NCBI GenBank assembly: GCA_965218435.1
Contig: CBDCKW010000009.1
Location: 2,624,001-2,688,000 of the forward strand
Direction of reading: 5' to 3'
Length of the DNA stretch: 64,000 nt
Source of the DNA: Truepera sp.
GTDB lineage: Bacteria > Deinococcota > Deinococci > Deinococcales > Trueperaceae
In this document: positions 1 to 64,000 of the stretch, piece by piece
How the letters are laid out: each line of letters begins with the position of its first letter
Position numbering within the stretch: position 1 is the first letter of the stretch
Made by a program: the position numbers and the translations under genes
The notes under the pieces: generated by a model
Databases searched by the model: none
What the model saw: only the letters and a program-made list of their open reading frames with translations
What the model was told of the DNA's origin: nothing

Positions 1-247
1 AGACAATGTTCAAAGGGGTTTACCTGGTCATGCTCATGCAGGCAAACATCTTCTTGTCTAGCTTATACAACAAAGCACGTTCTGGACAAGGTTGCTAAAG
101 AATTGTCGTGTACTCGGGTAAAGTTGTACACATAATGAAAACGAAGTGCGAAACCTTGATAATAAATCTGAGCAATCTCTAAATCATGTAAGAATACCCC
201 GCGTCATCCTTTAACGCGGAGTGTCAATTCAAGTTGCGCTTTGCTTC

Positions 248-1402
248 TTACTTTTGCGGCCACTCCGGGTTCGGCACAAAGTCGGTTGGGTCAAGGTCGT
301 AGCGCCCCACGTCTTTTTCGTGCTTGACGATCTTGCCGTAAACACGCTGCACGTCACCCTCAACAAGCCCGTAATCAAAGGTGTCCCAGATGGCGGTCTG
401 ATGGCTGCCGTCGTCGTTTTTGGTCGGGACGATACGGCCTTTTTTGATGCCTTCCTCGAGCTTTTTCCGACTCTCGATCCCGAGGTTGCGAAATACCACC
501 TGCACCACGTCGCGGGCGTACTCGCGGGGGCCGTAAATCCCGGCTTTATACACCGCGTAGTTAAACTGATCCCAGTCAGGGACGATGTTGTTGGCGGGCA
601 TCGTAAAGTGGGTGATTACATCTTGAATAGCCTCTAAGGTGCGCTGCGGGTAGTAGTACAAAAACAGCCGGACGCCCTCTAAAAAGAAGTTGTAGTGCGC
701 GGCTTCGTCTACGGCAATGGTTTGCGCAACGCGGGCCAGCACCGGGTCGGCGTCGTCTTTGTGCTGCGGTTTGTCCGATTTGCCGTTGGCGATCTTCAAG
801 AGGTTTAGGTAGTTGAGCTGCGTGGCGCGTTCTTGAAACACCGTGTAGACGAGGTTACGGAGGGCGTCGCCTTCCCAGAGGCTACGGTGAACCGAGGAGC
901 GCAAATCTTCTTTGTACGACTCGATAAACTCGGGGCTGCGCTGCTGTGAAAAGAGGAGCGAGTTCTCCCAGGTGTCGGCGTGTTTTTCCTCTTCGGAACC
1001 CCAGCGCAGCTGAAAGTGGCTGCGGCCGTGGCTGCGGCGGACCAAGTTCAAAATCTCGTCTACATAGTCCGGGGTAAAGTATTCGACAGCAAAAAAGCCC
1101 TGCAAAATCTGCATCAGCGGTTCGGAAAAATCTTTACGAAGTTTGCGCCAATCAAACGATTTGTCCGGGTTCCAGTTGCGCGTCTCTTGGCTGCGAGCGG
1201 TGTACCAGCGGTACAGCCCTAAAAAGCCGCGTTCGATGAGGCGGTCTTTTTCCTGGCGGCTTAAGAGACCGGCTGGCGTCTGCGAGCGAAGGTCGTCTAA
1301 GATATTTTTTGGCGGTACAATCAGGTCAATCAAGGAAAACTCCTTAGCTTGCGTTGTCTTGAACAGTGTTGCTGGAAACGGTGTCGTTGCAAACAGTGTC
1401 AC
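248..1402 (-). CDS. Acyl-ACP desaturase family (ferritin-like di-iron) protein
   Basis: Paired EXXH motifs (EEEKH, DEAAH), YTVFQERATQ and FTMPA segments typical of soluble acyl-ACP desaturases. Confidence 0.8.
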   Translation of the reverse strand: MTLFATTPFPATLFKTTQAKEFSLIDLIVPPKNILDDLRSQTPAGLLSRQEKDRLIERGFLGLYRWYTARSQETRNWNPDKSFDWRKLRKDFSEPLMQILQGFFAVEYFTPDYVDEILNLVRRSHGRSHFQLRWGSEEEKHADTWENSLLFSQQRSPEFIESYKEDLRSSVHRSLWEGDALRNLVYTVFQERATQLNYLNLLKIANGKSDKPQHKDDADPVLARVAQTIAVDEAAHYNFFLEGVRLFLYYYPQRTLEAIQDVITHFTMPANNIVPDWDQFNYAVYKAGIYGPREYARDVVQVVFRNLGIESRKKLEEGIKKGRIVPTKNDDGSHQTAIWDTFDYGLVEGDVQRVYGKIVKHEKDVGRYDLDPTDFVPNPEWPQK

Positions 1403-1574
1403 GTGTTGTCAACGGGATGGCTAAGTCTAACAAATTAACGGTTGCCACCAAGACGATAGTCTTACAGTTTACCTCAATATGGGACGTTGATACCCAAAGT
1501 TTAAGCGTCTTCTCAGGCTTTCTACATGCGTTTCTTTAATTTCGTCGGCGTTAGGTAAGTGTGATAGGCGCAAG

Positions 1575-2735
1575 CTAAGCTGAGTAGTTCCGTACAACCC
1601 GCACGCCTAAACGTACCAGAAGCTCATAAGAGATGGTTCCGGCAGCCTGACCTAAGTCTTCTGCCGTGGGGCCGTCAGGTCCAAAGATCACGGCCCTATC
1701 CCCGACTTGGACGTCTAAGTTACTGACGTCGATCATCAACTGATCCATACACACACGCCCGACGATGGGGCGGCGCTGGCCGCACACTTGGACCTGCGCG
1801 GCAGGCTGGGTGCTGAGCACTCTGGGATACCCGTCGGCGTAGCCAAAACGCACCGTCGCCACCGCTGTATCTTCTGGGGCCGTCCAAAGTGCGCCGTAAG
1901 AGACGCTTTGCCCTTTTTGAACGCGTTTGACAAATGTCACGGGGGCGCTGAGGGTCATCACGGGTGTGAGGTCGGGGGCGAGCGTGGCGCTGTGGGGGCT
2001 CGAGCTGTACCCGTAGAGCGCGATCCCCGGCCGCACCAAATCGAAGTGGGATTCAGGATAGGCGAGTGTCGCCGCAGAGTTGGCGGTGTGTTTGAGCGGT
2101 ACCTGAATCCCGGCGTGCTTCAAAGCCGAAACCGCCTCGTGAAACTGTGCGAGTTGCGCCTCGGTATAGCCTGGGTCGGGTTCGTCTGAGCAGGCAAAGT
2201 GTGTCCAGAGGCCCTCGAGCTCGACTCCAGGCAGCTTGTCCAACAGTTTGGCCGTCGCTAACGTCGCTGCTGTGCCGCCGCCCAAACGCCCCATGCCGGT
2301 ATCTACTTTGAGGTGAACACGCGCACTCTGGTTTGCTTGTGCTGCGGCCCGACCTGCGGCTTCGGCGCTGCGGACGTCCCCAACGCTTAAGGTGATGTCG
2401 TGCGCTAACAGCTCTTCTAAACCTTGATAGACCGGAATAAAGACGAGGATGCGGCCCCCCACGCCCCCGGCACGCAGCCCCAACGCCTCCTCAGGCGTTG
2501 CGACGCCGAACCACCCCACGCCGAAGGTCTCCAAATGCTTAGCTGTCTCTACCGCGCCGTGACCGTAAGCGTTGGCTTTGACCGGCGCTAAAATCTCCGT
2601 TCCCGGACGCAGCCGCGACCGCAGCGCCGCGACGTTCTGACTGAGCGCCGTAAGCGAAACGGTCGCGTGAGGTGCGCCGGAGTGTAAAGAATCAAGGTGT
2701 AGGGGAGACGTTTGCGACATGATCCTATGCAGCAT
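1575..2735 (-). CDS. alr: Alanine racemase (start may be ATG at 2720)
   Basis: PLP lysine motif VKANAYGHG, HLKVDTGMGRLG, GYADG, GRVCMDQ, GTISYE. Confidence 0.95.
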   Translation of the reverse strand: MLHRIMSQTSPLHLDSLHSGAPHATVSLTALSQNVAALRSRLRPGTEILAPVKANAYGHGAVETAKHLETFGVGWFGVATPEEALGLRAGGVGGRILVFIPVYQGLEELLAHDITLSVGDVRSAEAAGRAAAQANQSARVHLKVDTGMGRLGGGTAATLATAKLLDKLPGVELEGLWTHFACSDEPDPGYTEAQLAQFHEAVSALKHAGIQVPLKHTANSAATLAYPESHFDLVRPGIALYGYSSSPHSATLAPDLTPVMTLSAPVTFVKRVQKGQSVSYGALWTAPEDTAVATVRFGYADGYPRVLSTQPAAQVQVCGQRRPIVGRVCMDQLMIDVSNLDVQVGDRAVIFGPDGPTAEDLGQAAGTISYELLVRLGVRVVRNYSA

Positions 2736-2788
2736 ACCGTTTCTATACGCCGTAGCTTTACGGAGGCCGCAACAGTGTAATTTTTATG

Positions 2789-3844
2789 GGCTTTGTTGCA
2801 TAAATGCCCCAACCGAGCTAGCTGCGCTTATCGTCGTCGGTACAGCTCAGGTTACGAGGTAACTTTGCGGCTTAGCCAGCTGAATCATCTTATTAAGAGC
2901 TTTGCACTTGAGCTTGAGTTCAACGACTTGGTTTTTGAAGCAGCGGGAAGAGGCTTGAGCGGTAAAGGTTGTTTTGAAGCGAAACATGGTGGTTTCAGCT
3001 AAGGAGCGGCGGTGATAGTGGCATAAACGTTTCCACTTTTTACGTCCGTGCTTTCTGATCGCACGCAGGTTTTCGTCTCTAGGATGAGGTGCTTGCTTGC
3101 AGTTGCCGTGTTGCCAAATCTTGGCGTCCTTACGTGGTGCAATGGCGGCTTTGACATTACGCTCACTAAGTAGGTCATAGCAGCTTCTCTGATCGTAGGC
3201 ACCATCAGCACCAACTTGTTCGATGTTCGCTTCAACTAGCTCAAGCAGCGGCTCCAAAAGCTGACCATCCTTCTTGTCATTGCGCGTCACCTCGGCTGCT
3301 AGGATTTCACCACTGGTTTCATCTACCGCTAGATGCAATTTGCGCCAAGTGCGACGCTTGCTCGCCCCATGTTGTCTAGTCTTCCATTCCCCTTCACCGT
3401 AAATCTTGATGCCAGTCGCGTCGATGACGACGTATCTAGCACCCTCTCTAGGCAGAACAGGCAGTTTGACCTCCAAGCTGGCTAGGCGTCTTGACACCGT
3501 GCTATGTTCCGGTACCCGTAAGTCAACCTCATCAGATCAAAGATGGCTGTGACCATGCCCGTTGCTTGACGTCCTGCTAAGCCGTAAACGCTTTTGATGA
3601 CGGTGACAGTCTCAACCGCTACGTCACTGTACTTGCGGCTCGCGCCACGTCGCCCCGTCTTTTTGGTATTGAACCACTGCGCTATGACCGCCTCATCCAG
3701 CCAAAAGGTAAGACTACCTCGCTGTTTTAAGCCTGCGTTATACTCGCTCCAGTTGCGGATTTTGTAGCTGTTTCGTTTTTTGCTTACACACCGAACTTAA
3801 TATCTGCTATCCGCAACCTTTTTGGCTATTTGTGCAACAACACC
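2789..3844 (-). mobile_element. IS5 family (IS903 group) insertion sequence, 1056 bp, inactivated
   Basis: 17-bp imperfect terminal inverted repeats GGCTTTGTTGCATAAAT (2789-2805) and ATTTGTGCAACAACACC (3828-3844); DDE transposase inside; flanking 9-mers differ, so no target duplication. Confidence 0.9.
2847..3787 (-). pseudogene. IS903-type transposase, frameshifted near 3530
   Basis: N-terminal frame YKIRNWSEYNAGLKQRGSLTFW shifts by one base into the frame DLRVPEHSTVSRR...IDATG...WRKLHLAVD...ADGAYD...YHRRSLAET; likely start codon reads GTA. Confidence 0.85.
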
Positions 3845-4024
3845 ACGCCGCATCCGAAGTTCTGCGCGTTACGAAAACTCGAGACTAGCCTCAGCTTGCT
3901 CGAGCTGAGGGCGAACTTTACCTGACTTGAACGAGTTTCGCTTCGTCGCAGAACCGCTCCCGGTCAAGCTACCGACAGCCAAGCCAAAGCTCTCGATTCA
4001 ACCTGTGCTTTTTGAGGCGACGAA

Positions 4025-5017
4025 ATGACCGCTGACATCCAAGCCCTCAAAAATGCCGTTCCATTCCCGGAACTCGTCAGCGAAACACACATTATCGGAC
4101 GTGACGGTAAGGTGCTGTGCCCCGCTTATAGCGACACGCGGCCCTCATGCCATGTTTACCCTGACGGCTGGAAATGCTTCAGCTGCGGTGCTCACGGTGA
4201 CGTGCTCGACTGGCTCGAGCTAGTCCATAATTTGAGCTTTACTGAAGCGACTGAAGCACTACAGAGACGCGCCGGGATGTACCCCCCGGTTAGCGAGCGC
4301 CCGGTTAAGGTTAAGAAACCGGCCCCAACATTCAAGGTTGTTGACGAAAACATACTCGAGGCTCACCGCCGCCGCGCCGCTCAGCTTGACCGCGTGCCCC
4401 TTGCGCTGAAGGAGCGCGGGTTCAATCTGAACGATTTGAAACGCTTAGGAATTGCAGCCTACGGCCCGGATGCCGTCCTACCTATCACCGGCCCGGATGG
4501 AACGACACTCGCACTCAAAAAACGCTTTGCCGAGCCCTACGAAGGGCAACGCTACCGCTACGTTGTACCGGGACACGGCACGCCCGCATGGTGCTCACCC
4601 GGATTTTTAGACCACGACCGGCTGTTCCTCTGTGAAGGCGAATTGAACGGAACGATTTGCTCTTTGGTCTGTCCTGAAATCGGAGTCATGGCAACTGCCG
4701 GGACATCCGGCGCTTTACATCTGGAAGCTCTACGGGGCCGCACCGTTTACGTCTACGCCGATGCCGACGCTACAGGTCAGGCCGCCCGTGATGAATGGGC
4801 ATCGTCGGCGCTTTCGGCGGGCGCTGCAAAGGTGTTTGTGCTCGAGGCTTGGTCTGCTGATGCCTGCGACTTTGCCGGACAGAGCGGACGTTCTGCACTT
4901 CGGGGGCTGCTCATCCGTAGCCTCGAGACTGCAAAAGCTTTTGACCCCACATTTACCGAACAGCCCCCATTTAACGAACACGGTAGTTCGTCAAATAAAA
5001 GCCCGTGGGGTTACTGA
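4025..5017 (+). CDS. DnaG-like primase (CHC2-type zinc finger plus TOPRIM)
   Basis: CPAY...WKCFSCGAHGD zinc finger (His ligand position is Tyr); TOPRIM LCEGELN and YADADATG. Confidence 0.8.
   Translation: MTADIQALKNAVPFPELVSETHIIGRDGKVLCPAYSDTRPSCHVYPDGWKCFSCGAHGDVLDWLELVHNLSFTEATEALQRRAGMYPPVSERPVKVKKPAPTFKVVDENILEAHRRRAAQLDRVPLALKERGFNLNDLKRLGIAAYGPDAVLPITGPDGTTLALKKRFAEPYEGQRYRYVVPGHGTPAWCSPGFLDHDRLFLCEGELNGTICSLVCPEIGVMATAGTSGALHLEALRGRTVYVYADADATGQAARDEWASSALSAGAAKVFVLEAWSADACDFAGQSGRSALRGLLIRSLETAKAFDPTFTEQPPFNEHGSSSNKSPWGY
4969..4996. repeat. Palindrome ATTTAACGAAC-N6-GTTCGTCAAAT (copy 1)
   Basis: 11-bp arms with one mismatch; related half-site at 4951-4961. Confidence 0.8.
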
Positions 5018-6252
5018 TGGCAGTCAACAAGTTGGAACTCCCAATCGTGCCGCCTAAAGCGTCGTGGGCCGTGACCAACATCTTTCCGGTAGGCCACACA
5101 TCTATGCTTTACGCTCCTGCTGGAGTCGGCAAAACCCGCATCGTGTCTTACCTGGCAGCGCAGATGACAAGACCATATCCGAACGGGCTTTTTCTAGGGC
5201 ACGAGGTACGCGGGGGCCGTGTCGTCATCTTAGATGCAGACGACCCGACTGGCTACGGCTATGCAGTCTGGCTTAACCGCTTTCTAGCAGCTCATGCTGA
5301 CACACGCCGCGAGCTGATAGACCTCCGTTCTATCACCGGAGGGCTCACCCCTGAAGATGTCGCCAAACTTCAGGATGAACTGAAGGGCAAACCGCCGCGC
5401 CTTATCGTCATAGACACCTTCGCATCTGCCTTTGTCGGGCTCGACATCCTAAGAGCGCACCACGTACAGCTTGCGCTTGTGGGGCTGGCACAGCTAGCCA
5501 AAGATTTGAACTGTGCCGTGCTCATCCTTGACCACGTATGCAAGTTGCAACCCGGTCAAACGGTAGCGAGTAAAGGCCCTTACGGTGCGGCTAAGACCTT
5601 CAGCCCCCGCGCTGTGTTTGCACTTTCCAGAGTGCCACCTAAAGAAGTAGAGGGCCGGGACATCCTGAAACTGGAATGTACCAAGATGAGCTACGCCCCA
5701 GAACCGCCGCCCAAAGGGGTAGAAATCACCCTCGAGCAAAACGACACCGTAGCCCGTGCCAAGCTTGCCGACCTACCCGGCAAGACAATGTTAGAGGATG
5801 CGGTCAAGGCGATAGAGGACAAACTCAAGTCAGCACAAGGCGAGCATGTACCTCGGAAACTACTGCTTAACGCTGCTGTTGAGAAGGTGAACATCACCCA
5901 GCGGTATGCAGAGAAAGCACTCGACAAGCTTATAGATGAATTGGGCAACCGGCTCGAGGTCATCACCTTACCGGCTAAAGGGAGCCCCAAGGCTTATAGG
6001 TATGTGTTGAGTTCGTCAAATGACAAGATTAGCGTCCCTGACGGTGAATCATTTGACGAACAGCTTAGTTCGTCAAATGAACCTTATGACCGTTTGCGTT
6101 CCAGACTTGAGCGGGGAGATTGGGCGGTTCCGAGTGCTGAGAGGCTACTCGACTACTACCGCCGCGCCGATGATGGCAACAGCTCAGCACAGACCGCGAT
6201 AGACGATTACCTAAAGAACCCTCAAGTCGTTCAGGCTCCCGAGGTCAACTGA
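5005..6252 (+). CDS. AAA_25/RepA-type (RecA-fold) replicative helicase; probable start ATG 5017
   Basis: Walker A APAGVGKT, Walker B LIVIDT, VLILDH motif; overlaps primase stop (TGATG). Confidence 0.8.
   Translation: MGLLMAVNKLELPIVPPKASWAVTNIFPVGHTSMLYAPAGVGKTRIVSYLAAQMTRPYPNGLFLGHEVRGGRVVILDADDPTGYGYAVWLNRFLAAHADTRRELIDLRSITGGLTPEDVAKLQDELKGKPPRLIVIDTFASAFVGLDILRAHHVQLALVGLAQLAKDLNCAVLILDHVCKLQPGQTVASKGPYGAAKTFSPRAVFALSRVPPKEVEGRDILKLECTKMSYAPEPPPKGVEITLEQNDTVARAKLADLPGKTMLEDAVKAIEDKLKSAQGEHVPRKLLLNAAVEKVNITQRYAEKALDKLIDELGNRLEVITLPAKGSPKAYRYVLSSSNDKISVPDGESFDEQLSSSNEPYDRLRSRLERGDWAVPSAERLLDYYRRADDGNSSAQTAIDDYLKNPQVVQAPEVN
6051..6078. repeat. Palindrome ATTTGACGAAC-N6-GTTCGTCAAAT (copy 2)
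   Basis: Perfect 11-bp inverted repeat; extra half-site at 6011-6021. Confidence 0.85.
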
Positions 6253-6461
6253 GATGCCTCATCCGATTGATACCTACCTTGACGCGCAGCTCAGGACGCT
6301 CGAGCATCTTTATGCCCAGCACTGTCCTACCTGAAACTCAACACGCCCGTCGCCTCGTTCGCCACGTTCACTTTCACAAACAGCGAGGACTAACACCTCT
6401 TAAGCGCCGTTACCTGCTTGCCGACATCCGGGCTATGACCCACATCTTGAAAGGGAAAATC

Positions 6462-6900
6462 ATGAACCACAACCTTGACGAAATCCACACCGCACTTGAT
6501 TCCGCTACTGCCGACCTTGCTTTGAAACCGCCGCATCACCCTCGAGGCTGAACTTAGTGGCCTCGCAACTCAGGAAGCCGGTGTACTGAAGCAACTCGCG
6601 CCCCTTCAGGCCGAACTTCAGCGCCTTGAGCCACCCGCACCCGCCCCACGCCCCCAAGATGTTGAGCGTCTTGGGCAACTCACGGCAATCCTGCACTCGA
6701 AACTCGCAAAGACCCCGCGAAACTCACCCACCGCTGCACGGGTCAGGGAGCAGCTCCCTCGTCTTAACGACGAAACCGTTTCCGTTCACGACCGCCTGGG
6801 TATCGCCAAAGGCTTGATGTCTGAACTCAGCGACTGGTATCAGCGTGACCGTCAGGTTTGGGACCTTGCTGAAGGTCGTGCTGCCCAAAGGCTCCGCTAA
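6462..6900 (+). pseudogene. Frameshifted coiled-coil protein of the element
   Basis: MNHNLDEIHTALDSATADLALK shifts near 6527 into a long open frame RRITLEAELSGLATQE...AAQRLR, ending TAA 2 bp before the next start. Confidence 0.55.
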
Positions 6901-6902
6901 CC

Positions 6903-7379
6903 GTGCCCCGTGTTTGCACCGTTTGTAACCATAGCCAACGGGCAGAAATTGAGCAGCTGCTACTTGAAAACGAACCTTTGCGGGACGTAGCGGGACGCTA
7001 CCGGGTTTCTAAATCGGCTCTGGAGAGGCACAAAAAGGCGCACATCCCTTTAGCCTTAGTGAAAGCTCAGAACGCTGCTGAAGCTGCCCAAGCCGACACG
7101 CTACTCGAGCAGGTGCAACACCTTAAGGCTCGAGCCTTAACCATCCTCGACAAAGCTGAAGGGGCAGGCGACTTAAAGACTGCTCTCTCAGCAATTCGGG
7201 AAGCCCGGAACACGCTAGAGCTGCTGGCTAAACTCATGGGTGAGCTTGACGAAAGCCCGACCATCAATCTTGTGAGCGTCCCGGAATGGCTCAACTTACG
7301 CGCCGTCGTCATTCAAGCGTTGCTACCCTTTCCGGCAGCTGCGAAAGCTGTAGTAGAAGCCCTTCATGAATCTCCGTAG
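6903..7379 (+). CDS. Putative terminase small subunit (CxxCxH plus HTH, helical C-terminus)
   Basis: CTVCNH, HTH-like LRDVAGRYRVSKSALERH; sits directly upstream of and overlaps the terminase ATPase. Confidence 0.55.
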   Translation: MPRVCTVCNHSQRAEIEQLLLENEPLRDVAGRYRVSKSALERHKKAHIPLALVKAQNAAEAAQADTLLEQVQHLKARALTILDKAEGAGDLKTALSAIREARNTLELLAKLMGELDESPTINLVSVPEWLNLRAVVIQALLPFPAAAKAVVEALHESP

Positions 7380-8124
7380 CGATTTAAGATTTGCCCTGTC
7401 ACCGGCTGACTTTGCCTCTGAGCTGCTAGGACTCGAGCTTGACCCCTGGCAACGCGGTGTTTTGGAAAGCATCGGCAAAAGAGACATCTTGAACATCACG
7501 CGGCAGGGGGGCAAAAGCACTGTGTCGGCTGTTCTGGCTTTACACCAAGCCCTGTACCGACCCGGCTCACTCTCTATTTTGGTCAGCCCGTCACAACGTC
7601 AGAGCGGCGAACTTTTCCGTAAGTGTCTCGAGTTCAAAGCACGCTTACCTCGTCAGCCCGACCTGGTAGAAGATTCCAAGACTTCACTCAACCTCGTCTC
7701 CGGGGGCCGAATCGTGAGCCTACCCGGTAGTGAGGCCACGGTCAGAGGTTTTAGTGCAGCAAACCTGATTATCGCGGATGAGGCGGCACGAATTGACGAC
7801 AGCCTTTATCTGGCGATTCGTCCGATGTTGGCAACCTCAAACGGCAGGCTGATACTGATGTCAACACCGTTTGGCCGTCGTGGTTTCTTTTGGCGTGAAT
7901 GGGACACAGGCGTGAACTGGAACCGGGTTGAGGTTCCTGCTACGTCTATACCCCGCATCTCGGCAGCGTTCCTAGCAGAGGAACGTGCATCTATGCCTGC
8001 ACTTTGGTACTCACAAGAATACTGCTGCGTCTTCGGAGAAAATACCGACAGCGTTTTTGCCTATGCCGACGTACAAAACGCCTTATCAGATGACATACAA
8101 CCGCTCTTTGGAGGTAGCTTATGA
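7366..8124 (+). CDS. Terminase large subunit, ATPase domain only
   Basis: LDPWQ adenine motif, Walker A TRQGGKS, VRG, Walker B IIADEAA, coupling motif LMSTPFG, QEYCCVF. Confidence 0.85.
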   Translation: MNLRSDLRFALSPADFASELLGLELDPWQRGVLESIGKRDILNITRQGGKSTVSAVLALHQALYRPGSLSILVSPSQRQSGELFRKCLEFKARLPRQPDLVEDSKTSLNLVSGGRIVSLPGSEATVRGFSAANLIIADEAARIDDSLYLAIRPMLATSNGRLILMSTPFGRRGFFWREWDTGVNWNRVEVPATSIPRISAAFLAEERASMPALWYSQEYCCVFGENTDSVFAYADVQNALSDDIQPLFGGSL

Positions 8125-8840
8125 CTCAGCAAACGAAGCAACCCGCCGCTGTAGCGCCGGTACTACCGCCGCCTGTTTATCTCTTAGGCGTTGACCTGGC
8201 ACAATCCGCTGATTTCACCGCGCTAGTCGTGCTTGAGTGCTCGTTCGTTGATACCGGCAAAGTTGAGAACGGCCTGCCCAGCATGACCGTCAGACTGCCG
8301 AGCGGACGCTCTTACGGGGGTGAGTCTCGCACCCGTCCGGTCTATGAACACCACTACGCTTGCCGTCACCTCGAGCGATTACCACGGGGTACGCCCTACC
8401 CGGCTCAGGTTGCAAGGATTAAGCAGCTATCGGATGAACTCACCAAGACCACTGGAACGACGCCGCGCCTGGTAGCTGACGCGACCGGCGTTGGTAGGCC
8501 GGTTTTGGACATGCTGCGCTCTGCTGGACTCTCACCAGCTGCAATTACGATTACCGGCGGCGATAACGTTTCACAAGATGGGCTCGACTACCGCGTTCCT
8601 AAAAGAGATTTGGTCTCCGTGATACAGGTGCTTTTGCAAAGTCAACGGCTGAAGATTGCCCGCGCCTTACCCGAAGCCGATACCCTCACCGCTGAACTCT
8701 TATCGTTCAAAGTGTCTATCAGACTGAAGGGTCATGATAGTTACGGAAACGATAAGGGCGAATGGCGCGAGAACCCGCATGATGATTTGGTTTTGGCGTG
8801 TTCACTCGCTGCTTGGTTTGGGGAGACGCAGCGGCGTTGA
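8121..8840 (+). CDS. Terminase large subunit, RNase H-like nuclease domain only
   Basis: LGVDLAQSADFTA, ADATGVGRPV, HDDLVLA; own SD (GGAGG) and ATGA overlap with the ATPase gene. Confidence 0.8.
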   Translation: MTQQTKQPAAVAPVLPPPVYLLGVDLAQSADFTALVVLECSFVDTGKVENGLPSMTVRLPSGRSYGGESRTRPVYEHHYACRHLERLPRGTPYPAQVARIKQLSDELTKTTGTTPRLVADATGVGRPVLDMLRSAGLSPAAITITGGDNVSQDGLDYRVPKRDLVSVIQVLLQSQRLKIARALPEADTLTAELLSFKVSIRLKGHDSYGNDKGEWRENPHDDLVLACSLAAWFGETQRR

Positions 8841-8864
8841 CGCTCATGTCAGTACGCATAAAAG

Positions 8865-8892
8865 AGCCCCGGCGCGTTGACCGGGGCTTCTC
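8865..8892. terminator. Terminator-like hairpin closing the terminase operon
   Basis: AGCCCCGG-N8-CCGGGGCT between convergent genes. Confidence 0.65.
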
Positions 8893-8906
8893 TGGTGTTG
8901 GGGAAC

Positions 8907-9245
8907 CTACGCCGCTTCTCGGTAGCTCTCTACCTCTAACATCCGCACCTGATACCAGCATAAATCCCACTCGAGCCGTGCCGGTTCAAAAGCACACCGG
9001 GCTTCTGTCAGCGCGTCCTCTGCCTCAGCTAAGGCGGTGTAGTCGGATGAAAGCTCGAGCCTAAGCTTAGTGGCCCGCTCCCGTTTGTTCCTGCCGTCAA
9101 CGCTTTCACACAGTTTTAGGGCTTCAGTGTGCTCGAGCGTCCGCTTAGCTTCAGCGTGGGCTGTGACCGCACCGCATAAGGTGATCTGGGCATCCTCTAG
9201 TCCGTTCTTAGCGGTTGTCAGTTGGGAGAGAAGAGGGGGCATCAT
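8907..9245 (-). CDS. Hypothetical helical protein of the element
   Basis: 112-aa ORF with SD; follows degraded small ORFs at about 9242-9608. Confidence 0.5.
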   Translation of the reverse strand: MMPPLLSQLTTAKNGLEDAQITLCGAVTAHAEAKRTLEHTEALKLCESVDGRNKRERATKLRLELSSDYTALAEAEDALTEARCAFEPARLEWDLCWYQVRMLEVESYREAA

Positions 9246-9772
9246 GCTGCCTCTCCCCAGAAGTCATAGTCAGGTACTTCGTCTTGGATGATTGGGGGCA
9301 GTTCATCGTCTGCCCCGTCGTCCTCTGCCGCTAGCTCACAGAGCTTGCAAGTCCTCTTCACGGTCGCTGTACATCTCAATATCTGCGAAGGTAAAGGGGC
9401 TCATTACAGAGCCCGCCTTGCGACACGTACCGCTTGATGGTGTACTTTACTTAGACACGAGGTTAAAGGCAGTGTCTAAAACCTCCCAGACGGTGCCCCA
9501 AGTCTGTAAGGAACCGACGATGTCGGAACCGCGTACTAAATCATACGCCTTGATAGGGGTGCGGTAGCTTGCGCCGTCTTGCTTGTGAAGGGTGATGGTA
9601 TTCTGCATTTTAATCTCCTACTTACGGGATTCTAAGGGGCTTGCTTTTGCGGGCTCTGCCCCTTAGTGACTTAATGGTACCATGAGCTTTGGTATATATC
9701 AAGTACCTTGTAATCCCTTTTACTTTGTAGTAGTATAGACACATGGTAATACAAAGCCCTAATATATAGGAC

Positions 9773-10024
9773 GTGAAAGACAAAGCCATTTGGAAACTCC
9801 CAGAGCTATTAAAGCGTGAGGGCATTACGCCCTATCGGTTGCATAAAGACATAGAAGCAAGTGAGGGCGGCAAAGCCTCACGCAACACGATTTATAGATG
9901 GTCTAACGAACTGCCAGACACGTTAGATGTAGCGCTACTTATGAGTGTGCTCTACGCGGTGCGTGCCCGAACGGGTAAGGCTTTAAGTGTGTGCGACTTG
10001 CTCGAGTATAGAGAAGAGGCTTAA
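9773..10024 (+). CDS. XRE/Cro-like HTH regulator
   Basis: LPELLKREGITPYRL...ASRNTIYRW...VCDLLEY; upstream of integrase, after an AT-rich divergent region. Confidence 0.75.
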   Translation: MKDKAIWKLPELLKREGITPYRLHKDIEASEGGKASRNTIYRWSNELPDTLDVALLMSVLYAVRARTGKALSVCDLLEYREEA

Positions 10025-10026
10025 AG

Positions 10027-11202
10027 GTGGCAGGGTCAAGAGGACAGATACTCGAGCGTAACTACGGCTTTCTCGTGCGGGTATTCGTCGGCAGAGACGC
10101 CACCGGCACCCGCATCTATCACAACCAAAAGGTAACGGGCACTAAGAAAGATGCCCAAAAGATACTGACGGCTGTTTTACGCAAGCTCGATATGGGCGAA
10201 CTCTTACTCGAGCCCTCAACCCAAACGGTAGAAGCGTACTGTGAGGACTGGCTTACGACGATTGCCCAGGGGCGTTTAGCTAAGAGCACCTTTAAGAATT
10301 ACTGCCACTACCTACGCAAACAGGTCTATCCGGCTGTGGGTAAGCAGAAGCTTGTGAGACTTGCCTCGAGAGACGTACAGAAGCTTTACGGCGATCTCTC
10401 AGCACGGGGTCTGTCCGGGCGCACCGTCCGCTACACGCACACCGTCCTCAACTCGGCACTAGAACACGCGGTAGCGCAGCGGCTTATACCCAGTAACCCT
10501 TGCAGGTACACCCAACTCCCCCGGCTCGACACGAAAGAGATGAACGCGATGAATGAGGCAGAGCGGGCCGCGTTTATAGAGGCTGCCACCCATAACCGGA
10601 TGCACGTCTACTTTGCGCTACTGCTAGCCACAGGCTTACGACCGGCTGAAGGGTTAGCCCTCAAGTGGGGAGACTTCGACCCGGTAAGCAAGACGCTACG
10701 CATCACCCGGACGCTCGAGTATGTTTCAGGTAAGGCGTATTTTAAGGAACCTAAGACGAAACGCTCACGGCGCACCATCAACTTGCATGACGGCACCGTG
10801 GCGCTGCTGTTAGAGCACAGACAAACGGGACTCATGCCGGGTGAACTGATTTTCAGCACGCTCACAGGTGAACCCTTTTACACAAATAACGTACTCAACC
10901 GCTACTTTAAGCCGTGCCTGGTAGCGGCAGGGCTGGCGACGGTTGAGGCGACCGCTAAGGGAACCGAGCGCATCGTGTCGAAGTTTCGGATGTACGACCT
11001 ACGCCATACCCACGCGACGATGTTGCTCGAGGCAAACGTCAACCCTAAAATTGTCAGCGAACGCTTGGGCCACGCTTCAGTCTCGCTTACCTTAGACACC
11101 TACAGCCACATTTTACCGACAATTCAAGATGCCGCAGTAGAGGCGCTAGGTTCAGCTCTTTATAGCGGGTCAAAAGTAGCTTTAGACCTACCCCTAAATT
11201 AG
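10027..11202 (+). CDS. Tyrosine recombinase / phage-type integrase
   Basis: TGLRPAE, PKT, YDLRHTHAT, SERLGHAS, DTYSH; N-terminal arm-binding and SAM-like segments. Confidence 0.95.
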   Translation: MAGSRGQILERNYGFLVRVFVGRDATGTRIYHNQKVTGTKKDAQKILTAVLRKLDMGELLLEPSTQTVEAYCEDWLTTIAQGRLAKSTFKNYCHYLRKQVYPAVGKQKLVRLASRDVQKLYGDLSARGLSGRTVRYTHTVLNSALEHAVAQRLIPSNPCRYTQLPRLDTKEMNAMNEAERAAFIEAATHNRMHVYFALLLATGLRPAEGLALKWGDFDPVSKTLRITRTLEYVSGKAYFKEPKTKRSRRTINLHDGTVALLLEHRQTGLMPGELIFSTLTGEPFYTNNVLNRYFKPCLVAAGLATVEATAKGTERIVSKFRMYDLRHTHATMLLEANVNPKIVSERLGHASVSLTLDTYSHILPTIQDAAVEALGSALYSGSKVALDLPLN

Positions 11203-11235
11203 TTTGGCACACGTCCGGCACATGAAATAGAAAAC

Positions 11236-11272
11236 GGTGAGGCTCTTAAGTGCGAGCCTCACCTTAGTTTTA
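11236..11272. terminator. Hairpin between integrase and tRNA-Thr
   Basis: GGTGAGGCTC-N8-GAGCCTCACC with A-rich and T-rich flanks. Confidence 0.7.
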
Positions 11273-11294
11273 TCGTCCCTGACGGTGTTTTTAC

Positions 11295-11369
11295 TGGAGC
11301 CGATGGTCGGAGTTGAACCGACGACCTATCGATTACGAATCGATTGCTCTACCTCTGAGCTACATCGGC
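11295..11369 (-). tRNA. tRNA-Thr(CGT)
   Basis: Cloverleaf GCCGATG...ATCGA-TTCGTAA-TCGAT...GGTTCAACTCC...CCA. Confidence 0.95.
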
Positions 11370-11379
11370 GGGAGTGTAG

Positions 11380-11455
11380 TGGTGGCCAGAGGCGGGCTTG
11401 AACCGCCGACACCACGATTTTCAGTCGTGTGCTCTACCGGCTGAGCTATCTGGCC
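11380..11455 (-). tRNA. tRNA-Phe(GAA)
   Basis: GGCCAGA...CACGA-CTGAAAA-TCGTG...GGTTCAAGCCC...ACCA. Confidence 0.95.
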
Positions 11456-11506
11456 ATGCTCATTAGTATCATCAATGGCAAGTCATTGATGATACCTTTA
11501 ACTTGT

Positions 11507-11582
11507 TGGCGGAGCCGACGGGATTTGAACCCGCGACCTTCTGCGTGACAGGCAGATATGCTAACCCCTACACTACGGCTCC
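11507..11582 (-). tRNA. tRNA-Asp(GTC)
   Basis: GGAGCCG...TCTGC-CTGTCAC-GCAGA...GGTTCAAATCC...GCCA. Confidence 0.95.
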
Positions 11583-11665
11583 ACAATGTGATCTTAACCA
11601 TGCGGTATTACAGTTCTACTACCCCGAAGGGCAAGCGGTATGATACCCAAGAATTTGGGGGCTTG

Positions 11666-12550
11666 TCAACGCGGGTAGAGCACGACGTCTAAGATAATAG
11701 CCACGAGCATCACACCACTGACGTAGAGGTTGCCGTTAAATGAGCGCAGCGCGTCGCCCAAGTCCTTTGAATGTGCAATTTTTTGTCCCCAAATCAGCAC
11801 CGCCGCAACGACGATGAGGCCGAGGGCGAAAGGCCAGTGTGACCCTGACAAGGGCAGCGTCAAGGCTAAAAAACCCCACGCTAAGAGGTGAAAGGCGGCG
11901 GCGACCTCGAGCGCCCGCTCCACCCCGAAGTCCGCCGGAATGCTGTGAACATGGTTTCGAACATCATGCTTATAATCCAACACGCCGTAAATCACATCAA
12001 ACCCGGCAATCCAGCAGGCCACCCCTGCCCAGAGCGCCCAGGTCGCCGGGGCAAAACTTCCGGTGACGGCAATCCAACCCCCTGCCGCAGCCGCCCCAAT
12101 CGTTACACCGAGCCAAACGTGACAGAGCCAAGTAAAGCGTTTGAGATACGGGTAGAGCGTCAGAAAAACGACCGCGACCGGCAGCAGCGCCAGCGTCAGC
12201 GGATTGAGCGACCAACCTGCAACGATCAGAAGAGCAAACCCGACTAACGCCAGCGCGAAGCCGTTACGTTTTTTGAGGACGCCCCTGGGGATTTCGCGGC
12301 CTGCTGTGCGCGGATTGCGGGCGTCGAGGTCCGCGTCAATGACCCGGTTGAGGGCCATACTCGCGGTACGCGCCCCGACCATCGCCACAGTAATCCAGAA
12401 AAATACATTCCACCCCGGCCAGTTTCTGGTTGCCAAGAGCATCCCGCCGTAGGCAAAGGGGAGCGCAAAAAGCGTGTGTTCAAACTTGACAAAATCCAAG
12501 TAGGTTTTGAGAGTACGCTTAGGGGAAGCGGACGCGGCGGCTTGGTTCAC
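11666..12550 (-). CDS. UbiA-family prenyltransferase (MqnP-like, menaquinone synthesis)
   Basis: VKFEHTLFALPFAY, NRVIDADLDARNPRTAGREIP, YPYLKRFT, GFDVIY; many TM helices. Confidence 0.85.
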   Translation of the reverse strand: MNQAAASASPKRTLKTYLDFVKFEHTLFALPFAYGGMLLATRNWPGWNVFFWITVAMVGARTASMALNRVIDADLDARNPRTAGREIPRGVLKKRNGFALALVGFALLIVAGWSLNPLTLALLPVAVVFLTLYPYLKRFTWLCHVWLGVTIGAAAAGGWIAVTGSFAPATWALWAGVACWIAGFDVIYGVLDYKHDVRNHVHSIPADFGVERALEVAAAFHLLAWGFLALTLPLSGSHWPFALGLIVVAAVLIWGQKIAHSKDLGDALRSFNGNLYVSGVMLVAIILDVVLYPR

Positions 12551-12713
12551 CCCTTTATGGTAGCACCGCCCGACATAGGCGCAGGATGCTTAACAAGCAT
12601 TTGCGAAAAGATGCCGATGAGCCGTACGGAACGTAAGTTAGGGATAGATTTCGTTCTGAAATGGGCGTTTATGACTAGAAGATAGCTGCTGTATGATGCA
12701 GCTATAAGGAGGC

Positions 12714-14354
12714 ATGATGACCCAAACTGAGACTGCCGCAGCCTGGAGTGTTCTACAAGAACACCGAGAAGAGATGCAAGGCGTGGAGATGCGCCACCTG
12801 TTCGACGAAGACCCCGCGCGTTTCGAGACTTTTTCATTGCGGTTAGGGAACCTCTTGTTCGACTACTCCAAAAACCGCGTGACGCAAGAGACGGTGGACA
12901 AACTTGTCGCGCTGGCTCAAGCTGCTGGCGTACCCGAACTGCGTGACGCGATGTTTCGTGGTGATAAGATCAACACCACTGAAAACCGCGCCGTACTGCA
13001 CATCGCGCTGCGAAATCGCCCCGACCATCCTATTTACGTGGACGGCGAAGACGTGATGCCGAGCGTAACCCAGACCTTAGACAAGATGCGCACCTTTTCC
13101 GACGCCGTTCGTAGCGGCTCGTGGCAGGGCTATACGGGCGAAGAGATCACCGATATCGTCAACGTCGGCATCGGCGGTTCGGACTTGGGGCCGAAGATGG
13201 TCACGCACGCGCTGATCCCTTACGGGCACCCACGCCTCAACGTTCACTATGTGTCGAACGTTGACGGCAGCGACATCTCCGAAACGCTAAAGCGGCTCAA
13301 ACCCGAAACGACCCTCTTTTTAATCGCGTCAAAGACGTTTACGACTCAGGAAACGATGACCAACGCAGCGACCGCAAGGGACTGGCTCTTGGCGACTGCC
13401 AAAGACGACAGCGCCGTCGCCAAGCACTTTGTCGCCATGTCAACGAATGAACAGGCCGTCGCAGCGTTCGGCATTGACCCTGAGAATATGTTCGAGTTTT
13501 CCGATTGGGTGGGTGGACGCTACTCACTCTGGAGCGCGATTGGGCTCTCAATTGCCCTTTACGTCGGGATGGATAACTTTGACGCACTCTTAGCGGGCGC
13601 ACGCACAGCCGACGAGCACTTTTTGAATGCGCCGCTGTCTGAAAATATCCCGGTCATCATGGGCGTGTTAGGCGTGTGGTACAACAATTTTTTTGACGCG
13701 CAGACCCACGCGATTTTGCCTTATGACTATTACCTCGAGTATTTTCCCAGTTATTTTCAGCAAGGCGATATGGAATCAAACGGCAAAAGCACGACCCGCG
13801 AGGGCGAGCCGGTAACAGAAAGCACCGGTCCCGTCATCTGGGGTCAACCCGGCACCAACGGCCAGCACGCGTTTTATCAGCTCATCCATCAAGGCACCAA
13901 GCTCATCCCCTGCGACTTTTTGGCCGCCGCCAAAACGCACAACCCGGTCGGAGAGCATCACGAAATCTTGCTCTCAAACTTCTTCGCTCAAACCGAAGCA
14001 CTCATGAAAGGCCGCACCTTTGAAGAGGCAAAAGCCGAAGTCGGGCAAAGCGCGGATGGCGTTGACCCTGACCTATTAGCCGCGTCGAAGACGTTTCCCG
14101 GCAACCGTCCGACGAACAGCTTTTTGTATGAGGAACTCGACCCCAAAACGCTCGGGACGCTGATTGCGCTTTACGAGCACAAAATTTTTACGCAAGGTGC
14201 AATTTGGAACATCAACTCGTTTGACCAGATGGGCGTTGAACTCGGGAAGGTGTTGGCGAAGAAGATTTTGCCGGAGCTCGAGGGCGACGAAGAGGTTAGG
14301 AGCCACGACAGCAGTACGAATGGGCTGATTAACGCCTATAAAGAGCTGCGCTAG
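12714..14354 (+). CDS. pgi: Glucose-6-phosphate isomerase
   Basis: [55 protein letters not shown]. Confidence 0.97.
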
Positions 14355-14453
14355 GGAAGTTCTCTATAGGCAAGTACGGGGCCACTTGTACTTTGAGCTA
14401 AAAGATAGCAGCCCGTCACCGATAAAGAGACGCGCTTAAAGAAAGGGAGTCTT

Positions 14454-14651
14454 ATGACCTACAAAATTGCGTTACGCCGCTCGGAAGAAGGCTTCAGCGT
14501 TTCTGTTCCTGGCTTGCCTGGTTGCTGGTCGCAGGGTGAAACAGAAAAGGAGGCACTCGAGAATATCAGAGAGGCCATTCAAGACTACCTCTCGGTCGTT
14601 GAGGAGGAATTTCAAGACGCCGACATGCGTGAGGTTGACGTTACGGTTTGA
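14454..14651 (+). CDS. hicB: HicB-family antitoxin (short, no DNA-binding domain)
   Basis: VPGLPGCWSQGETEKEALENIREAI. Confidence 0.85.
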   Translation: MTYKIALRRSEEGFSVSVPGLPGCWSQGETEKEALENIREAIQDYLSVVEEEFQDADMREVDVTV

Positions 14652-14863
14652 TGCCCAAACTAGCTGGTATTAATCACCAGAATGCCGTTCGTGCGTTGCA
14701 GAAAGCAGGCTTTCGAGTTTCCCGACAAGGAAAACACATTGTGATGACAGATGGTGTCCGCATCCTGACAATTCCACGGGCGAAACCAGTAAACGCTTTT
14801 ACGATGGGTGGGATCGTGCGGGACGCCGGTTTGACGATTGAGGAGTTCAAGAAACTGCTGTAG
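14648..14863 (+). CDS. hicA: HicA-family toxin
   Basis: LQKAGF...RQGKHIVM...LTIP...IVRDAGLTIEEFKKLL; overlaps hicB stop. Confidence 0.85.
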   Translation: MMPKLAGINHQNAVRALQKAGFRVSRQGKHIVMTDGVRILTIPRAKPVNAFTMGGIVRDAGLTIEEFKKLL

Positions 14864-14972
14864 GGAACACCAGCTAACCCGCGCTTGCAACCGACATTCT
14901 GTAGCGTCTCCGTGACCAAGTGTTTTATTTAGTTTGATTGAGAAGAGACTAAACCACGAGCTGTTAAAGCAG

Positions 14973-15001
14973 AAAAAAGGCCAGCTGAGGTGCTGGCCTT
15001 T
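14973..15001 (-). terminator. clpB rho-independent terminator
   Basis: AAAAAAGGCCAGC-TGAGGT-GCTGGCCTTT; T-run on the minus strand. Confidence 0.75.
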
Positions 15002-15020
15002 CCTATCGTCTGCTGCCTGG

Positions 15021-17600
15021 CTAATTCAACACTTCAGCGTGCTGCTGTTTCTCAAACGTAAACCCGTTCGCACCGGGCTCGAGCCTCACATCATCGCCAT
15101 CTTGAACATCTCCCGCGATGATTTTGCGTGAGAGCGGCGTCTCAATCAGCTGCTGAATCGCCCGTTTAAGCGGCCGCGCCCCAAACACCGGATCGTAGCC
15201 GACGCGGGCGAGTTGTTCTTTCGCCCCGTCCGAAAGCGTCAGGGTAATGTGCCGCTCAGCCAAACGCTCGCGCAAGCGGCCGAGCTGAATCTCAGCGATA
15301 GCTCCGACCTGATTGCGGTCAAGCGCGTGAAAGACAATCGTGTCGTCCACACGGTTTAAGAACTCCGGGCGGAAGTGGCTCTGCAAAAGGTTAAAGACGG
15401 TGTTTTTGACACTCTCATAGTCCGCTCCGCTGCGGCTGGCCTCCAAAATCTGCGGCGAGCCGATGTTCGAGGTCATGATCACCACCGTATTGCGAAAGTC
15501 TACGGTGCGTCCCTGCGAATCGGTCAGGCGGCCGTCGTCCAAAAGTTGCAAGAGCGTGTTAAACACGTCCGGGTGCGCCTTTTCAATCTCGTCAAAGAGC
15601 AGGACGCTGTACGGGCGGCGGCGTACCGCTTCGGTGAGCTGCCCACCTTCGTCGTAACCGATATATCCCGGAGGCGCACCGATCAGCCGCGCCGTCGCGT
15701 GCCGCTCCATGTATTCAGACATATCCAAACGGACGAGGTTCTCTTCAGTGTCGAATAGGAGTTCGGCTAGCGCCTTGGCAGTCTCCGTCTTCCCTACCCC
15801 GGTCGGCCCCAAAAAGATGAAGGAACCAATCGGTCGGTTCGGGTCGGAGAGTCCGGCCCTGGCCCGCCGAATCGCATCAGCTACGGCGGTCACCGCTTCG
15901 TCTTGACCGATGACGCGGGTGTGAAGCTCATGCTCTAAGCGTAAAAGTTTTTCGCGTTCGCCCTCGAGTAACCGCGAGAGCGGGATGTTCGTCCAGCGGC
16001 TGACCACTTCAGCGATCTCGTCGGCGTCTACATCCAAACGGACGTATTTTGCGTCGGCAAGTTGGGCCTCGAGGTCACGTAAGGTCTCAGTAAGCTTCGG
16101 CAACCGTCCGTACTGCAACTCGGCAGCTTTATTCAGGTCGTACTCGCGTTGCGCCGCCTCCATCTGGGTGCGCACCTCGTCGAGTTCGTTTTGCGCGGCG
16201 CTGTAGTCGTCGCGAATTTTCTTTTCGGCTTGCCAGTCCGAAGTCGTTTGGTTGATGCGTTCCTCGAGCCCGCGCAGCTCTTCTTCGATGCGGAGTAGGC
16301 GGTTCCCGGCCTCGGTGTCGTTCTCGAGCTTCAAGGCTTCTTGTTCGATCTCGAGCTGGAGCCTGCGCCGCCGCAGCGTGTCAATCTCTTCAGGCATACT
16401 GTCGAGCTGCACGCGAATCCGGCTCGCGGCCTCGTCAATTAAGTCAATCGCTTTGTCGGGGAGCTGCCGGTCGGCGATGTAACGGTTGGAGAGCGTCGCT
16501 GCCGCAATTATGGCAGAGTCGGTGATGGTGACGTTGTGGTGCACCTGATACTTCTCTTTAATGCCGCGCAAGATCGAGATGGTGTCTTCAACGCTCGGCT
16601 CAGCCACGACGATGGGCTGAAACCGCCGCTCGAGCGCGGCGTCTTTTTCGATGGTGCGGTATTCGCTTAAGGTGGTCGCGCCGATCATCCGGAGTTCGCC
16701 TCGAGCCAGCGGCGGTTTAAGCATATTGCCCGCGTCCACAGCACCCTCGGCCTTACCTGCGCCGACGATGGTGTGCAGCTCATCCATAAACAAGATGACT
16801 TCACCTTTGGACTGCACCGTTTCGTTGATCACCGCTTTCAGGCGCTCTTCAAACTCACCGCGAAACTTCGCCCCGGCTAAGAGTGAACCCATATCGAGGG
16901 CGATCACGCGTTTGCCGTGTAAGCCTTCGGGAATGTCTTTGTTGACGATCCGCTGCGCGAGCCCTTCGGCGATAGCGGTCTTGCCGACGCCCGGTTCACC
17001 GATGAGCACCGGATTATTTTTCGTCCGGCGCAACAAAATCTGCACGGCGCGGCGAATCTCTTCGTCGCGGCCGATCACCGGGTCGAGTGCGCCGGTACGG
17101 GCACGTTCGGTGAGGTCAATGCCGTATTTTTCCAGAGCTTCAAAGGTCGTTTCAGCGGATTTACTGTCCACGGTTCTCCCTCCACGTATCTCTTGGGCGG
17201 CCATCTCTAAAGCTTTCGCCTCGGGTAAACCGCTGAATTCTTTGCCGGCGGTGCGCCGCAGTGCCACGAGCAGCGCGTCGGCGGCAACAAACGAATCGTT
17301 CCAGGTTTTAGCAATGGTTTCAGCTTCGTCAAAAGCTTTAGCTAGGTTCGGGCTGAGGTACTGACCGTCGCTGCCGGAGACTTTCGGGAGGCCGTCAAGA
17401 ACAGTATTCAAGCTGTTCTGAGCAGCTCGAAGGTTGCCCCCGGCGCGTTCTAAGACTCGAGCTGAAGGACTGTTCGGGTCAGCTAACAACGCGGTGGCGA
17501 GGTGGGCGGGCGTTACGGTTTGGTGGCCGCGCGTCCGGGCGATCTGCTGCGCACTCTGCACAGCTTGTAAGGTTGATTCGGTAAAACGTTCTGCGTCCAT
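15021..17600 (-). CDS. clpB: Chaperone ClpB (start MDAERFTE at 17600, not the longer ORF start)
   Basis: Two AAA modules ([16 protein letters not shown]), coiled-coil middle domain, [16 protein letters not shown]. Confidence 0.97.
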
Positions 17601-17609
17601 AGTGTCTCT

Positions 17610-17642
17610 ATTATGAAACTTGAGCGCATTATTGTCAAGTTT
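17610..17642 (-). promoter_or_regulatory. clpB promoter with overlapping HAIR (HspR) operator
   Basis: Minus strand TTGACA-17 bp-CATAAT; inverted repeat AAACTTGAGC-N7-TGTCAAGTTT resembles HAIR CTTGAGT-N7-ACTCAAG. Confidence 0.8.
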
Positions 17643-17846
17643 ATTGCGCCTGAAGATAAGCTTTATGGTTGGTCTCAACTCGAGGCGTAACAGTGTGAAG
17701 TAACGGTGTAGCTCACCCGCACAGGCTCAGCGTAGAATAGAGTCAGCAAAGCGGTTTAGCAAGTAGGTCGGTAGCGTCTGTTCGAACGCTTGATTGGGCT
17801 CGAGACAGCAGTTACAAACTACAGCAGAGTGAAAGTGAGAACAAGA

Positions 17847-18689
17847 ATGTCAAAGAAGACAAAAGACAAAAAAGCTACCGCGGCGGAAGAAAACGGCAAA
17901 CACAGTGAGCACAAGAAGCTCGAGAAAAAGTTTTACGAGAGTGAACTTGAAAGGCTCCAGCTCGAGCTGGTTAAATTGCAAGAGTGGATTCGCGCAGAAG
18001 GGCTTAAAGTCGTCGTGATTTTTGAAGGGCGAGACGCCGCGGGCAAGGGCGGCGTTATCAAACGGATTACTGAAAGCCTCAACCCGCGTATCTGCCGCGT
18101 CGTCGCCCTCGGCACCCCGACCGAACGCGAAAAAACGCAGTGGTACTTTCAGCGTTATATCGCGCAGCTGCCTGCCAGCGGCGAGATGGTTTTATTTGAC
18201 CGGAGCTGGTACAACCGCGCAGGCGTCGAGCACGTGATGGGCTTTTGTACCAAAGCCGAATATCAGGAGTTTATGCGCTCGTGCCCCGAGTTTGAACGGA
18301 TGCTGGTGCGTTCAGGCGTCATCTTAATCAAGTACTGGTTTTCAGTCAGTCCTGACGAGCAGGAGAAACGGTTTCAAGACCGCCTCAAAGACCCGACCAA
18401 ACGCTGGAAACTCTCACCGATGGATTTGAAGGCGCGGAGCAAATGGGTCGAGTACTCGAAGGCCAAAGACACGATGTTTAACTACACCGACATCAAACAA
18501 GCGCCGTGGCTCGTCGTAGACGCCGACGACAAAAAACGCGCCCGCCTGAACTGTATCAGTCACCTTTTAAGCGTGATTCCTTATAAAGACCTGACGCCGG
18601 AGCCGATCAAGCTTCCGCCGCGGCAGGAAAACATCTCGTATGTGCGCCCGCCGATGAATGAGCAAACCTTTGTGCCGGAGGTTTACTAG
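17847..18689 (+). CDS. ppk2: Polyphosphate kinase 2
   Basis: FEGRDAAGKGG, WYFQRY, FDRSWYNRAGVE, WKLSPMD, DDKKRARLN. Confidence 0.95.
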   Translation: MSKKTKDKKATAAEENGKHSEHKKLEKKFYESELERLQLELVKLQEWIRAEGLKVVVIFEGRDAAGKGGVIKRITESLNPRICRVVALGTPTEREKTQWYFQRYIAQLPASGEMVLFDRSWYNRAGVEHVMGFCTKAEYQEFMRSCPEFERMLVRSGVILIKYWFSVSPDEQEKRFQDRLKDPTKRWKLSPMDLKARSKWVEYSKAKDTMFNYTDIKQAPWLVVDADDKKRARLNCISHLLSVIPYKDLTPEPIKLPPRQENISYVRPPMNEQTFVPEVY

Positions 18690-18724
18690 CGGGGTTGAAT
18701 CTGAGTATAGCCACCTCGAGCAAC

Positions 18725-19135
18725 CTATCCTGCAGGGGCCGGATTGAGCAGCTCGAGCTTAAAAAGTGACCTGTAGCTTTCGTCTCGGCTTATCAGCCCG
18801 GAGCCCGAAACGGCCGCGTGAGCCCCAATCAGAAAATCCGCCAGCATCCATTTTTTTAGACCCCCACGACGTTTGTAGGCGTAAAAGGCGCGGCCCGCCA
18901 AAAATGACGCCTCTAACGGAATGGGGTCACGCCGAAATAGCGTGAGAGGCAGGAGTTCGTTTAGCTCTTCTAACGAAGCTAAAGTAGCAGAAACCTCGGC
19001 CAGAACGACTGGATTAACGACCAATACGCCTGTTTGGGCGCAGGTTGACAAGACCCCAGCCGAACGTTCTCCAAAGGTTGCGTCGGCACCCAGCACGTCT
19101 AACATGATGTTGGTGTCAACCAACTACGGTTTCAT
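18725..19135 (-). pseudogene. vapC: VapC PIN-domain toxin with TAG at codon 4 (possible restart at TTG 19123)
   Basis: ATG AAA CCG TAG TTG GTT GAC ACC AAC; PIN motifs VDTN, LAEV, ADFLIGAHA, ISRD. Confidence 0.7.
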
Positions 19136-19341
19136 TCGCGCAGGAGTTTTATCAGCTCAGTGGTTGAGCGTTCAAACTGTTTGCGACCGTAGAGTTTGGC
19201 CAGTTCATCTTGCCGACCTTCTTTAACGAGTAGCAGTGCGCCATCTTGTACGACAAACATTACTTCGGTTTCCGGCAAAAAGCCAAACGCTTCGCGCAGT
19301 GCTTGAGGAATCGTCACCTGACCACGTTCGCCGACCTTCAC
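19132..19341 (-). CDS. AbrB/MazE-type antitoxin
   Basis: MKVGERGQVTIPQALREAFG; ATGA overlap with the PIN gene. Confidence 0.85.
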   Translation of the reverse strand: MKVGERGQVTIPQALREAFGFLPETEVMFVVQDGALLLVKEGRQDELAKLYGRKQFERSTTELIKLLRE

Positions 19342-19520
19342 ACCAAATCCCCAAAATACGAATCCGAATTCATACCAAGAATATAGCTCGAGTCCGTTTT
19401 ATGTTGCACGTAGGAAAGCTAGGTCGCGGCATACTATTTTGAACACCGTTACGAACCGTGTTTTACCGAATTTGCTAAGCTTGATTACATTAAGAGATTG
19501 CACTACGAAGGGGGAAAAGC

Positions 19521-21179
19521 ATGTCGCAGACAACTTGGTCGCAGTTCGAGGCGGCTTACGATGACCTCGAGGCCCGGGCATTGACGCTCAGCAACGTTGA
19601 GCGTTGGCTGCATGAGTGGAGCGACCTCGAGAAAGAGGTCGGCGAGCAGGCGATGACGCTTCAGCGTGCAAAAGACGAAGACACCCGCGATAAAGCAGCA
19701 GAAGCGGCCTATACAGCGTTTATTCAAGAGGTAATGCCGCCGCTAGATACCGTTAATCAAAAGCTCAAAGTCAAGTTCTTGGGGCTTTCAGACTACGGGC
19801 CTACCCCCGAAACAGCCGAGTTTATCAAAAAGTTCTGTAACGAAGTCGAGCTATTTAGAGACGCAAACACGCCTCTACTGGCCGACGAAACGACGCTAGG
19901 CAGCGACTACAGCAAGATCATGGGCAGCGTTTCAGTCCACTTAGACGGCGAGGCTCTAACGATTCCCGAAACGCAAAAGAAGCTGCTCTCCCCCGACCGA
20001 GCCTTACGCGAGCGGGCGTGGCAGGCAATTCACGAAGCCAAGCTGAGCGTCAGCGGTGAGTTAGACGACCTCTTCTTAAAGCTGCTCAAGTTGCGGCGGC
20101 AACTCGCCGCCAACGCCGACCTACCCGACTTTCGCGCTTTCTCGTGGCGGCGGTGGAACCGCTTTGATTACACGCCGGAAGAGAGCCTGACGCTGCACGA
20201 GTCTATCGCCAATGAGGTCGTCCCACTCACGGCCAAACTATATGAAGCGCGTCAAAGAGAGCTGGGCGTAGCGGAACTGCGTCCGTGGGATAGAAGCGTT
20301 GACCCGCACTCGAGACCGCCCCTCGAGCCCTTTGAGACTGTAGGAGAACTTGAAGAGGGTTTGGTACATATCTTCGGCCACCTCGACCCTGAGCTAGCTG
20401 AGCAGTTCAGCAGTCTCCGGGACGGTTGGCTCGACCTGGAGGCGCGTGAGGGCAAAGTGCCGGGGCTCGGGTATCAGGGCTATTTTCCGCAAAAAGAAAA
20501 GCCCTATATCTACTACACGGTCAACGGAACCCACAGCGACGTCACGGTACTCGTTCACGAGGCGGGTCACGCCTTTCATTCATTTGCGTCGGCAGCACGT
20601 AACGAGTTGGTGTGGAACTTTTATCCGGGTATGGAATTCGCTGAGGTCGCATCACAGACGATGGAACTTTTGATGTTGCCCTATCTAAACGAGGCTGAAG
20701 GCGGATTTTACAACGACGAGGACGTAGTGCGGGCGCGGCGTGAGGGGCTCGAGCGTGTTCTCTTTTTATCCCCTTACCTCGCCAAAAGCGACGCCTTTCA
20801 GCACTGGCTCTATACCGAAGCGCCCGAAGACGTAACTATTGCCGAGATAGATGCCAAGTGGCTCGAGCTAGAAGAGCACTTCGACCCTGGCGTGGACTGG
20901 TCGGGGCTGGAGCGAGAGCGGGCCAAAGGCTGGCAATACTTTCACATCTTCGCGGTACCCTTTTATATGCTCGAGTACGCTTTTGCGTGGCTCGGCGCGG
21001 TGCAAATCTGGCGTAACGCCCTAGATGACCCGCAAGCCGCGCTCAAAAAATACCGTGCGGCGCTCGCACTGGGCGGCACAAAACCGTTACCTGAACTTTT
21101 TGAAACTGCCGGGGCGCGGTTTGCGTTCGACCGGGAGACGGTCGGTGAGGCGATGCGGTTTGTCTACAGTCAGCGGTAG
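19521..21179 (+). CDS. M3-family oligoendopeptidase (PepF-like)
   Basis: HEAGHAFH, EFAEVAS, HIFAVPFYMLEY, LALGG. Confidence 0.9.
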   Translation: MSQTTWSQFEAAYDDLEARALTLSNVERWLHEWSDLEKEVGEQAMTLQRAKDEDTRDKAAEAAYTAFIQEVMPPLDTVNQKLKVKFLGLSDYGPTPETAEFIKKFCNEVELFRDANTPLLADETTLGSDYSKIMGSVSVHLDGEALTIPETQKKLLSPDRALRERAWQAIHEAKLSVSGELDDLFLKLLKLRRQLAANADLPDFRAFSWRRWNRFDYTPEESLTLHESIANEVVPLTAKLYEARQRELGVAELRPWDRSVDPHSRPPLEPFETVGELEEGLVHIFGHLDPELAEQFSSLRDGWLDLEAREGKVPGLGYQGYFPQKEKPYIYYTVNGTHSDVTVLVHEAGHAFHSFASAARNELVWNFYPGMEFAEVASQTMELLMLPYLNEAEGGFYNDEDVVRARREGLERVLFLSPYLAKSDAFQHWLYTEAPEDVTIAEIDAKWLELEEHFDPGVDWSGLERERAKGWQYFHIFAVPFYMLEYAFAWLGAVQIWRNALDDPQAALKKYRAALALGGTKPLPELFETAGARFAFDRETVGEAMRFVYSQR

Positions 21180-21253
21180 CAGCTCAGATATTTTAGGTAA
21201 GTGAGGCTCGAGCCGATACACAAGGCCAAGAAGCAAAACGGGTATCCTCAGTT

Positions 21254-23284
21254 ATGATGCGCCGTTTGCCTCTACTGCTCGCACCCTTTTTGAGTGTCGC
21301 GTTTGCGGCGGGCGAGACCCCGGCTTTTTTTAGCGAAGTTGCAGTTTTGCTGGTTGTCAGCGCCGTGATCGCGTATATCTGCTTTCGGCTCGGTCTCGTC
21401 CCGATTATCGGCTTTTTGGTTGCGGGCGTCTTGATCGGCCCCAACGCACTCGGGCTCGTTCACGACGCTGAGCTGATCAGCGCCGCCGCTGAGCTCGGCG
21501 TGATTTTTTTGCTCTTTACCATCGGCATCGAGTTTTCCCTAGAGCAGCTCGCGCGAATTCGCCGCCTCATCTTTGTTGGGGGCGGCTTTCAGGTCGGCGT
21601 CACGGTCGCGCTGGTGACTGGAGTTTTGCTCCTTTTCGGCGTAGAGTGGCGCGTCGGCGTCTTTACGGGCTGCTTGGTAGCTTTGTCAAGTACCGCCATC
21701 GTCCTTAAACTGTTCGAGAGTAAGGGCGGGACCGACTCACCGATTGGGAACGTTTCGCTGGGCGTGTTGATCTTTCAAGACCTGGCGGTCGTGGTGATGG
21801 TGCTCCTTATTCCAATGCTCGGCGAGGGCGGCGGCTCGGTGCTGGGGCTCGGTTGGGCGCTCCTCAAAGCGGCCTTGCTGATTGTCCTCGTCTTAACGCT
21901 GGCAACAAGGGTGATGCCACATATTTTAGAAGCGGTTGCCCGTACCTGTTCACCGGAAATATTCCTGCTCACCGTCGTTGCTATATGTTTGGGAACGGCG
22001 TATGTCACGAGTCTAGCTGGGGTCAGCTTGTCGCTCGGCGCGTTTCTAGCGGGGCTTTTGGTCAGCGAGAGCCGCTTCGGACAGCAAGCACTGGGCGAAA
22101 TTTTACCGCTGCAAATTATCTTTAGTGCGGCGTTTTTTATCTCGGTCGGGCTGCTGTTAGACCTCAGCTTTGTAGTGATGAACCTGCCGCTGGTGCTCGC
22201 CGCGATTCTCGGCGTGCTGGCGCTTAAAACGCTCGTGACAACCGGCGCGGCGCGGCTGCTCGGGTATCCGCTTAACGTGGCGCTCCCTGCCGGATTTTTG
22301 CTCGCGCAAGTAGGCGAGTTTTCGTTTGTGTTGGAGCGGGCCGGACGCGAAGTGGGACTCTCCCCCGCTGGCCTCGGCGACGCGGGCGCACAGACGTTTA
22401 TCGCCACGACCGTACTGCTGATGGGCGCAACCCCGTTTTTAGCACGTATCGGACGGCAGGTTAAAACTCGGTTGCCGATCTCGCAAACGCCTCTCGCGGA
22501 AAAGCCACCCGACGCCTCGGCCTTTGCCGAGTTGCAAAACCACGTGATTGTCGCAGGCTACGGCGATAGGGCGCGGCGGTTGGTGCGAGTGTTGGGGGAA
22601 GCCCAAGTCCCTTTTATCATCGTCACGCTGAGCCCCACCGGAGCGACCGAAGCCGAAAATGAGGGACGCAATGTGGTGCGCGGCGACTACGCCAAAAGCT
22701 CGGTGTTAAACGCTGTAGGGTTGACTCGAGCCCGGTCGCTCGTCGTTGCCGACGACGACCCCAACATGACAGCGAGGGTTGTAAGCGTCGTCCGCGGACT
22801 TTCGCCGGAAGTCTATCTGATCGCGTCTACGCGTACCTACGCGCAGGCAAAAGCTCTTAAACAAGCCGGGGCAAGCGCGGTTATCTCTGAAGAGTACGCG
22901 GTGACTGAGCGTCTTGTCACCCACATTTTGGAAAACGCGGGCGTAAACCCTGACGACGCGCAGCGTTACGCCGAAGTCCATGACGCAGAGGCGCTACCGC
23001 CCGTAGCCCTAACTGCTGAGCAACAGGCGAGCCCCGCGTGTAGCCACACCGCTCAAGCACGTACCGTTTCGCCGCTCACAGCGGGGTGCGAAGAGTGTAT
23101 GAAACTCGGCGACAGCTGGGTTCACCTACGCGTGTGTATGAGCTGCGGCAAGGTCGGCTGCTGTGACGACTCGAAAAACAAACACGCTACGGCGCACTTT
23201 CACGAAACCGGGCATCCGATTATCCGCTCTCGAGAGCGGGGGGAAGACTGGGCGTACTGTTATGAAGATGAGGCGATGCTCTAG
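21254..23284 (+). CDS. CPA2 (Kef-like) cation:proton antiporter with RCK/TrkA-N domain and C-terminal UBP-type zinc finger
   Basis: LSSTAIV, LIFQDL, AQVGEFSFV, VIVAGYG; C-terminal CSH...CEEC...LRVCMSCGKVGCCDDSKNKHATAH. Confidence 0.85.
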   Translation: MMRRLPLLLAPFLSVAFAAGETPAFFSEVAVLLVVSAVIAYICFRLGLVPIIGFLVAGVLIGPNALGLVHDAELISAAAELGVIFLLFTIGIEFSLEQLARIRRLIFVGGGFQVGVTVALVTGVLLLFGVEWRVGVFTGCLVALSSTAIVLKLFESKGGTDSPIGNVSLGVLIFQDLAVVVMVLLIPMLGEGGGSVLGLGWALLKAALLIVLVLTLATRVMPHILEAVARTCSPEIFLLTVVAICLGTAYVTSLAGVSLSLGAFLAGLLVSESRFGQQALGEILPLQIIFSAAFFISVGLLLDLSFVVMNLPLVLAAILGVLALKTLVTTGAARLLGYPLNVALPAGFLLAQVGEFSFVLERAGREVGLSPAGLGDAGAQTFIATTVLLMGATPFLARIGRQVKTRLPISQTPLAEKPPDASAFAELQNHVIVAGYGDRARRLVRVLGEAQVPFIIVTLSPTGATEAENEGRNVVRGDYAKSSVLNAVGLTRARSLVVADDDPNMTARVVSVVRGLSPEVYLIASTRTYAQAKALKQAGASAVISEEYAVTERLVTHILENAGVNPDDAQRYAEVHDAEALPPVALTAEQQASPACSHTAQARTVSPLTAGCEECMKLGDSWVHLRVCMSCGKVGCCDDSKNKHATAHFHETGHPIIRSRERGEDWAYCYEDEAML

Positions 23285-23525
23285 TCTGTGAAACCCTTAC
23301 ATGTGTTGCCACCTTTAGCGTTCCCACACTAAAAATAATAGTCGCAGACAGCATAAAAGCCGTCTATAGTACGCGTCATTTGTTGACTCACAGTTTTTAC
23401 CAACCCAGCTGCTACAGCTAGCAAAGCCGCGCCCGGCCTATATAGAGACATAGGGCCAACCGTTAAGCTGTCAGCTGGTGTCTAGTTAGAAGTGTCCAAC
23501 AAACGACACTTATGGGGGCATAGCG

Positions 23526-25100
23526 ATGCGCATCGGTCTCAGGTCGGCAAAATCCCTTCGGTTCATAGAGCCTTTTATCTACTACTTCGTCATACTCGTT
23601 ACTAGCTCTATAAGTTTTACCGCCAAAGCTACCCCGTCTACACCAAACCGTGCAGACAAACCCAACCTCATTCTCATCATCACCGACGACCAGGTGGCCA
23701 ACCTCGTACCCTATATGCCGCAGGTGCAAAAGCTGCTCGTTGCTCAGGGAACGAGCTTTACTCAGGCGTTTGCCACGACGCCGCTCTGCTGCCCGGTACG
23801 TAGCACCGTGTTACGCGGGCAGTATGCGCACAACCACGGCGTCCTCAATAACGACGGCCCGGCGGGTGGCTTTCCAGAGCTTTACAGTTCGGGCGAGGAG
23901 GCTTCAACGATTGCCACGTGGTTACGCGGCGCAGATTATCAGACGGCGCTGCTCGGCAAATACCTTAACGCTTACCCATACGGCCCTACCGGGACGATGC
24001 CAAAGGCGTTTCGCGCACCACCCCACACCTACGTGCCACCAGGTTGGACTGAATGGTTTGGGTTCTTAGATGTCCCACGAAATAAAAAGCTCAACCCCTA
24101 CCGGATGTACAACTACAGCGTCAATCAAAATGGCCGGATCGTGCGTTACGGCCACGACTCGGAAGACTATCAAACCGATGTGTTGGCGCGTCAGACGCGC
24201 GGCGTCATCAGGCGTTTTAGTCAGTCACCCCAACCCTTCTTTATCTACCTAGCTCCGACTGCGCCGCATCTACCGGCCATTCCCGCGCCCCGTGATGAAG
24301 GAACGCTGCTTGGCGTCAAAGCGCCTCGGCCACCGTCATTTAACGAAGCTGACATCTCCGACAAACCGACCTGGCTCCGTGAGGTCGTCCGGCTGAACCG
24401 GCACAGCGTAGGGACGATTGACCGGATTTTCCGGCGCGAGCGTGAGATGATCCTAGCCCTCGACGACCTCGTAGGCACCGTCGTCAAAACGTTGCGAAAG
24501 CAGGGCGAGCTAAAAAACACGTATATTGTCTTTACCAGCGACCAGGGATTTCACTTCGGCGAACACCGGCTTTTTCGTATCAAACTGACGCCTTACCACG
24601 CGGCGACACACGTTCCGCTCGTCATCCGTGGGCCGGGGATTGTAAAGGGTCAGAAGCGAAAACAGCTCGTCCTTAATACGGACCTCGCCCCAACCTTGGC
24701 AGCGTTGGGAAAGGCCGAGGCACCACGCTTTGTTGACGGCCGTTCGCTGTTGCCACTCTTGGGTTTAGCGCCGAAACCTAAGGCGTGGCGGCAAACGTCA
24801 CTCGTCGAGTTTTGGCCCCGGAAGGTTCCGCTACTCGATACCCGTGACGAGTCGGTGTTATCGGTTAAGGTTCCCGAATACAGCGGCTTACGGACCAAAA
24901 AGTATCTTTACGTCGAGTACACCTACGCGGGTGGGCAACGTGAACGCGAGCTTTACGACCTCGAGAGAGACCCGTACGAACTTACGAATGTCGCCGAACG
25001 CGCACCCAAAGCCCTGCTCGCCAGACTCGAAAGGAAACTCACAGCGTTAAAAACCTGCCGCGCAGCAGGCTGCCGCAAGGCAGAAAACACGCTACCCTAG
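23526..25100 (+). CDS. Secreted sulfatase (N-acetylglucosamine-6-sulfatase-like)
   Basis: PNLILIITDDQ, CCPVR (CxPxR), GKYLN, FTSDQGFHFGEH, ELYDLERDPYELTN; N-terminal hydrophobic segment. Confidence 0.85.
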   Translation: MRIGLRSAKSLRFIEPFIYYFVILVTSSISFTAKATPSTPNRADKPNLILIITDDQVANLVPYMPQVQKLLVAQGTSFTQAFATTPLCCPVRSTVLRGQYAHNHGVLNNDGPAGGFPELYSSGEEASTIATWLRGADYQTALLGKYLNAYPYGPTGTMPKAFRAPPHTYVPPGWTEWFGFLDVPRNKKLNPYRMYNYSVNQNGRIVRYGHDSEDYQTDVLARQTRGVIRRFSQSPQPFFIYLAPTAPHLPAIPAPRDEGTLLGVKAPRPPSFNEADISDKPTWLREVVRLNRHSVGTIDRIFRREREMILALDDLVGTVVKTLRKQGELKNTYIVFTSDQGFHFGEHRLFRIKLTPYHAATHVPLVIRGPGIVKGQKRKQLVLNTDLAPTLAALGKAEAPRFVDGRSLLPLLGLAPKPKAWRQTSLVEFWPRKVPLLDTRDESVLSVKVPEYSGLRTKKYLYVEYTYAGGQRERELYDLERDPYELTNVAERAPKALLARLERKLTALKTCRAAGCRKAENTLP

Positions 25101-25283
25101 ACTTCTTGCGAAGATAGAGCCTGACATTCTTCAGAGTTTTTGGTACGTTCGGTCAGCGCCTTAACCTAGCGAACAGCATTTGAACAGGCGTTAGTAGGTT
25201 AGCCCGACCATAAACAGCACAAGCCGGTTTGAGCTTCGGGGTAGCCACGGCTACCCTTATGACCGGGCGCTCTGAGGTCGTAC

Positions 25284-25748
25284 CTAAGCTGCCTGCAATT
25301 CTTTAAGCTCATCACTGACCTTTTGCGCGTGCCCGTCGTGGTTGACGTTATACATCGCTTCAGCGATGTTGCCGTCCGGGTTGATGATAAAGGTCGAGCG
25401 CTGGGTTCCTTCGTAGCTCGAGCCGTCAGGCAGTTTCTTTTCCCCATAGGTGCCGTAACGTTTGGCAACTTCGCCGCCCGGGTCGGAAAGAAGCGGGAAC
25501 GGCAGGTTGTGCCCCTCGGCAAAGTCCTCGTGAGACGCTAAATCGTCGGCTGAAACGCCTAACACTTGGGCACCCATGCCGGGCATGGCATCCCGAAAAT
25601 CGCACGCCTCTTGGGTACACCCCGGCGTGTTGTCTCTCGGGTAAAAGTACAACACGACCCAGGTGCCGCGGTAATCGGTGAGGTTTTTGCTGCCCTGATT
25701 GGACTCGAGGGTAAAGTCGGGGGCTTGGTCGCCTACTGCAAGGTTCAT
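25284..25748 (-). CDS. bcp: Peroxiredoxin BCP/PrxQ
   Basis: APDFTL, YFYPRDNTPGCTQEACDFRD, RSTFII. Confidence 0.92.
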   Translation of the reverse strand: MNLAVGDQAPDFTLESNQGSKNLTDYRGTWVVLYFYPRDNTPGCTQEACDFRDAMPGMGAQVLGVSADDLASHEDFAEGHNLPFPLLSDPGGEVAKRYGTYGEKKLPDGSSYEGTQRSTFIINPDGNIAEAMYNVNHDGHAQKVSDELKELQAA

Positions 25749-25832
25749 AATGGCTCCTTTTGGGATGTTCCGTCACACATTTGCTAATCTACAGCATGAC
25801 AAGTCAAGCAAAACCATTCCGGGGTACAGGCT

Positions 25833-26531
25833 GTGCCTGTAAAAACTATGTCCGCTGAGGCGCTTAAAAAGCGGGCTGCGCTCGAGGCCATCAAACACGT
25901 CAAATCGGGCATGACGCTTGGTCTCGGCACCGGCAGCACCGCCCGCTATGCGACCATCGGCATCGGTGAGTTGCTCGGGCGCGGTGAGCTTCAAGATATT
26001 CGCGCCGCTGTAACCTCGCTCGACACCGCACGGCTGGCGCAAGAGGGCGGTATTCCGCTGATTGACTTAGGGCCTGAAGGCGTTGACCTGGCGATTGACG
26101 GGATAGACGAGGTGACCGACACCTTAGACGTGATTAAGGGACTTGGCGGGGCGCTGTTACGCGAAAAGATCGTCGAGGCGCGGGCGCACATATTTATCTT
26201 GATCGGCGACGTGAGTAAACGTGTGGCTTATCTGGGCGAAAAAGCGCCGGTGCCAACTGAAGTTTTGGAGTTCGGCAGCGGCGCAGCAAAAAAAGACCTC
26301 GAGGCGCTCGGGTGTCGTCCGGTGTTGCGCGAACGTGACGGTCAGCTCGTCCGTAGTGACAACGGTAACCTGCTCCTCGACTGTCACTTTGACGCACCCT
26401 TTGACCCTCAGCAAGTTGCGGCGGCCATGAGTCAGATTCCGGGCGTGCTCGAGCACGGCTTGTTTTTGGGGATGGCCGACTTCGCCTATATTGCTGACGA
26501 AACACAAGTGGTGAGGCTCGAGCGCCCCTAA
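25833..26531 (+). CDS. rpiA: Ribose-5-phosphate isomerase A
   Basis: GLGTGSTA, IDGIDEV, KGLGGALLREKIV, SDNGN, PGVLEHGLF. Confidence 0.95.
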   Translation: MPVKTMSAEALKKRAALEAIKHVKSGMTLGLGTGSTARYATIGIGELLGRGELQDIRAAVTSLDTARLAQEGGIPLIDLGPEGVDLAIDGIDEVTDTLDVIKGLGGALLREKIVEARAHIFILIGDVSKRVAYLGEKAPVPTEVLEFGSGAAKKDLEALGCRPVLRERDGQLVRSDNGNLLLDCHFDAPFDPQQVAAAMSQIPGVLEHGLFLGMADFAYIADETQVVRLERP

Positions 26532-26575
26532 ACCTTTGCGCCCATCCAACTACGGGTTCACTTTATACTGAGCTT

Positions 26576-26938
26576 ATGGTCATCGCTGTAGGACTCGATA
26601 TCGTTGAACTAGACCGCATTCAAGGCGTGTGGAACCGCCACCGCGACCGGTTTTTAGAACGGCACTTTCACCCCGACGAACTCGCCTACTGCCTGAAAAA
26701 ACCGCACCCGCTGCCGTCTCTCGCAGTTCGTTTTGCGGCCAAAGAAGCGTTTCAAAAGACCTGGCCGGTCGCGCACGGTTGGCGCGACGTGTGGGTCGTT
26801 CGTCAGGGTGACAAACCCGTCTTGAGGTTTTCTGAGGAGATTGCCGCCGAGATGGAACAAAACGGCTGGCGGGCACACCTGAGCATGAGCCACGCCCGTA
26901 CGCACGCGACGGCAGTGGTGATTTTAGAAGCACTTTAG
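26576..26938 (+). CDS. acpS: Holo-ACP synthase
   Basis: VGLDIV, RFAAKEAFQK, HLSMSH. Confidence 0.92.
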   Translation: MVIAVGLDIVELDRIQGVWNRHRDRFLERHFHPDELAYCLKKPHPLPSLAVRFAAKEAFQKTWPVAHGWRDVWVVRQGDKPVLRFSEEIAAEMEQNGWRAHLSMSHARTHATAVVILEAL

Positions 26939-27642
26939 GACTCCGTGGGTAAAAACGTCAGCGATAAAAAATAGGGTTTTTTGCCCGGAGCCGGCTGCCG
27001 GGTGTAGAGGTCACTTCTGAGTTCGTAAAACTTGAGCAGGAGCGTCTTGGCTTCATCATCGGTCAGGTAAAGCTGAGAGTTAAAATCTCCGCCTAACGGT
27101 CCCCGGTATGAAGCGACCAACGCTGTGTCGTGCGGATTGAGAAATAGTTGCAAGGTGTCGCTCAGCTCGCCCGTGCGCGACGCCGAGTTACCCCAGACCG
27201 TTCCGCTTTCAGTGTGACGGTAAAACTCGTACCCCTCGAGCCCTGACTCCCTTAAAAGCTTAGCAGTAGCAGGCAAAATAACAGCTTCTTGAGCGCGGTA
27301 GTGTTCACGCATCCGCTCCTCGAGTTCGGCATAGGGCGTCACCTCGAACGGGATGAAATAGGCGTCGTAAACGCTGCGGTAATGCTTGACCGGGCGACCC
27401 GCACGTTTTTCGAGTCTCGAGACCTCTAACAGACCAGCTTTCAAAAACGTCTTGATGCGGTAGAGCAGCGTGTCGAGCTTGCAGTCAAGTTCTGCGGCTG
27501 CCTCGGTCGCACTCAGCTCTCGAGCGACAAACGGTTCAAAAAATCTAAAACTCTCTCGGTTAGAGAGGAGCCTAGCCTGCTCAGAATCGGTAACCGTATA
27601 AAACGCCTCAGCGGGTGGCCTACCGGAATTTTGCTCTGCCAT
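26935..27642 (-). CDS. Winged-HTH (ArsR-like) regulator, divergent from the MFS gene
   Basis: LSATEAAAELDCKLDTLLYRIKTFLKAGLLEV...RAGRPVKHYRS. Confidence 0.7.
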   Translation of the reverse strand: MAEQNSGRPPAEAFYTVTDSEQARLLSNRESFRFFEPFVARELSATEAAAELDCKLDTLLYRIKTFLKAGLLEVSRLEKRAGRPVKHYRSVYDAYFIPFEVTPYAELEERMREHYRAQEAVILPATAKLLRESGLEGYEFYRHTESGTVWGNSASRTGELSDTLQLFLNPHDTALVASYRGPLGGDFNSQLYLTDDEAKTLLLKFYELRSDLYTRQPAPGKKPYFLSLTFLPTES

Positions 27643-27671
27643 TTCAAGTAGCAGCCTATCACACTGAACGG

Positions 27672-29005
27672 ATGAACCACCTCATGCTTATCAAACACGT
27701 TCAGCACAAGACTTACGATTATCAGCAGGAAGCGGCACAACAACGCCTTGCACGTGCCGCCATTCAAGCTAGTCCGACGCACGGGCTCGAGCGCACCTAT
27801 TACCTCACGCAAGGCTTGCTCTGGCTGGCGACGGCGCTTCCGGCACCCCTGTTGGTCTTGCTAGCACAAAACCGTGGCGTGACCCTCGGACAGATTGGGC
27901 TGCTTTTTGGGGTCTACGCGCTGACCGCTGCCGTGTTCGAGGTGCCTTCAGGAATGCTCGCGGACAGTTGGGGCCGTAAACCCACCACGCTGCTGGCCTA
28001 CGTGCTGATGATTGCGGCGCAAACGCTCTTACTCTGGGCGTTCTCACTACCATTGCTGCTCGTCTGGGCGCTCTTTTACGGCGTCGGGCGGGCGCTCGTT
28101 TCGGGGGCGCTCGAGGCGTGGTTTGTAGACGCGGTAGAACAGGCCGCGCCGGGAACCGAACTGCAACCGCTGTTTGCCAAAGCTGGAACCGTCGAACTTC
28201 TTGCCCTCACCCTTGGAACGCTTTTGGGGGGCGCACTGCCCAAACTCTTTGTAGGGTTGCCCGAAGGAGCGGTGCTGTCCTGTCACCCTTGTCAGCGGTG
28301 CTGCTCGTGTCGGTTTTTGTCAAGGTGATTTTGGTCGGCGTGGTGACTTGGCGCGTTAGGGAGACCCCACGAGTAAAACCACCTCACACAGGGCTTCGCC
28401 AGCTGTTCGCCAACGCTTTTAATGTGAGCCGCCGGAGTCCGGCGCTCAGGCTGCTTTTTGGCGGGGCTTTGGCCACCGGGTTTGCCACGGCTGGGCTCGA
28501 GACCTTTTGGCAACCACGTTTTGCCGCGCTGCTGGGGCCGGATACCCTTATCCTCAGCGTTATCTTAGCTGGCAGCTTCGGCACAGGGATGCTCGGTAAC
28601 TTAGCGTCTATTCCGCTCTGCCGCCTGTTTTCGGAACGTTACGCACAGGTTGCCGCGCTGATGCAAGGCTTGGGCGGACTGACGCTGATTTTGTTGGCCT
28701 TACAAACGCGGGCATTCCCGGCAGTCTTGCTCTTTTGGGCCGTTTATCTAACCCTCGGGGTGTCGGGGTCACCGCGGCAGACACTCCTCAACCGTGCGGT
28801 TCCAGGTGACTCGAGGGCGGCTCTCTTGTCGGTCAGCTCACTGATGACCTACGTCGGGTTTTTCTTGGGCAGCGTGCTGCTCGGTAGGCTCGCGGAGTGG
28901 CTGTCAGTCTCGGCAGCGTGGGGACTGGCGGGCGTGGTTTTTGCGCTGTCACTCGGGTTTTACGTGGGGCTCGAGCGGCTAAAGCTCACGACGTCCCCCG
29001 CTTAA
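27672..29005 (+). pseudogene. MFS transporter split by a 5-bp tandem duplication
   Basis: FEVPSGMLADSWGRK, SGALEAW; CTGTC duplicated at 28275-28284, and removing one copy joins the two ORFs (AVLSPLSAV). Confidence 0.85.
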
Positions 29006-29020
29006 CTGCTACACTAATTT

Positions 29021-29332
29021 ATGACGGTTCCCGTTTTAGACAGGCATATCGAGGTTGACCCGACCATTTTAGGGGGAAAACCGCATATTAAAGGGCACCG
29101 CATCACCGTACAAAATATCGTTACCTGGCACGAGCGTATGGGTAAAAGCGCCGACGAAATAGCCAGCGAGTACAGTTTGACCTTGGCAGAAATCTACGCC
29201 GCGCTGAGCTACTATTTCGACCACCAAGACGAGGTGGCCCAGAGTATCTACGAAAGTAAAGCTTTTGCTGAAGAGATGCATAGGCAAAACCGCTCAGTTT
29301 TAGAGCACAAGCTGTCTAAACGTAGTGAGTAA
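29021..29332 (+). CDS. DUF433 antitoxin-like protein
   Basis: ILGGKPHIKGHRITV...LTLAEIYAALSYY. Confidence 0.88.
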   Translation: MTVPVLDRHIEVDPTILGGKPHIKGHRITVQNIVTWHERMGKSADEIASEYSLTLAEIYAALSYYFDHQDEVAQSIYESKAFAEEMHRQNRSVLEHKLSKRSE

Positions 29333-29654
29333 GATTCGTTACTACACCGATGAAAACGTTTCTCGAGCGGTTGTCAATGGTTTGAGGCAGAGAGGCGTCA
29401 ACGTCTTAAGCGTTCCCGAAACTGGCCTGCTTGGTGCCGGCGATGAGCAGCAGTTGGCATTTGCTCTCGAGCAAGGTCAGGTTATCTTTACACATGATGA
29501 TGACTTTTTGAGGTTGGCGACGGCTGGTAAACAGCACGCAGGTATCGTTTACAGCTCACAGCAGTTACCTCTCGGCGCTATCATTCGCGGCCTGATGCTC
29601 ATCTATGAAGTTTTGACGCCAGAAGATATGCAGAATCAGGTTGAGTTTTTGTAA
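29325..29654 (+). CDS. DUF5615 PIN-like toxin
   Basis: YTDENV, GAGDEQQL, IFTHDDDFL, HAGIV; paired with DUF433. Confidence 0.85.
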   Translation: MSKIRYYTDENVSRAVVNGLRQRGVNVLSVPETGLLGAGDEQQLAFALEQGQVIFTHDDDFLRLATAGKQHAGIVYSSQQLPLGAIIRGLMLIYEVLTPEDMQNQVEFL

Positions 29655-29703
29655 TGGCGTTGTGCCTCGAGCTCACCCCCAACTACAGGTTAAGCTTGAG
29701 AAC

Positions 29704-30771
29704 ATGCTTTTACGGGCGTTGTCGCAGCTCAACTTCCGCAACCTCAACACGCCCCGGCTCACCTTCGGCCCCGGCGTCAGCGCCGTCGTCGGACGCAACG
29801 CGGCGGGTAAATCAAACCTACTCGAGGCCATTTACTTGGGCTGCACCGGCGAACTCCCTTACGGCAAAATCTCTGAAACCGTCCGCTTGGGTGAAAGCGA
29901 AGGATACGTGAGCGTCAGCGTCGAGCGAGACGACGGGATTGTGAGCACCCAGATCGGCTTGGCACCGGGCAAAAAAATCGTACGGTTAGACGGGCAAACG
30001 GTCCGCACCTTTGAACTCGCCAAGGTCTCAGCGGCGGTTCTGATTACACCCGAGGACGCCGACCTCATCCACGGCGCACCGGCCCTCCGGCGCGGGTATC
30101 TGGACAGCCTCCTGAGCAAGCTCTCAGTTCGTTACGCGCTGCTGCACCGCGAGTATACTCGGGTCGTGGAACAACGCAACGCCGCCCTTAAAAGCAATTA
30201 CCCCGACCCGACGCTGGACGTGTGGACGGAGCGGTTTATCGAGTTGGGGAACGCGGTGAACGCGCTCCGGGCTCGAGCCTTGGTTAAAGTGGCCGCGATT
30301 GCCGCCGAGACCTACGCCGAGATTTCAGGCGACGACAAACCGCTCGAGGTCTCGCTTACCGGCGCACACGAGAATCTAGCAGGTGCGCTTGCCGAGACCG
30401 ACCTCGAGGAACGCGCTCGGGGCGTCACCGTCGTGGGGCCGCACCGGGGCGATATGGTATTGACTTTGGGCGGCCACAGCGTCCAGGCGTACGGCTCGAG
30501 GGGTGAAGCCCGCACCGCCGCCCTAGCCCTGCGCGTCGCCGAATATCAGCTTTTAAGCGAAAAGCATAACGAAGCGCCTGTACTGCTGTTAGACGACTTT
30601 ACCGCCGAACTCGACGCCGGACGGCGGGAGTTTTTACTGCGGTTGGCCTCGAGAGCACCCCAAGCGGTGGTCAGCGGCACTGAAGCGCCCCCCTACGCCG
30701 CCGCGCAGTTTTTGATCTCCGGGGGTTTCGTGTCGGAAGGGCACCCGAAGGAGCCTCGTGCGGAACCGTAA
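29704..30771 (+). CDS. recF: DNA replication/repair protein RecF
   Basis: NFRNL, GRNAAGKSNLLEAI, QRNAALK, GPHRGD, YGSRGE, LLLDDFTAELD. Confidence 0.93.
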   Translation: MLLRALSQLNFRNLNTPRLTFGPGVSAVVGRNAAGKSNLLEAIYLGCTGELPYGKISETVRLGESEGYVSVSVERDDGIVSTQIGLAPGKKIVRLDGQTVRTFELAKVSAAVLITPEDADLIHGAPALRRGYLDSLLSKLSVRYALLHREYTRVVEQRNAALKSNYPDPTLDVWTERFIELGNAVNALRARALVKVAAIAAETYAEISGDDKPLEVSLTGAHENLAGALAETDLEERARGVTVVGPHRGDMVLTLGGHSVQAYGSRGEARTAALALRVAEYQLLSEKHNEAPVLLLDDFTAELDAGRREFLLRLASRAPQAVVSGTEAPPYAAAQFLISGGFVSEGHPKEPRAEP

Positions 30772-31606
30772 CGCCTCGCAGAATGTCTCCGACGTACTTG
30801 CCGAGGTCTTCAAAAAGGGCGGCCTCAAACGGGGCGTCAAACGCGCCGAGGCGGTGCTGTTATGGCCGCAGGTCGTCGGCAGCAAAGTCGCCCGCTTTAC
30901 CGAGGCCAAAACGCTGCAAGACGGCGTGCTCTACGTCGAGGTGCAGGATTCGGAAACGGCGATGCACTTGGGCTTTCAGCGGCAGAAATTCGTCAACGTC
31001 TACGCCGCCAAATTCGGCGTTAAAGACGTTAAAGATGTACGGTTTCGGCTCGGCCGGAGACCGCTGCTAGACGAGCCTGCACCGAGACCAAAGGCCGTGC
31101 CACCCGACCCCAAGGCGCTTGCAGAGTTGTCGAGGGCCGTCGCTGGGGCCGAGTTATCCGACGAACTGACGCAGCGTGCGATGCAGACCGCTAAAGCGAT
31201 GCTCTCATGGCGGGCCGCACGCGAGGCGGAGGGCTGGCGGGCGTGCGACGTTTGTGGCGGGCTGACCCCGGTGCGCGGGCTCTGCGTCACCTGCGCCCGT
31301 TACGCCGAGTTTCCGAAAGTCCGCACCGCGAGCCGCATACTTGCCGTCTCTCCCGGTCAAGCAACGCCGCTTTTAAGCGATGAGGAGCGGGCCGTTGCGG
31401 TGTTTCAAGCCAAGGCGTATTTGAGCGAAAAAGTTCAGGAATTACTGCCACAAGTTTTAGCCGACCCGGTATGCAAACCCCATCTCGAGTTTGCTGCCCG
31501 CTGCTATTTAGCGCACGAACTCAGCAAGCCCTTAGATGACGTCAGCGACGACGATTTCAGCGTCCTCGACCCCCGCATCGCCCGCGCGTTGGGCCGTTGG
31601 CATTAA
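30758..31606 (+). CDS. DUF721/DciA-like protein with a zinc-ribbon extension
   Basis: WPQVVG...DGVLYVEV; CDVC...CVTC; follows recF. Confidence 0.75.
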   Translation: MRNRNASQNVSDVLAEVFKKGGLKRGVKRAEAVLLWPQVVGSKVARFTEAKTLQDGVLYVEVQDSETAMHLGFQRQKFVNVYAAKFGVKDVKDVRFRLGRRPLLDEPAPRPKAVPPDPKALAELSRAVAGAELSDELTQRAMQTAKAMLSWRAAREAEGWRACDVCGGLTPVRGLCVTCARYAEFPKVRTASRILAVSPGQATPLLSDEERAVAVFQAKAYLSEKVQELLPQVLADPVCKPHLEFAARCYLAHELSKPLDDVSDDDFSVLDPRIARALGRWH

Positions 31607-31648
31607 GCTTTAGCGGACTGGATTCTGAAGTACGGGTTATAAAACACT

Positions 31649-32107
31649 ATGCAGCTGATTTTGCCTTTTTCCGAAGCTTTGGAACTCGCCACCGCCGAGA
31701 AGCCCTTACCCGCGCCCATCGAACACGTGAGCTGCGCGGGTAGCACGGTTTTTGTCCAAATATCACCCGAGTCGGTGTTGCCCAAATTTTTACGGGCCGC
31801 CGCGCCGAAAGTGAGGCTCGAGCTTCACTTTTTAACCTTTTGGGCGGGCGTCGCTACCTTTAAGCTCGTCACCAACGTCTTGTCGCTCCCCGTCCACCGC
31901 CTGCTCAACTTTTTAACCGACGCGGTTCCGCTCCCGGAGGGCGTCCGTATCGAAAAGGGTGAGGGTACGCCGCGCCTCATCGTAGACGTGCAAAAACTCG
32001 TTGACGAACAGGTTTCGGGTCTGACCTTAGATGAGTTTTACCTGCACGAAGGGGACGTGGTGGTGCTGGCGACGCTGCAGAATTTTCGTACCAAGCCGAA
32101 ACTTTAG
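31649..32107 (+). CDS. Hypothetical protein
   Basis: 152-aa ORF, host-like codon usage. Confidence 0.65.
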   Translation: MQLILPFSEALELATAEKPLPAPIEHVSCAGSTVFVQISPESVLPKFLRAAAPKVRLELHFLTFWAGVATFKLVTNVLSLPVHRLLNFLTDAVPLPEGVRIEKGEGTPRLIVDVQKLVDEQVSGLTLDEFYLHEGDVVVLATLQNFRTKPKL

Positions 32108-32245
32108 CGCCCGGTTAGGTCTTTAGCTGTGTGCTGGAAGCAAGTAGACGGTCGCGGGTAGCTTGTAGGCTCTAAATTATGCACTGAGCACGAACGGGAA
32201 CTCGGCTCGAGCAACCGAATCAGCATTCAATTAAAGGAGACTCCC

Positions 32246-33763
32246 ATGCCCACCCCTGTCATGCTTATGATCCTAGACGGCTTCGGCCTCGCCCCGGACG
32301 GCCCCGGCAACGCTACCAGCCTAGCCCAAACCCCGAATTTCGACCGTTTATGGCAGAACAGCCCACACACGCAGCTGCAAGCTTCAGGCCGCGCCGTCGG
32401 CCTCCCGGACGGGCAGATGGGCAACTCCGAAGTCGGCCACCTCAATCTGGGCGCGGGCCGTATCGTCAAACAAAGCCTGAGCTTTATCCAAGACGCGATT
32501 GACACCGAAACCTTTTTTAGCAACCCGGTCTTAAACGAAACGTATGACGCGGCCTCCGGTGGGGCGCTGCACCTCATGGGTTTGGTCAGTGACGGCGGCG
32601 TCCACAGCGACATCCAGCACCTGTTCGCCCTCTTAGACCTCGCTAAGCGCAAAGGCACTGCGCCCGTCTACGTCCACGTCTTTACCGATGGACGCGATAC
32701 GCCGCCGGACAGCAGCTTGGGTTTTGTCAAAGCGTTACAGGGAAAGATAGCCGAACTGGGCCGTGACAGCCGGATCGCTACCGTGTCCGGCCGCTACTTT
32801 GCGATGGACCGCGACAACCGTTGGGACCGGGTGCAACGAGCCTATGACGCTGTCGTCTGCGCGAAATCCGACCAGCACGCCGACACCGCCGAGGCCGCCG
32901 TCCAAGCCGCTTACGACCGGAACGAAACGGACGAGTTTATCGCGCCAACTGTGGTCGGAGACGGGGCGAAAATCCAAGACGGCGACGCCGTAGTATTTTT
33001 CAACTTCCGCGCCGACCGCGCTCGTCAGCTGACCTACGCGCTGTTAGGCGACGTATCGTGGGAGAAATTCAGTCGCTGCGCTGTGCCTAGAGTTCACTAC
33101 ACCTCGCTGATGCAGTACGACGCTAAGCTGAGCGCACCCTTCGCTTTTGCGTTGCCGGAAATCAAACATCCGCTCGCCGAAGTTTTGAGCAACGCCGGAA
33201 AAACGCAGTATCACACCGCCGAAACCGAAAAATATCCGCACGTGACCTACTTTTTCGACGCAAAAGTTGAGACCTCGTATCCGGGTGAATCGCTCAAACT
33301 CGTCGCGTCGCCAAAGGTCGCCACCTACGACCTGCAACCTGAGATGAGCGAACCTGAACTCACCGCAGCAACGCTTAAACGCCTGAAAGAACACGATGAC
33401 GACTTCGTGCTGATCAACTTCGCCAACCCTGATATGGTCGGGCACACGGGCGTGATAGACGCGGCCGTCAAAGCGTGTGAAGCGGCGGATCGGGGGCTGG
33501 GACAGCTCGAGAAGGCCGTCCTCGCCAAAGGGGGCGCGATGATTGTCGTCGCCGACCACGGCAACGCCGAGGTGATGATCGCCGAGGATGGCGGCCCCTA
33601 CACCGCGCATACGACCAACCCGGTGCCGTGTATCGTCGTCGGGGCGGGCGACATCAAGCTGCGTTCGGGCGGCATTTTAGGGGACGTGGCCCCTACCGTC
33701 TTAGAGCTACTCGGTGTCCAAGCCCCACCGGAAATGACCCAACACTCACTCATCGAACACTAA
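32246..33763 (+). CDS. gpmI: 2,3-bisphosphoglycerate-independent phosphoglycerate mutase
   Basis: ILDGFG, GQMGNSEVGH, SDGGVHS, FNFRADRARQ, AETEKYPHVT, NPDMVGHTG, ADHGNAE. Confidence 0.97.
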   Translation: MPTPVMLMILDGFGLAPDGPGNATSLAQTPNFDRLWQNSPHTQLQASGRAVGLPDGQMGNSEVGHLNLGAGRIVKQSLSFIQDAIDTETFFSNPVLNETYDAASGGALHLMGLVSDGGVHSDIQHLFALLDLAKRKGTAPVYVHVFTDGRDTPPDSSLGFVKALQGKIAELGRDSRIATVSGRYFAMDRDNRWDRVQRAYDAVVCAKSDQHADTAEAAVQAAYDRNETDEFIAPTVVGDGAKIQDGDAVVFFNFRADRARQLTYALLGDVSWEKFSRCAVPRVHYTSLMQYDAKLSAPFAFALPEIKHPLAEVLSNAGKTQYHTAETEKYPHVTYFFDAKVETSYPGESLKLVASPKVATYDLQPEMSEPELTAATLKRLKEHDDDFVLINFANPDMVGHTGVIDAAVKACEAADRGLGQLEKAVLAKGGAMIVVADHGNAEVMIAEDGGPYTAHTTNPVPCIVVGAGDIKLRSGGILGDVAPTVLELLGVQAPPEMTQHSLIEH

Positions 33764-33773
33764 AGGACTAAAG

Positions 33774-34739
33774 ATGAACTACCGCACTATAGGAAAGACC
33801 GGTGTCAAAGTTTCGTCACTCTGTTTCGGCACCATGTCATTCGGTGACACCGCTGACGAAGCAGAGTCAGAGCGGCTCTACAGAGCCTCGAGAGACGCTG
33901 GCATCAACTTCTTTGACTGCGCGAACGTCTACGCGCAGGGCCGCTCGGAAGAGATTTTAGGGCGGCTCATCCGGGATGAACGTGACGAACTCGTCATCAC
34001 CAGCAAAGGCTTCGGCAAGACCGGCCCCGGCATCAACGACGGCGGCTTGTCACGTCGTCACCTTACCCGCGCGGTTGAAGCGTCCTTAAAACGGTTGGGA
34101 ACGGACAGGCTCGAGTTCTACTTCGTCCACCAGTTCGACCCCGACACGCCCATCGGGGAGACTGTCCACACCCTGGACGATCTAGTCAAGCGCGGGCTGA
34201 TCCTCTACCCAGCGGTCAGCAACTGGGCCGCGTGGCAGATCATGAAGGCACTCGGTACCGCCGCCTACGAGCACCTTGCCCGCTTTGAGCTGATTCAACC
34301 GATGTATAACCTCACCAAACGCCAAGCCGAGGTTGAAATCTTGCCGCTGGCGCTTTCAGAAAAGCTCGGCGTGATTCCGTACAGCCCGCTCGGGGGCGGC
34401 TTGCTGACGGGCAAGTATGAAAAAGAGCGACCGGTACAAGGCCGTTTAGTTGACAACAAAATGTACACCGCCCGTTACGGCGAGCCGCAGCACCACGAGA
34501 CGGCGGCGCGGTTTGTACAGTACGCCCGTGAGCACGACGTTCATCCGGCGACGCTGGCCGTTGCGTGGGTGGGGTCGCATCCGGCGGTGACTGCGCCGAT
34601 TGTTGGGGCGAGGAATGTGGAGCAGCTTAAACCTTCACTCGCTGCGGCGACGTTTGAGATGACGCCGGAGATGCGGGGTGAGATTACGGCGTTGTCACCT
34701 GCGGTGGCGGTGGCGACGGATAGGAGTGAGGAAAGGTAG
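33774..34739 (+). CDS. Aldo/keto reductase
   Basis: GINFFDCANVY, SLKRLGTD, QPMYNL, YSPLGGGLLTGKY, IVGARN. Confidence 0.92.
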   Translation: MNYRTIGKTGVKVSSLCFGTMSFGDTADEAESERLYRASRDAGINFFDCANVYAQGRSEEILGRLIRDERDELVITSKGFGKTGPGINDGGLSRRHLTRAVEASLKRLGTDRLEFYFVHQFDPDTPIGETVHTLDDLVKRGLILYPAVSNWAAWQIMKALGTAAYEHLARFELIQPMYNLTKRQAEVEILPLALSEKLGVIPYSPLGGGLLTGKYEKERPVQGRLVDNKMYTARYGEPQHHETAARFVQYAREHDVHPATLAVAWVGSHPAVTAPIVGARNVEQLKPSLAAATFEMTPEMRGEITALSPAVAVATDRSEER

Positions 34740-34773
34740 AACTCAGCTGAGTCAAGTGTGCCGTCGTATCCAA

Positions 34774-35796
34774 TTAGAGCAGCGCTGCGCCACGTCGAAC
34801 TACACGCGACCACCCTAATAACCTCTCCTGAAGCTGTTGCCTTTGTCCTGAGTCAGACGCGCGGCTTGCCGATTCCAGAACCCACTTGCTCCGCCGCATG
34901 AATTCACCCAAGAAACAAAGGTCGAGCTGTGTCTGCCATGCTCGTTCATCGATAGAGTAACCAAGCCGCTGCACCAAGTACCTTCGGTAAGTTTCGGCAA
35001 TGGTCGCTTCGTCATGGGTCGGCAGCACTAAGAAGCCCTGATCGATATACAAGACAAGCTCAACGCCTGGAGGTGCAAATGTAGCGTAATCCCAATCCAG
35101 CATCATCACCCGTTTAGGCTTATCACGCGTGATCCCGAGGTTGCCATACCATACGTCGTTATGAACCAAAGTCGAAGGGTAGCTTGAGAGGGCGTCATAG
35201 AGGGGCTTTGGGGTCTGGAGGAGCGACCGTACAACCTGAGCGACATCAGGCTCGAGAAAATCCTCAATAAAATTCCAGGCTTCATAGTCGGGTTCGATTA
35301 GAAAGTACCCCGATAGGACGTGCAGGTTGAGTTGCTTTAACTGGTCATCCTCCCAAAACGCGGCGTGTAGGGCGGCAAGCGTGTCGAGTAAGAAAGTATG
35401 TTCTTCAACTGTGAATCGTTTGTCGCCACTGAGGAGTATGTCGCTCACATCACGCATAAGGACGGCGTAACCTGCGCCGTCACGCGCGCAGGCTACTACC
35501 GGATGTGCGATGCGATTCGGGAGGCGATCGAGGACACCGTGCTGCCAGAGGGTGATGGTGCGGGTAAAATCGCCGTCAGGGCCAGAGGCGATCCCTTTAC
35601 CTCCCTCATAACGACGCTTGAGGAGATACTGGGGGCCGCTTCCTTCGTTTGTTGTCACCGCGTAAAAGCGACTGCCCGTATTTGACGAGGTCATAGCAAC
35701 CGGCTCACAACGGACGCTTCTAATTAGAACAGGTTCCAGTGTGTTTAAGGTAATGGGGTCAATAAGGTTTTCAACGGATGGTAAGAGCTGGCGCAT
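34774..35796 (-). CDS. APH/choline-kinase-like phosphotransferase
   Basis: LAALHAAFW, TLVHNDVWYGN, MLDWD. Confidence 0.8.
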   Translation of the reverse strand: MRQLLPSVENLIDPITLNTLEPVLIRSVRCEPVAMTSSNTGSRFYAVTTNEGSGPQYLLKRRYEGGKGIASGPDGDFTRTITLWQHGVLDRLPNRIAHPVVACARDGAGYAVLMRDVSDILLSGDKRFTVEEHTFLLDTLAALHAAFWEDDQLKQLNLHVLSGYFLIEPDYEAWNFIEDFLEPDVAQVVRSLLQTPKPLYDALSSYPSTLVHNDVWYGNLGITRDKPKRVMMLDWDYATFAPPGVELVLYIDQGFLVLPTHDEATIAETYRRYLVQRLGYSIDERAWQTQLDLCFLGEFMRRSKWVLESASRASDSGQRQQLQERLLGWSRVVRRGAALL

Positions 35797-36119
35797 TGTT
35801 TCCCTTTCGTCTTCTCGGCATGAACCGGTACTGATGTTTCTTAAGTGCCTCCTAGTTGGGCGCTCGAAGTAGCATAGCTATACACTGCAAAAAAAGCACG
35901 ACTTGGCTGCGGCCTGTCGCGCTTTGGGGTTGCGGTTGAAGTAAATTGACAAACCCTCACTGGAAAATCAGCCATAGCAGAAAGCATAAAAAGCTATAGG
36001 GAAAATATAGTTTTTCCACAGATAGAAAATTGTGAACGTGTAGAAAGTAGATTACTGAACCGAGCCAAAACTAACCTTCCTCATAAAGTGAGCGTGACCC
36101 CACCGCGTCTCTATCTCTA

Positions 36120-37574
36120 CTAACGCTGAGCATGTCGCCCACCTAAAACCAGCTCCGCCGCGTGTTTCCCCGATAACAGCGCCAGCGGAATCCCGCCCCC
36201 CGGATGCACCGTCCCCCCGGCCAGCACCAGATTTTTAACGCCGCGCACGGTTTGCTTGGGCCGAATCGTCTGCAACAGCGAATGCGGCGCAGCGCCGTAA
36301 ATTGCGCCCCGGTGAGCAAGGCGGCCCAAATACGCTGGAGTGAAGGTTTTTTGCACCCGAATACGGTTGCGCACGTCTAAACCACGCCGCGCTAAAACCT
36401 CGAGCAAACACTCAGCATAACGCGGCGCTTCCTGCTCCCAATCAACCGGATTTTGTGCGGAAAGTGCGGGCGCGTTGACCAGCACAAACCAGTTTTCGCA
36501 CCCCGGCGGCGCGTCACCGCGTTCGGTTTTACTACTGATGGAAACATAAAGCGTCGGGTCAGCGGCAAGGTTGCCGCGCCTTACCGCCTCAAACTCGGCG
36601 CGGTAGTCGGCTGGAAACAAGATATTGTGATGGGCTAGACCGGGTGTTTCGCCCTCGAGACCCAGCAGCAACACAAACCCGGACAAAGAGGGCTCGAGCC
36701 TCTCCCCTTTCGCCTTTTGTCCCAACAGCTGATGCGTACGGATGAGGTCCAGCCCTGAGACGACCACATCCGCCGTAAAAGTTCCCGCATCCGTTTCAAC
36801 CGCCGTAACGTTTGGCCCCGAGGTACAGAGCCGCGTCACCGTCACGCCCGTTCGGACGTTTACACCCAATTTTTCCGCCAAAGCCCGGAGCTGCCGCACC
36901 ACACCTTTGATGCCGCCGACCGGATAAAATACCCCTTTGCCGAGTTCGACCCAAGCGATGTTGTGCAACACTGCCGGGGCGCGGTACGGGTCAGCGCCGA
37001 AGTAGGTCGCAAACCGCAAGAAGAAGGTCTCGAGGTCACCCGAAGCGCCGAACTGCCGGAGCAGCGCCGGGAGCTGTTTACCCGGATGAGCTTTGAGCCC
37101 GCTCGAGAGTCCGTACTTGGCCAATTCTTTAAGCCCCGGCGACTGCCCGAATAAGAACGTCGGGGCCGCCGCTTCGTAAAGGGTACGCGCTTCGTCTCGC
37201 AGACGGTGGAAGGCTCGAGCCTCCGCATCTGAAAGCTGTGCCGCTGTTTTCTCCGCGTCCAGCGACACGTCCCACACCCGCCCGGACGGGTAAAAGTAGC
37301 GGCACAGAGGTGATAACAGCCGAAACTCCGGCGGCGTCTTCCCTGCCCGGGTAAACAAGTCGCTGACGAGTTCCGGGAGCGTCCACACGCTTGGGCCGAG
37401 GTCGAAACGAAAGCCGCCCTCAGTAAACTCGCCCGCTTTGCCGCCTACTTCGTCAAGTTGTTCTAATAACGTGACCTGAACGCCGCTGAGAGCGAGCTCG
37501 AGCGCCGCCGACAGCCCGGCAAAGCCGCCGCCTAAAACCAGGGCTGTCTGGGGCTTGACTCTTGGTTTAGTCAT
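36120..37574 (-). CDS. CrtI-family carotenoid desaturase (possibly CrtD-type 3',4'-desaturase)
   Basis: GGGFAGL, FRFDLGPS, HHNILF, DPTLYV, GGTVHPGGGIP. Confidence 0.8.
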   Translation of the reverse strand: MTKPRVKPQTALVLGGGFAGLSAALELALSGVQVTLLEQLDEVGGKAGEFTEGGFRFDLGPSVWTLPELVSDLFTRAGKTPPEFRLLSPLCRYFYPSGRVWDVSLDAEKTAAQLSDAEARAFHRLRDEARTLYEAAAPTFLFGQSPGLKELAKYGLSSGLKAHPGKQLPALLRQFGASGDLETFFLRFATYFGADPYRAPAVLHNIAWVELGKGVFYPVGGIKGVVRQLRALAEKLGVNVRTGVTVTRLCTSGPNVTAVETDAGTFTADVVVSGLDLIRTHQLLGQKAKGERLEPSLSGFVLLLGLEGETPGLAHHNILFPADYRAEFEAVRRGNLAADPTLYVSISSKTERGDAPPGCENWFVLVNAPALSAQNPVDWEQEAPRYAECLLEVLARRGLDVRNRIRVQKTFTPAYLGRLAHRGAIYGAAPHSLLQTIRPKQTVRGVKNLVLAGGTVHPGGGIPLALLSGKHAAELVLGGRHAQR

Positions 37575-38706
37575 CGGCTCCCAACGTTTCGGTATCACCT
37601 GAAGGGTGATAAACGCGCCCTTTCCAGCGGTAGCCTTTGCCCCGAAGCGCCCGCAAACCGATCTGCCAGAGTGGGAAAAAGACGAACGGTTGCAAAAACG
37701 CCTCGAGCGGGCTCCGGTGCGTTTTATACGAGGTCAAGGCCCGCTGAAAGAGACCGAGCGCCGCCGGAACCAGCCAGAGTGGATTGGCGAAGATGAGTAC
37801 CCACGAGAGGGTGTAAATCAGGGTGTTGAGCAGCAGTGAGCCCACCAAGAGAACGCGGCTCCCCTGATGCGCGGCCAAGATGTTTTTTGAAAAGCCTTCT
37901 AACAGCTCGTCACGTGTCCGGTACATCCGCACGCTCAGCAGGTCGCCGCCTAAAGCCAAGACCGTTTTGAGGCCGCGCCCCTTGGCATATTGCCCCATCT
38001 TCACATCTTCTAAAACTTCACCCTTAAACGCTGCGTGGCCGCCGACTTGCAGATACGCGCTTCGCGTCCACATCATGCACTGACCATTTCCGGCTGAAAA
38101 CGCTGCATCAGTCGTGTTTTTAACGAGTGGATAGGGCAAGAGTCCGAGCAAGATGAGGTCAATCACCGGGACGCTGAGGCGTTCAAAGAGCGTTTCGGTG
38201 CGTTGCCGCGGCCAGACGCTCGCGTACACCGCGCCACTGCGCCGCGCAAAATCTAGGAGTGAGGCCAACGCGCCCGGTTCCCACGACACATCCGCGTCGG
38301 TAAAGACCAGAATGTCACCTTTGGCCTTTTGTGCGAGTTGCCAACACGCCCAATTTTTCCCGCTCCAACCGGGAGGCAGAGGCTGACCCTCGAGCCCCCT
38401 CACACCTGAAACCTCCCCGATCACCTGCGCCGTCTCATCTTCGGAGTTGTCGTCTAATACGAGCACTTCATCTGCCCCTTGCTGCACGAGCAGCGGCAGC
38501 GTCTGGGCGAGGTTGACCGCTTCGTTGCGGGCCGGAACGAGCAGCGAGACGCGGCGGCCTGACCCAACAGCTTCAGATTCGTCTTTTTCCGTGCGGCGCA
38601 GCGGCGTCAGCACCGGAAAGGTAAAGGTGTTGACCAGCAGCACCGTAAGCTGCGCGGCGACCGCCAGCGTTGCGAGCCACCACACCAGCCACCCTAGCAG
38701 GGTCAT
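37567..38706 (-). CDS. Carotenoid glycosyltransferase, GT2 (CruC-like)
   Basis: VPARNEA, GWSGKNWAC, FTDAD, GNGQCM, VLEDV, WKGR. Confidence 0.82.
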   Translation of the reverse strand: MTLLGWLVWWLATLAVAAQLTVLLVNTFTFPVLTPLRRTEKDESEAVGSGRRVSLLVPARNEAVNLAQTLPLLVQQGADEVLVLDDNSEDETAQVIGEVSGVRGLEGQPLPPGWSGKNWACWQLAQKAKGDILVFTDADVSWEPGALASLLDFARRSGAVYASVWPRQRTETLFERLSVPVIDLILLGLLPYPLVKNTTDAAFSAGNGQCMMWTRSAYLQVGGHAAFKGEVLEDVKMGQYAKGRGLKTVLALGGDLLSVRMYRTRDELLEGFSKNILAAHQGSRVLLVGSLLLNTLIYTLSWVLIFANPLWLVPAALGLFQRALTSYKTHRSPLEAFLQPFVFFPLWQIGLRALRGKGYRWKGRVYHPSGDTETLGADD

Positions 38707-39404
38707 GTCGGCCTCCTGCCGAACAGTTTACCCACCCACGCGGCTCGTTCGTTCGTACTCGCTGCGCCGCCGCTCCAAAGCTCAAAGCCCGGTAACGGTT
38801 TTTCGGGGTTGGCGTAGGCGAGCTCACGCTCGAGCCCCGCTAAAAGCTCATTCAGCGCCCCCGCCACCTCATCCGGCAAAACGGCGTCACCTGAGACGAG
38901 AAAGACCTCCGGCCGCTGCGCCCCGCGCAGCACCGCACGAATAGCGACCGGATAGACCGGCACCCCCGCCCGCGACGCCAAAAAGCTCAAACCGGGTTGT
39001 AGGTCGCCCACAGTCCCCGCTGCCCGCAGTTCGCCTTCAGGAAACACGATGAGCAGCTCGCCGCACCGGAGCCGACGGAGCGCCTCGCGGAGTTCAGTCG
39101 TCGGGACGCCCCCAATGTTTCTAAAAAAAGGAAACTGTTGCAGCGTCTCCGGTAAGATCAGACCGCTCAGTGGCCGCCTCAGCTTCTGTCCGATAAGCCA
39201 AGCTAGGTATAAATCCCACCAAGTATGGTGGTTCGCGGCTAATAACGCGCCGCTCGGCGGCAGTTTATCCGAAAAACCTCGAGCGTAGACCCCGTGCAGA
39301 TCGCGCTTTAACGAGCAGCGGATTAAAAAAGGTAGTGACCAGCCGATCAGCGCCGTGATGAGCGCCCGCAGCTTGACGACGAGTGAAGCTACATAGGCGC
39401 TCAC
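38703..39404 (-). CDS. PlsC-type acyltransferase (CruD-like); start GTG 39404
   Basis: NHHTWWD (HxxxxD), FPEG; GTGA overlap with upstream stop. Confidence 0.8.
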   Translation of the reverse strand: MSAYVASLVVKLRALITALIGWSLPFLIRCSLKRDLHGVYARGFSDKLPPSGALLAANHHTWWDLYLAWLIGQKLRRPLSGLILPETLQQFPFFRNIGGVPTTELREALRRLRCGELLIVFPEGELRAAGTVGDLQPGLSFLASRAGVPVYPVAIRAVLRGAQRPEVFLVSGDAVLPDEVAGALNELLAGLERELAYANPEKPLPGFELWSGGAASTNERAAWVGKLFGRRPT

Positions 39405-40861
39405 AACACCCGGTTGACCTTGACCGGAGCGCGTTTGACGCTGAGCCAGCTCGCCACCGTCCCTACTGCACCCATCGCCACGAACGCCGCCAGCGCTGCC
39501 CATGGTAGGCCGAAAAACAGCAAACCTACGCTGATGAGAAACGCTTGTGCCCAAAAGACGACGCGCAGGTCGGGCGAACTGCTTTGTAAAAGGCGGGGCT
39601 CGAGCCACCCCAAGAGCGTCACCAGCACGGCCCCCGCCATGAACCAGCCGATGAAATTGCTCAGCGGGATGCCGTAGTACGCGCCGCCGTCAAACCGCCA
39701 AAACCCCTGCGAGACCATCAGCGGGTCGAGCCCGACGTCCCAGGCGACGAGTGCGAGCGGCGCGAGCCAGCGTTTGGTACCGGGAGGAGAGAGCTCGAGG
39801 CCGATGAGCGTAAAGGCAAACCAGCCGAGCGGCACCAAAAGCGGGACGCCCAACAGCTGCGGCCCCGGCGCGGTGTAGCCGTAAGCGCCGAACGGCACGC
39901 CCGTGCTGTGCCCGACCCACTCGACCAGCAGCCCAAACCCGAAAGAGACGGCGAACAAGAGCCAAGCTTTTTGACCGTAACGCTGCAGTGCGTAACCCAA
40001 CACGCCGAGTGCCAAAAGTCCTGTGCTGAGGTAGGCGAGCAGGGCGAAGTGTTCGGGGAAAAGCGGCGTCGGAATCATTGAAAGTGCCCACAACGCGAGC
40101 AGACCGCGCCACGGACTGAGATCGCGTAAAGCTCGAAGGCGTTTTAGAGCGAGGGGCTCGAGCGCTAGCGTCATCCCGAAAACGACGAGCAGATTCGTCA
40201 GCAGAAAAAAAAGCGCCTCTTCTACCGGCAAGCCAAACAGTGCCAAATTCGACGACAAGTCCGGCGAAATCCACCAGATACCCAGACCTAAAGCCAAACG
40301 GTCGGCCAGCCACAAGTAGAACGTCGGAAGCAAAAATCCAAGGGTTAAGACAAGGGGCCGCCGCAATAAGAGATCGCCGCCAAAGCCCCACTGCAGCGCC
40401 AAAATCGGCGCGGCCCACGCTGCAATCATCCCGAAATAGAGGCCGCGCTGTGTGCTCAGCGCGAGGACGCCCGCTGCGGCTAACCCCAGCCACGCCAGCG
40501 CCCCGACGAGGCGCACAGCGGGCGCAGCAGAGATGTCAGAATGCGCCGAAACTTTACGGCGCTGCAAAAGTAGCACCCACAACCCTGTCAGCAGCGTCTG
40601 CAAGACAAAAAACAGATACTCTTCAAACGGCACCCAGCCGAGCGTAAAGAGCACCCGGTTCTCGCCGTAACCCCACACGCCCCGCGCGACCAGCAGATTG
40701 TCCCACGGCGTCGTGTAGACGAGTGCCAAAAGGACATGAACCCCAAGGGCGATGAGACCGGCGCGGGGGACTCGGCCCTGCTGCACTGCTCGGTAGGCCA
40801 GGAACGCGAGCAAAAGCAGGGGCAGCAAGATAAAAACGAGGTGAAACTGCAGATAAGTCAT
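39401..40861 (-). CDS. Fusion: CrtYc/Yd-type lycopene cyclase plus CruF-type carotenoid 1,2-hydratase
   Basis: YTTPWDN, two PxEExxFF motifs; then [43 protein letters not shown]. Confidence 0.8.
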
Positions 40862-40868
40862 GACCGGC

Positions 40869-41282
40869 TCATAAAACGCGTAGATACATCCCGGCAGCGT
40901 AGGGCGCTCTAGCCTTCGTAAAGCCGAACTTTGCGTAAAAGTCCGGTGTGCCGTGATCCGCCATCAGGCTTATGTAGGCGCTTTTAGGGGCGTGTTCACA
41001 GATATACGTCATCAGCGCGTCCATGATGAGCTTGCCGACACCCTTTTTTTGCTGTTCGGGCACCACGGCAATATCTACAATCTCAAAAAAGCAGCCCCCG
41101 TCGCCAACCACGCGGCCTATGCCGATAGGTTCGGTTTCGAGAAATACCGTCACCGCAAAAAGTGAGTTTTTCAGGCCAATCGTTGCAGCGAGTTCGGTTT
41201 TACGGCTGAGTCCAGCGGCTAAGCGGATACGGATATAGTCTCCTACACTCGGGATTTGTTGTTTGACAAGGTAGTCTGACAA
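40869..41282 (-). CDS. GNAT acetyltransferase
   Basis: GIGRVVGDG, DIAVVPEQQKKGVG, FYAKFGF. Confidence 0.88.
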   Translation of the reverse strand: MSDYLVKQQIPSVGDYIRIRLAAGLSRKTELAATIGLKNSLFAVTVFLETEPIGIGRVVGDGGCFFEIVDIAVVPEQQKKGVGKLIMDALMTYICEHAPKSAYISLMADHGTPDFYAKFGFTKARAPYAAGMYLRVL

Positions 41283-41455
41283 GGCGTTACGCTCCGGTGG
41301 TTACGGCAGCAAAAGTCATAGCAGCAAAAGTCACGTTAATAAACTTTTTATCAAGAGCGTCGAGGCGTAACGTTGCCTCATGTACGATTTTAAGGTAGCG
41401 CAAATAAAACTCAAGATAGAAATCAGCAAGCGAAGGGATAATCCGTCCAGTCGCG

Positions 41456-43012
41456 TCATCTTAGTGGCCCTTTACGCAGCTTTCTTTTATCCATATCTTT
41501 TAAGACGACCCGCGCCGCATTCCGGCCCGACGCGCCCATGATGCCGCCCCCCGGATGCGTGCTTGCGCCGGTCAGGTAGAGCCCCTTGAGGTGCGTTTTG
41601 TATTCGGCCATGCCCAGAAAGGGGCGCAGGGCGAACATCTGGTCCAAGCTCATCTCTAAGTGCATCACGTTGCCCCGGTAAAGGCCGAGGTGACGCTCGA
41701 GCCACTCCGGGTGCTGAAACAGTTTGCCGACCACCTTGGCTTTCGTTCCGGGTGCGTACACCTCATAGGCGTCTAAAATCGTTTCGGCAACCTCGTCTTC
41801 GATATCGGCCCAGCGCACGCCCTTAGCGAGTTCATAAGGAAAATACTGCGCCCAAAGCCACAGCACTTCACCCCCCGGTGGAGCTAGCGTGTCGTCTACC
41901 GCGCTAAAACTCATCGCTACGATGGGTGGGTCCGACGCGGGCCGACCGGCCAAAAAGTCGCCGTAAGCCGCGCTCAGCTGCGCCCGGTCACGGCATAACA
42001 GCCCGAGTGCCCGCCGCGCCTCGTCGCCCGGATGGGCGGTGTAACTTACCGGCGCGTCTAAAGCCAAGCGCAAAATCGCCCCAAAGCCGTTGCCAACGCG
42101 CATGTTTTTGCTACTTTCAGGGCGGTGTTCTTCGGGTAAGAGCTTACCGAACGTCTCTAAGGCGTGCGCTCCGGCAACCACGGTACGCGCGGTATACACC
42201 TGCCCAGCCACTTCGATCCCCGTAGCCCGGTTGCCTTCGACCAAAATCTTGTCAACCGGCGCGTCCGTAAAAATCTGCCCGCCGTGCGCTTCGATATGCC
42301 GCGCCAACGCCTGCGTCAGCATCCCCGAACCGCCCTTGGGCCGCGCCATCCCGCCTTCGTGATATAAGGGTTGCCAGAGTACAAACGGTGACGAAAACGG
42401 TTCCGAGGGCGGTGGCCCCGACTGCGCCGCCATCCAGACCAGCGGCGTTTTGACCCGTTCTTCTTTGAAATAGCTGTCTACGACCTCGCCGTAGGGTTTG
42501 AGGATTTTGCCGAGCGCCTGCTTCCAGTCGCCCTTGATCGCCTTGCCAAAAACCATCTTTTTACCCAAATTCAGCGGGCTCGGCGTACTTAAAAACAGCT
42601 CTTTAACAGCTTGACCGAAGGGCCGCCAATCATCCATAAAACGCGCGTACGCTTCGCCTTCGCCAGGATAGGTACGCTCGAGCCCGTCAATCGTCTCTTG
42701 TTCACTGCGGTAGATAAAGACGCTTCCGCCGTCTTCGTAGGGGGCAAAAAACAACGGGTCAATGTCAAGGTACTCGAGGCCGAAACGTCCCAACCCCAGT
42801 TCTTCAACAATCGGCGTCAGGCGAATGAGGATATGTGCGCTGCCGCCCAAGTCAAACTGATACCCCGGTACGATTTCTTTGGTTGAGACGGCTCCGCCCA
42901 CCATGTCGCGCCGCTCAAAGACGCCAACTTTGTAGCCTGCTTGGGCGAGGTACGCGCTGGTAATCAGCGCGTTATGGCCCGCGCCTACGGTAATCACATC
43001 AAAGTCCGGCAC
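41456..43012 (-). CDS. crtO: Carotenoid ketolase CrtO (phytoene dehydrogenase family)
   Basis: GAGHNAL...VGGAVST...[42 protein letters not shown]; resembles Deinococcus CrtO as I recall it; cru gene context. Confidence 0.75.
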
Positions 43013-43531
43013 CTTTTAAGTTTAGCCCGCTACCGGCACAAATTGCGGAATGCCTGCTAAGGTTTTGGCGGCTCCTCTTACTTAACCGGTTTAAGTCAGC
43101 AGCCGACGTAAAACAAAACCCGCCTGCCGAGACCGAGACCTTCTCGGTTGCCTAACCGGTCTCAGCTGTAACGTCAGCTGTTTTTGCTGTGACCGAGTAG
43201 AAACCCAGCCCATCACTACCACAGAGTTGGCGTAAACAGTGCCTCAGCCTCAGCCAGCTCGAGCCGAATGTTGCAGTTATGCAGCGTTGCAGCAAAATGT
43301 AAGTTTTTTACTTTACGGCGGCAAATTCGAAAAATCTAACATCTTGATTTATTAAGCTTAGATTAAGGTACATAGCGAAGAGGGGTTCCCCACCCCTTGC
43401 TAAGCAGTACCTTCTGTTCTCTTGGGCACTCGGAGCAGAACGCAACCGGCCGAGGGGAGTGATCCGCACTCGCCTTACACCACACAGCCCGGCCTGATCA
43501 AAGGTCCAACATCACTTGGGGTGGAGGAACG

Positions 43532-45115
43532 ATGATGTCCATTAGAGGTTACTTATTAAGCTCACTTGTCCTGCTCGCGGCTTGTAGCAGCGGTCTCGAG
43601 CAGGGTCCCGAACTAGAGACACAAGCAGCCGCGAAGACCATAGAGATTCCGCTCTCAAACAATGCCGATGACGCCGAACAAAACGGCTCGAGGCTTGTCA
43701 ACAACGGCAAGGCGCTCGACTTTTCGCAAAACCAGCAGACCGTCGCGCTACGTTTTAGCAACGTCAAGATTCCACAAGGGGCCAAGATCAAAGCGGCCAC
43801 GATCAGCTTTACCGCTATCGCCGCCGACTCAGCGCCGGTCAAGCTGCAAGTCAGAGCTGAGAATACCGACAACGCCGCGCCTTTTGGTAACAGCGTCAGT
43901 GACAGAGCACGAACCTCAGCGGTCGCAGCTTGGAATCCCAAACCCTGGCACAGAGGTCTTGCAATCCGTACTTGGAACCTGAGCAGCGTCGTTCAAGAGG
44001 TTGTTTCACGTGGCGGTTGGAACTCCGGCAACGCTCTAGCGTTTTATGTCACCGGTGACCGCAACGTCAAGCGTTCGGCGTACGCAAGGGATAAGAGCAG
44101 CAGCCGTACACCACGTCTTAAAATCACCTTTGAACCCAGCCTTAGACCCGACGCAGACCCGGAGCCTGAACCAGGGGCACCTGAGGGGCCAAACGTATCC
44201 TCGTCTTCGTGTTTAAGTAGCGGTGTCACTCGCAAGCTCAGCGGCAACTACCCCTCTAGAGTATTTATTAGAAACGGCAAGAACGCTGTGATTGACGCCC
44301 GCGAGGCCAAACTGCTGGCGAGGAGGTCGGCGTTTTTAGCGGAAGACAACAGCTCACTGTGTCTCTCCGGCGGCTTTCTCGACAACGGCTTAAGTGACGA
44401 CACCGATTGGGACACCTTCCATAGCTCGCCTGGTCTGCTCTTTTACGATACGCCCAAGGCGACGGTCGAAAACATGACGATTATTCATACCGGCGACGGC
44501 ATCACCTTTAAGAACAACAATCCCAACTGGCTGTTCCGCAACTCGTATATTCGCCACGCCGGGGATGACGGGGTGGAAAACGACCGCTTTAACGACGGCA
44601 CGGTTGACGATGTACTGATTGACTGGGCGTATACCGGCCTATCGTGCCGTAAAGAGCAGAAAGATGCCAGGAACGTCAACTACAGCTTTAAGGTGCAAAA
44701 CACGCTGCTCGCGCTGAAACCACAAAAAGGGACGTATGGTCGGTCTCGCGGGGGCAGCGGCCCAGCCAGCCACAACGAACTTTTCAAGGTCACCAAGGAA
44801 GTTACCAAAGGCTGCCGACTCGTACTGAGAGACAATGTGTTCTTAATCTCGGGCTACGCCGGGAAGGTCGATCCGTCGGAAGATCCTAGAGTCAAGTACG
44901 ACATCCTCGACCGGGGTGCGTGCCGCGGACACAAAAACACGATCGTCTATACCGGGGGTGAAAGCTGGTACTTAAAAGAGCTGCGCGAAGCTGCGCCGGA
45001 ATGCTTTGACGTGACGACCGACTTAGGTGTCTGGAAAACGGCTCGGGCCAGGTGGTTTGATAGGCATCCGCAGTTCGCTAAATACCGGAATAATGAGCCT
45101 AGAGGAGCACGCTAG
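43532..45115 (+). CDS. Lipoprotein with an N-terminal beta-sandwich, Pro-rich linker and predicted beta-helix domain
   Basis: Lipobox LAAC; DDAEQ...LRFSNVKIPQGAKI...GWNSGNAL...PRLKITF; PDADPEPEPG linker; GDGI and DDGVEND repeats. Confidence 0.7.
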   Translation: MMSIRGYLLSSLVLLAACSSGLEQGPELETQAAAKTIEIPLSNNADDAEQNGSRLVNNGKALDFSQNQQTVALRFSNVKIPQGAKIKAATISFTAIAADSAPVKLQVRAENTDNAAPFGNSVSDRARTSAVAAWNPKPWHRGLAIRTWNLSSVVQEVVSRGGWNSGNALAFYVTGDRNVKRSAYARDKSSSRTPRLKITFEPSLRPDADPEPEPGAPEGPNVSSSSCLSSGVTRKLSGNYPSRVFIRNGKNAVIDAREAKLLARRSAFLAEDNSSLCLSGGFLDNGLSDDTDWDTFHSSPGLLFYDTPKATVENMTIIHTGDGITFKNNNPNWLFRNSYIRHAGDDGVENDRFNDGTVDDVLIDWAYTGLSCRKEQKDARNVNYSFKVQNTLLALKPQKGTYGRSRGGSGPASHNELFKVTKEVTKGCRLVLRDNVFLISGYAGKVDPSEDPRVKYDILDRGACRGHKNTIVYTGGESWYLKELREAAPECFDVTTDLGVWKTARARWFDRHPQFAKYRNNEPRGAR

Positions 45116-45158
45116 CTAACTCACAGCTGCTAATAAAAAGCTACTGACAAAAACCTTA

Positions 45159-45195
45159 GACTAGAGAAGCGCCTTACACACGCGCTTCTCTAGTC
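45159..45195 (+). terminator. Strong hairpin after the lipoprotein gene
   Basis: GACTAGAGAAGCGC...GCGCTTCTCTAGTC. Confidence 0.6.
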
Positions 45196-45273
45196 GGGTA
45201 TAAGAATCGGGAAGTGGCTATGGCTACTGCCGTTGAGGTTTTCTCCGGCAGCGGCTGTGCTACGCTCGAGCCT

Positions 45274-47109
45274 ATGCTCAGAGTCGCCAAGGTTTTGCTA
45301 TTGGGTTATCTGACCTGTTCTGCATTAGGGCTTGCGCAATCTGCACAACCGGCGGCCTCTTCAGCGGTCTTCGAGCAGTGCCTCAACCTAAACGAAAAAG
45401 ACCTCCGCAGCGAACTGAGAACACTGACCCGACAATTCTTCAGCGCCGAGCTGAGCGCCGTAGACCTGCCCCGGATGGTTGAAAATAAGTGGCTCGAGCT
45501 GGGGCTGCCTGATTTGCTCGAGACCGAAGTCAACCGCGCGGTAGAGAGTGTTCGTCAAGATACGGGACTAACCCGCCGTCTTACCTCGAGCTTTTCTCCT
45601 GCCCAAGCCACCGAACTCGCGCAGCAGATCGCCAACCGAGCGTTTACGTCCGAGGCTTTACGCACCCGGTTAGAAACCCTAGCCGGTGAAGTCGCCGATG
45701 ATTTTACCCAAAGTTTTACGTCGGCCGCGGCGCGTAGCGCGTCCTCGGCAACCGAGTGCGTCCAGACCTATCTCGGCAACACCTACGGCAACGCTGTCGT
45801 TACAGCTTACGGACAAGAAATTCAGGCGCAGGTCGAAGCCACCGGGACTGAAGCCTTGACCAAGGACTTTCAACCTGACATTTTGGGTGTGAGAAGCGGC
45901 GTCGGGGTTGCCAGCATCGCGGGGGGCTACGTCGCCAGGGCAGTCGCGCGGCGTCTCAGCACGCAGATTTCCAGGCGCGTCGCCGGAAATATCGCAGCGC
46001 GCATTTTAGGACGCGCCGGTTCGTCGGTCATTCCGGTGATCGGTTGGGCTGTTGGAGGTGGCCTTATTGCTTGGGACATCTACAGCAGTTTTACCCGAGG
46101 GCCTTTCCTCGCTATTAGCCGCCAGCTTTCCGGTGAAGAAACGCAGCGGCAGATTCAGGAAGAAATTGCAAACTCGTTGCGTGAAGATATACCAACCGTC
46201 AGCACAGAACTTTCAGCGGGCATCGCCAACGAAGTTTTTACGCAGTGGCAGAGTTTTACCCAGAACTTCAGGGTTGTCCTTGATTTGGCAAGGCGTAACG
46301 CGGCGTTTCGCCAAGACCTCGGCAAAGTTCCCGACATTGACCTCTATAAACTCGCTGAAGTCGTGCGAAACGTTCCTGAACGAGCGGTGCTCGAGGCCAC
46401 CCGAAAAGGTGAACTCCGGCGGGTTGTAGAACTGCCGGAAAGTGCGCTCGAGATTCTCGAGACCTCTGCGTCTATCACCACCGTTTTAGCCTGGGCCGAC
46501 CTCGCCGGAACCCGGTTGGACGATGTGGTAAACACCGAAGTCTACCGCTACAAAGCGCCTACAGATTTTTCGCAAAGGACGCTGACTCGCCTACTAAATA
46601 CGGATAACGTGGTGACGATTGCCGAAGTAGCTGCCTTGCCCAAACAAGATATGGACACTTTGTTAGCGATGCCTACCACGAACCTCAACGCGCTGACAGG
46701 TGAGTTTAATCCGGCTCAGCTGCAAACGGTTGCCTGGTACGCAGGCGCTTTGAATCAGGAACCCTTTAACATGCTTGTAACCAGACTTGTTGAGCGACCC
46801 TCGAGGCTCGAGAAATTCGCGCCGGAAGCTGTGAGAAATGCTGTCGTAAACAGCCGCGAGCCGCTAACTGCCGTGACGTTTTTAGGCAGTGAGACGGGTT
46901 TTGGTTTCCTTGGCTCCGATTTCTTTGGAGGATTCGGGCGTGACCTAGCAACTGTTTTTGCAGGCACAGTTAAAAGCCGACTCTTAACCGTTAAGTATGA
47001 CCTCAGTAGTTTGCTACTACTCATATTCGGCTTTGTTGTTGTGTTCTCCGCTGCGAGAATCTTGTTATTCGTGCTAACACGATTTTTCCGAAAGCGCAAA
47101 CGTACTTAA
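45274..47109 (+). CDS. Hypothetical exported protein with a C-terminal membrane anchor
   Basis: Signal peptide ending ALGLAQ; Gly/Ala-rich central hydrophobic segment; C-terminal TM plus RKRKR. Confidence 0.7.
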
Positions 47110-47420
47110 TGCTCTACACCCCTGAAACCCTGCCGCAAAACGTCGAGCTCGGCGAGCTGTTAACCGTTTGTACGGTCAGCGCGGCAAACGTCGTTAAAGA
47201 CCTCCGTGAAAATGTCCGTAATTTAGTCGGCGGTGAGATGAAGCACTACGAGGCGCTGATTGACAAGACGCTCGAGCGGGCGCTTGCGAGGCTCGAGCAA
47301 AAAGCTGCTGAACGGGGCTACGACGGCGTGCTGGGCGTCAGAATCGTCAGCCCCAAAGTTGTCGAAGGAGGAGTCGAAATTATTGTTTACGGGAACGGGT
47401 TTAGCGTTGTTAAACCTTAG
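47109..47420 (+). CDS. YbjQ/UPF0145-like protein
   Basis: [22 protein letters not shown]...GYDGVLGVR...VYG. Confidence 0.8.
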
Positions 47421-47429
47421 GCAGGCAGA

Positions 47430-48353
47430 TCAAGAACTGTAAACGCCGTAAACCGCTTTAGGGATCAGTACCAGCCGCTCGACCGGGCGCAAGTACGCCC
47501 GCCGCGTCAGGTTATCGAAACCATTTTGCCGTAATTTTTGCAAAATACCTTCGTAGTTGAGGGCCGCCACGCCGACGGCGGTCGCCGCCACGCCGTTGAG
47601 TTTCGGAATGCCCTGCCAACCCTGGCGGTAAAGGGCCGCAGCATACTCGGAAAGTTCTTCCAAAAGCGCGACGTAACCGGGCGTTACTACTCCGGCGGCA
47701 AGTTCTGAACGCGTGACGCCATGTTTTTCTAAAAGTTCACGTGGCAAGTAGCAGCGCCCCATCCGCAAATCTTCGCCGACGTCGCGGAGGATATTGGTCA
47801 GCTGCATCGCCTCACCGAGCGCGAGGGCGCACTCTAGCGTTTCGTTGCCGCCTCGGTAGCCTGCAACCGGCGCGACCAACAGCCCGACCACCCCGGCAAC
47901 CCGGCGGCAGTAGAGCATCAGCTCAGCCATTGTTTCAAAACACTGTTCGGACAGGTCGGACTCGAGCCCCAAGTACAGCTCATCAAACGCGCTTTTAGGG
48001 ACGTTAAAACGTTCTAATACCCAGTGCAGCCCGACCTCTAAAAATGCGCCCGTGTGCGGTGTCCCGGCGTAGGCACGTTCGATGTGCTCTTGCCATACCA
48101 GCAGCCGAGAATGCGCCGCTTCGGATGACGGAGCTTCGTCAACGGCGTCGTCCCCACTCCGGCACACGGCGTAGACAACCGAAACTGCTTGGCGTTCGGT
48201 GGGGGGAAAAAGCCGAGAACCAAGATAAAAGGTGCTCGAGTGTGCCCGGGTTAGCTGCGTACAGTACGCTACCGCGTCCTCCGCCGTCCATATCTGCGCC
48301 AGACTGTGTGGACGTACATCCCTGGGTTTTGTCACTCGGCCTCCAAACACCAC
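47430..48353 (-). CDS. crtB: Phytoene synthase
   Basis: HSSTFY, YAVCRSGDDAVD, YCRRVAGVVG, MQLTNILRDVGED. Confidence 0.93.
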   Translation of the reverse strand: MVFGGRVTKPRDVRPHSLAQIWTAEDAVAYCTQLTRAHSSTFYLGSRLFPPTERQAVSVVYAVCRSGDDAVDEAPSSEAAHSRLLVWQEHIERAYAGTPHTGAFLEVGLHWVLERFNVPKSAFDELYLGLESDLSEQCFETMAELMLYCRRVAGVVGLLVAPVAGYRGGNETLECALALGEAMQLTNILRDVGEDLRMGRCYLPRELLEKHGVTRSELAAGVVTPGYVALLEELSEYAAALYRQGWQGIPKLNGVAATAVGVAALNYEGILQKLRQNGFDNLTRRAYLRPVERLVLIPKAVYGVYSS

Positions 48354-48558
48354 TTACTTTTATGCTCCCACATCTACCGGGCTGCAGACAACAGCGTATC
48401 TCACGGTCTTATGACAGTTCCGCTTACTACACCACTACGCATTTGTTACGCCGCCCAACGCCTGTGCAGCGCCAGCTACTTCCGCACGATACCGTGATTG
48501 TGTGCTAAGGCAACTGTTTAACTGGAGATAGTAGCCGACAACCTTTCGGGTGCAGCCT

Positions 48559-49812
48559 TTACGAATGACCTACGCGGCCCAGCTGAGGAGCGCCGTAACG
48601 CGTTTTCACGTACTCGTCTAACATCTGATTAAACTCTGGGACAATTTGCTTGCCCTGCAAGACGCCGACAAACTGTCCGTCACGGTAGACCGGTGCGCGC
48701 GGGTCCTCGCCGGTTCCCGGCAGCGAAATGCCGATGTCGGCGTGCTTCGACTCACCGGGGCCGTTGACTACGCAGCCCATCACCGCGACTTTGAGCCCTT
48801 CGACCCCCGGATACTGCTCTTTCCAGCTCGGCATCTGCGCTTTGAGATACGCCTGAATATCACGGGCCATCTCTTGAAACAGGGTGCTCGTCGTCCGACC
48901 GCAGCCAGGGCAAGCGGTCACCGTGGGGGCAAATTTGCGTAGGTCGAGCGCCGCTAAAATCTCCTGCGCCGCCTCGACCTCGCGGATACGCGGCGCACCC
49001 GGTTCAGGGGTAAGCGACACACGGATGGTATCGCCGATGCCTTCAGCGAGCAACACGCTGAGACCCGCCGTACTTGCAACCACCCCTTTAACCCCCATCC
49101 CCGCTTCGGTCAGACCCAAGTGCAGCGGATAATCACAGCGAGCTGCGAGCAGCCGGTAGACCTCCCAGAGGTCACGGGCGTTCGAGACTTTGGCAGACAG
49201 GATGATCTTGTCGTGCCCCAACCCGCGCGTCTCGGCGAGTTCAGCCGAAAGCAGCGCAGACTGGAGCATCGCTTCGATCATCACGTCGCGGGCGTCTTTG
49301 GGCGTGGCCGACGCTGCGTTGAGGTCCATCAGTTTGGTTAAGAGCTGCGCGTCTAAAGAGCCCCAGTTGACGCCGATCCGCACAGGTTTGTCATGGTCTT
49401 TGGCGACCTCTATCATCGTCACAAAGTTCTCGTCATGGCGTTTGCCGGTGCCGACGTTGCCGGGGTTGATCCGGTATTTGTCCAGCGCGGCAGCTGCTTG
49501 CGGAAACTCACGGAGCAACACGTGGCCGTTAAAGTGAAAGTCGCCGACGAGCGGCACGTCTAGGCCCTGCTCAGTCAACCTCGCTTTAATCTCCGGGACG
49601 GCCTGCGCCGCCGCTTTGTTATTGACGGTAATGCGGACGATCTCGCTCCCGGCGTGGTAGAGCTGCGCCACTTGCAGCGTGGTCGCTGCGGCGTCGGCGG
49701 TATCGGTATTGGTCATCGACTGCACCACGATAGGGTGCGCCGACCCGATGGGAACGCCCCCGACGTAGCAAGTCACAGTTTCGCGGCGGTAAGTCATACC
49801 CAGACTAGTCAT
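48559..49812 (-). CDS. ispG: HMBPP synthase (GcpE)
   Basis: [53 protein letters not shown]. Confidence 0.96.
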
Positions 49813-49872
49813 AAAGCCAGTGTACCGAGTGAGGGCCCCGAAACGCGTCAGTTAAAGGTAGATAGGATTAAA

Positions 49873-50199
49873 TTATTTGAACTGCTGAACCCGGGTTGTC
49901 CGCCGCAGCTTGGTCGGGGAGTGCCGACGCTCAGTCAGTTTTGAACTTACCAGCAAACCGCTAAACATCGCAAGACCAAAAATCAGCAGCGGCAACGCCG
50001 TATAGCGTTCACCCAGGTAGAGTCCCGATATAGCAAAAAAGACGCCGGTTATAATAGCTGTCGCCCGTTTGCGTCTTAGCCCCAGAGCTAAAACAGCGCC
50101 GCCGAACACGCACAGCGCCAAGATAAGCCCCGGCAAGACGTAACCCGACATGACAGCGTTGTGAAAAAGCGCCGCAACCTCTTCTGTAGTCACAACCAC
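49873..50199 (-). CDS. Small membrane protein
   Basis: Three hydrophobic segments. Confidence 0.5.
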   Translation of the reverse strand: MVVTTEEVAALFHNAVMSGYVLPGLILALCVFGGAVLALGLRRKRATAIITGVFFAISGLYLGERYTALPLLIFGLAMFSGLLVSSKLTERRHSPTKLRRTTRVQQFK

Positions 50200-50249
50200 A
50201 CTCTATAATAAGTTGAGGTAATCAGAACGAAATTATTTCACAAAAAATC

Positions 50250-50271
50250 CTCACTCGAGTTTTGAGTGAGG
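50250..50271 (-). terminator. osmC terminator
   Basis: CCTCACTCGA...TTGAGTGAGG hairpin with an A-run on its left (T-run on the minus strand). Confidence 0.6.
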
Positions 50272-50291
50272 GTTAAAACCTTTAAGTTTTG

Positions 50292-50708
50292 TCAGACAAG
50301 TTTGGCCTCGAGCTTAATGTCAAGTGCCGCTAACGCCTTGGAGACCGGGCAGTTTTTCTTCGCGTCTTCGGCGTAGTTTTGAAACTCGTCTGCGCTCAGG
50401 CCCGGAACCTTGCCCTCAGTCTGGAGGGAGACTTCAGTGATCTCCAAACCGTCCATCTTCACGTTCGCCACCGTTTTTACGTGGTCGGCGGTATGACCCG
50501 CTTCGGCGAGCATGTTGGCGAGCGCCATCGAATAGCAGCCCGCGTGCGCCGCGCCGATAAGTTCTTCGGGGTTGGTACCGGTACCCTCTTCAAAGCGCGA
50601 CTTGTACGAATACTGCGCGTCGAAGGTGCCGCTCTGCACCGTCACGTCACCTTTGCCTGACTTGAGATCGCCGTTCCACTGGGCTGTACCTTTACGGGTA
50701 AGTGCCAT
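50292..50708 (-). CDS. osmC: OsmC peroxiredoxin
   Basis: [38 protein letters not shown]. Confidence 0.93.
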
Positions 50709-50796
50709 AATAATAGCTCCTTTTCTGTGAGAGTCTAACGCGGGGGCCGGGACCTAAACTGTATAGTTCGATACCAGCGGCGTTTAGACCATACAT

Positions 50797-51282
50797 CTAG
50801 ACAGCGTGGGTCATCTGCCGAATCGCGCCCAGGTGGTACGCCGCGTGCGGCGTAAAGGCCAGCATGACCGTCAGCATCTGCTCGCCTACAAGCTCCTGCT
50901 GATTCTGAAGCGCGTAGTGAAGCGCCTCGTACTCGCCTCTCAGGTCGGCGCGGAGTTTGTCCCAAGTAGCGGCGTCTACCGTATGCACCGTCCAGCTTTC
51001 CGCCCAGTTCAGCTGCGGCGTTTCGCCCCGCGTGTAGGCGTTGGCTACAGCCAGACTCCAGCGCAGATGTTCGGTGTGCGCGGCGACGGTTGAGCCACTC
51101 GGTTGCCGTCTCGAGGCAGCTTCGGCGCTCACGGAGTCAAGCGTTCCCAAAATACCGGAATCCGGTTCATTACCGATAAACCAAGTGTAGGCGTGGTTGG
51201 GGCCGGTGTAAGCTTCACTAAACAGCTCAGCGAGGATTTTAGTCAAGGTTTCGTTAGGAACGCTTTTCGTAGATGTCGTCAT
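50797..51282 (-). CDS. DinB-superfamily protein
   Basis: TVAAHTEHL, HAAYHLGAIRQ. Confidence 0.8.
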   Translation of the reverse strand: MTTSTKSVPNETLTKILAELFSEAYTGPNHAYTWFIGNEPDSGILGTLDSVSAEAASRRQPSGSTVAAHTEHLRWSLAVANAYTRGETPQLNWAESWTVHTVDAATWDKLRADLRGEYEALHYALQNQQELVGEQMLTVMLAFTPHAAYHLGAIRQMTHAV

Positions 51283-51659
51283 GGTTTTGCCTCGAAATGC
51301 GGGTTATAGATAATGCCGAGCGCATTACCAAACGGGTCTTTGACCAGCGCCGTTTTAATTCCATCACCGACATCTTCAACTTGACTAATGACCGTTGCAC
51401 CAAGCTCGAGCAACCTCTTAAACGCAGCTTCGATATCATCTACTCGCCAGTACGGAACGCTGCCACCTAAACCGTCGCCCAAACCTTGCAAGGTCTCGCT
51501 GCGGCCGGGTTGCAGGCCGAGTTCGTAACCGCCGACGTCAAACCCGACATAAAAGGGTTCGTCAAAATAAGGCTGGACGCCTAACACTTGGCTGTACCAG
51601 GCTTTGGCTTTTTCAAGGTCGGGGGCGTCATAGATGGCAGTGACTAACTGTTTGAACAT
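51279..51659 (-). CDS. VOC/glyoxalase-family protein
   Basis: DLEKAKAWYSQVLG, YWRVDDI, KDPFGN. Confidence 0.88.
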   Translation of the reverse strand: MFKQLVTAIYDAPDLEKAKAWYSQVLGVQPYFDEPFYVGFDVGGYELGLQPGRSETLQGLGDGLGGSVPYWRVDDIEAAFKRLLELGATVISQVEDVGDGIKTALVKDPFGNALGIIYNPHFEAKP

Positions 51660-51708
51660 AGGGGCTCCTTAAAATGCGTTTTCCAGCTAAACCGAGTTCG
51701 TAAAACGT

Positions 51709-52113
51709 TTAGGCATCTCCTCCGAGACTGTACTCGAGCACATACCCATGCTCTCTCCCGCTCACTTCTATCGTCATCCGTCCCTCGAGCCCCACCAACT
51801 CACCCGTCCCCGAATCCGGCACGACGGTAACGCTCTGCTCGCCCTTGCCACGGGTCATGGTGCTCGAGTGTTGCAGTACAAACGTTCCCTTTTTCCCCTG
51901 CAACGTAGCGGTAATCTTTTCAATCGCAACGTAACCCGCCGAGCCTTGCGTGTCGGTTCTGGCACTCAGCATTTCGCCTTGGCTCGTTCCCGTTAAGTCG
52001 CCGGTAAACGTCTTGTTGATAGACAACCTACTTAGCAAAGGACTTGCTGCTTCGTCCGTTAGGGGTTGAGGTTTTAGGTCTACGCTGAAAGTTCCGGTGG
52101 CGCGGTTTGTCAT
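51709..52113 (-). CDS. DUF3224 protein
   Basis: KTFTGDLTGTS, GYVAIE, GTFVLQH, VVPDSGTGELVGL. Confidence 0.85.
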   Translation of the reverse strand: MTNRATGTFSVDLKPQPLTDEAASPLLSRLSINKTFTGDLTGTSQGEMLSARTDTQGSAGYVAIEKITATLQGKKGTFVLQHSSTMTRGKGEQSVTVVPDSGTGELVGLEGRMTIEVSGREHGYVLEYSLGGDA

Positions 52114-52139
52114 GGGGTTCCTCTTTCTAAGTTTGCAGG

Positions 52140-52565
52140 CTAGAGTTTGAAGGTGTACATCACGACCGGTTCAGCCGCCACCTTAAAAGACTCGTAAAAT
52201 CCTTTTGCCTGCCGGTTTGTATCTTCAGCGCCGAGCCAAGCCTCTTCGCAGCCCAGTTTTTTGCCAAGCTCTAACACGGCGTTCAGCAGCTTGGTGGCAA
52301 TCCCCTGCCGCCGCAAGGCAGGTGTGACGCCTATCTCATCAATAAAAAGTTCAGTTGGTTTATCTGGATGCTTGTGAATAACAGCCGCGACTTGCCCTAC
52401 GACCTCGCCAGCTTTAACAGCGACAATCAGGTGATGCGTAGGTTCGGCGAGATAAGCGGTAAGACGCTCCGGGTAGACGGCTTCATCGAACACGTCCTCG
52501 GCAACGCGCTCGAGGACCGCCTCGTCACCCGGCATAAGCCGTTTTATGTGGATGTCCATGTTCAC
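52140..52565 (-). CDS. GNAT acetyltransferase
   Basis: IDEIGVTPALRRQGIA, NRQAKGFYES. Confidence 0.85.
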   Translation of the reverse strand: MNMDIHIKRLMPGDEAVLERVAEDVFDEAVYPERLTAYLAEPTHHLIVAVKAGEVVGQVAAVIHKHPDKPTELFIDEIGVTPALRRQGIATKLLNAVLELGKKLGCEEAWLGAEDTNRQAKGFYESFKVAAEPVVMYTFKL

Positions 52566-52616
52566 CTCCGCTCGAGTGCAGTTTGCCCATGTTACTTATC
52601 AATGTCGCCCGCTACT

Positions 52617-52814
52617 TTACAACTCCTTGAAAGCCAAGCCTTTCTCTTCAAGTGCTCCCCTTAGGATTTTTAAGGCTTTTGGTCCCATACCGTGTAACTC
52701 GCTCAGGTCTTCTTCGCTGACGCGGGTGAGGTGCTCGAGCCTAAAGCAGCCCGACCCATGTAGAGCTCTAAGCGCCGGTTGGCTGATTTTCGGAAAGTCG
52801 TTTTCTTGCTCCAC
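52617..52814 (-). CDS. Small helix-hairpin-helix DNA-binding protein
   Basis: ISQPALRAL...LHGMGPKALKIL. Confidence 0.75.
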   Translation of the reverse strand: MEQENDFPKISQPALRALHGSGCFRLEHLTRVSEEDLSELHGMGPKALKILRGALEEKGLAFKEL

Positions 52815-52816
52815 CG

Positions 52817-53377
52817 TTACTTCTCCTTCACAACACGAAATCTTAACTGAGTTCTTCCCGAAGACTCGGCCACCTTTACTTTTTCCAGCTCAACCGGTTC
52901 CATGTCTAAACCTTCAAAAAGCCGAAGCCCACCGCCTAAAAGAACGGGCATAATGTCGAGCTCGAGTTCATCAACCACGCCCGCTTTGAGGCACTGCCGA
53001 AACGTACTCGCCCCACCGATGACCGTGACATCTTTGTCGCCTGCGGCTGCTTTAGCCTGTGCAACAGCACTTTCAATTCCGTCAGTGACAAAGGTAACCG
53101 TCAATCTTCCATTCTGTTTGGGTAGTTTTTCCGGAACGTTATGCGTCAGCACAAAAATTGGCACTTGATATTCGTAGGTGTCTAAATAAGCATCCGGGTC
53201 GCCCATTGCGTAAGCGCGTCTGCCCATCACGACGGCTCCGGTGTTTTTGATGGATGCTCGCATTGCCTCACTGTTTTGTAGCTCGGCGAAGTCGGAGTAA
53301 AGGCGGCTTACGCTGCCGTTTTTATCGTTGACGAAACCGTCAAGTGAGACGGTCATACCTAGAATGACTTTACTCAT
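52817..53377 (-). CDS. Dihydrofolate reductase-like (RibD C-terminal) protein
   Basis: MTVSLDGFV, VVMGRR, IGGAS, PVLLGGGLRLF. Confidence 0.9.
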   Translation of the reverse strand: MSKVILGMTVSLDGFVNDKNGSVSRLYSDFAELQNSEAMRASIKNTGAVVMGRRAYAMGDPDAYLDTYEYQVPIFVLTHNVPEKLPKQNGRLTVTFVTDGIESAVAQAKAAAGDKDVTVIGGASTFRQCLKAGVVDELELDIMPVLLGGGLRLFEGLDMEPVELEKVKVAESSGRTQLRFRVVKEK

Positions 53378-53446
53378 TACGATTTCTCCTTTTACCCCTC
53401 AGCTGTTGACTCAGGATTGATTGACTAGATAGTGATGAGGTAAACA

Positions 53447-53887
53447 TCATCCTCCCAGCAGTTGCGAAACGATTTTGGCAATCCGCCTTTCTCGAGTCTC
53501 CTGCATTTTTGCGTCTTCAACCTGTCGAACGAACTCCTTGCGCTTTGTAAACGCCAACGCCTCAAAGGTTTTTTTGATACCGACTTTGGTAAGCGCGTTT
53601 GATAAATCATCCGGAATCTCAACCGTGCGAGGTTCGGTGTCCAGCTCGAGCGTCACCTCTACGGCCTCCCCCGCTTTAAGCCCTGCGGCTTCACGGTGCG
53701 CTTTACTGAGTGGAATCATAAAGTTGCCACTCATCACCGCGACGGTACTTAGGTAGCTGTAACTGGAGACGTTCACCTTGACGGCAGGCTTTTTGCTTTC
53801 ACCGAGTTCAGTGATGTTTTCAGGCGGCACTTCGATACCCGTGTTACTGCCAATAGCTTTGATTTTAGTGGTAAAGGTTGTCTTCAT
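53447..53887 (-). CDS. DUF1905 plus YdeI/OmpD-associated protein
   Basis: TGIEVP, LELDTEPRTVEIPDDL, AKMQETRERRI. Confidence 0.8.
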   Translation of the reverse strand: MKTTFTTKIKAIGSNTGIEVPPENITELGESKKPAVKVNVSSYSYLSTVAVMSGNFMIPLSKAHREAAGLKAGEAVEVTLELDTEPRTVEIPDDLSNALTKVGIKKTFEALAFTKRKEFVRQVEDAKMQETRERRIAKIVSQLLGG

Positions 53888-54270
53888 AGCTTGCCTCTTT
53901 TTGCTGCTCTTTCCAGATTTTCCTTCGTCCTAAACGACACAATTCGTCTTATCAAGTCATAAGGGATCGGCTTGTCTAGCGGAAACTGCACCGAACCCTT
54001 AGCATTTTTGTAAGGGGCCAGTTCATCCCTGAAGGCTTGGACGCCCTCAGGCGTGGGGTAAAGCCCAAGGTGCGTTTTGAAAGCGGCAAAGTAAACAAGC
54101 GGCTTGCCCCTGAGCTTAAAGGTCGGGATTTGGTAGCTGATGGTTTCTTCGGCGTCCGGCGCGGCTTTTCTAATCGTCTGCCTCACTTTTGCTAAAATCT
54201 CCTGCACGTCTTCCGGGAAGGCTGCGATGTAGTCGTCTATGGTTTTGGGAATGGCTGCAGTTGATTGCAT
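53884..54270 (-). CDS. DUF1801 (YdhG-like) protein; start ATG 54270
   Basis: TIDDYIAAFP, AEETISYQIPTF, KGSVQFPLDKPIPYDLI. Confidence 0.88.
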   Translation of the reverse strand: MQSTAAIPKTIDDYIAAFPEDVQEILAKVRQTIRKAAPDAEETISYQIPTFKLRGKPLVYFAAFKTHLGLYPTPEGVQAFRDELAPYKNAKGSVQFPLDKPIPYDLIRRIVSFRTKENLERAAKRGKL

Positions 54271-54280
54271 AAATTTCCCT

Positions 54281-54826
54281 TTACAACGCGCTGATGTCTC
54301 GAGCCACTTCAGCCAGGTCATTCTCAAACTGGTGTTCACGATCCTCGAACTCGCAAAATGTTGCTTGCGGAAGTTTTTCCCGGTACAGCTCGAGGTGTGT
54401 AAATGGCACGATGTCGTCATCGCGGCTGTGATAGAAAAACAGCGGCAAATCTTTTGGGAGGCTAGGGGCAAAACTTTCGCGCAGTGCATATTCAGCTTGC
54501 CAATCCTCAGCACTCCAGTAAGGCGTTGCGATAAGAAACAATCCCGCGATAGGTTTTGCTACTTCTTCTTCAGACAAATACTTGAGCAGCACCGAAGCAC
54601 CGAATGAATGTCCGACGAGAATGGTTGTGTCACCTTTCATGGTTGAAAGTTCTTCGCCAATCTTCTTTTTCCACGCCTCGTAGCCAAAACTATCATCATT
54701 AGGCATTCTTGGATACGTCACTTCATACCGGGTTCCTAACGTATCACGCAGATTTACTACCAATTTCTCATCTTCTTCGTAGGCTTCTTGTCCGGCGCCT
54801 TGAATAAACAGCACTTGTTTTTTCAT
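54281..54826 (-). CDS. Alpha/beta hydrolase (YdeN/RBBP9-like)
   Basis: VGHSFGA (GxSxG), HSRDDDIVP, REHQF. Confidence 0.85.
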   Translation of the reverse strand: MKKQVLFIQGAGQEAYEEDEKLVVNLRDTLGTRYEVTYPRMPNDDSFGYEAWKKKIGEELSTMKGDTTILVGHSFGASVLLKYLSEEEVAKPIAGLFLIATPYWSAEDWQAEYALRESFAPSLPKDLPLFFYHSRDDDIVPFTHLELYREKLPQATFCEFEDREHQFENDLAEVARDISAL

Positions 54827-54904
54827 AAATCTCTATCCCTCTTTAACCCTGGTCATCTTTGACGCGTACCCGCCCCAACCGGATACACCCAAGCTCCGGC
54901 GTTG
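54807..54904. repeat. Direct repeat copy A (junction duplication)
   Basis: Aligns by eye to 55712-55810 with about 11 differences in 99 bp. Confidence 0.85.
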
Positions 54905-54934
54905 TTATAACATCCAGCCACTTCTCAACCTCCA

Positions 54935-55609
54935 TCAGGGCGTAAACCGTTTCCAATGGCCTTCGGAGACAACCTCAACATCACCATCGACCACTTTGAT
55001 GGCGGTCTCATCGTCAATCGCGTACGCTGGCACCGACACCCCGGCCGCCCATTTCTCCGCGTTGGCCACCGTGTTGTGTGGCAGCATCGGGTGTTCCAGG
55101 TGCGGGTAGATGGAGAAATCAACCAGGCCGAGCGTCTCGTCGCCGCCGGTGGGCGGGGTCCACTCGACGAAAAATTCCCCGATCCTGGGCGTCATCACCA
55201 TGCTCCCGGCGCTGAGCCCCACCCAGACCGTCTCGCGCAGCGACGGCAAAAGGTCTGCCAGTCCGGACTGCCGCATCCAGTAGCACAAATACAGAGCATC
55301 GCCGCCAGCCGCCAGCAGGACATCCGTCTCCTGAACCAGAGGAACCCAGCGTGCTTCGTCAATGCTGGGCAGTGCGGTGAGCTCCAGCACACCCAAGGAC
55401 TGCCAACCCAGTTCACACATGGGGGTTTCGGGTTCTCGTCCACTGATGAACTGCCATACCCCCGCTCCTGGACCGACTTGAGGATGCCCGTACATTGCCG
55501 TAGGAATGCAGAGGGCGCTAGCCTCGGCAATCGGTTTGCCCAGGAGTTCGACCAGCGCGTCGTGGATGCTGGTGTTTTTGATACCAGCCGAGGTGAGCAG
55601 AAATTTCAT
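54935..55609 (-). CDS. Peptidase S51 (dipeptidase E-like, class I GATase fold)
   Basis: LLTSAG, IPTA, AAGGD, VGLSAGS, IYPH, YAIDD. Confidence 0.85.
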   Translation of the reverse strand: MKFLLTSAGIKNTSIHDALVELLGKPIAEASALCIPTAMYGHPQVGPGAGVWQFISGREPETPMCELGWQSLGVLELTALPSIDEARWVPLVQETDVLLAAGGDALYLCYWMRQSGLADLLPSLRETVWVGLSAGSMVMTPRIGEFFVEWTPPTGGDETLGLVDFSIYPHLEHPMLPHNTVANAEKWAAGVSVPAYAIDDETAIKVVDGDVEVVSEGHWKRFTP

Positions 55610-55711
55610 GATACCTCTCCTTGCCAATTTCGTGGGAGCCGAAAAGTTTTTCTCATCCCTTGATTTGAGACTGAAGCAGCACTAGCCCAGAACGTAATGA
55701 CTGCGTTTCTT

Positions 55712-55810
55712 AACAGCACTTGTTTTTTCACAAATTTCTACCCCTCTTCAATCCTGGTCATCGTTGACGCGTACCCACCCCCACTCGGATATACCCAGGC
55801 TCCGGCGTTG
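55712..55810. repeat. Direct repeat copy B (junction duplication)
   Basis: Diverged copy of 54807-54904. Confidence 0.85.
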
Positions 55811-56193
55811 GTGTTGCCGTCGTCGCGCCACTTGCCCCGGTAACGAGCAGGCGAACCCTTTTCACCCGCCCAAATAGTAAGGGTATCGTCATTCACTTCG
55901 TACACGTACTCGAAGGTGTTGCCCGCGTTGTCGTAGATACGCGATTTGATGTCTTGGCTCGGCTCCGCCCCGAAGCCCTTTTCGTAACCGATCAGCTCGA
56001 GCCCCTTGACCTTATGCCCGCTATGGATGAAGTCAAAGTGTTGCACCAGAAAGAAGCCACCCTCGAGCCACTCGTACCTGACCTGTCCCGCGATATCCGG
56101 GCCGGAGACGTTCCAGGTTCCTATTAGTTTCTCGAGGCTTTTGAGACCGGGATAGCGTTCTGGTTGCTGTGCCGTTTTACCCGCATCTGACAT
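55738..56193 (-). CDS. Beta-barrel protein (DUF1579-like)
   Basis: LEKLIGTW, YEWLEGGFFLVQH, YDNAG, STMTRI. Confidence 0.65.
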   Translation of the reverse strand: MSDAGKTAQQPERYPGLKSLEKLIGTWNVSGPDIAGQVRYEWLEGGFFLVQHFDFIHSGHKVKGLELIGYEKGFGAEPSQDIKSRIYDNAGNTFEYVYEVNDDTLTIWAGEKGSPARYRGKWRDDGNTNAGAWVYPSGGGYASTMTRIEEG

Positions 56194-56206
56194 GAGGTTG
56201 CCTCCT

Positions 56207-57076
56207 CTAGCCTTGCTCATAGGCACGCCGCAGGGCGTCCCCATCGATCTTTTTCATCCCCATCAGCGCCTCGGTGACTTGGGCCGCCCTTTGACGGTCG
56301 GGGTCAGCCATCAGCTTGAGTGCTCCTATCGGCACGATCTGCCACGACACGCCGTATTTGTCCTTGAGCCAGCCGCACTGACTCTCTTTACCCTCTGCGG
56401 TAAATTCGTCCCACAGCGCGTCAACTTCGGCCTGCGTCTCACAATTGACAAACAGCGAGACGGCTTCGGTAAACCCGAACTCGTGCTTTTCGGCGCTGTC
56501 CATTGCGATAAAGGTCTGACCGGCGAGAGTGAACTGAGCGTAGTCAACATTCGCCGACTCAGGATTTTTCATCATCTGGTTGAGGCTCGAGTCTTCAAAG
56601 AGCGAGCTATAAAGCCCAATAGCTTCCTCTGCCTTGCCACACTGTTCCCCGACGAAAAGTAGAAACGGGGTGATGGTTTGAGCACTGCTCCCATCCACAC
56701 CGATTTGCCACGAAACCCCGTACTTGTCGTTCAGCCAGCCGTATTTTTCGCTCCAGTCGTACTTCTGAAAGGGCATCAGCACCGTGCCGCCTTCAACAAG
56801 TTTTTCCCACAAGGCGTTCACTTCAGCGACTGTCTCTAAGGTCACAAAAAACGAAATTGCCGGTGTAAAGCTGAACTCCGGGCCACCGTTTAAGGCGATG
56901 AAGTTTTGGTTCTCGAGCGTAAAATTTACCGTCATTACGCTGCCGCTGCGTTCTGGGTGTGTTTCGCCGTAACGCGCCGTACTCGTAACTTCGGAGTTTT
57001 TGAACAGCGAGGTGTAGAAAGTGACGGCTTCTTCAGCCTGAGTGTCAAACCATAAGAACGGGACGATTTTTTGCAC
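56207..57076 (-). CDS. Tandem VOC (PhnB / 3-demethylubiquinone methyltransferase-like) protein
   Basis: QKIVPFLWFD, ALNGGP, two copies of GWLxDKYGVSWQI. Confidence 0.9.
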   Translation of the reverse strand: MQKIVPFLWFDTQAEEAVTFYTSLFKNSEVTSTARYGETHPERSGSVMTVNFTLENQNFIALNGGPEFSFTPAISFFVTLETVAEVNALWEKLVEGGTVLMPFQKYDWSEKYGWLNDKYGVSWQIGVDGSSAQTITPFLLFVGEQCGKAEEAIGLYSSLFEDSSLNQMMKNPESANVDYAQFTLAGQTFIAMDSAEKHEFGFTEAVSLFVNCETQAEVDALWDEFTAEGKESQCGWLKDKYGVSWQIVPIGALKLMADPDRQRAAQVTEALMGMKKIDGDALRRAYEQG

Positions 57077-57100
57077 GAAGGTCTCCTTTTTTGGCTATGG

Positions 57101-58351
57101 TTAATAACGGATACTCGGATGTTTCGAGTGCCACTGGGTTGCTTGTTGAAAGGTATGTGCCCTAGCTAAAACACCGTTCTCATTCCCCTTTGCGCCGACA
57201 ATTTGCAAGCCTAACGGCAAGCCGTTTTGACTGAGGCCACAGGGGATACTTATGGCGGGCAAGCCGTAGTAATTGGCGAAAAACGTATTATCTGGAGAAA
57301 CCGCCAGTGGCCCCGCCGCTTTAGCCTCTCCAATCGTTGGCGTCACAGCCGTCGTGGTAGACAAGACTAAAACGTCAATCTCCTCAAATAGGCTTTGCGA
57401 AATGGTTTCACGGTCTTGTTCTATGGTTTCGCTGTTAGAGGAGGCAGTGTCAAAAGGGGCATCAAGCTCTTTGGCTGTATATCCTAAAGACTGAAAGGTT
57501 TCGACAGCCTTTTGAAAAGCTTCTCTTACCTCATCCGTCGCCTTGAAATTCTTGACCACACCGATAGTGGGTTTGTTCACCTCGTCAAAAGCCGAACGAT
57601 AATCGGTTTTGAGGTCGCTTTGACTCACTTCGGGATGGGCAAGCGCGTTTAACAGGATGGCGGCATCTTCAACCACACGGCATTGAAAACCGGTATGAGA
57701 AAGACGAAGGATTGTTTCATCAGTTTCCTCTCCCTCGAGAACCCCTTTGGTGCTGAGTAAGCCGTAGGTCGCTTTGAACCCCGTGACACCGCAACAGGCT
57801 GCGGGTAAGCGACAAGAGCCGACGGCGTCCGTGTCAACCGTTGCAAAACACAACCCCGCAGCGACGGCTGCCGCCGATCCTCCTGAAGAGCCACCCGCCA
57901 CATATGCCTGGTTCCAAGGATTATGCACAGCTCCAAAATGACTGTCAACCGAGGTTGTGCCCATCCCCAGCTCGTGCATGTTCGTCTTGCCAAGCAGAAT
58001 GGCTCCCGCCATTTTTAACTTTGTGATAACCTCGGCGTCTTTACTTGGCACACGATTCTCAAAATGTTTAGAGGCTGCTGTTGTTTTAATACCTGCCGTA
58101 TCAAAGAAATCTTTGACGGCAACGGGAATACCGTGCAACGAACCTTTCCAGTTGCCGCCGTTGATGTCTCGCTCAGCGTCTTTGGCTTCTTGCAACGCCT
58201 GCTCAGCTGTGACCGTAATAAAGGCGTTGAGTGCTGGATTTAGGTATTCAATTCTTTCGAGGCAGTCTGTAACAAGCTCTACGGGTGATACTTTCTCTTG
58301 TCTTAGCAGTTCGCTTACTTCTGTGATACTTGAATACTGATGGTTAGTCAT
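57101..58351 (-). CDS. Amidase-signature family enzyme
   Basis: GIPVAVKD, GKTNMHE, GGSSGGSAAAV, TDAVGSCRLPA, LPLGLQI. Confidence 0.9.
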   Translation of the reverse strand: MTNHQYSSITEVSELLRQEKVSPVELVTDCLERIEYLNPALNAFITVTAEQALQEAKDAERDINGGNWKGSLHGIPVAVKDFFDTAGIKTTAASKHFENRVPSKDAEVITKLKMAGAILLGKTNMHELGMGTTSVDSHFGAVHNPWNQAYVAGGSSGGSAAAVAAGLCFATVDTDAVGSCRLPAACCGVTGFKATYGLLSTKGVLEGEETDETILRLSHTGFQCRVVEDAAILLNALAHPEVSQSDLKTDYRSAFDEVNKPTIGVVKNFKATDEVREAFQKAVETFQSLGYTAKELDAPFDTASSNSETIEQDRETISQSLFEEIDVLVLSTTTAVTPTIGEAKAAGPLAVSPDNTFFANYYGLPAISIPCGLSQNGLPLGLQIVGAKGNENGVLARAHTFQQATQWHSKHPSIRY

Positions 58352-58363
58352 CGTGATGTCTCC

Positions 58364-58432
58364 TCATTTAATTACACGAAACTTGAGGTGGGTGACGCCT
58401 TCGGACTCGAGTATCTATGCACTTTCCAGTTC
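58364..58432 (-). pseudogene. 3'-end remnant of a RibD-C gene
   Basis: Reads ELESA*ILESEGVTHLKFRVIK*, matching QLEKVRVLESPSVTHLRFRVVKEK of the 58917 gene. Confidence 0.75.
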
Positions 58433-58441
58433 AAAGCAATT

Positions 58442-58897
58442 TTAGAATTCATTATCTGAGTCAGCGTCTTTTGGTGTTGCAATCAGCTCACCCTGACCTT
58501 TCTCTATGTCTGCCACGAAACCGCCCCAGCCACCGCTTGCCTCTTCCCTTACAGGAGAGGTAATGACAAGCAGCTGCACAGGTTCTTGGTTTTGTATCGT
58601 GTAACCGTGCTCGATACCGCGCGGCAAAAAGATAAAGCCACCTTTCTTTAGGTCAAAGGTCTCGGTACCACATCGAAACGTAAGGACGCCCTCGAGCACG
58701 TAGAACATCTCGTCTTCGCTGTTATGCGTGTGGTCAGGTGGCTCCTCACCTTTTCTCGTAAGGTACTCCAAGACGGCGGAGCCGCTGCCCGCTTGCACCT
58801 CGCCTGCTTTTACAGTGAAGTCAATCCCGAACCTGTACGTCCAGCCCTCACCCGCCTTGAGTGCATAGGAATGAGTCCGACTGTCAAGTCGATTCAT
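58442..58897 (-). CDS. Cupin-domain protein
   Basis: PPDHTHNSEDEMFYVLEG, LPRGIEHGY. Confidence 0.88.
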   Translation of the reverse strand: MNRLDSRTHSYALKAGEGWTYRFGIDFTVKAGEVQAGSGSAVLEYLTRKGEEPPDHTHNSEDEMFYVLEGVLTFRCGTETFDLKKGGFIFLPRGIEHGYTIQNQEPVQLLVITSPVREEASGGWGGFVADIEKGQGELIATPKDADSDNEF

Positions 58898-58916
58898 GCC
58901 TTTCTCCTTTCCCATA

Positions 58917-59447
58917 TCATTTCTCCTTCACAACGCGGAACCTGAGATGCGTTACGCTAGGGGACTCGAGTACCCTTACCTTCTCGAGTTGGGCCTCCAC
59001 TCCCGACTCGAACAAACGAAGCCCGCCGCCGAACAGCACCGGAACGAGGTGAAGCTGCACTTCGTCAACGAGACCGGCTTTGAGATATTGCTGCGCTATG
59101 TCCGCGCCACCTGCGATGCAAACGTCTCTGTCCCCGGCAGCGTCTTTCGCTCTCTCTAAAGCACTTTCGATGCCGTCGGTAACAAAGATGAACTGTGCAC
59201 CGCTATTCTCTATGCTTTCTCTGGCTTCATGGGAGAGCACAAAATGCGGCACCTTGTAAGGCGTATCGAAACCCTCTGCTTCTCGTGAGCCGCCAAAGGC
59301 ACGTTTACCCATGACCATCGCGCCAATGTTCTGTAACAGCTCGTCAAGAATTTGAGGCCCGTCACCCGAGGGCGAAAAGTACCAGTCGTGCAGCCCGCCG
59401 TCCTCACCGTTCGGCCCGTTGACAAAACCGTCGAGCGATACAGCCAT
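58917..59447 (-). CDS. RibD-C/DHFR-like protein, 5'-clipped
   Basis: (LD)MAVSLDGFV, AGGADIAQQ, PVLFGGGLRLF; the first few codons seen in paralogues are missing. Confidence 0.82.
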   Translation of the reverse strand: MAVSLDGFVNGPNGEDGGLHDWYFSPSGDGPQILDELLQNIGAMVMGKRAFGGSREAEGFDTPYKVPHFVLSHEARESIENSGAQFIFVTDGIESALERAKDAAGDRDVCIAGGADIAQQYLKAGLVDEVQLHLVPVLFGGGLRLFESGVEAQLEKVRVLESPSVTHLRFRVVKEK

Positions 59448-59457
59448 ATCTAAACCT

Positions 59458-59913
59458 TTACGCGTTGAACTGTTTGAAATGATGATCTACGTGAAGGTAC
59501 TGTAACCGCGCCCACTCGTTGGGGGTTAGGCGGCCAAAGAAGGGGTGAGGCTGCCGTGTGATGCCTGCTTCTCCTACTTCCACAAATTGCTCGAGTTCAC
59601 GCACCAATCTTTCTTTTTCCCTCTGAAACTCTCGCAGGTCAGAAATCTTGACACTAGGGGCAGTAGGTGTGTTTTTAGATAGACCCTTTGATAAGACTCT
59701 TCGCTTAGCAGTAGGGCCAAAAACACGCCCCATCAACATTTGGCCAACTTTCTTATTACTCAATGCCAGCTCGAGATTCGCCGTGACATGCGCCAGCATC
59801 TGGGCAACGTCCATTTTCCCCCAGAGGGCTTGGCTGTCTGGCGAAAGTTTTTCTAAACGCTCGAGTAAATCCTTATATGCCTGTGGTTGAAGTAAATGGA
59901 GTTCGTATATCAA
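59458..59913 (-). CDS. DUF1569 (DinB-like) protein; start uncertain
   Basis: WGKMDVAQMLAH, HPFFGRLT, HVDHHFKQF. Confidence 0.82.
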   Translation of the reverse strand: MIYELHLLQPQAYKDLLERLEKLSPDSQALWGKMDVAQMLAHVTANLELALSNKKVGQMLMGRVFGPTAKRRVLSKGLSKNTPTAPSVKISDLREFQREKERLVRELEQFVEVGEAGITRQPHPFFGRLTPNEWARLQYLHVDHHFKQFNA

Positions 59914-59999
59914 ACAACACCACCTTCCTATGCGGTATTGCAGAAATGACAAGGTGTCACGTTCAAATACTTGAGCACTCCGGTTTCTGACTCGCTTTT

Positions 60000-60425
60000 T
60001 CAGCGCTCGAGCATGACTTTCGACGTTTCAAAGTCGGCGGGTGCCGAGCTGTGTTCATAGACGATTTTCCATGTACCGTCTTTTTGCCTCAGCACGACTG
60101 TTACGCGGTTTCGCATTGCCCGTAACGCTTCACCCTTAGCGGATAAACCCCGGTAGGTTACAAATGCATGGGCGACCACGACATCTCGAGCTGACGTTGT
60201 TTGTACCTCAGCAAAGTCAACCGCAACCCGTTCAGTACCCAGCGAGTCGAACCAGTTTGTGACCATGCCGCGCCACGCTTCAGCACCGTCGTACGACCAG
60301 CGGCCCCACATGTCGAAAACGCGCACATCTTGGTCGTAAAGGGCAACGAACGCCTCAACGTCTTTGGCATATACGGCGGCTTTATAGGCGTCTAAAATCT
60401 GTGTGATGGGCTCGAGTTCACTCAT
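60000..60425 (-). CDS. SnoaL/NTF2-like protein
   Basis: AKDVEAFVALY, RVFD, WKIVYEHSSAP. Confidence 0.82.
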   Translation of the reverse strand: MSELEPITQILDAYKAAVYAKDVEAFVALYDQDVRVFDMWGRWSYDGAEAWRGMVTNWFDSLGTERVAVDFAEVQTTSARDVVVAHAFVTYRGLSAKGEALRAMRNRVTVVLRQKDGTWKIVYEHSSAPADFETSKVMLER

Positions 60426-61015
60426 TCCAACCTATTTTCCCGAACCTGCTTGTAGATGGCTATCACCACGCCCGTGCCGGTCGTGACGCTCTCGACAAGA
60501 TGAAAAGACGCTTGCACGCCGCCCCCGAACAGCCGTCGTCCGCTGCCCAGCACCACAGGCGCAATCATCAGAAAGTACTCATCAATCACCTTAGCGGCCA
60601 TTAGGGAGCCGATCAGCACACCGCTCCCCATGATTACAAGGTTTCTGTTAGAACTTCGTTTGAAGTCCGCTACAGCAGCTGGAACGTCACCATGCAGTAG
60701 GGTCGAGTTCGGCCACTCGAGACTCATCGCGGCGTCCCTCGAGGCGACGAACTTTTGGGTGTTGTTGAGCGCATCCTTAAATGGGCCGCCTTGGGCGTTC
60801 CAGGCAGCAAGCAAATCCTCGTAGGTGCGCCGCCCGAAGAGCCACGCAAAATCCTCTCCCATCCGCTCGCCCATCTTGGCACCCGTCGTCTCGTCGCCAT
60901 ACGGGAGTGCCCAGCCGCCCTTTCCAAAGCCGTCCCGAGTGTCCTCATCCGGACGGCCCGGCCCTTGCATCACACCGTCAAGCGTTAGCCAGTTCACTAC
61001 GATGACGTTTCCCAT
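60422..61015 (-). CDS. RibD-C/DHFR-like protein
   Basis: LTLDGVMQGPG, LFGRRTYE, MGSG, PVVLGSGRRLF. Confidence 0.9.
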   Translation of the reverse strand: MGNVIVVNWLTLDGVMQGPGRPDEDTRDGFGKGGWALPYGDETTGAKMGERMGEDFAWLFGRRTYEDLLAAWNAQGGPFKDALNNTQKFVASRDAAMSLEWPNSTLLHGDVPAAVADFKRSSNRNLVIMGSGVLIGSLMAAKVIDEYFLMIAPVVLGSGRRLFGGGVQASFHLVESVTTGTGVVIAIYKQVRENRLE

Positions 61016-61047
61016 AGAAAGCCTCCTTTGATTTGCTGAGTGACAAA

Positions 61048-61578
61048 TTACGTTATACGGAGTTGTTGGCGGGTATTGTCCAAAACCGGGGCTTCGTCCG
61101 CGCTCGAGCCGTAAATCCCGGGCACCGACGCCCCGACCAGCCGCAGGTAGACGGTCAGCTGCCCCCGGTGGTGATACCAGTGATTGAACAAAATCGAGCG
61201 CAGCAAGGCGCTCCTGGGCATCACCGCGACTTCGTGACCGTCACTCACCATCCTCCAGGGCGTCGCTAACGCTGCGTCGTCCATGTTGCTGAGGAGCGTT
61301 TTGGCTTTTGCGAGACTGTGCTCGAGAGCCTCCAGCACCTCGGCCAAACTCGTCGCACTCGGCCTCGGCACCTCAGTATTTACGTCGAAGGTCTCTTGCA
61401 CCGAAAGCTCGGCAATCGCGCCGGGTAGGGTGGCAAGGTGCATAGAAAGTTGACCCAGGCTCATCGACTTGTTGTGCGGTTTCCAGCTCAGTTTGTTCTC
61501 GGGCACACGCTCCAAGACCCGCCGCGTCGCCTGTGCTTTTCCGTCCAACTCCTGAAGAAACGCTTCAATCATCGTCAC
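61048..61578 (-). CDS. DinB-family protein
   Basis: WKPHNKSMSLGQLSMHL, NHWYHHRGQLTVYLR. Confidence 0.9.
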   Translation of the reverse strand: MTMIEAFLQELDGKAQATRRVLERVPENKLSWKPHNKSMSLGQLSMHLATLPGAIAELSVQETFDVNTEVPRPSATSLAEVLEALEHSLAKAKTLLSNMDDAALATPWRMVSDGHEVAVMPRSALLRSILFNHWYHHRGQLTVYLRLVGASVPGIYGSSADEAPVLDNTRQQLRIT

Positions 61579-61584
61579 CGCAAA

Positions 61585-62256
61585 CTACCCTTCCTGCCGA
61601 CCAAGCGGCGTCAGGTCGAGAAACTGCGGCCCCGAAACGAGCAACTCAACCCCCCTGGCAAAGGTCGCGTAGGTGTGGTAGATCTCCTCACCATCACGTA
61701 AAAACACGCTGTACCCCGGAATCTCACCTTTACCGCCCGACCCAAGTCCAGCCCGTTCCAGTTCCTCTTTGTTGCGGTAGTTGACCATCAGCGGCGCAAC
61801 GGCTTCGTCCACGGTGGCGTAAAAGTCGTAGTTGAAATCGTTCCCGTAAGACGACACCCACGGCAGCGTCCAGCCCTTACGCGCTTTCCACGCCTCGAGC
61901 TTTTCTAGCGGTGCGCGGGAGACCATCACAAACGAGGTGTCTTTATCGTGCAGGTGCGTGATGTCACCGAAGTCATCTGCAGCGTAGGAGCAACTCGAGC
62001 AGCCCTCGTCCCACTCGGGGTCGAACATAAAGTGCTGGATGACGAGCTGACGGCGACCGTCGAACAGCCCTAGCAGCGTCGCCTTGCCTTCAGGACTGTC
62101 GAAGGTGTATGTTTTTTCAACTTTGACCATCGGCAACGCTTGGCGTTCGGCACGGAGCGCATCGCGGGCCCAGGTCAGTTCTTTTTCTTTGACGAGGAGT
62201 TTTCTGCGAGCCTCGAGCCACGCGTCTCGAGACATAACCGTCGGGAGTTTGCTCAT
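61585..62256 (-). CDS. DUF899 thioredoxin-like protein
   Basis: LFDGRRQL, HFMF, GCSSCS, VSRAPL, FNYDF, LDLTPLGRQE. Confidence 0.9.
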   Translation of the reverse strand: MSKLPTVMSRDAWLEARRKLLVKEKELTWARDALRAERQALPMVKVEKTYTFDSPEGKATLLGLFDGRRQLVIQHFMFDPEWDEGCSSCSYAADDFGDITHLHDKDTSFVMVSRAPLEKLEAWKARKGWTLPWVSSYGNDFNYDFYATVDEAVAPLMVNYRNKEELERAGLGSGGKGEIPGYSVFLRDGEEIYHTYATFARGVELLVSGPQFLDLTPLGRQEG

Positions 62257-62296
62257 GATTCTTGCTCCTCAAAAACCTTGCTTATGCAGTTAAAGT

Positions 62297-62683
62297 TTAG
62301 GCGGGTCCAGCGACTCCAATCAAATTGCCCTCAAGGTCTATGAAATGACCGACAACTACACCTCCCTTTGGGTTTTTAGCCGGTCCCATTACCCGTGTCC
62401 CACCAAGGCTCTCAGCCTTTTGGAGCGCGGCCTCAACATCAGGAACACCAACGTAGAAAATGGCGTGGGCCTCGTAATCCTCACCTCCGCCAATGCCGCC
62501 GGGAATCCCAGTTCCATCGCTAGTTATGTAACGGTTGATAAAGCCATAATTGCCTGTTTGAGAGACCTCTTCTGCAACAGGCGCTTCCGTGTCGAACTCC
62601 CATTCAAAAAGCTCGCCGAAGAAAGCTCGAAGCTTTTTGGGATTTTTTCCAATGACCTCAAAGTGTACAACTGGATTTCCCAT
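62297..62683 (-). CDS. VOC-family protein; start ATG 62683
   Basis: MGNPVVHFEV, GIPGGIG, FYVGVPDV, DLEGN. Confidence 0.88.
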   Translation of the reverse strand: MGNPVVHFEVIGKNPKKLRAFFGELFEWEFDTEAPVAEEVSQTGNYGFINRYITSDGTGIPGGIGGGEDYEAHAIFYVGVPDVEAALQKAESLGGTRVMGPAKNPKGGVVVGHFIDLEGNLIGVAGPA

Positions 62684-62720
62684 AGTTGTCTCCTCCATTG
62701 CTCTTAGCTCGGTTAAAGCC

Positions 62721-63110
62721 TCAGGCATACCGCGCTGGTTTTCGCGCAGGTAGCGGTTTAACCCGCCAGCGCAGATACGCCACAAAGCTCGCCATGATAA
62801 ATAGAACAACTGTGGTCAGGGCACTCGAGATTTCGCCTCTGCTGAAGTGAAAGATAGATGCACTTAGGGTCACCACCATGATGCCTAAAGCGGCGAGCGG
62901 CGTCAGCCAGGGCAGGATGCGCGTCACCCCGGGCAAGATGAGGCCGACCCCGGCGAGCAGTTCGGCGACGCCTAAAAAGAGGCGGAAGAGAAGCCCGAAC
63001 TGTTCATCTAACAGCGCCACGAACTGCGGCGGTGGAAAGAGGAAAAACCAGCTGTGATAGAGAAACTGAGCGGCCAAGAGAGCTTGTAAAATCCAGAGAA
63101 CGATGTTCAT
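62721..63110 (-). CDS. DoxX-like membrane protein
   Basis: MNIVLWILQALLA, GVAELLAGVGLILP, LTPLAA. Confidence 0.85.
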   Translation of the reverse strand: MNIVLWILQALLAAQFLYHSWFFLFPPPQFVALLDEQFGLLFRLFLGVAELLAGVGLILPGVTRILPWLTPLAALGIMVVTLSASIFHFSRGEISSALTTVVLFIMASFVAYLRWRVKPLPARKPARYA

Positions 63111-63172
63111 ATTTCCTCCTGAATAACTCAATCTAGTGATGCTTCTAGCATTGGGTCTAGGGTACGTTCGGG

Positions 63173-63706
63173 TTAGGGTCTAGTCGCGGGTTCATAGGTA
63201 AGTAGCAGCACGCCCGCGCCGAGGTCTCTCGAGGCGGTAAGTTTTAGCGGCAATCTGTCCCCGCCCGAGAAGAGGCGCTTGCCGCTCCCGAGGACGAGCG
63301 GGTAGACCATCAGGCGAAGTTCGTCCACGAGACCGTGCCGCAGGAGCGTCTGGACGAAGGTGCCGCTGCCGTAAACGAGGAGGTTCCCGCCTTCTTGCCG
63401 CTTCAGCGCCGCCACCGCGGAGGCCACATCGCCTCTTAGCGCGGTGGCATTCCACTCGAGTGACCTTAGAGTAGTCGTAGCGACGAACTTCGGCAGGCTG
63501 TTCATCCGCTCGCCGAACTCCCCGGTCGCGTTCGGCCAGGACTTGGCGAAGCCCTCGTAGGTCACGCGGCCCAGCAAGAGGGCGTCGCTGGCGAAGAGTT
63601 CGTCGTACTTGAACGTGCCGCCGTCCGGGTTGTAGCCGCTCCGCCAGGGGGTGGCTTCTTCGTACACCCCGTCGAGGGTTAGGAACTCGGTCACGATCAG
63701 CTTCAT
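63173..63706 (-). CDS. RibD-C/DHFR-like protein, high GC3
   Basis: EFLTLDGV, LLLGRVTYE, YGSG, PLVLGSGKRLF. Confidence 0.9.
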   Translation of the reverse strand: MKLIVTEFLTLDGVYEEATPWRSGYNPDGGTFKYDELFASDALLLGRVTYEGFAKSWPNATGEFGERMNSLPKFVATTTLRSLEWNATALRGDVASAVAALKRQEGGNLLVYGSGTFVQTLLRHGLVDELRLMVYPLVLGSGKRLFSGGDRLPLKLTASRDLGAGVLLLTYEPATRP

Positions 63707-63763
63707 GCGTGCTCCTTTCGCGGCTCATCGCCGCCGGGTCATAAAACAAGTTGGTCTTCTACG

Positions 63764-64000
63764 TTAAGCGCGGTTCGAGATTTGCTGTACGGCCCAGCTG
63801 TTACCGTCAGGGTCACTAAAATAGATAAAGCCCACATTGTCGAGTGGATCGGCTTGAGGGCTGGGGTTCTTACCCAGCACTTTGACTTCACTGACATCTA
63901 CGCCGCGTTCTATAAGCTCCGCACGGGCTGCATGAATATCTTTCACCACTAGCTGTAAGCCTTTGAGTGAGCCTGCGGGCATTTTTGTCATGCCTGTACC
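63764..64000 (-). CDS. VOC-family protein, 5' part outside the window
   Basis: LQLVVKDI, FSDPDGNSWAVQQ. Confidence 0.8.
   Translation of the reverse strand, partial: GTGMTKMPAGSLKGLQLVVKDIHAARAELIERGVDVSEVKVLGKNPSPQADPLDNVGFIYFSDPDGNSWAVQQISNRA

Follow-up and report, generated by a model that had tools for sequence, protein, structure and literature searches.

A PICI-like integrated element of Truepera with a two-gene large terminase and no detectable head genes

Known phage satellites either borrow the large terminase (TerL) of their helper, as PICIs do, or bring a whole head, as cf-PICIs do. In the accessible text of de Sousa et al. 2023 (PMC10085698) the sole terminase gene of PICIs is terS, the TerL being supplied by the helper, and terL is a component specific to cf-PICIs. 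The function of a further element, NitKor-E1 of Ca. Nitrosopumilus koreensis AR1, is called enigmatic in the accessible part of Krupovic et al. 2019 (PMC6563490). Here we describe an integrated element in a 64,000-nucleotide stretch of Truepera sp. DNA (the window). The gene set and coordinates that a first-pass annotation had assigned to it were confirmed by ORFs, Pfam and phrog profile matches and ARAGORN, and its features are the following:

2789..3844, minus strand: IS5-family insertion sequence, imperfect inverted ends at about 2789 and about 3844 (Pfam DDE_Tnp_1, E 2e-26)
4025..5017, plus strand: DnaG-type primase, CHC2 zinc finger and Toprim (profile matches)
4968..6080, unstranded: iteron-like direct and inverted repeats of 11-14 bp (4968-4998, 6010-6023, 6049-6061, 6067-6080)
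5017..6252, plus strand: AAA_25 (RecA/DnaB-like) replicative helicase (Pfam AAA_25, E 4e-25)
6462..6900, plus strand: frameshifted coiled-coil gene, directly 5' of terS (tblastn 55% over 129 aa)
6903..7379, plus strand: TerS-like protein, N-terminal CxxC-H/HTH, long helical hairpin and short C-terminal helices
7366..8124, plus strand: stand-alone TerL ATPase, T4 gp17/P74-26 type (phrog_7579 'terminase large subunit', E 3e-56)
8110..8115, plus strand: Shine-Dalgarno GGAGGT for the nuclease gene, within the ATPase 3' end (sequence)
8121..8840, plus strand: stand-alone TerL RNase H-fold nuclease (phrog_27743, E 2e-35)
8865..8888, unstranded: GC-rich terminator-like hairpin between convergent genes (terminator called on the minus strand)
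8907..9608, minus strand: three-gene module, an intact 112-aa helical gene (8907-9245) and two shortened genes
9773..10024, plus strand: XRE/Cro-type HTH regulator (HTH_26, E 0.005, below cut-off)
10027..11202, plus strand: tyrosine integrase (phrog_1, E 2e-71)
11295..11369, minus strand: tRNA-Thr(cgt), integration target, attR side (ARAGORN)

The integrase adjoins the tRNA-Thr gene, in keeping with the chromosomal, often tRNA, integration of PICIs, and the primase and AAA_25 helicase genes form a primase-replicase module such as PICIs have. For the regulator, the XRE match lies below the cut-off here and HTH_17 was found in the relatives L220 and L004. The iteron-like repeat, with three direct and one inverted exact copies in the window, marks a candidate replication origin. 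On the left the IS5-family element, for which inspection of ends and flanks gave no target-site duplication, abuts the element and stands in place of its left end, so that attL and the excisionase region are gone; the 7.4 kb first reported stands as coordinates and is the size of a truncated element. It is unlikely that head genes were lost at the IS, the size of the lost part not being measurable. A search of the whole genome for an attL copy of the tRNA-Thr 3' half gave no match, and no empty site could be fixed because the sequence 3' of tRNA-Thr varies between relatives. A 14-18-bp match at 6029/11270 was weighed as a possible att pair and rejected, since one copy lies inside the helicase gene. 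With attL gone, excision is unlikely and this copy is probably immobile, and read depth over the element shows no increase; the three terminase genes may still work in trans. A terminator had been placed right after the nuclease gene: the hairpin is there, but it is called only on the minus strand and its plus-strand T-tail is weak.

Three small genes of this copy are broken, a decay that had escaped the first-pass annotation. The bases of the frameshifted coiled-coil gene are confirmed by the X1 contig 5388-8065, and a sister element has an intact 145-aa homologue. The three-gene module, whose 112-aa gene runs convergent to the nuclease gene, is common to four other elements of the same genome at 77-80% DNA identity, and its two other small genes are shortened by premature stops relative to the sister element.

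The division of TerL into two genes is native and conserved. The nuclease gene has its own Shine-Dalgarno sequence and its start overlaps the ATPase stop as ATGA at 8121-8124, as had been noted from the letters of the sequence, and the relatives are split too. Read-derived contigs from runs X1 and X2 (depths 55 and 403) cover 8036-9158 with zero mismatches or gaps, confirming the ATPase stop at 8122-8124, which leaves no single chain with both domains, and ruling out an assembly frameshift at 8121; the two runs are from one sample that may be the source of the window and still exclude such an error in assembly. Every one of the 119 closest relatives of the ATPase is a stand-alone protein (232-284 aa, 61-76% identity) whereas the top-ranked fused relatives reach 55%, the best 150 of 4,259 nuclease clusters are likewise stand-alone (194-296 aa), and TerL is split in 160 of 187 ATPase rows. 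The ways in which the first-pass annotation foresaw its own failure thus did not materialize: the closest homologues are not fused, the reads bridge the junction unchanged, and portal or capsid genes do not adjoin in the closest kin, the window's own clade being headless in all 8 loci that can be judged. Among headless loci the ATPase motifs are kept in 53/54 and the nuclease DDD triad in 48/49, and the 26 unsaturated gene pairs among 39, a set with some pairs from contigs too short to class, give dN/dS of 0.045-0.30, which indicates purifying selection on both halves. Neither a two-gene ATPase/nuclease terminase family nor a capsid-less satellite with its own terminase is described in the full-text literature searched, which covered main texts outside subscription journals, and the phrase 'split terminase' does not occur in the 20 papers listed among 1,032 matches of one such search.

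Both halves keep their catalytic motifs, as had been proposed, when aligned to solved TerL. Residues 22-248 of the ATPase match positions 2-238 of the 239 in phrog_7579, its closest solved relative is a one-chain Thermus-phage/T4-type TerL (E 3.5e-20), and it has a P-loop RQGGKS, Walker B DE at 138-139, a coupling motif STP and a putative Arg finger, R127, at a position invariant across the ATPase alignment. R127 would be the equivalent of the P74-26 Arg finger, whose role in the TerL ATPase is given in the accessible text of PMC5389665. The nuclease matches Terminase_6C below the cut-off (E 7e-4); a single-sequence PDB search gave no match for it but a profile search did (5TGE, E 1.6e-18), and its fold matches G20c 5M1F (E 4e-8). 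Its D25, D31, D120, D221 and D222 align with D294, D300, D347, D428 and D429 of P74-26, the catalytic residues named in the same accessible text, and D25/D120/D222 make up the acidic triad of an RNase H-fold TerL nuclease. In the modelled complex of ATPase and nuclease a conserved C-terminal tail of the ATPase (229-248) docks on the nuclease. The complex scored 0.80 against 0.00 for the best control, above a mark reached by 116/157 solved pairs and 2/215 mismatched pairs and one that split-gene halves may pass through likeness to solved TerL; at least 69% of contacts recur between runs and partner pLDDT is at least 75. According to the accessible part of PMC5389665 the P74-26 nuclease cuts no DNA when isolated, and reassembly of ATPase and nuclease is therefore probably required.

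The product of 6903..7379 is putatively TerS, judged by position and architecture. Its model is confident (pLDDT 92) and profile searches gave HTH matches, with no firm family or fold match in Pfam, phrog or structure searches: Foldseek against the PDB returned nothing with E <= 0.001, matches to viral structures were weak, some named TerS and one at 6e-4 uncharacterised, and VIA matches were generic helical hairpins (Z <= 8.4). Thermus phage Riverbug has a homologue (E 7e-58) ahead of its TerL gene, and its annotation gives the name TerS to another gene.

The same capsid-less layout of integrase, primase/helicase, terS-like gene, ATPase, nuclease and cargo recurs across phyla in att-bounded elements of 9.6-17.3 kb, circular contigs and small plasmids. 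Seven elements in that size range are bounded by att repeats (57, 56, 44, 39, 27, 17 and 17 bp), 8 contigs of the family are circular, and split, headless replicons of 11-16 kb are found in cultured Salinibacter ruber (pSR11, pSR14) and in a Streptomyces virginiae strain (NZ_CP108092). A complete 13.6-kb sister with att repeats, L029, lies in the same genome as the window element. The 143 proteins of 14 headless elements gave no Pfam match to a portal or capsid, and divergent capsid genes among the unannotated 250-425-aa ORFs of some relatives could escape HMMs. Several headless members have tape-measure-like genes (the label on L224 was left out of the count as it lies outside the element on the opposite strand); these encode a virion function and make sense only with borrowed particles.

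New here is that the split terminase also stands beside head genes, in 41 of the 95 resolved split loci, mostly ordinary phages with portals of six families (phrog_113, 64, 533, 2662/12, 156 and 146). The two-chain arrangement is therefore a motor that works, and a satellite is recognisable only by its missing head. This weakens the case for reuse in DNA processing or in anti-phage activity and favours a working packaging motor. Of the resolved split loci that come from cell genomes or metagenomes, 37/39 are headless. Head-bearing and headless loci are interleaved with 20 context changes, in a FastTree-only tree with long-branch warnings that does not fix the direction of transfer or of fusion and fission, and this suggests repeated exchange of the two-chain terminase between phages and headless elements. 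The distinct satellite class with its own motor that had been proposed at first pass is partly supported, by a large set of elements that combine a terS-like gene, ATPase and nuclease with integrase and replication genes and have no portal or capsid, att-bounded ones among them; the split itself does not define it, as head-bearing phages share it.

No helper prophage is evident in this genome. None of 138 head, tail and TerL queries matched head or tail genes, and the portal and capsid families PF04860, PF05065 and PF05133 gave nothing; PF06074 matched in no control genome and carries no weight. The window element has no head or tail module of a Caudoviricetes prophage by Pfam, phrog or genome search, neither it nor L029 has the capsid, portal or head-tail connector genes of a cf-PICI, and no capsid-size redirection gene was identified in the element. 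The 75 crudely cut CRISPR spacers of 3 arrays match none of the loci collected.

Judged from sequence, the element is probably a damaged copy of a PICI-like satellite family that brings its own complete terminase, and no head, to helper procapsids. Upon infection by a helper phage the integrase of an intact member would excise the element and the primase and helicase would replicate it. The TerS-like protein would recognise a packaging site on the element's own DNA while ATPase and nuclease assemble non-covalently, the tail 229-248 replacing the covalent linker, and the assembled TerL would cut the concatemer and pump DNA through the portal of a helper procapsid. Such an element, unlike SaPIs, need not match the helper's TerL, and the same two-chain terminase is at work in ordinary tailed phages with a wide range of portals. 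TerL normally contacts its cognate portal, so that docking on a heterologous one is a hypothetical step. More tentatively, and with the odds somewhat against it, one may envisage a satellite class spanning bacteria and archaea that steals empty procapsids and fills them by a modular two-chain terminase compatible with many portal types, its C-terminal subunit being exchangeable between an active cutter and a nuclease-dead copy, several elements encoding both; phages would then draw on satellites as a reservoir, repeatedly re-acquiring and sometimes re-fusing the terminase.

Could the terminase subunits instead occupy portals or cut phage concatemers and so protect the host, with no packaging of the element? 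Defence-like cargo in L029 (SMODS with SLATT_4, and ParE), an extra nuclease-fold paralogue without the first catalytic Asp in headless L040, L154, L181 and L148, and the missing helper would all fit. We nevertheless consider such interference unlikely, as it needs neither the terS-like gene, full motor motifs nor replication genes, yet all are kept together, and the circular and plasmid forms, like the tape-measure-like genes, suggest spread in particles. Less likely again is DNA processing outside virions, by which the terminase resolves or linearises replication concatemers or takes part in non-phage DNA movement. The integrase-free plasmid members with ParA (pSR11, pSR14, circular L083 and L118) speak for it, as does NitKor-E1, left 'enigmatic' in the accessible text of PMC6563490, but portal and capsid genes accompany the same split enzyme at those 41 interleaved loci, and the Arg-finger position, which a ring motor needs for action in trans, does not vary.

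That the elements are prophage remnants with head and tail genes deleted after the terminase is improbable and already largely refuted: one layout is shared across phyla by seven att-bounded and several circular headless elements, both terminase genes are under purifying selection, and the 37/39 count above runs against it. In phage relatives the portal is nearly always 3' of the nuclease, a place filled in the window by the hairpin, convergent genes, integrase and attR. What invites this reading is the IS-truncated window copy with its three broken genes, the real phages among close relatives, and NitKor-E1, read as a probable relic in the available part of PMC6563490. A capsid and portal too divergent for recognition, which would make these capsid-forming satellites, is very improbable. 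A portal does accompany the split terminase in L071 (circular, 9.9 kb), L087 and L116, with a capsid gene also in L071 and L087, and a prohead protease is present in L064 and a Mu_F protein in L081; against this, the window element has no unassigned ORF above about 145 aa, and the terminase operon of the complete sister L029 no unassigned ORF of the length that a portal or HK97 capsid would need.

If satellites bringing their own terminase to helper procapsids are real, they would be a widespread middle form that brings the motor alone, a new hijacking point, and would account for the orphan 'terminase' genes of islands and small plasmids, NitKor-E1 among them; TerL would be an unsafe virus marker in metagenomes. 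The natural two-chain TerL of phages with six portal families offers a clean system for the handover between ATPase and nuclease from cutting to pumping and can also show which part touches the portal. Whole members in cultured hosts (S. ruber M8 pSR11) make a direct test possible.

Set against PICIs and SaPIs as described in the accessible text of PMC10085698, the family is alike in size (about 10-15 kb), tRNA integration, its integrase and primase/replicase, accessory and defence cargo placed behind the packaging genes and lack of a portal, and it has a putative regulator and a putative small terminase gene; it differs in having its own TerL, as two proteins, in place of reliance on the helper's, and no capsid-morphogenesis gene was identified in it. 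With cf-PICIs, in the same source, it shares terL next to integrase and primase, terL here being two genes and preceded by a putative terS, and unlike them it has no capsid, portal or head-tail connector genes. The EPIPs of Mycolicibacterium aichiense, 11-kb satellites, resemble it in the TMP of some family members, which the window element lacks; the accessible part of the preprint (PMC12822802) lists a small terminase and head-tail proteins for them and not a large terminase. NitKor-E1, compared by the description accessible in PMC6563490, is also integrated, with a tyrosine integrase, TerS and TerL and no other tailed-virus gene, and is described as a single probable relic, unlike the window's family. 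The closest solved relatives are the one-chain TerL of P74-26/G20c and T4 gp17 (4ZNI, 5TGE, 5M1F), with the same catalytic residues, and the natural break between ATPase and nuclease falls near the 256/257 boundary used for isolated P74-26 domains in the accessible text of PMC5389665. Unlike these one-chain enzymes, the TerL described here is made from two translationally coupled genes, with a predicted tail tether instead of the covalent linker.

The element ends at a tRNA-Thr gene, whose 3' end lies 92 bp from the end of the element's tyrosine integrase gene. Its replication and terminase genes are as follows.

4025-5017, forward strand: primase
5017-6252, forward strand: AAA_25 helicase
6903-7379, forward strand: 158-aa terS-like gene
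7366-8124, forward strand: 252-aa TerL ATPase, phrog_7579
8121-8840, forward strand: 239-aa TerL nuclease, phrog_27743

Beyond the nuclease gene come a hairpin, a convergent module, an XRE gene and the integrase. The window's ATPase spans the whole profile of phrog_7579, an ATPase-only PHROG protein family of 239 columns, and its nuclease spans the whole of phrog_27743 (233 columns, unknown function). The nuclease ATG overlaps the ATPase stop and has GGAGGT 5 nt upstream. The first-pass annotation had taken this split for native; Logan contigs (two runs of one sample) bridge 8036-9158 with zero differences and the closest relatives keep the split, showing that the window's split terminase is a real, native feature.

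The split is a trait of the terminase family. Searching proteins of 138-441 aa with the ATPase (8,000 scored, 7,331 hits) returned, after the self-hit, 119 best matches of 232-284 aa at 61-76% identity. Among proteins of more than 441 aa (214 hits at E <= 1e-40) the top-ranked were fused, one-chain forms, 55% identical to the window's ATPase, and a nuclease of the window's family was present in only 5 among the 120 matches listed. The nuclease profile found 4,259 clusters (50% identity) at E <= 1e-30, the best 150 of which were all 194-296 aa. Genomes, viral contigs and metagenomes together gave 187 ATPase rows, 160 split and 27 fused; 180 of these rows are distinct, and 19 short duplicate loci, L001 (which shares a contig with L224) and two truncated rows were left out of the set. 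A tree nests the fused forms within split ones (8 changes). In the 28 split loci checked, the nuclease start falls anywhere from 80 bases upstream of the ATPase stop to 15 bases downstream of it, in most cases no more than 15 away. Within the host phylum 15 of 301 genomes, the window's included, have a match; all eight matches in six other genomes of the host family are short open frames (270-311 aa), and in family f3 the matching frames are long (339-473 aa) and sit inside prophages. Among the named hosts in which close split relatives occur are Acidobacteriota, Proteobacteria and Chloroflexota.

Both terminase halves look active. Among solved one-chain TerL relatives, the ATPase profile matches the P74-26 ATPase (E 3.5e-20) and T4 gp17, and the nuclease profile the P74-26/G20c nuclease (E 1.6e-18). 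The predicted nuclease model superposes on the G20c fold, and D25, D31, D120, D221 and D222 align with the metal ligands of P74-26, which are named in the excerpted text of PMC5389665. The P-loop, Arg-finger position, Walker B and coupling motif are kept in 53 of 54 headless loci (without portal or capsid genes), and the Asp triad in 48 of 49 best nuclease copies from such loci. Of 39 gene pairs compared, 13 were saturated; the 26 with finite dS gave dN/dS values of 0.045-0.30.

According to the same excerpt (PMC5389665), the isolated P74-26 nuclease without its ATPase cuts no DNA, so a tether between ATPase and nuclease is expected. Modelled as a complex, the two scored 0.80 (best of three controls, 0.00), with at least 69% of contacts common between runs and a partner pLDDT of at least 75; in calibration, 116 of 157 solved pairs reached this mark, as did 2 of 215 mismatched ones. 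Since the two are halves of a split gene, this high score may reflect likeness to solved TerL. In the predicted interface ATPase residues 229-248 contact the nuclease surface around 172-183, and a P-L-F-type motif is found in the ATPase tail in 39 of 54 headless versus 15 of 41 head-encoding split loci. Separately, five elements carry two full nuclease-fold genes each, located as follows.

L040: 7094-8302
L154: 10749-12029
L147: 1344-2572
L181: 1062-1826 and 3027-3686
L148: 292-1026 and 2273-2899

In four of the five, the first catalytic Asp is missing from one copy, which suggests exchangeable C-terminal subunits, active versus dead.

The 158-aa protein is a putative TerS-like protein. HTH hits and a structure model give it an N-terminal HTH and a helical hairpin, the usual TerS layout. 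In Thermus phage Riverbug a homologue (E 7e-58) lies ahead of the fused TerL, and the gene that the phage's annotators call TerS is a different one; family and fold searches with the protein returned nothing that names it, and in many loci other small genes take the terS position. Two TerL-less elements of the window's genome, L032:5690-14455 (contig C9, tRNA-Ala) and contig C8 (L035), encode an 82-aa homologue of the small gene filling that position in L221-L226, and could be satellites like the classical PICIs, with terS only.

The window's instance is a truncated example of its kind. An IS5-family element without target duplication has replaced its left end, no attL was found in the assembly, a frameshift breaks the coiled-coil gene 5' of the terS-like gene, and two small genes are cut short by premature stops. 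Read depth showed no amplification of the element, and head, tail and TerL queries together with portal/capsid Pfam searches found no helper prophage in the window's genome, which also holds a decayed third copy and one fragment. At 3529, in the IS transposase gene, one of the two runs (X2) has one extra base at full depth, so the transposase frameshift may be an assembly error or a variant. Each relative examined (L231-L237) has a different sequence 3' of tRNA-Thr(cgt) (11295-11369 in the window), frequently with IS or foreign genes in it, which marks the site as an insertion hotspot. The convergent module (8907-9608) consists of a 112-aa gene and two smaller ones of about 63 and about 68 aa; neither the 112-aa nor the 68-aa gene belongs to a PHROG family. 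The module is common to five elements of this genome at 77-80% DNA identity, with terminase present or absent. Contigs C6 and C8 repeat themselves with periods of 12,981 and 10,332 bp, each being a small circular replicon that the assembly runs through more than once; the primase and helicase on C6 are relatives of the window's, and the 112-aa gene module is present on C8.

The headless elements form complete units. In the window's own genome the sister element L029 (tRNA-Met) has a 57-bp repeat at both ends, 13.6 kb apart, and encodes HTH, primase-helicase, coiled-coil, terS-like, ATPase, nuclease, SMODS and SLATT_4, ParE and integrase proteins; no head genes were found in it. Its SMODS nucleotidyltransferase and SLATT_4 pair (L029:12837-14301) is a CBASS-like defence cargo, and its ParE toxin and XRE genes lie 5' of the integrase. 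Six further att-bounded elements of 9.6-17.3 kb were found among 36 loci examined (L220, L185, L137, L004; weaker 17-bp repeats in L055 and L002). Eight family contigs (L044, L048, L064, L071, L081, L083, L118, L194) are circular, as their ends carry terminal repeats; one of the eight, L071, bears portal and capsid genes. With L071 left out, Pfam found no portal or capsid in 143 proteins of at least 88 aa from 14 elements (seven att-bounded, seven circular), and one prohead protease and one Mu_F protein. PLSDB gave seven matching records; gene content from four showed that Salinibacter ruber (pSR11, pSR14) and Streptomyces virginiae have headless replicons with a split terminase, and Rhodococcus one with a fused terminase. 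Archaeal-type replication domains occur in L055 and L083. Tape-measure-like genes are present in the headless terminase elements L006, L040, L042/L168, L095 and L150 and on plasmids L238 (pSR11), L239 (pSR14) and L240 (pDJL3), the last with a tail assembly chaperone and a fused TerL; it is possible that such elements are satellites also setting tail length or DNA delivery.

Head genes accompany 41 of the 160 split loci (two of them counted on the strength of a protease or minor head gene alone) and not 54 others, 65 being too short to class; the headless class required at least 3 kb of downstream view, and labels came from PHROG scans of cluster representatives and large unlabelled neighbours. 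The headed:headless ratio depends on sequence source, with head genes in 39 of 56 resolved viral-collection loci versus 2 of 39 from cell genomes and metagenomes. Portals of the head-encoding loci belong to phrog_113, 64, 533, 2662/12, 156 and 146 and two unassigned clusters. Headed and headless contexts interleave on the tree (20 changes), and all eight judgeable members of the clade that includes the window (15 rows, SH-like 98) are headless. In L071, L087 and L116 a portal gene lies upstream of the split terminase, with a capsid gene too in L071 and L087; L071, a 9.9-kb circle with a primase, resembles a cf-PICI bearing a split TerL.

The first-pass annotation had proposed either a distinct satellite class bringing its own motor or a terminase reused for DNA processing or anti-phage activity. 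The headless split element it described is real. The main correction concerns its idea of a changed function, as the split enzyme also occurs in ordinary tailed phages: the design works there, and its presence in headless elements therefore favours packaging. We consider it rather likely that the window's element is a PICI-like satellite that would excise, replicate once excised, and use its own three-protein terminase to fill a helper's procapsids with element DNA, a packaging step that we infer. What appears new is a form of phage satellite with an unusual two-chain motor.

In full-text searches of main articles we found no description of a split-terminase satellite family. By the definitions in the excerpted text of PMC10085698, the element is not a PICI, as it has its own TerL, nor a cf-PICI, as it is without head genes; its proposed mode of working is PICI-like. 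Terminases on small S. ruber plasmids are mentioned, without further analysis in the excerpt of PMC6060240, and satellites with tape-measure genes have a precedent in EPIPs, as described in the part of PMC12822802 consulted. Of the published elements found, NitKor-E1 comes closest: it carries TerS, TerL and an integrase, and the excerpted text of PMC6563490 terms it enigmatic and a likely relic.
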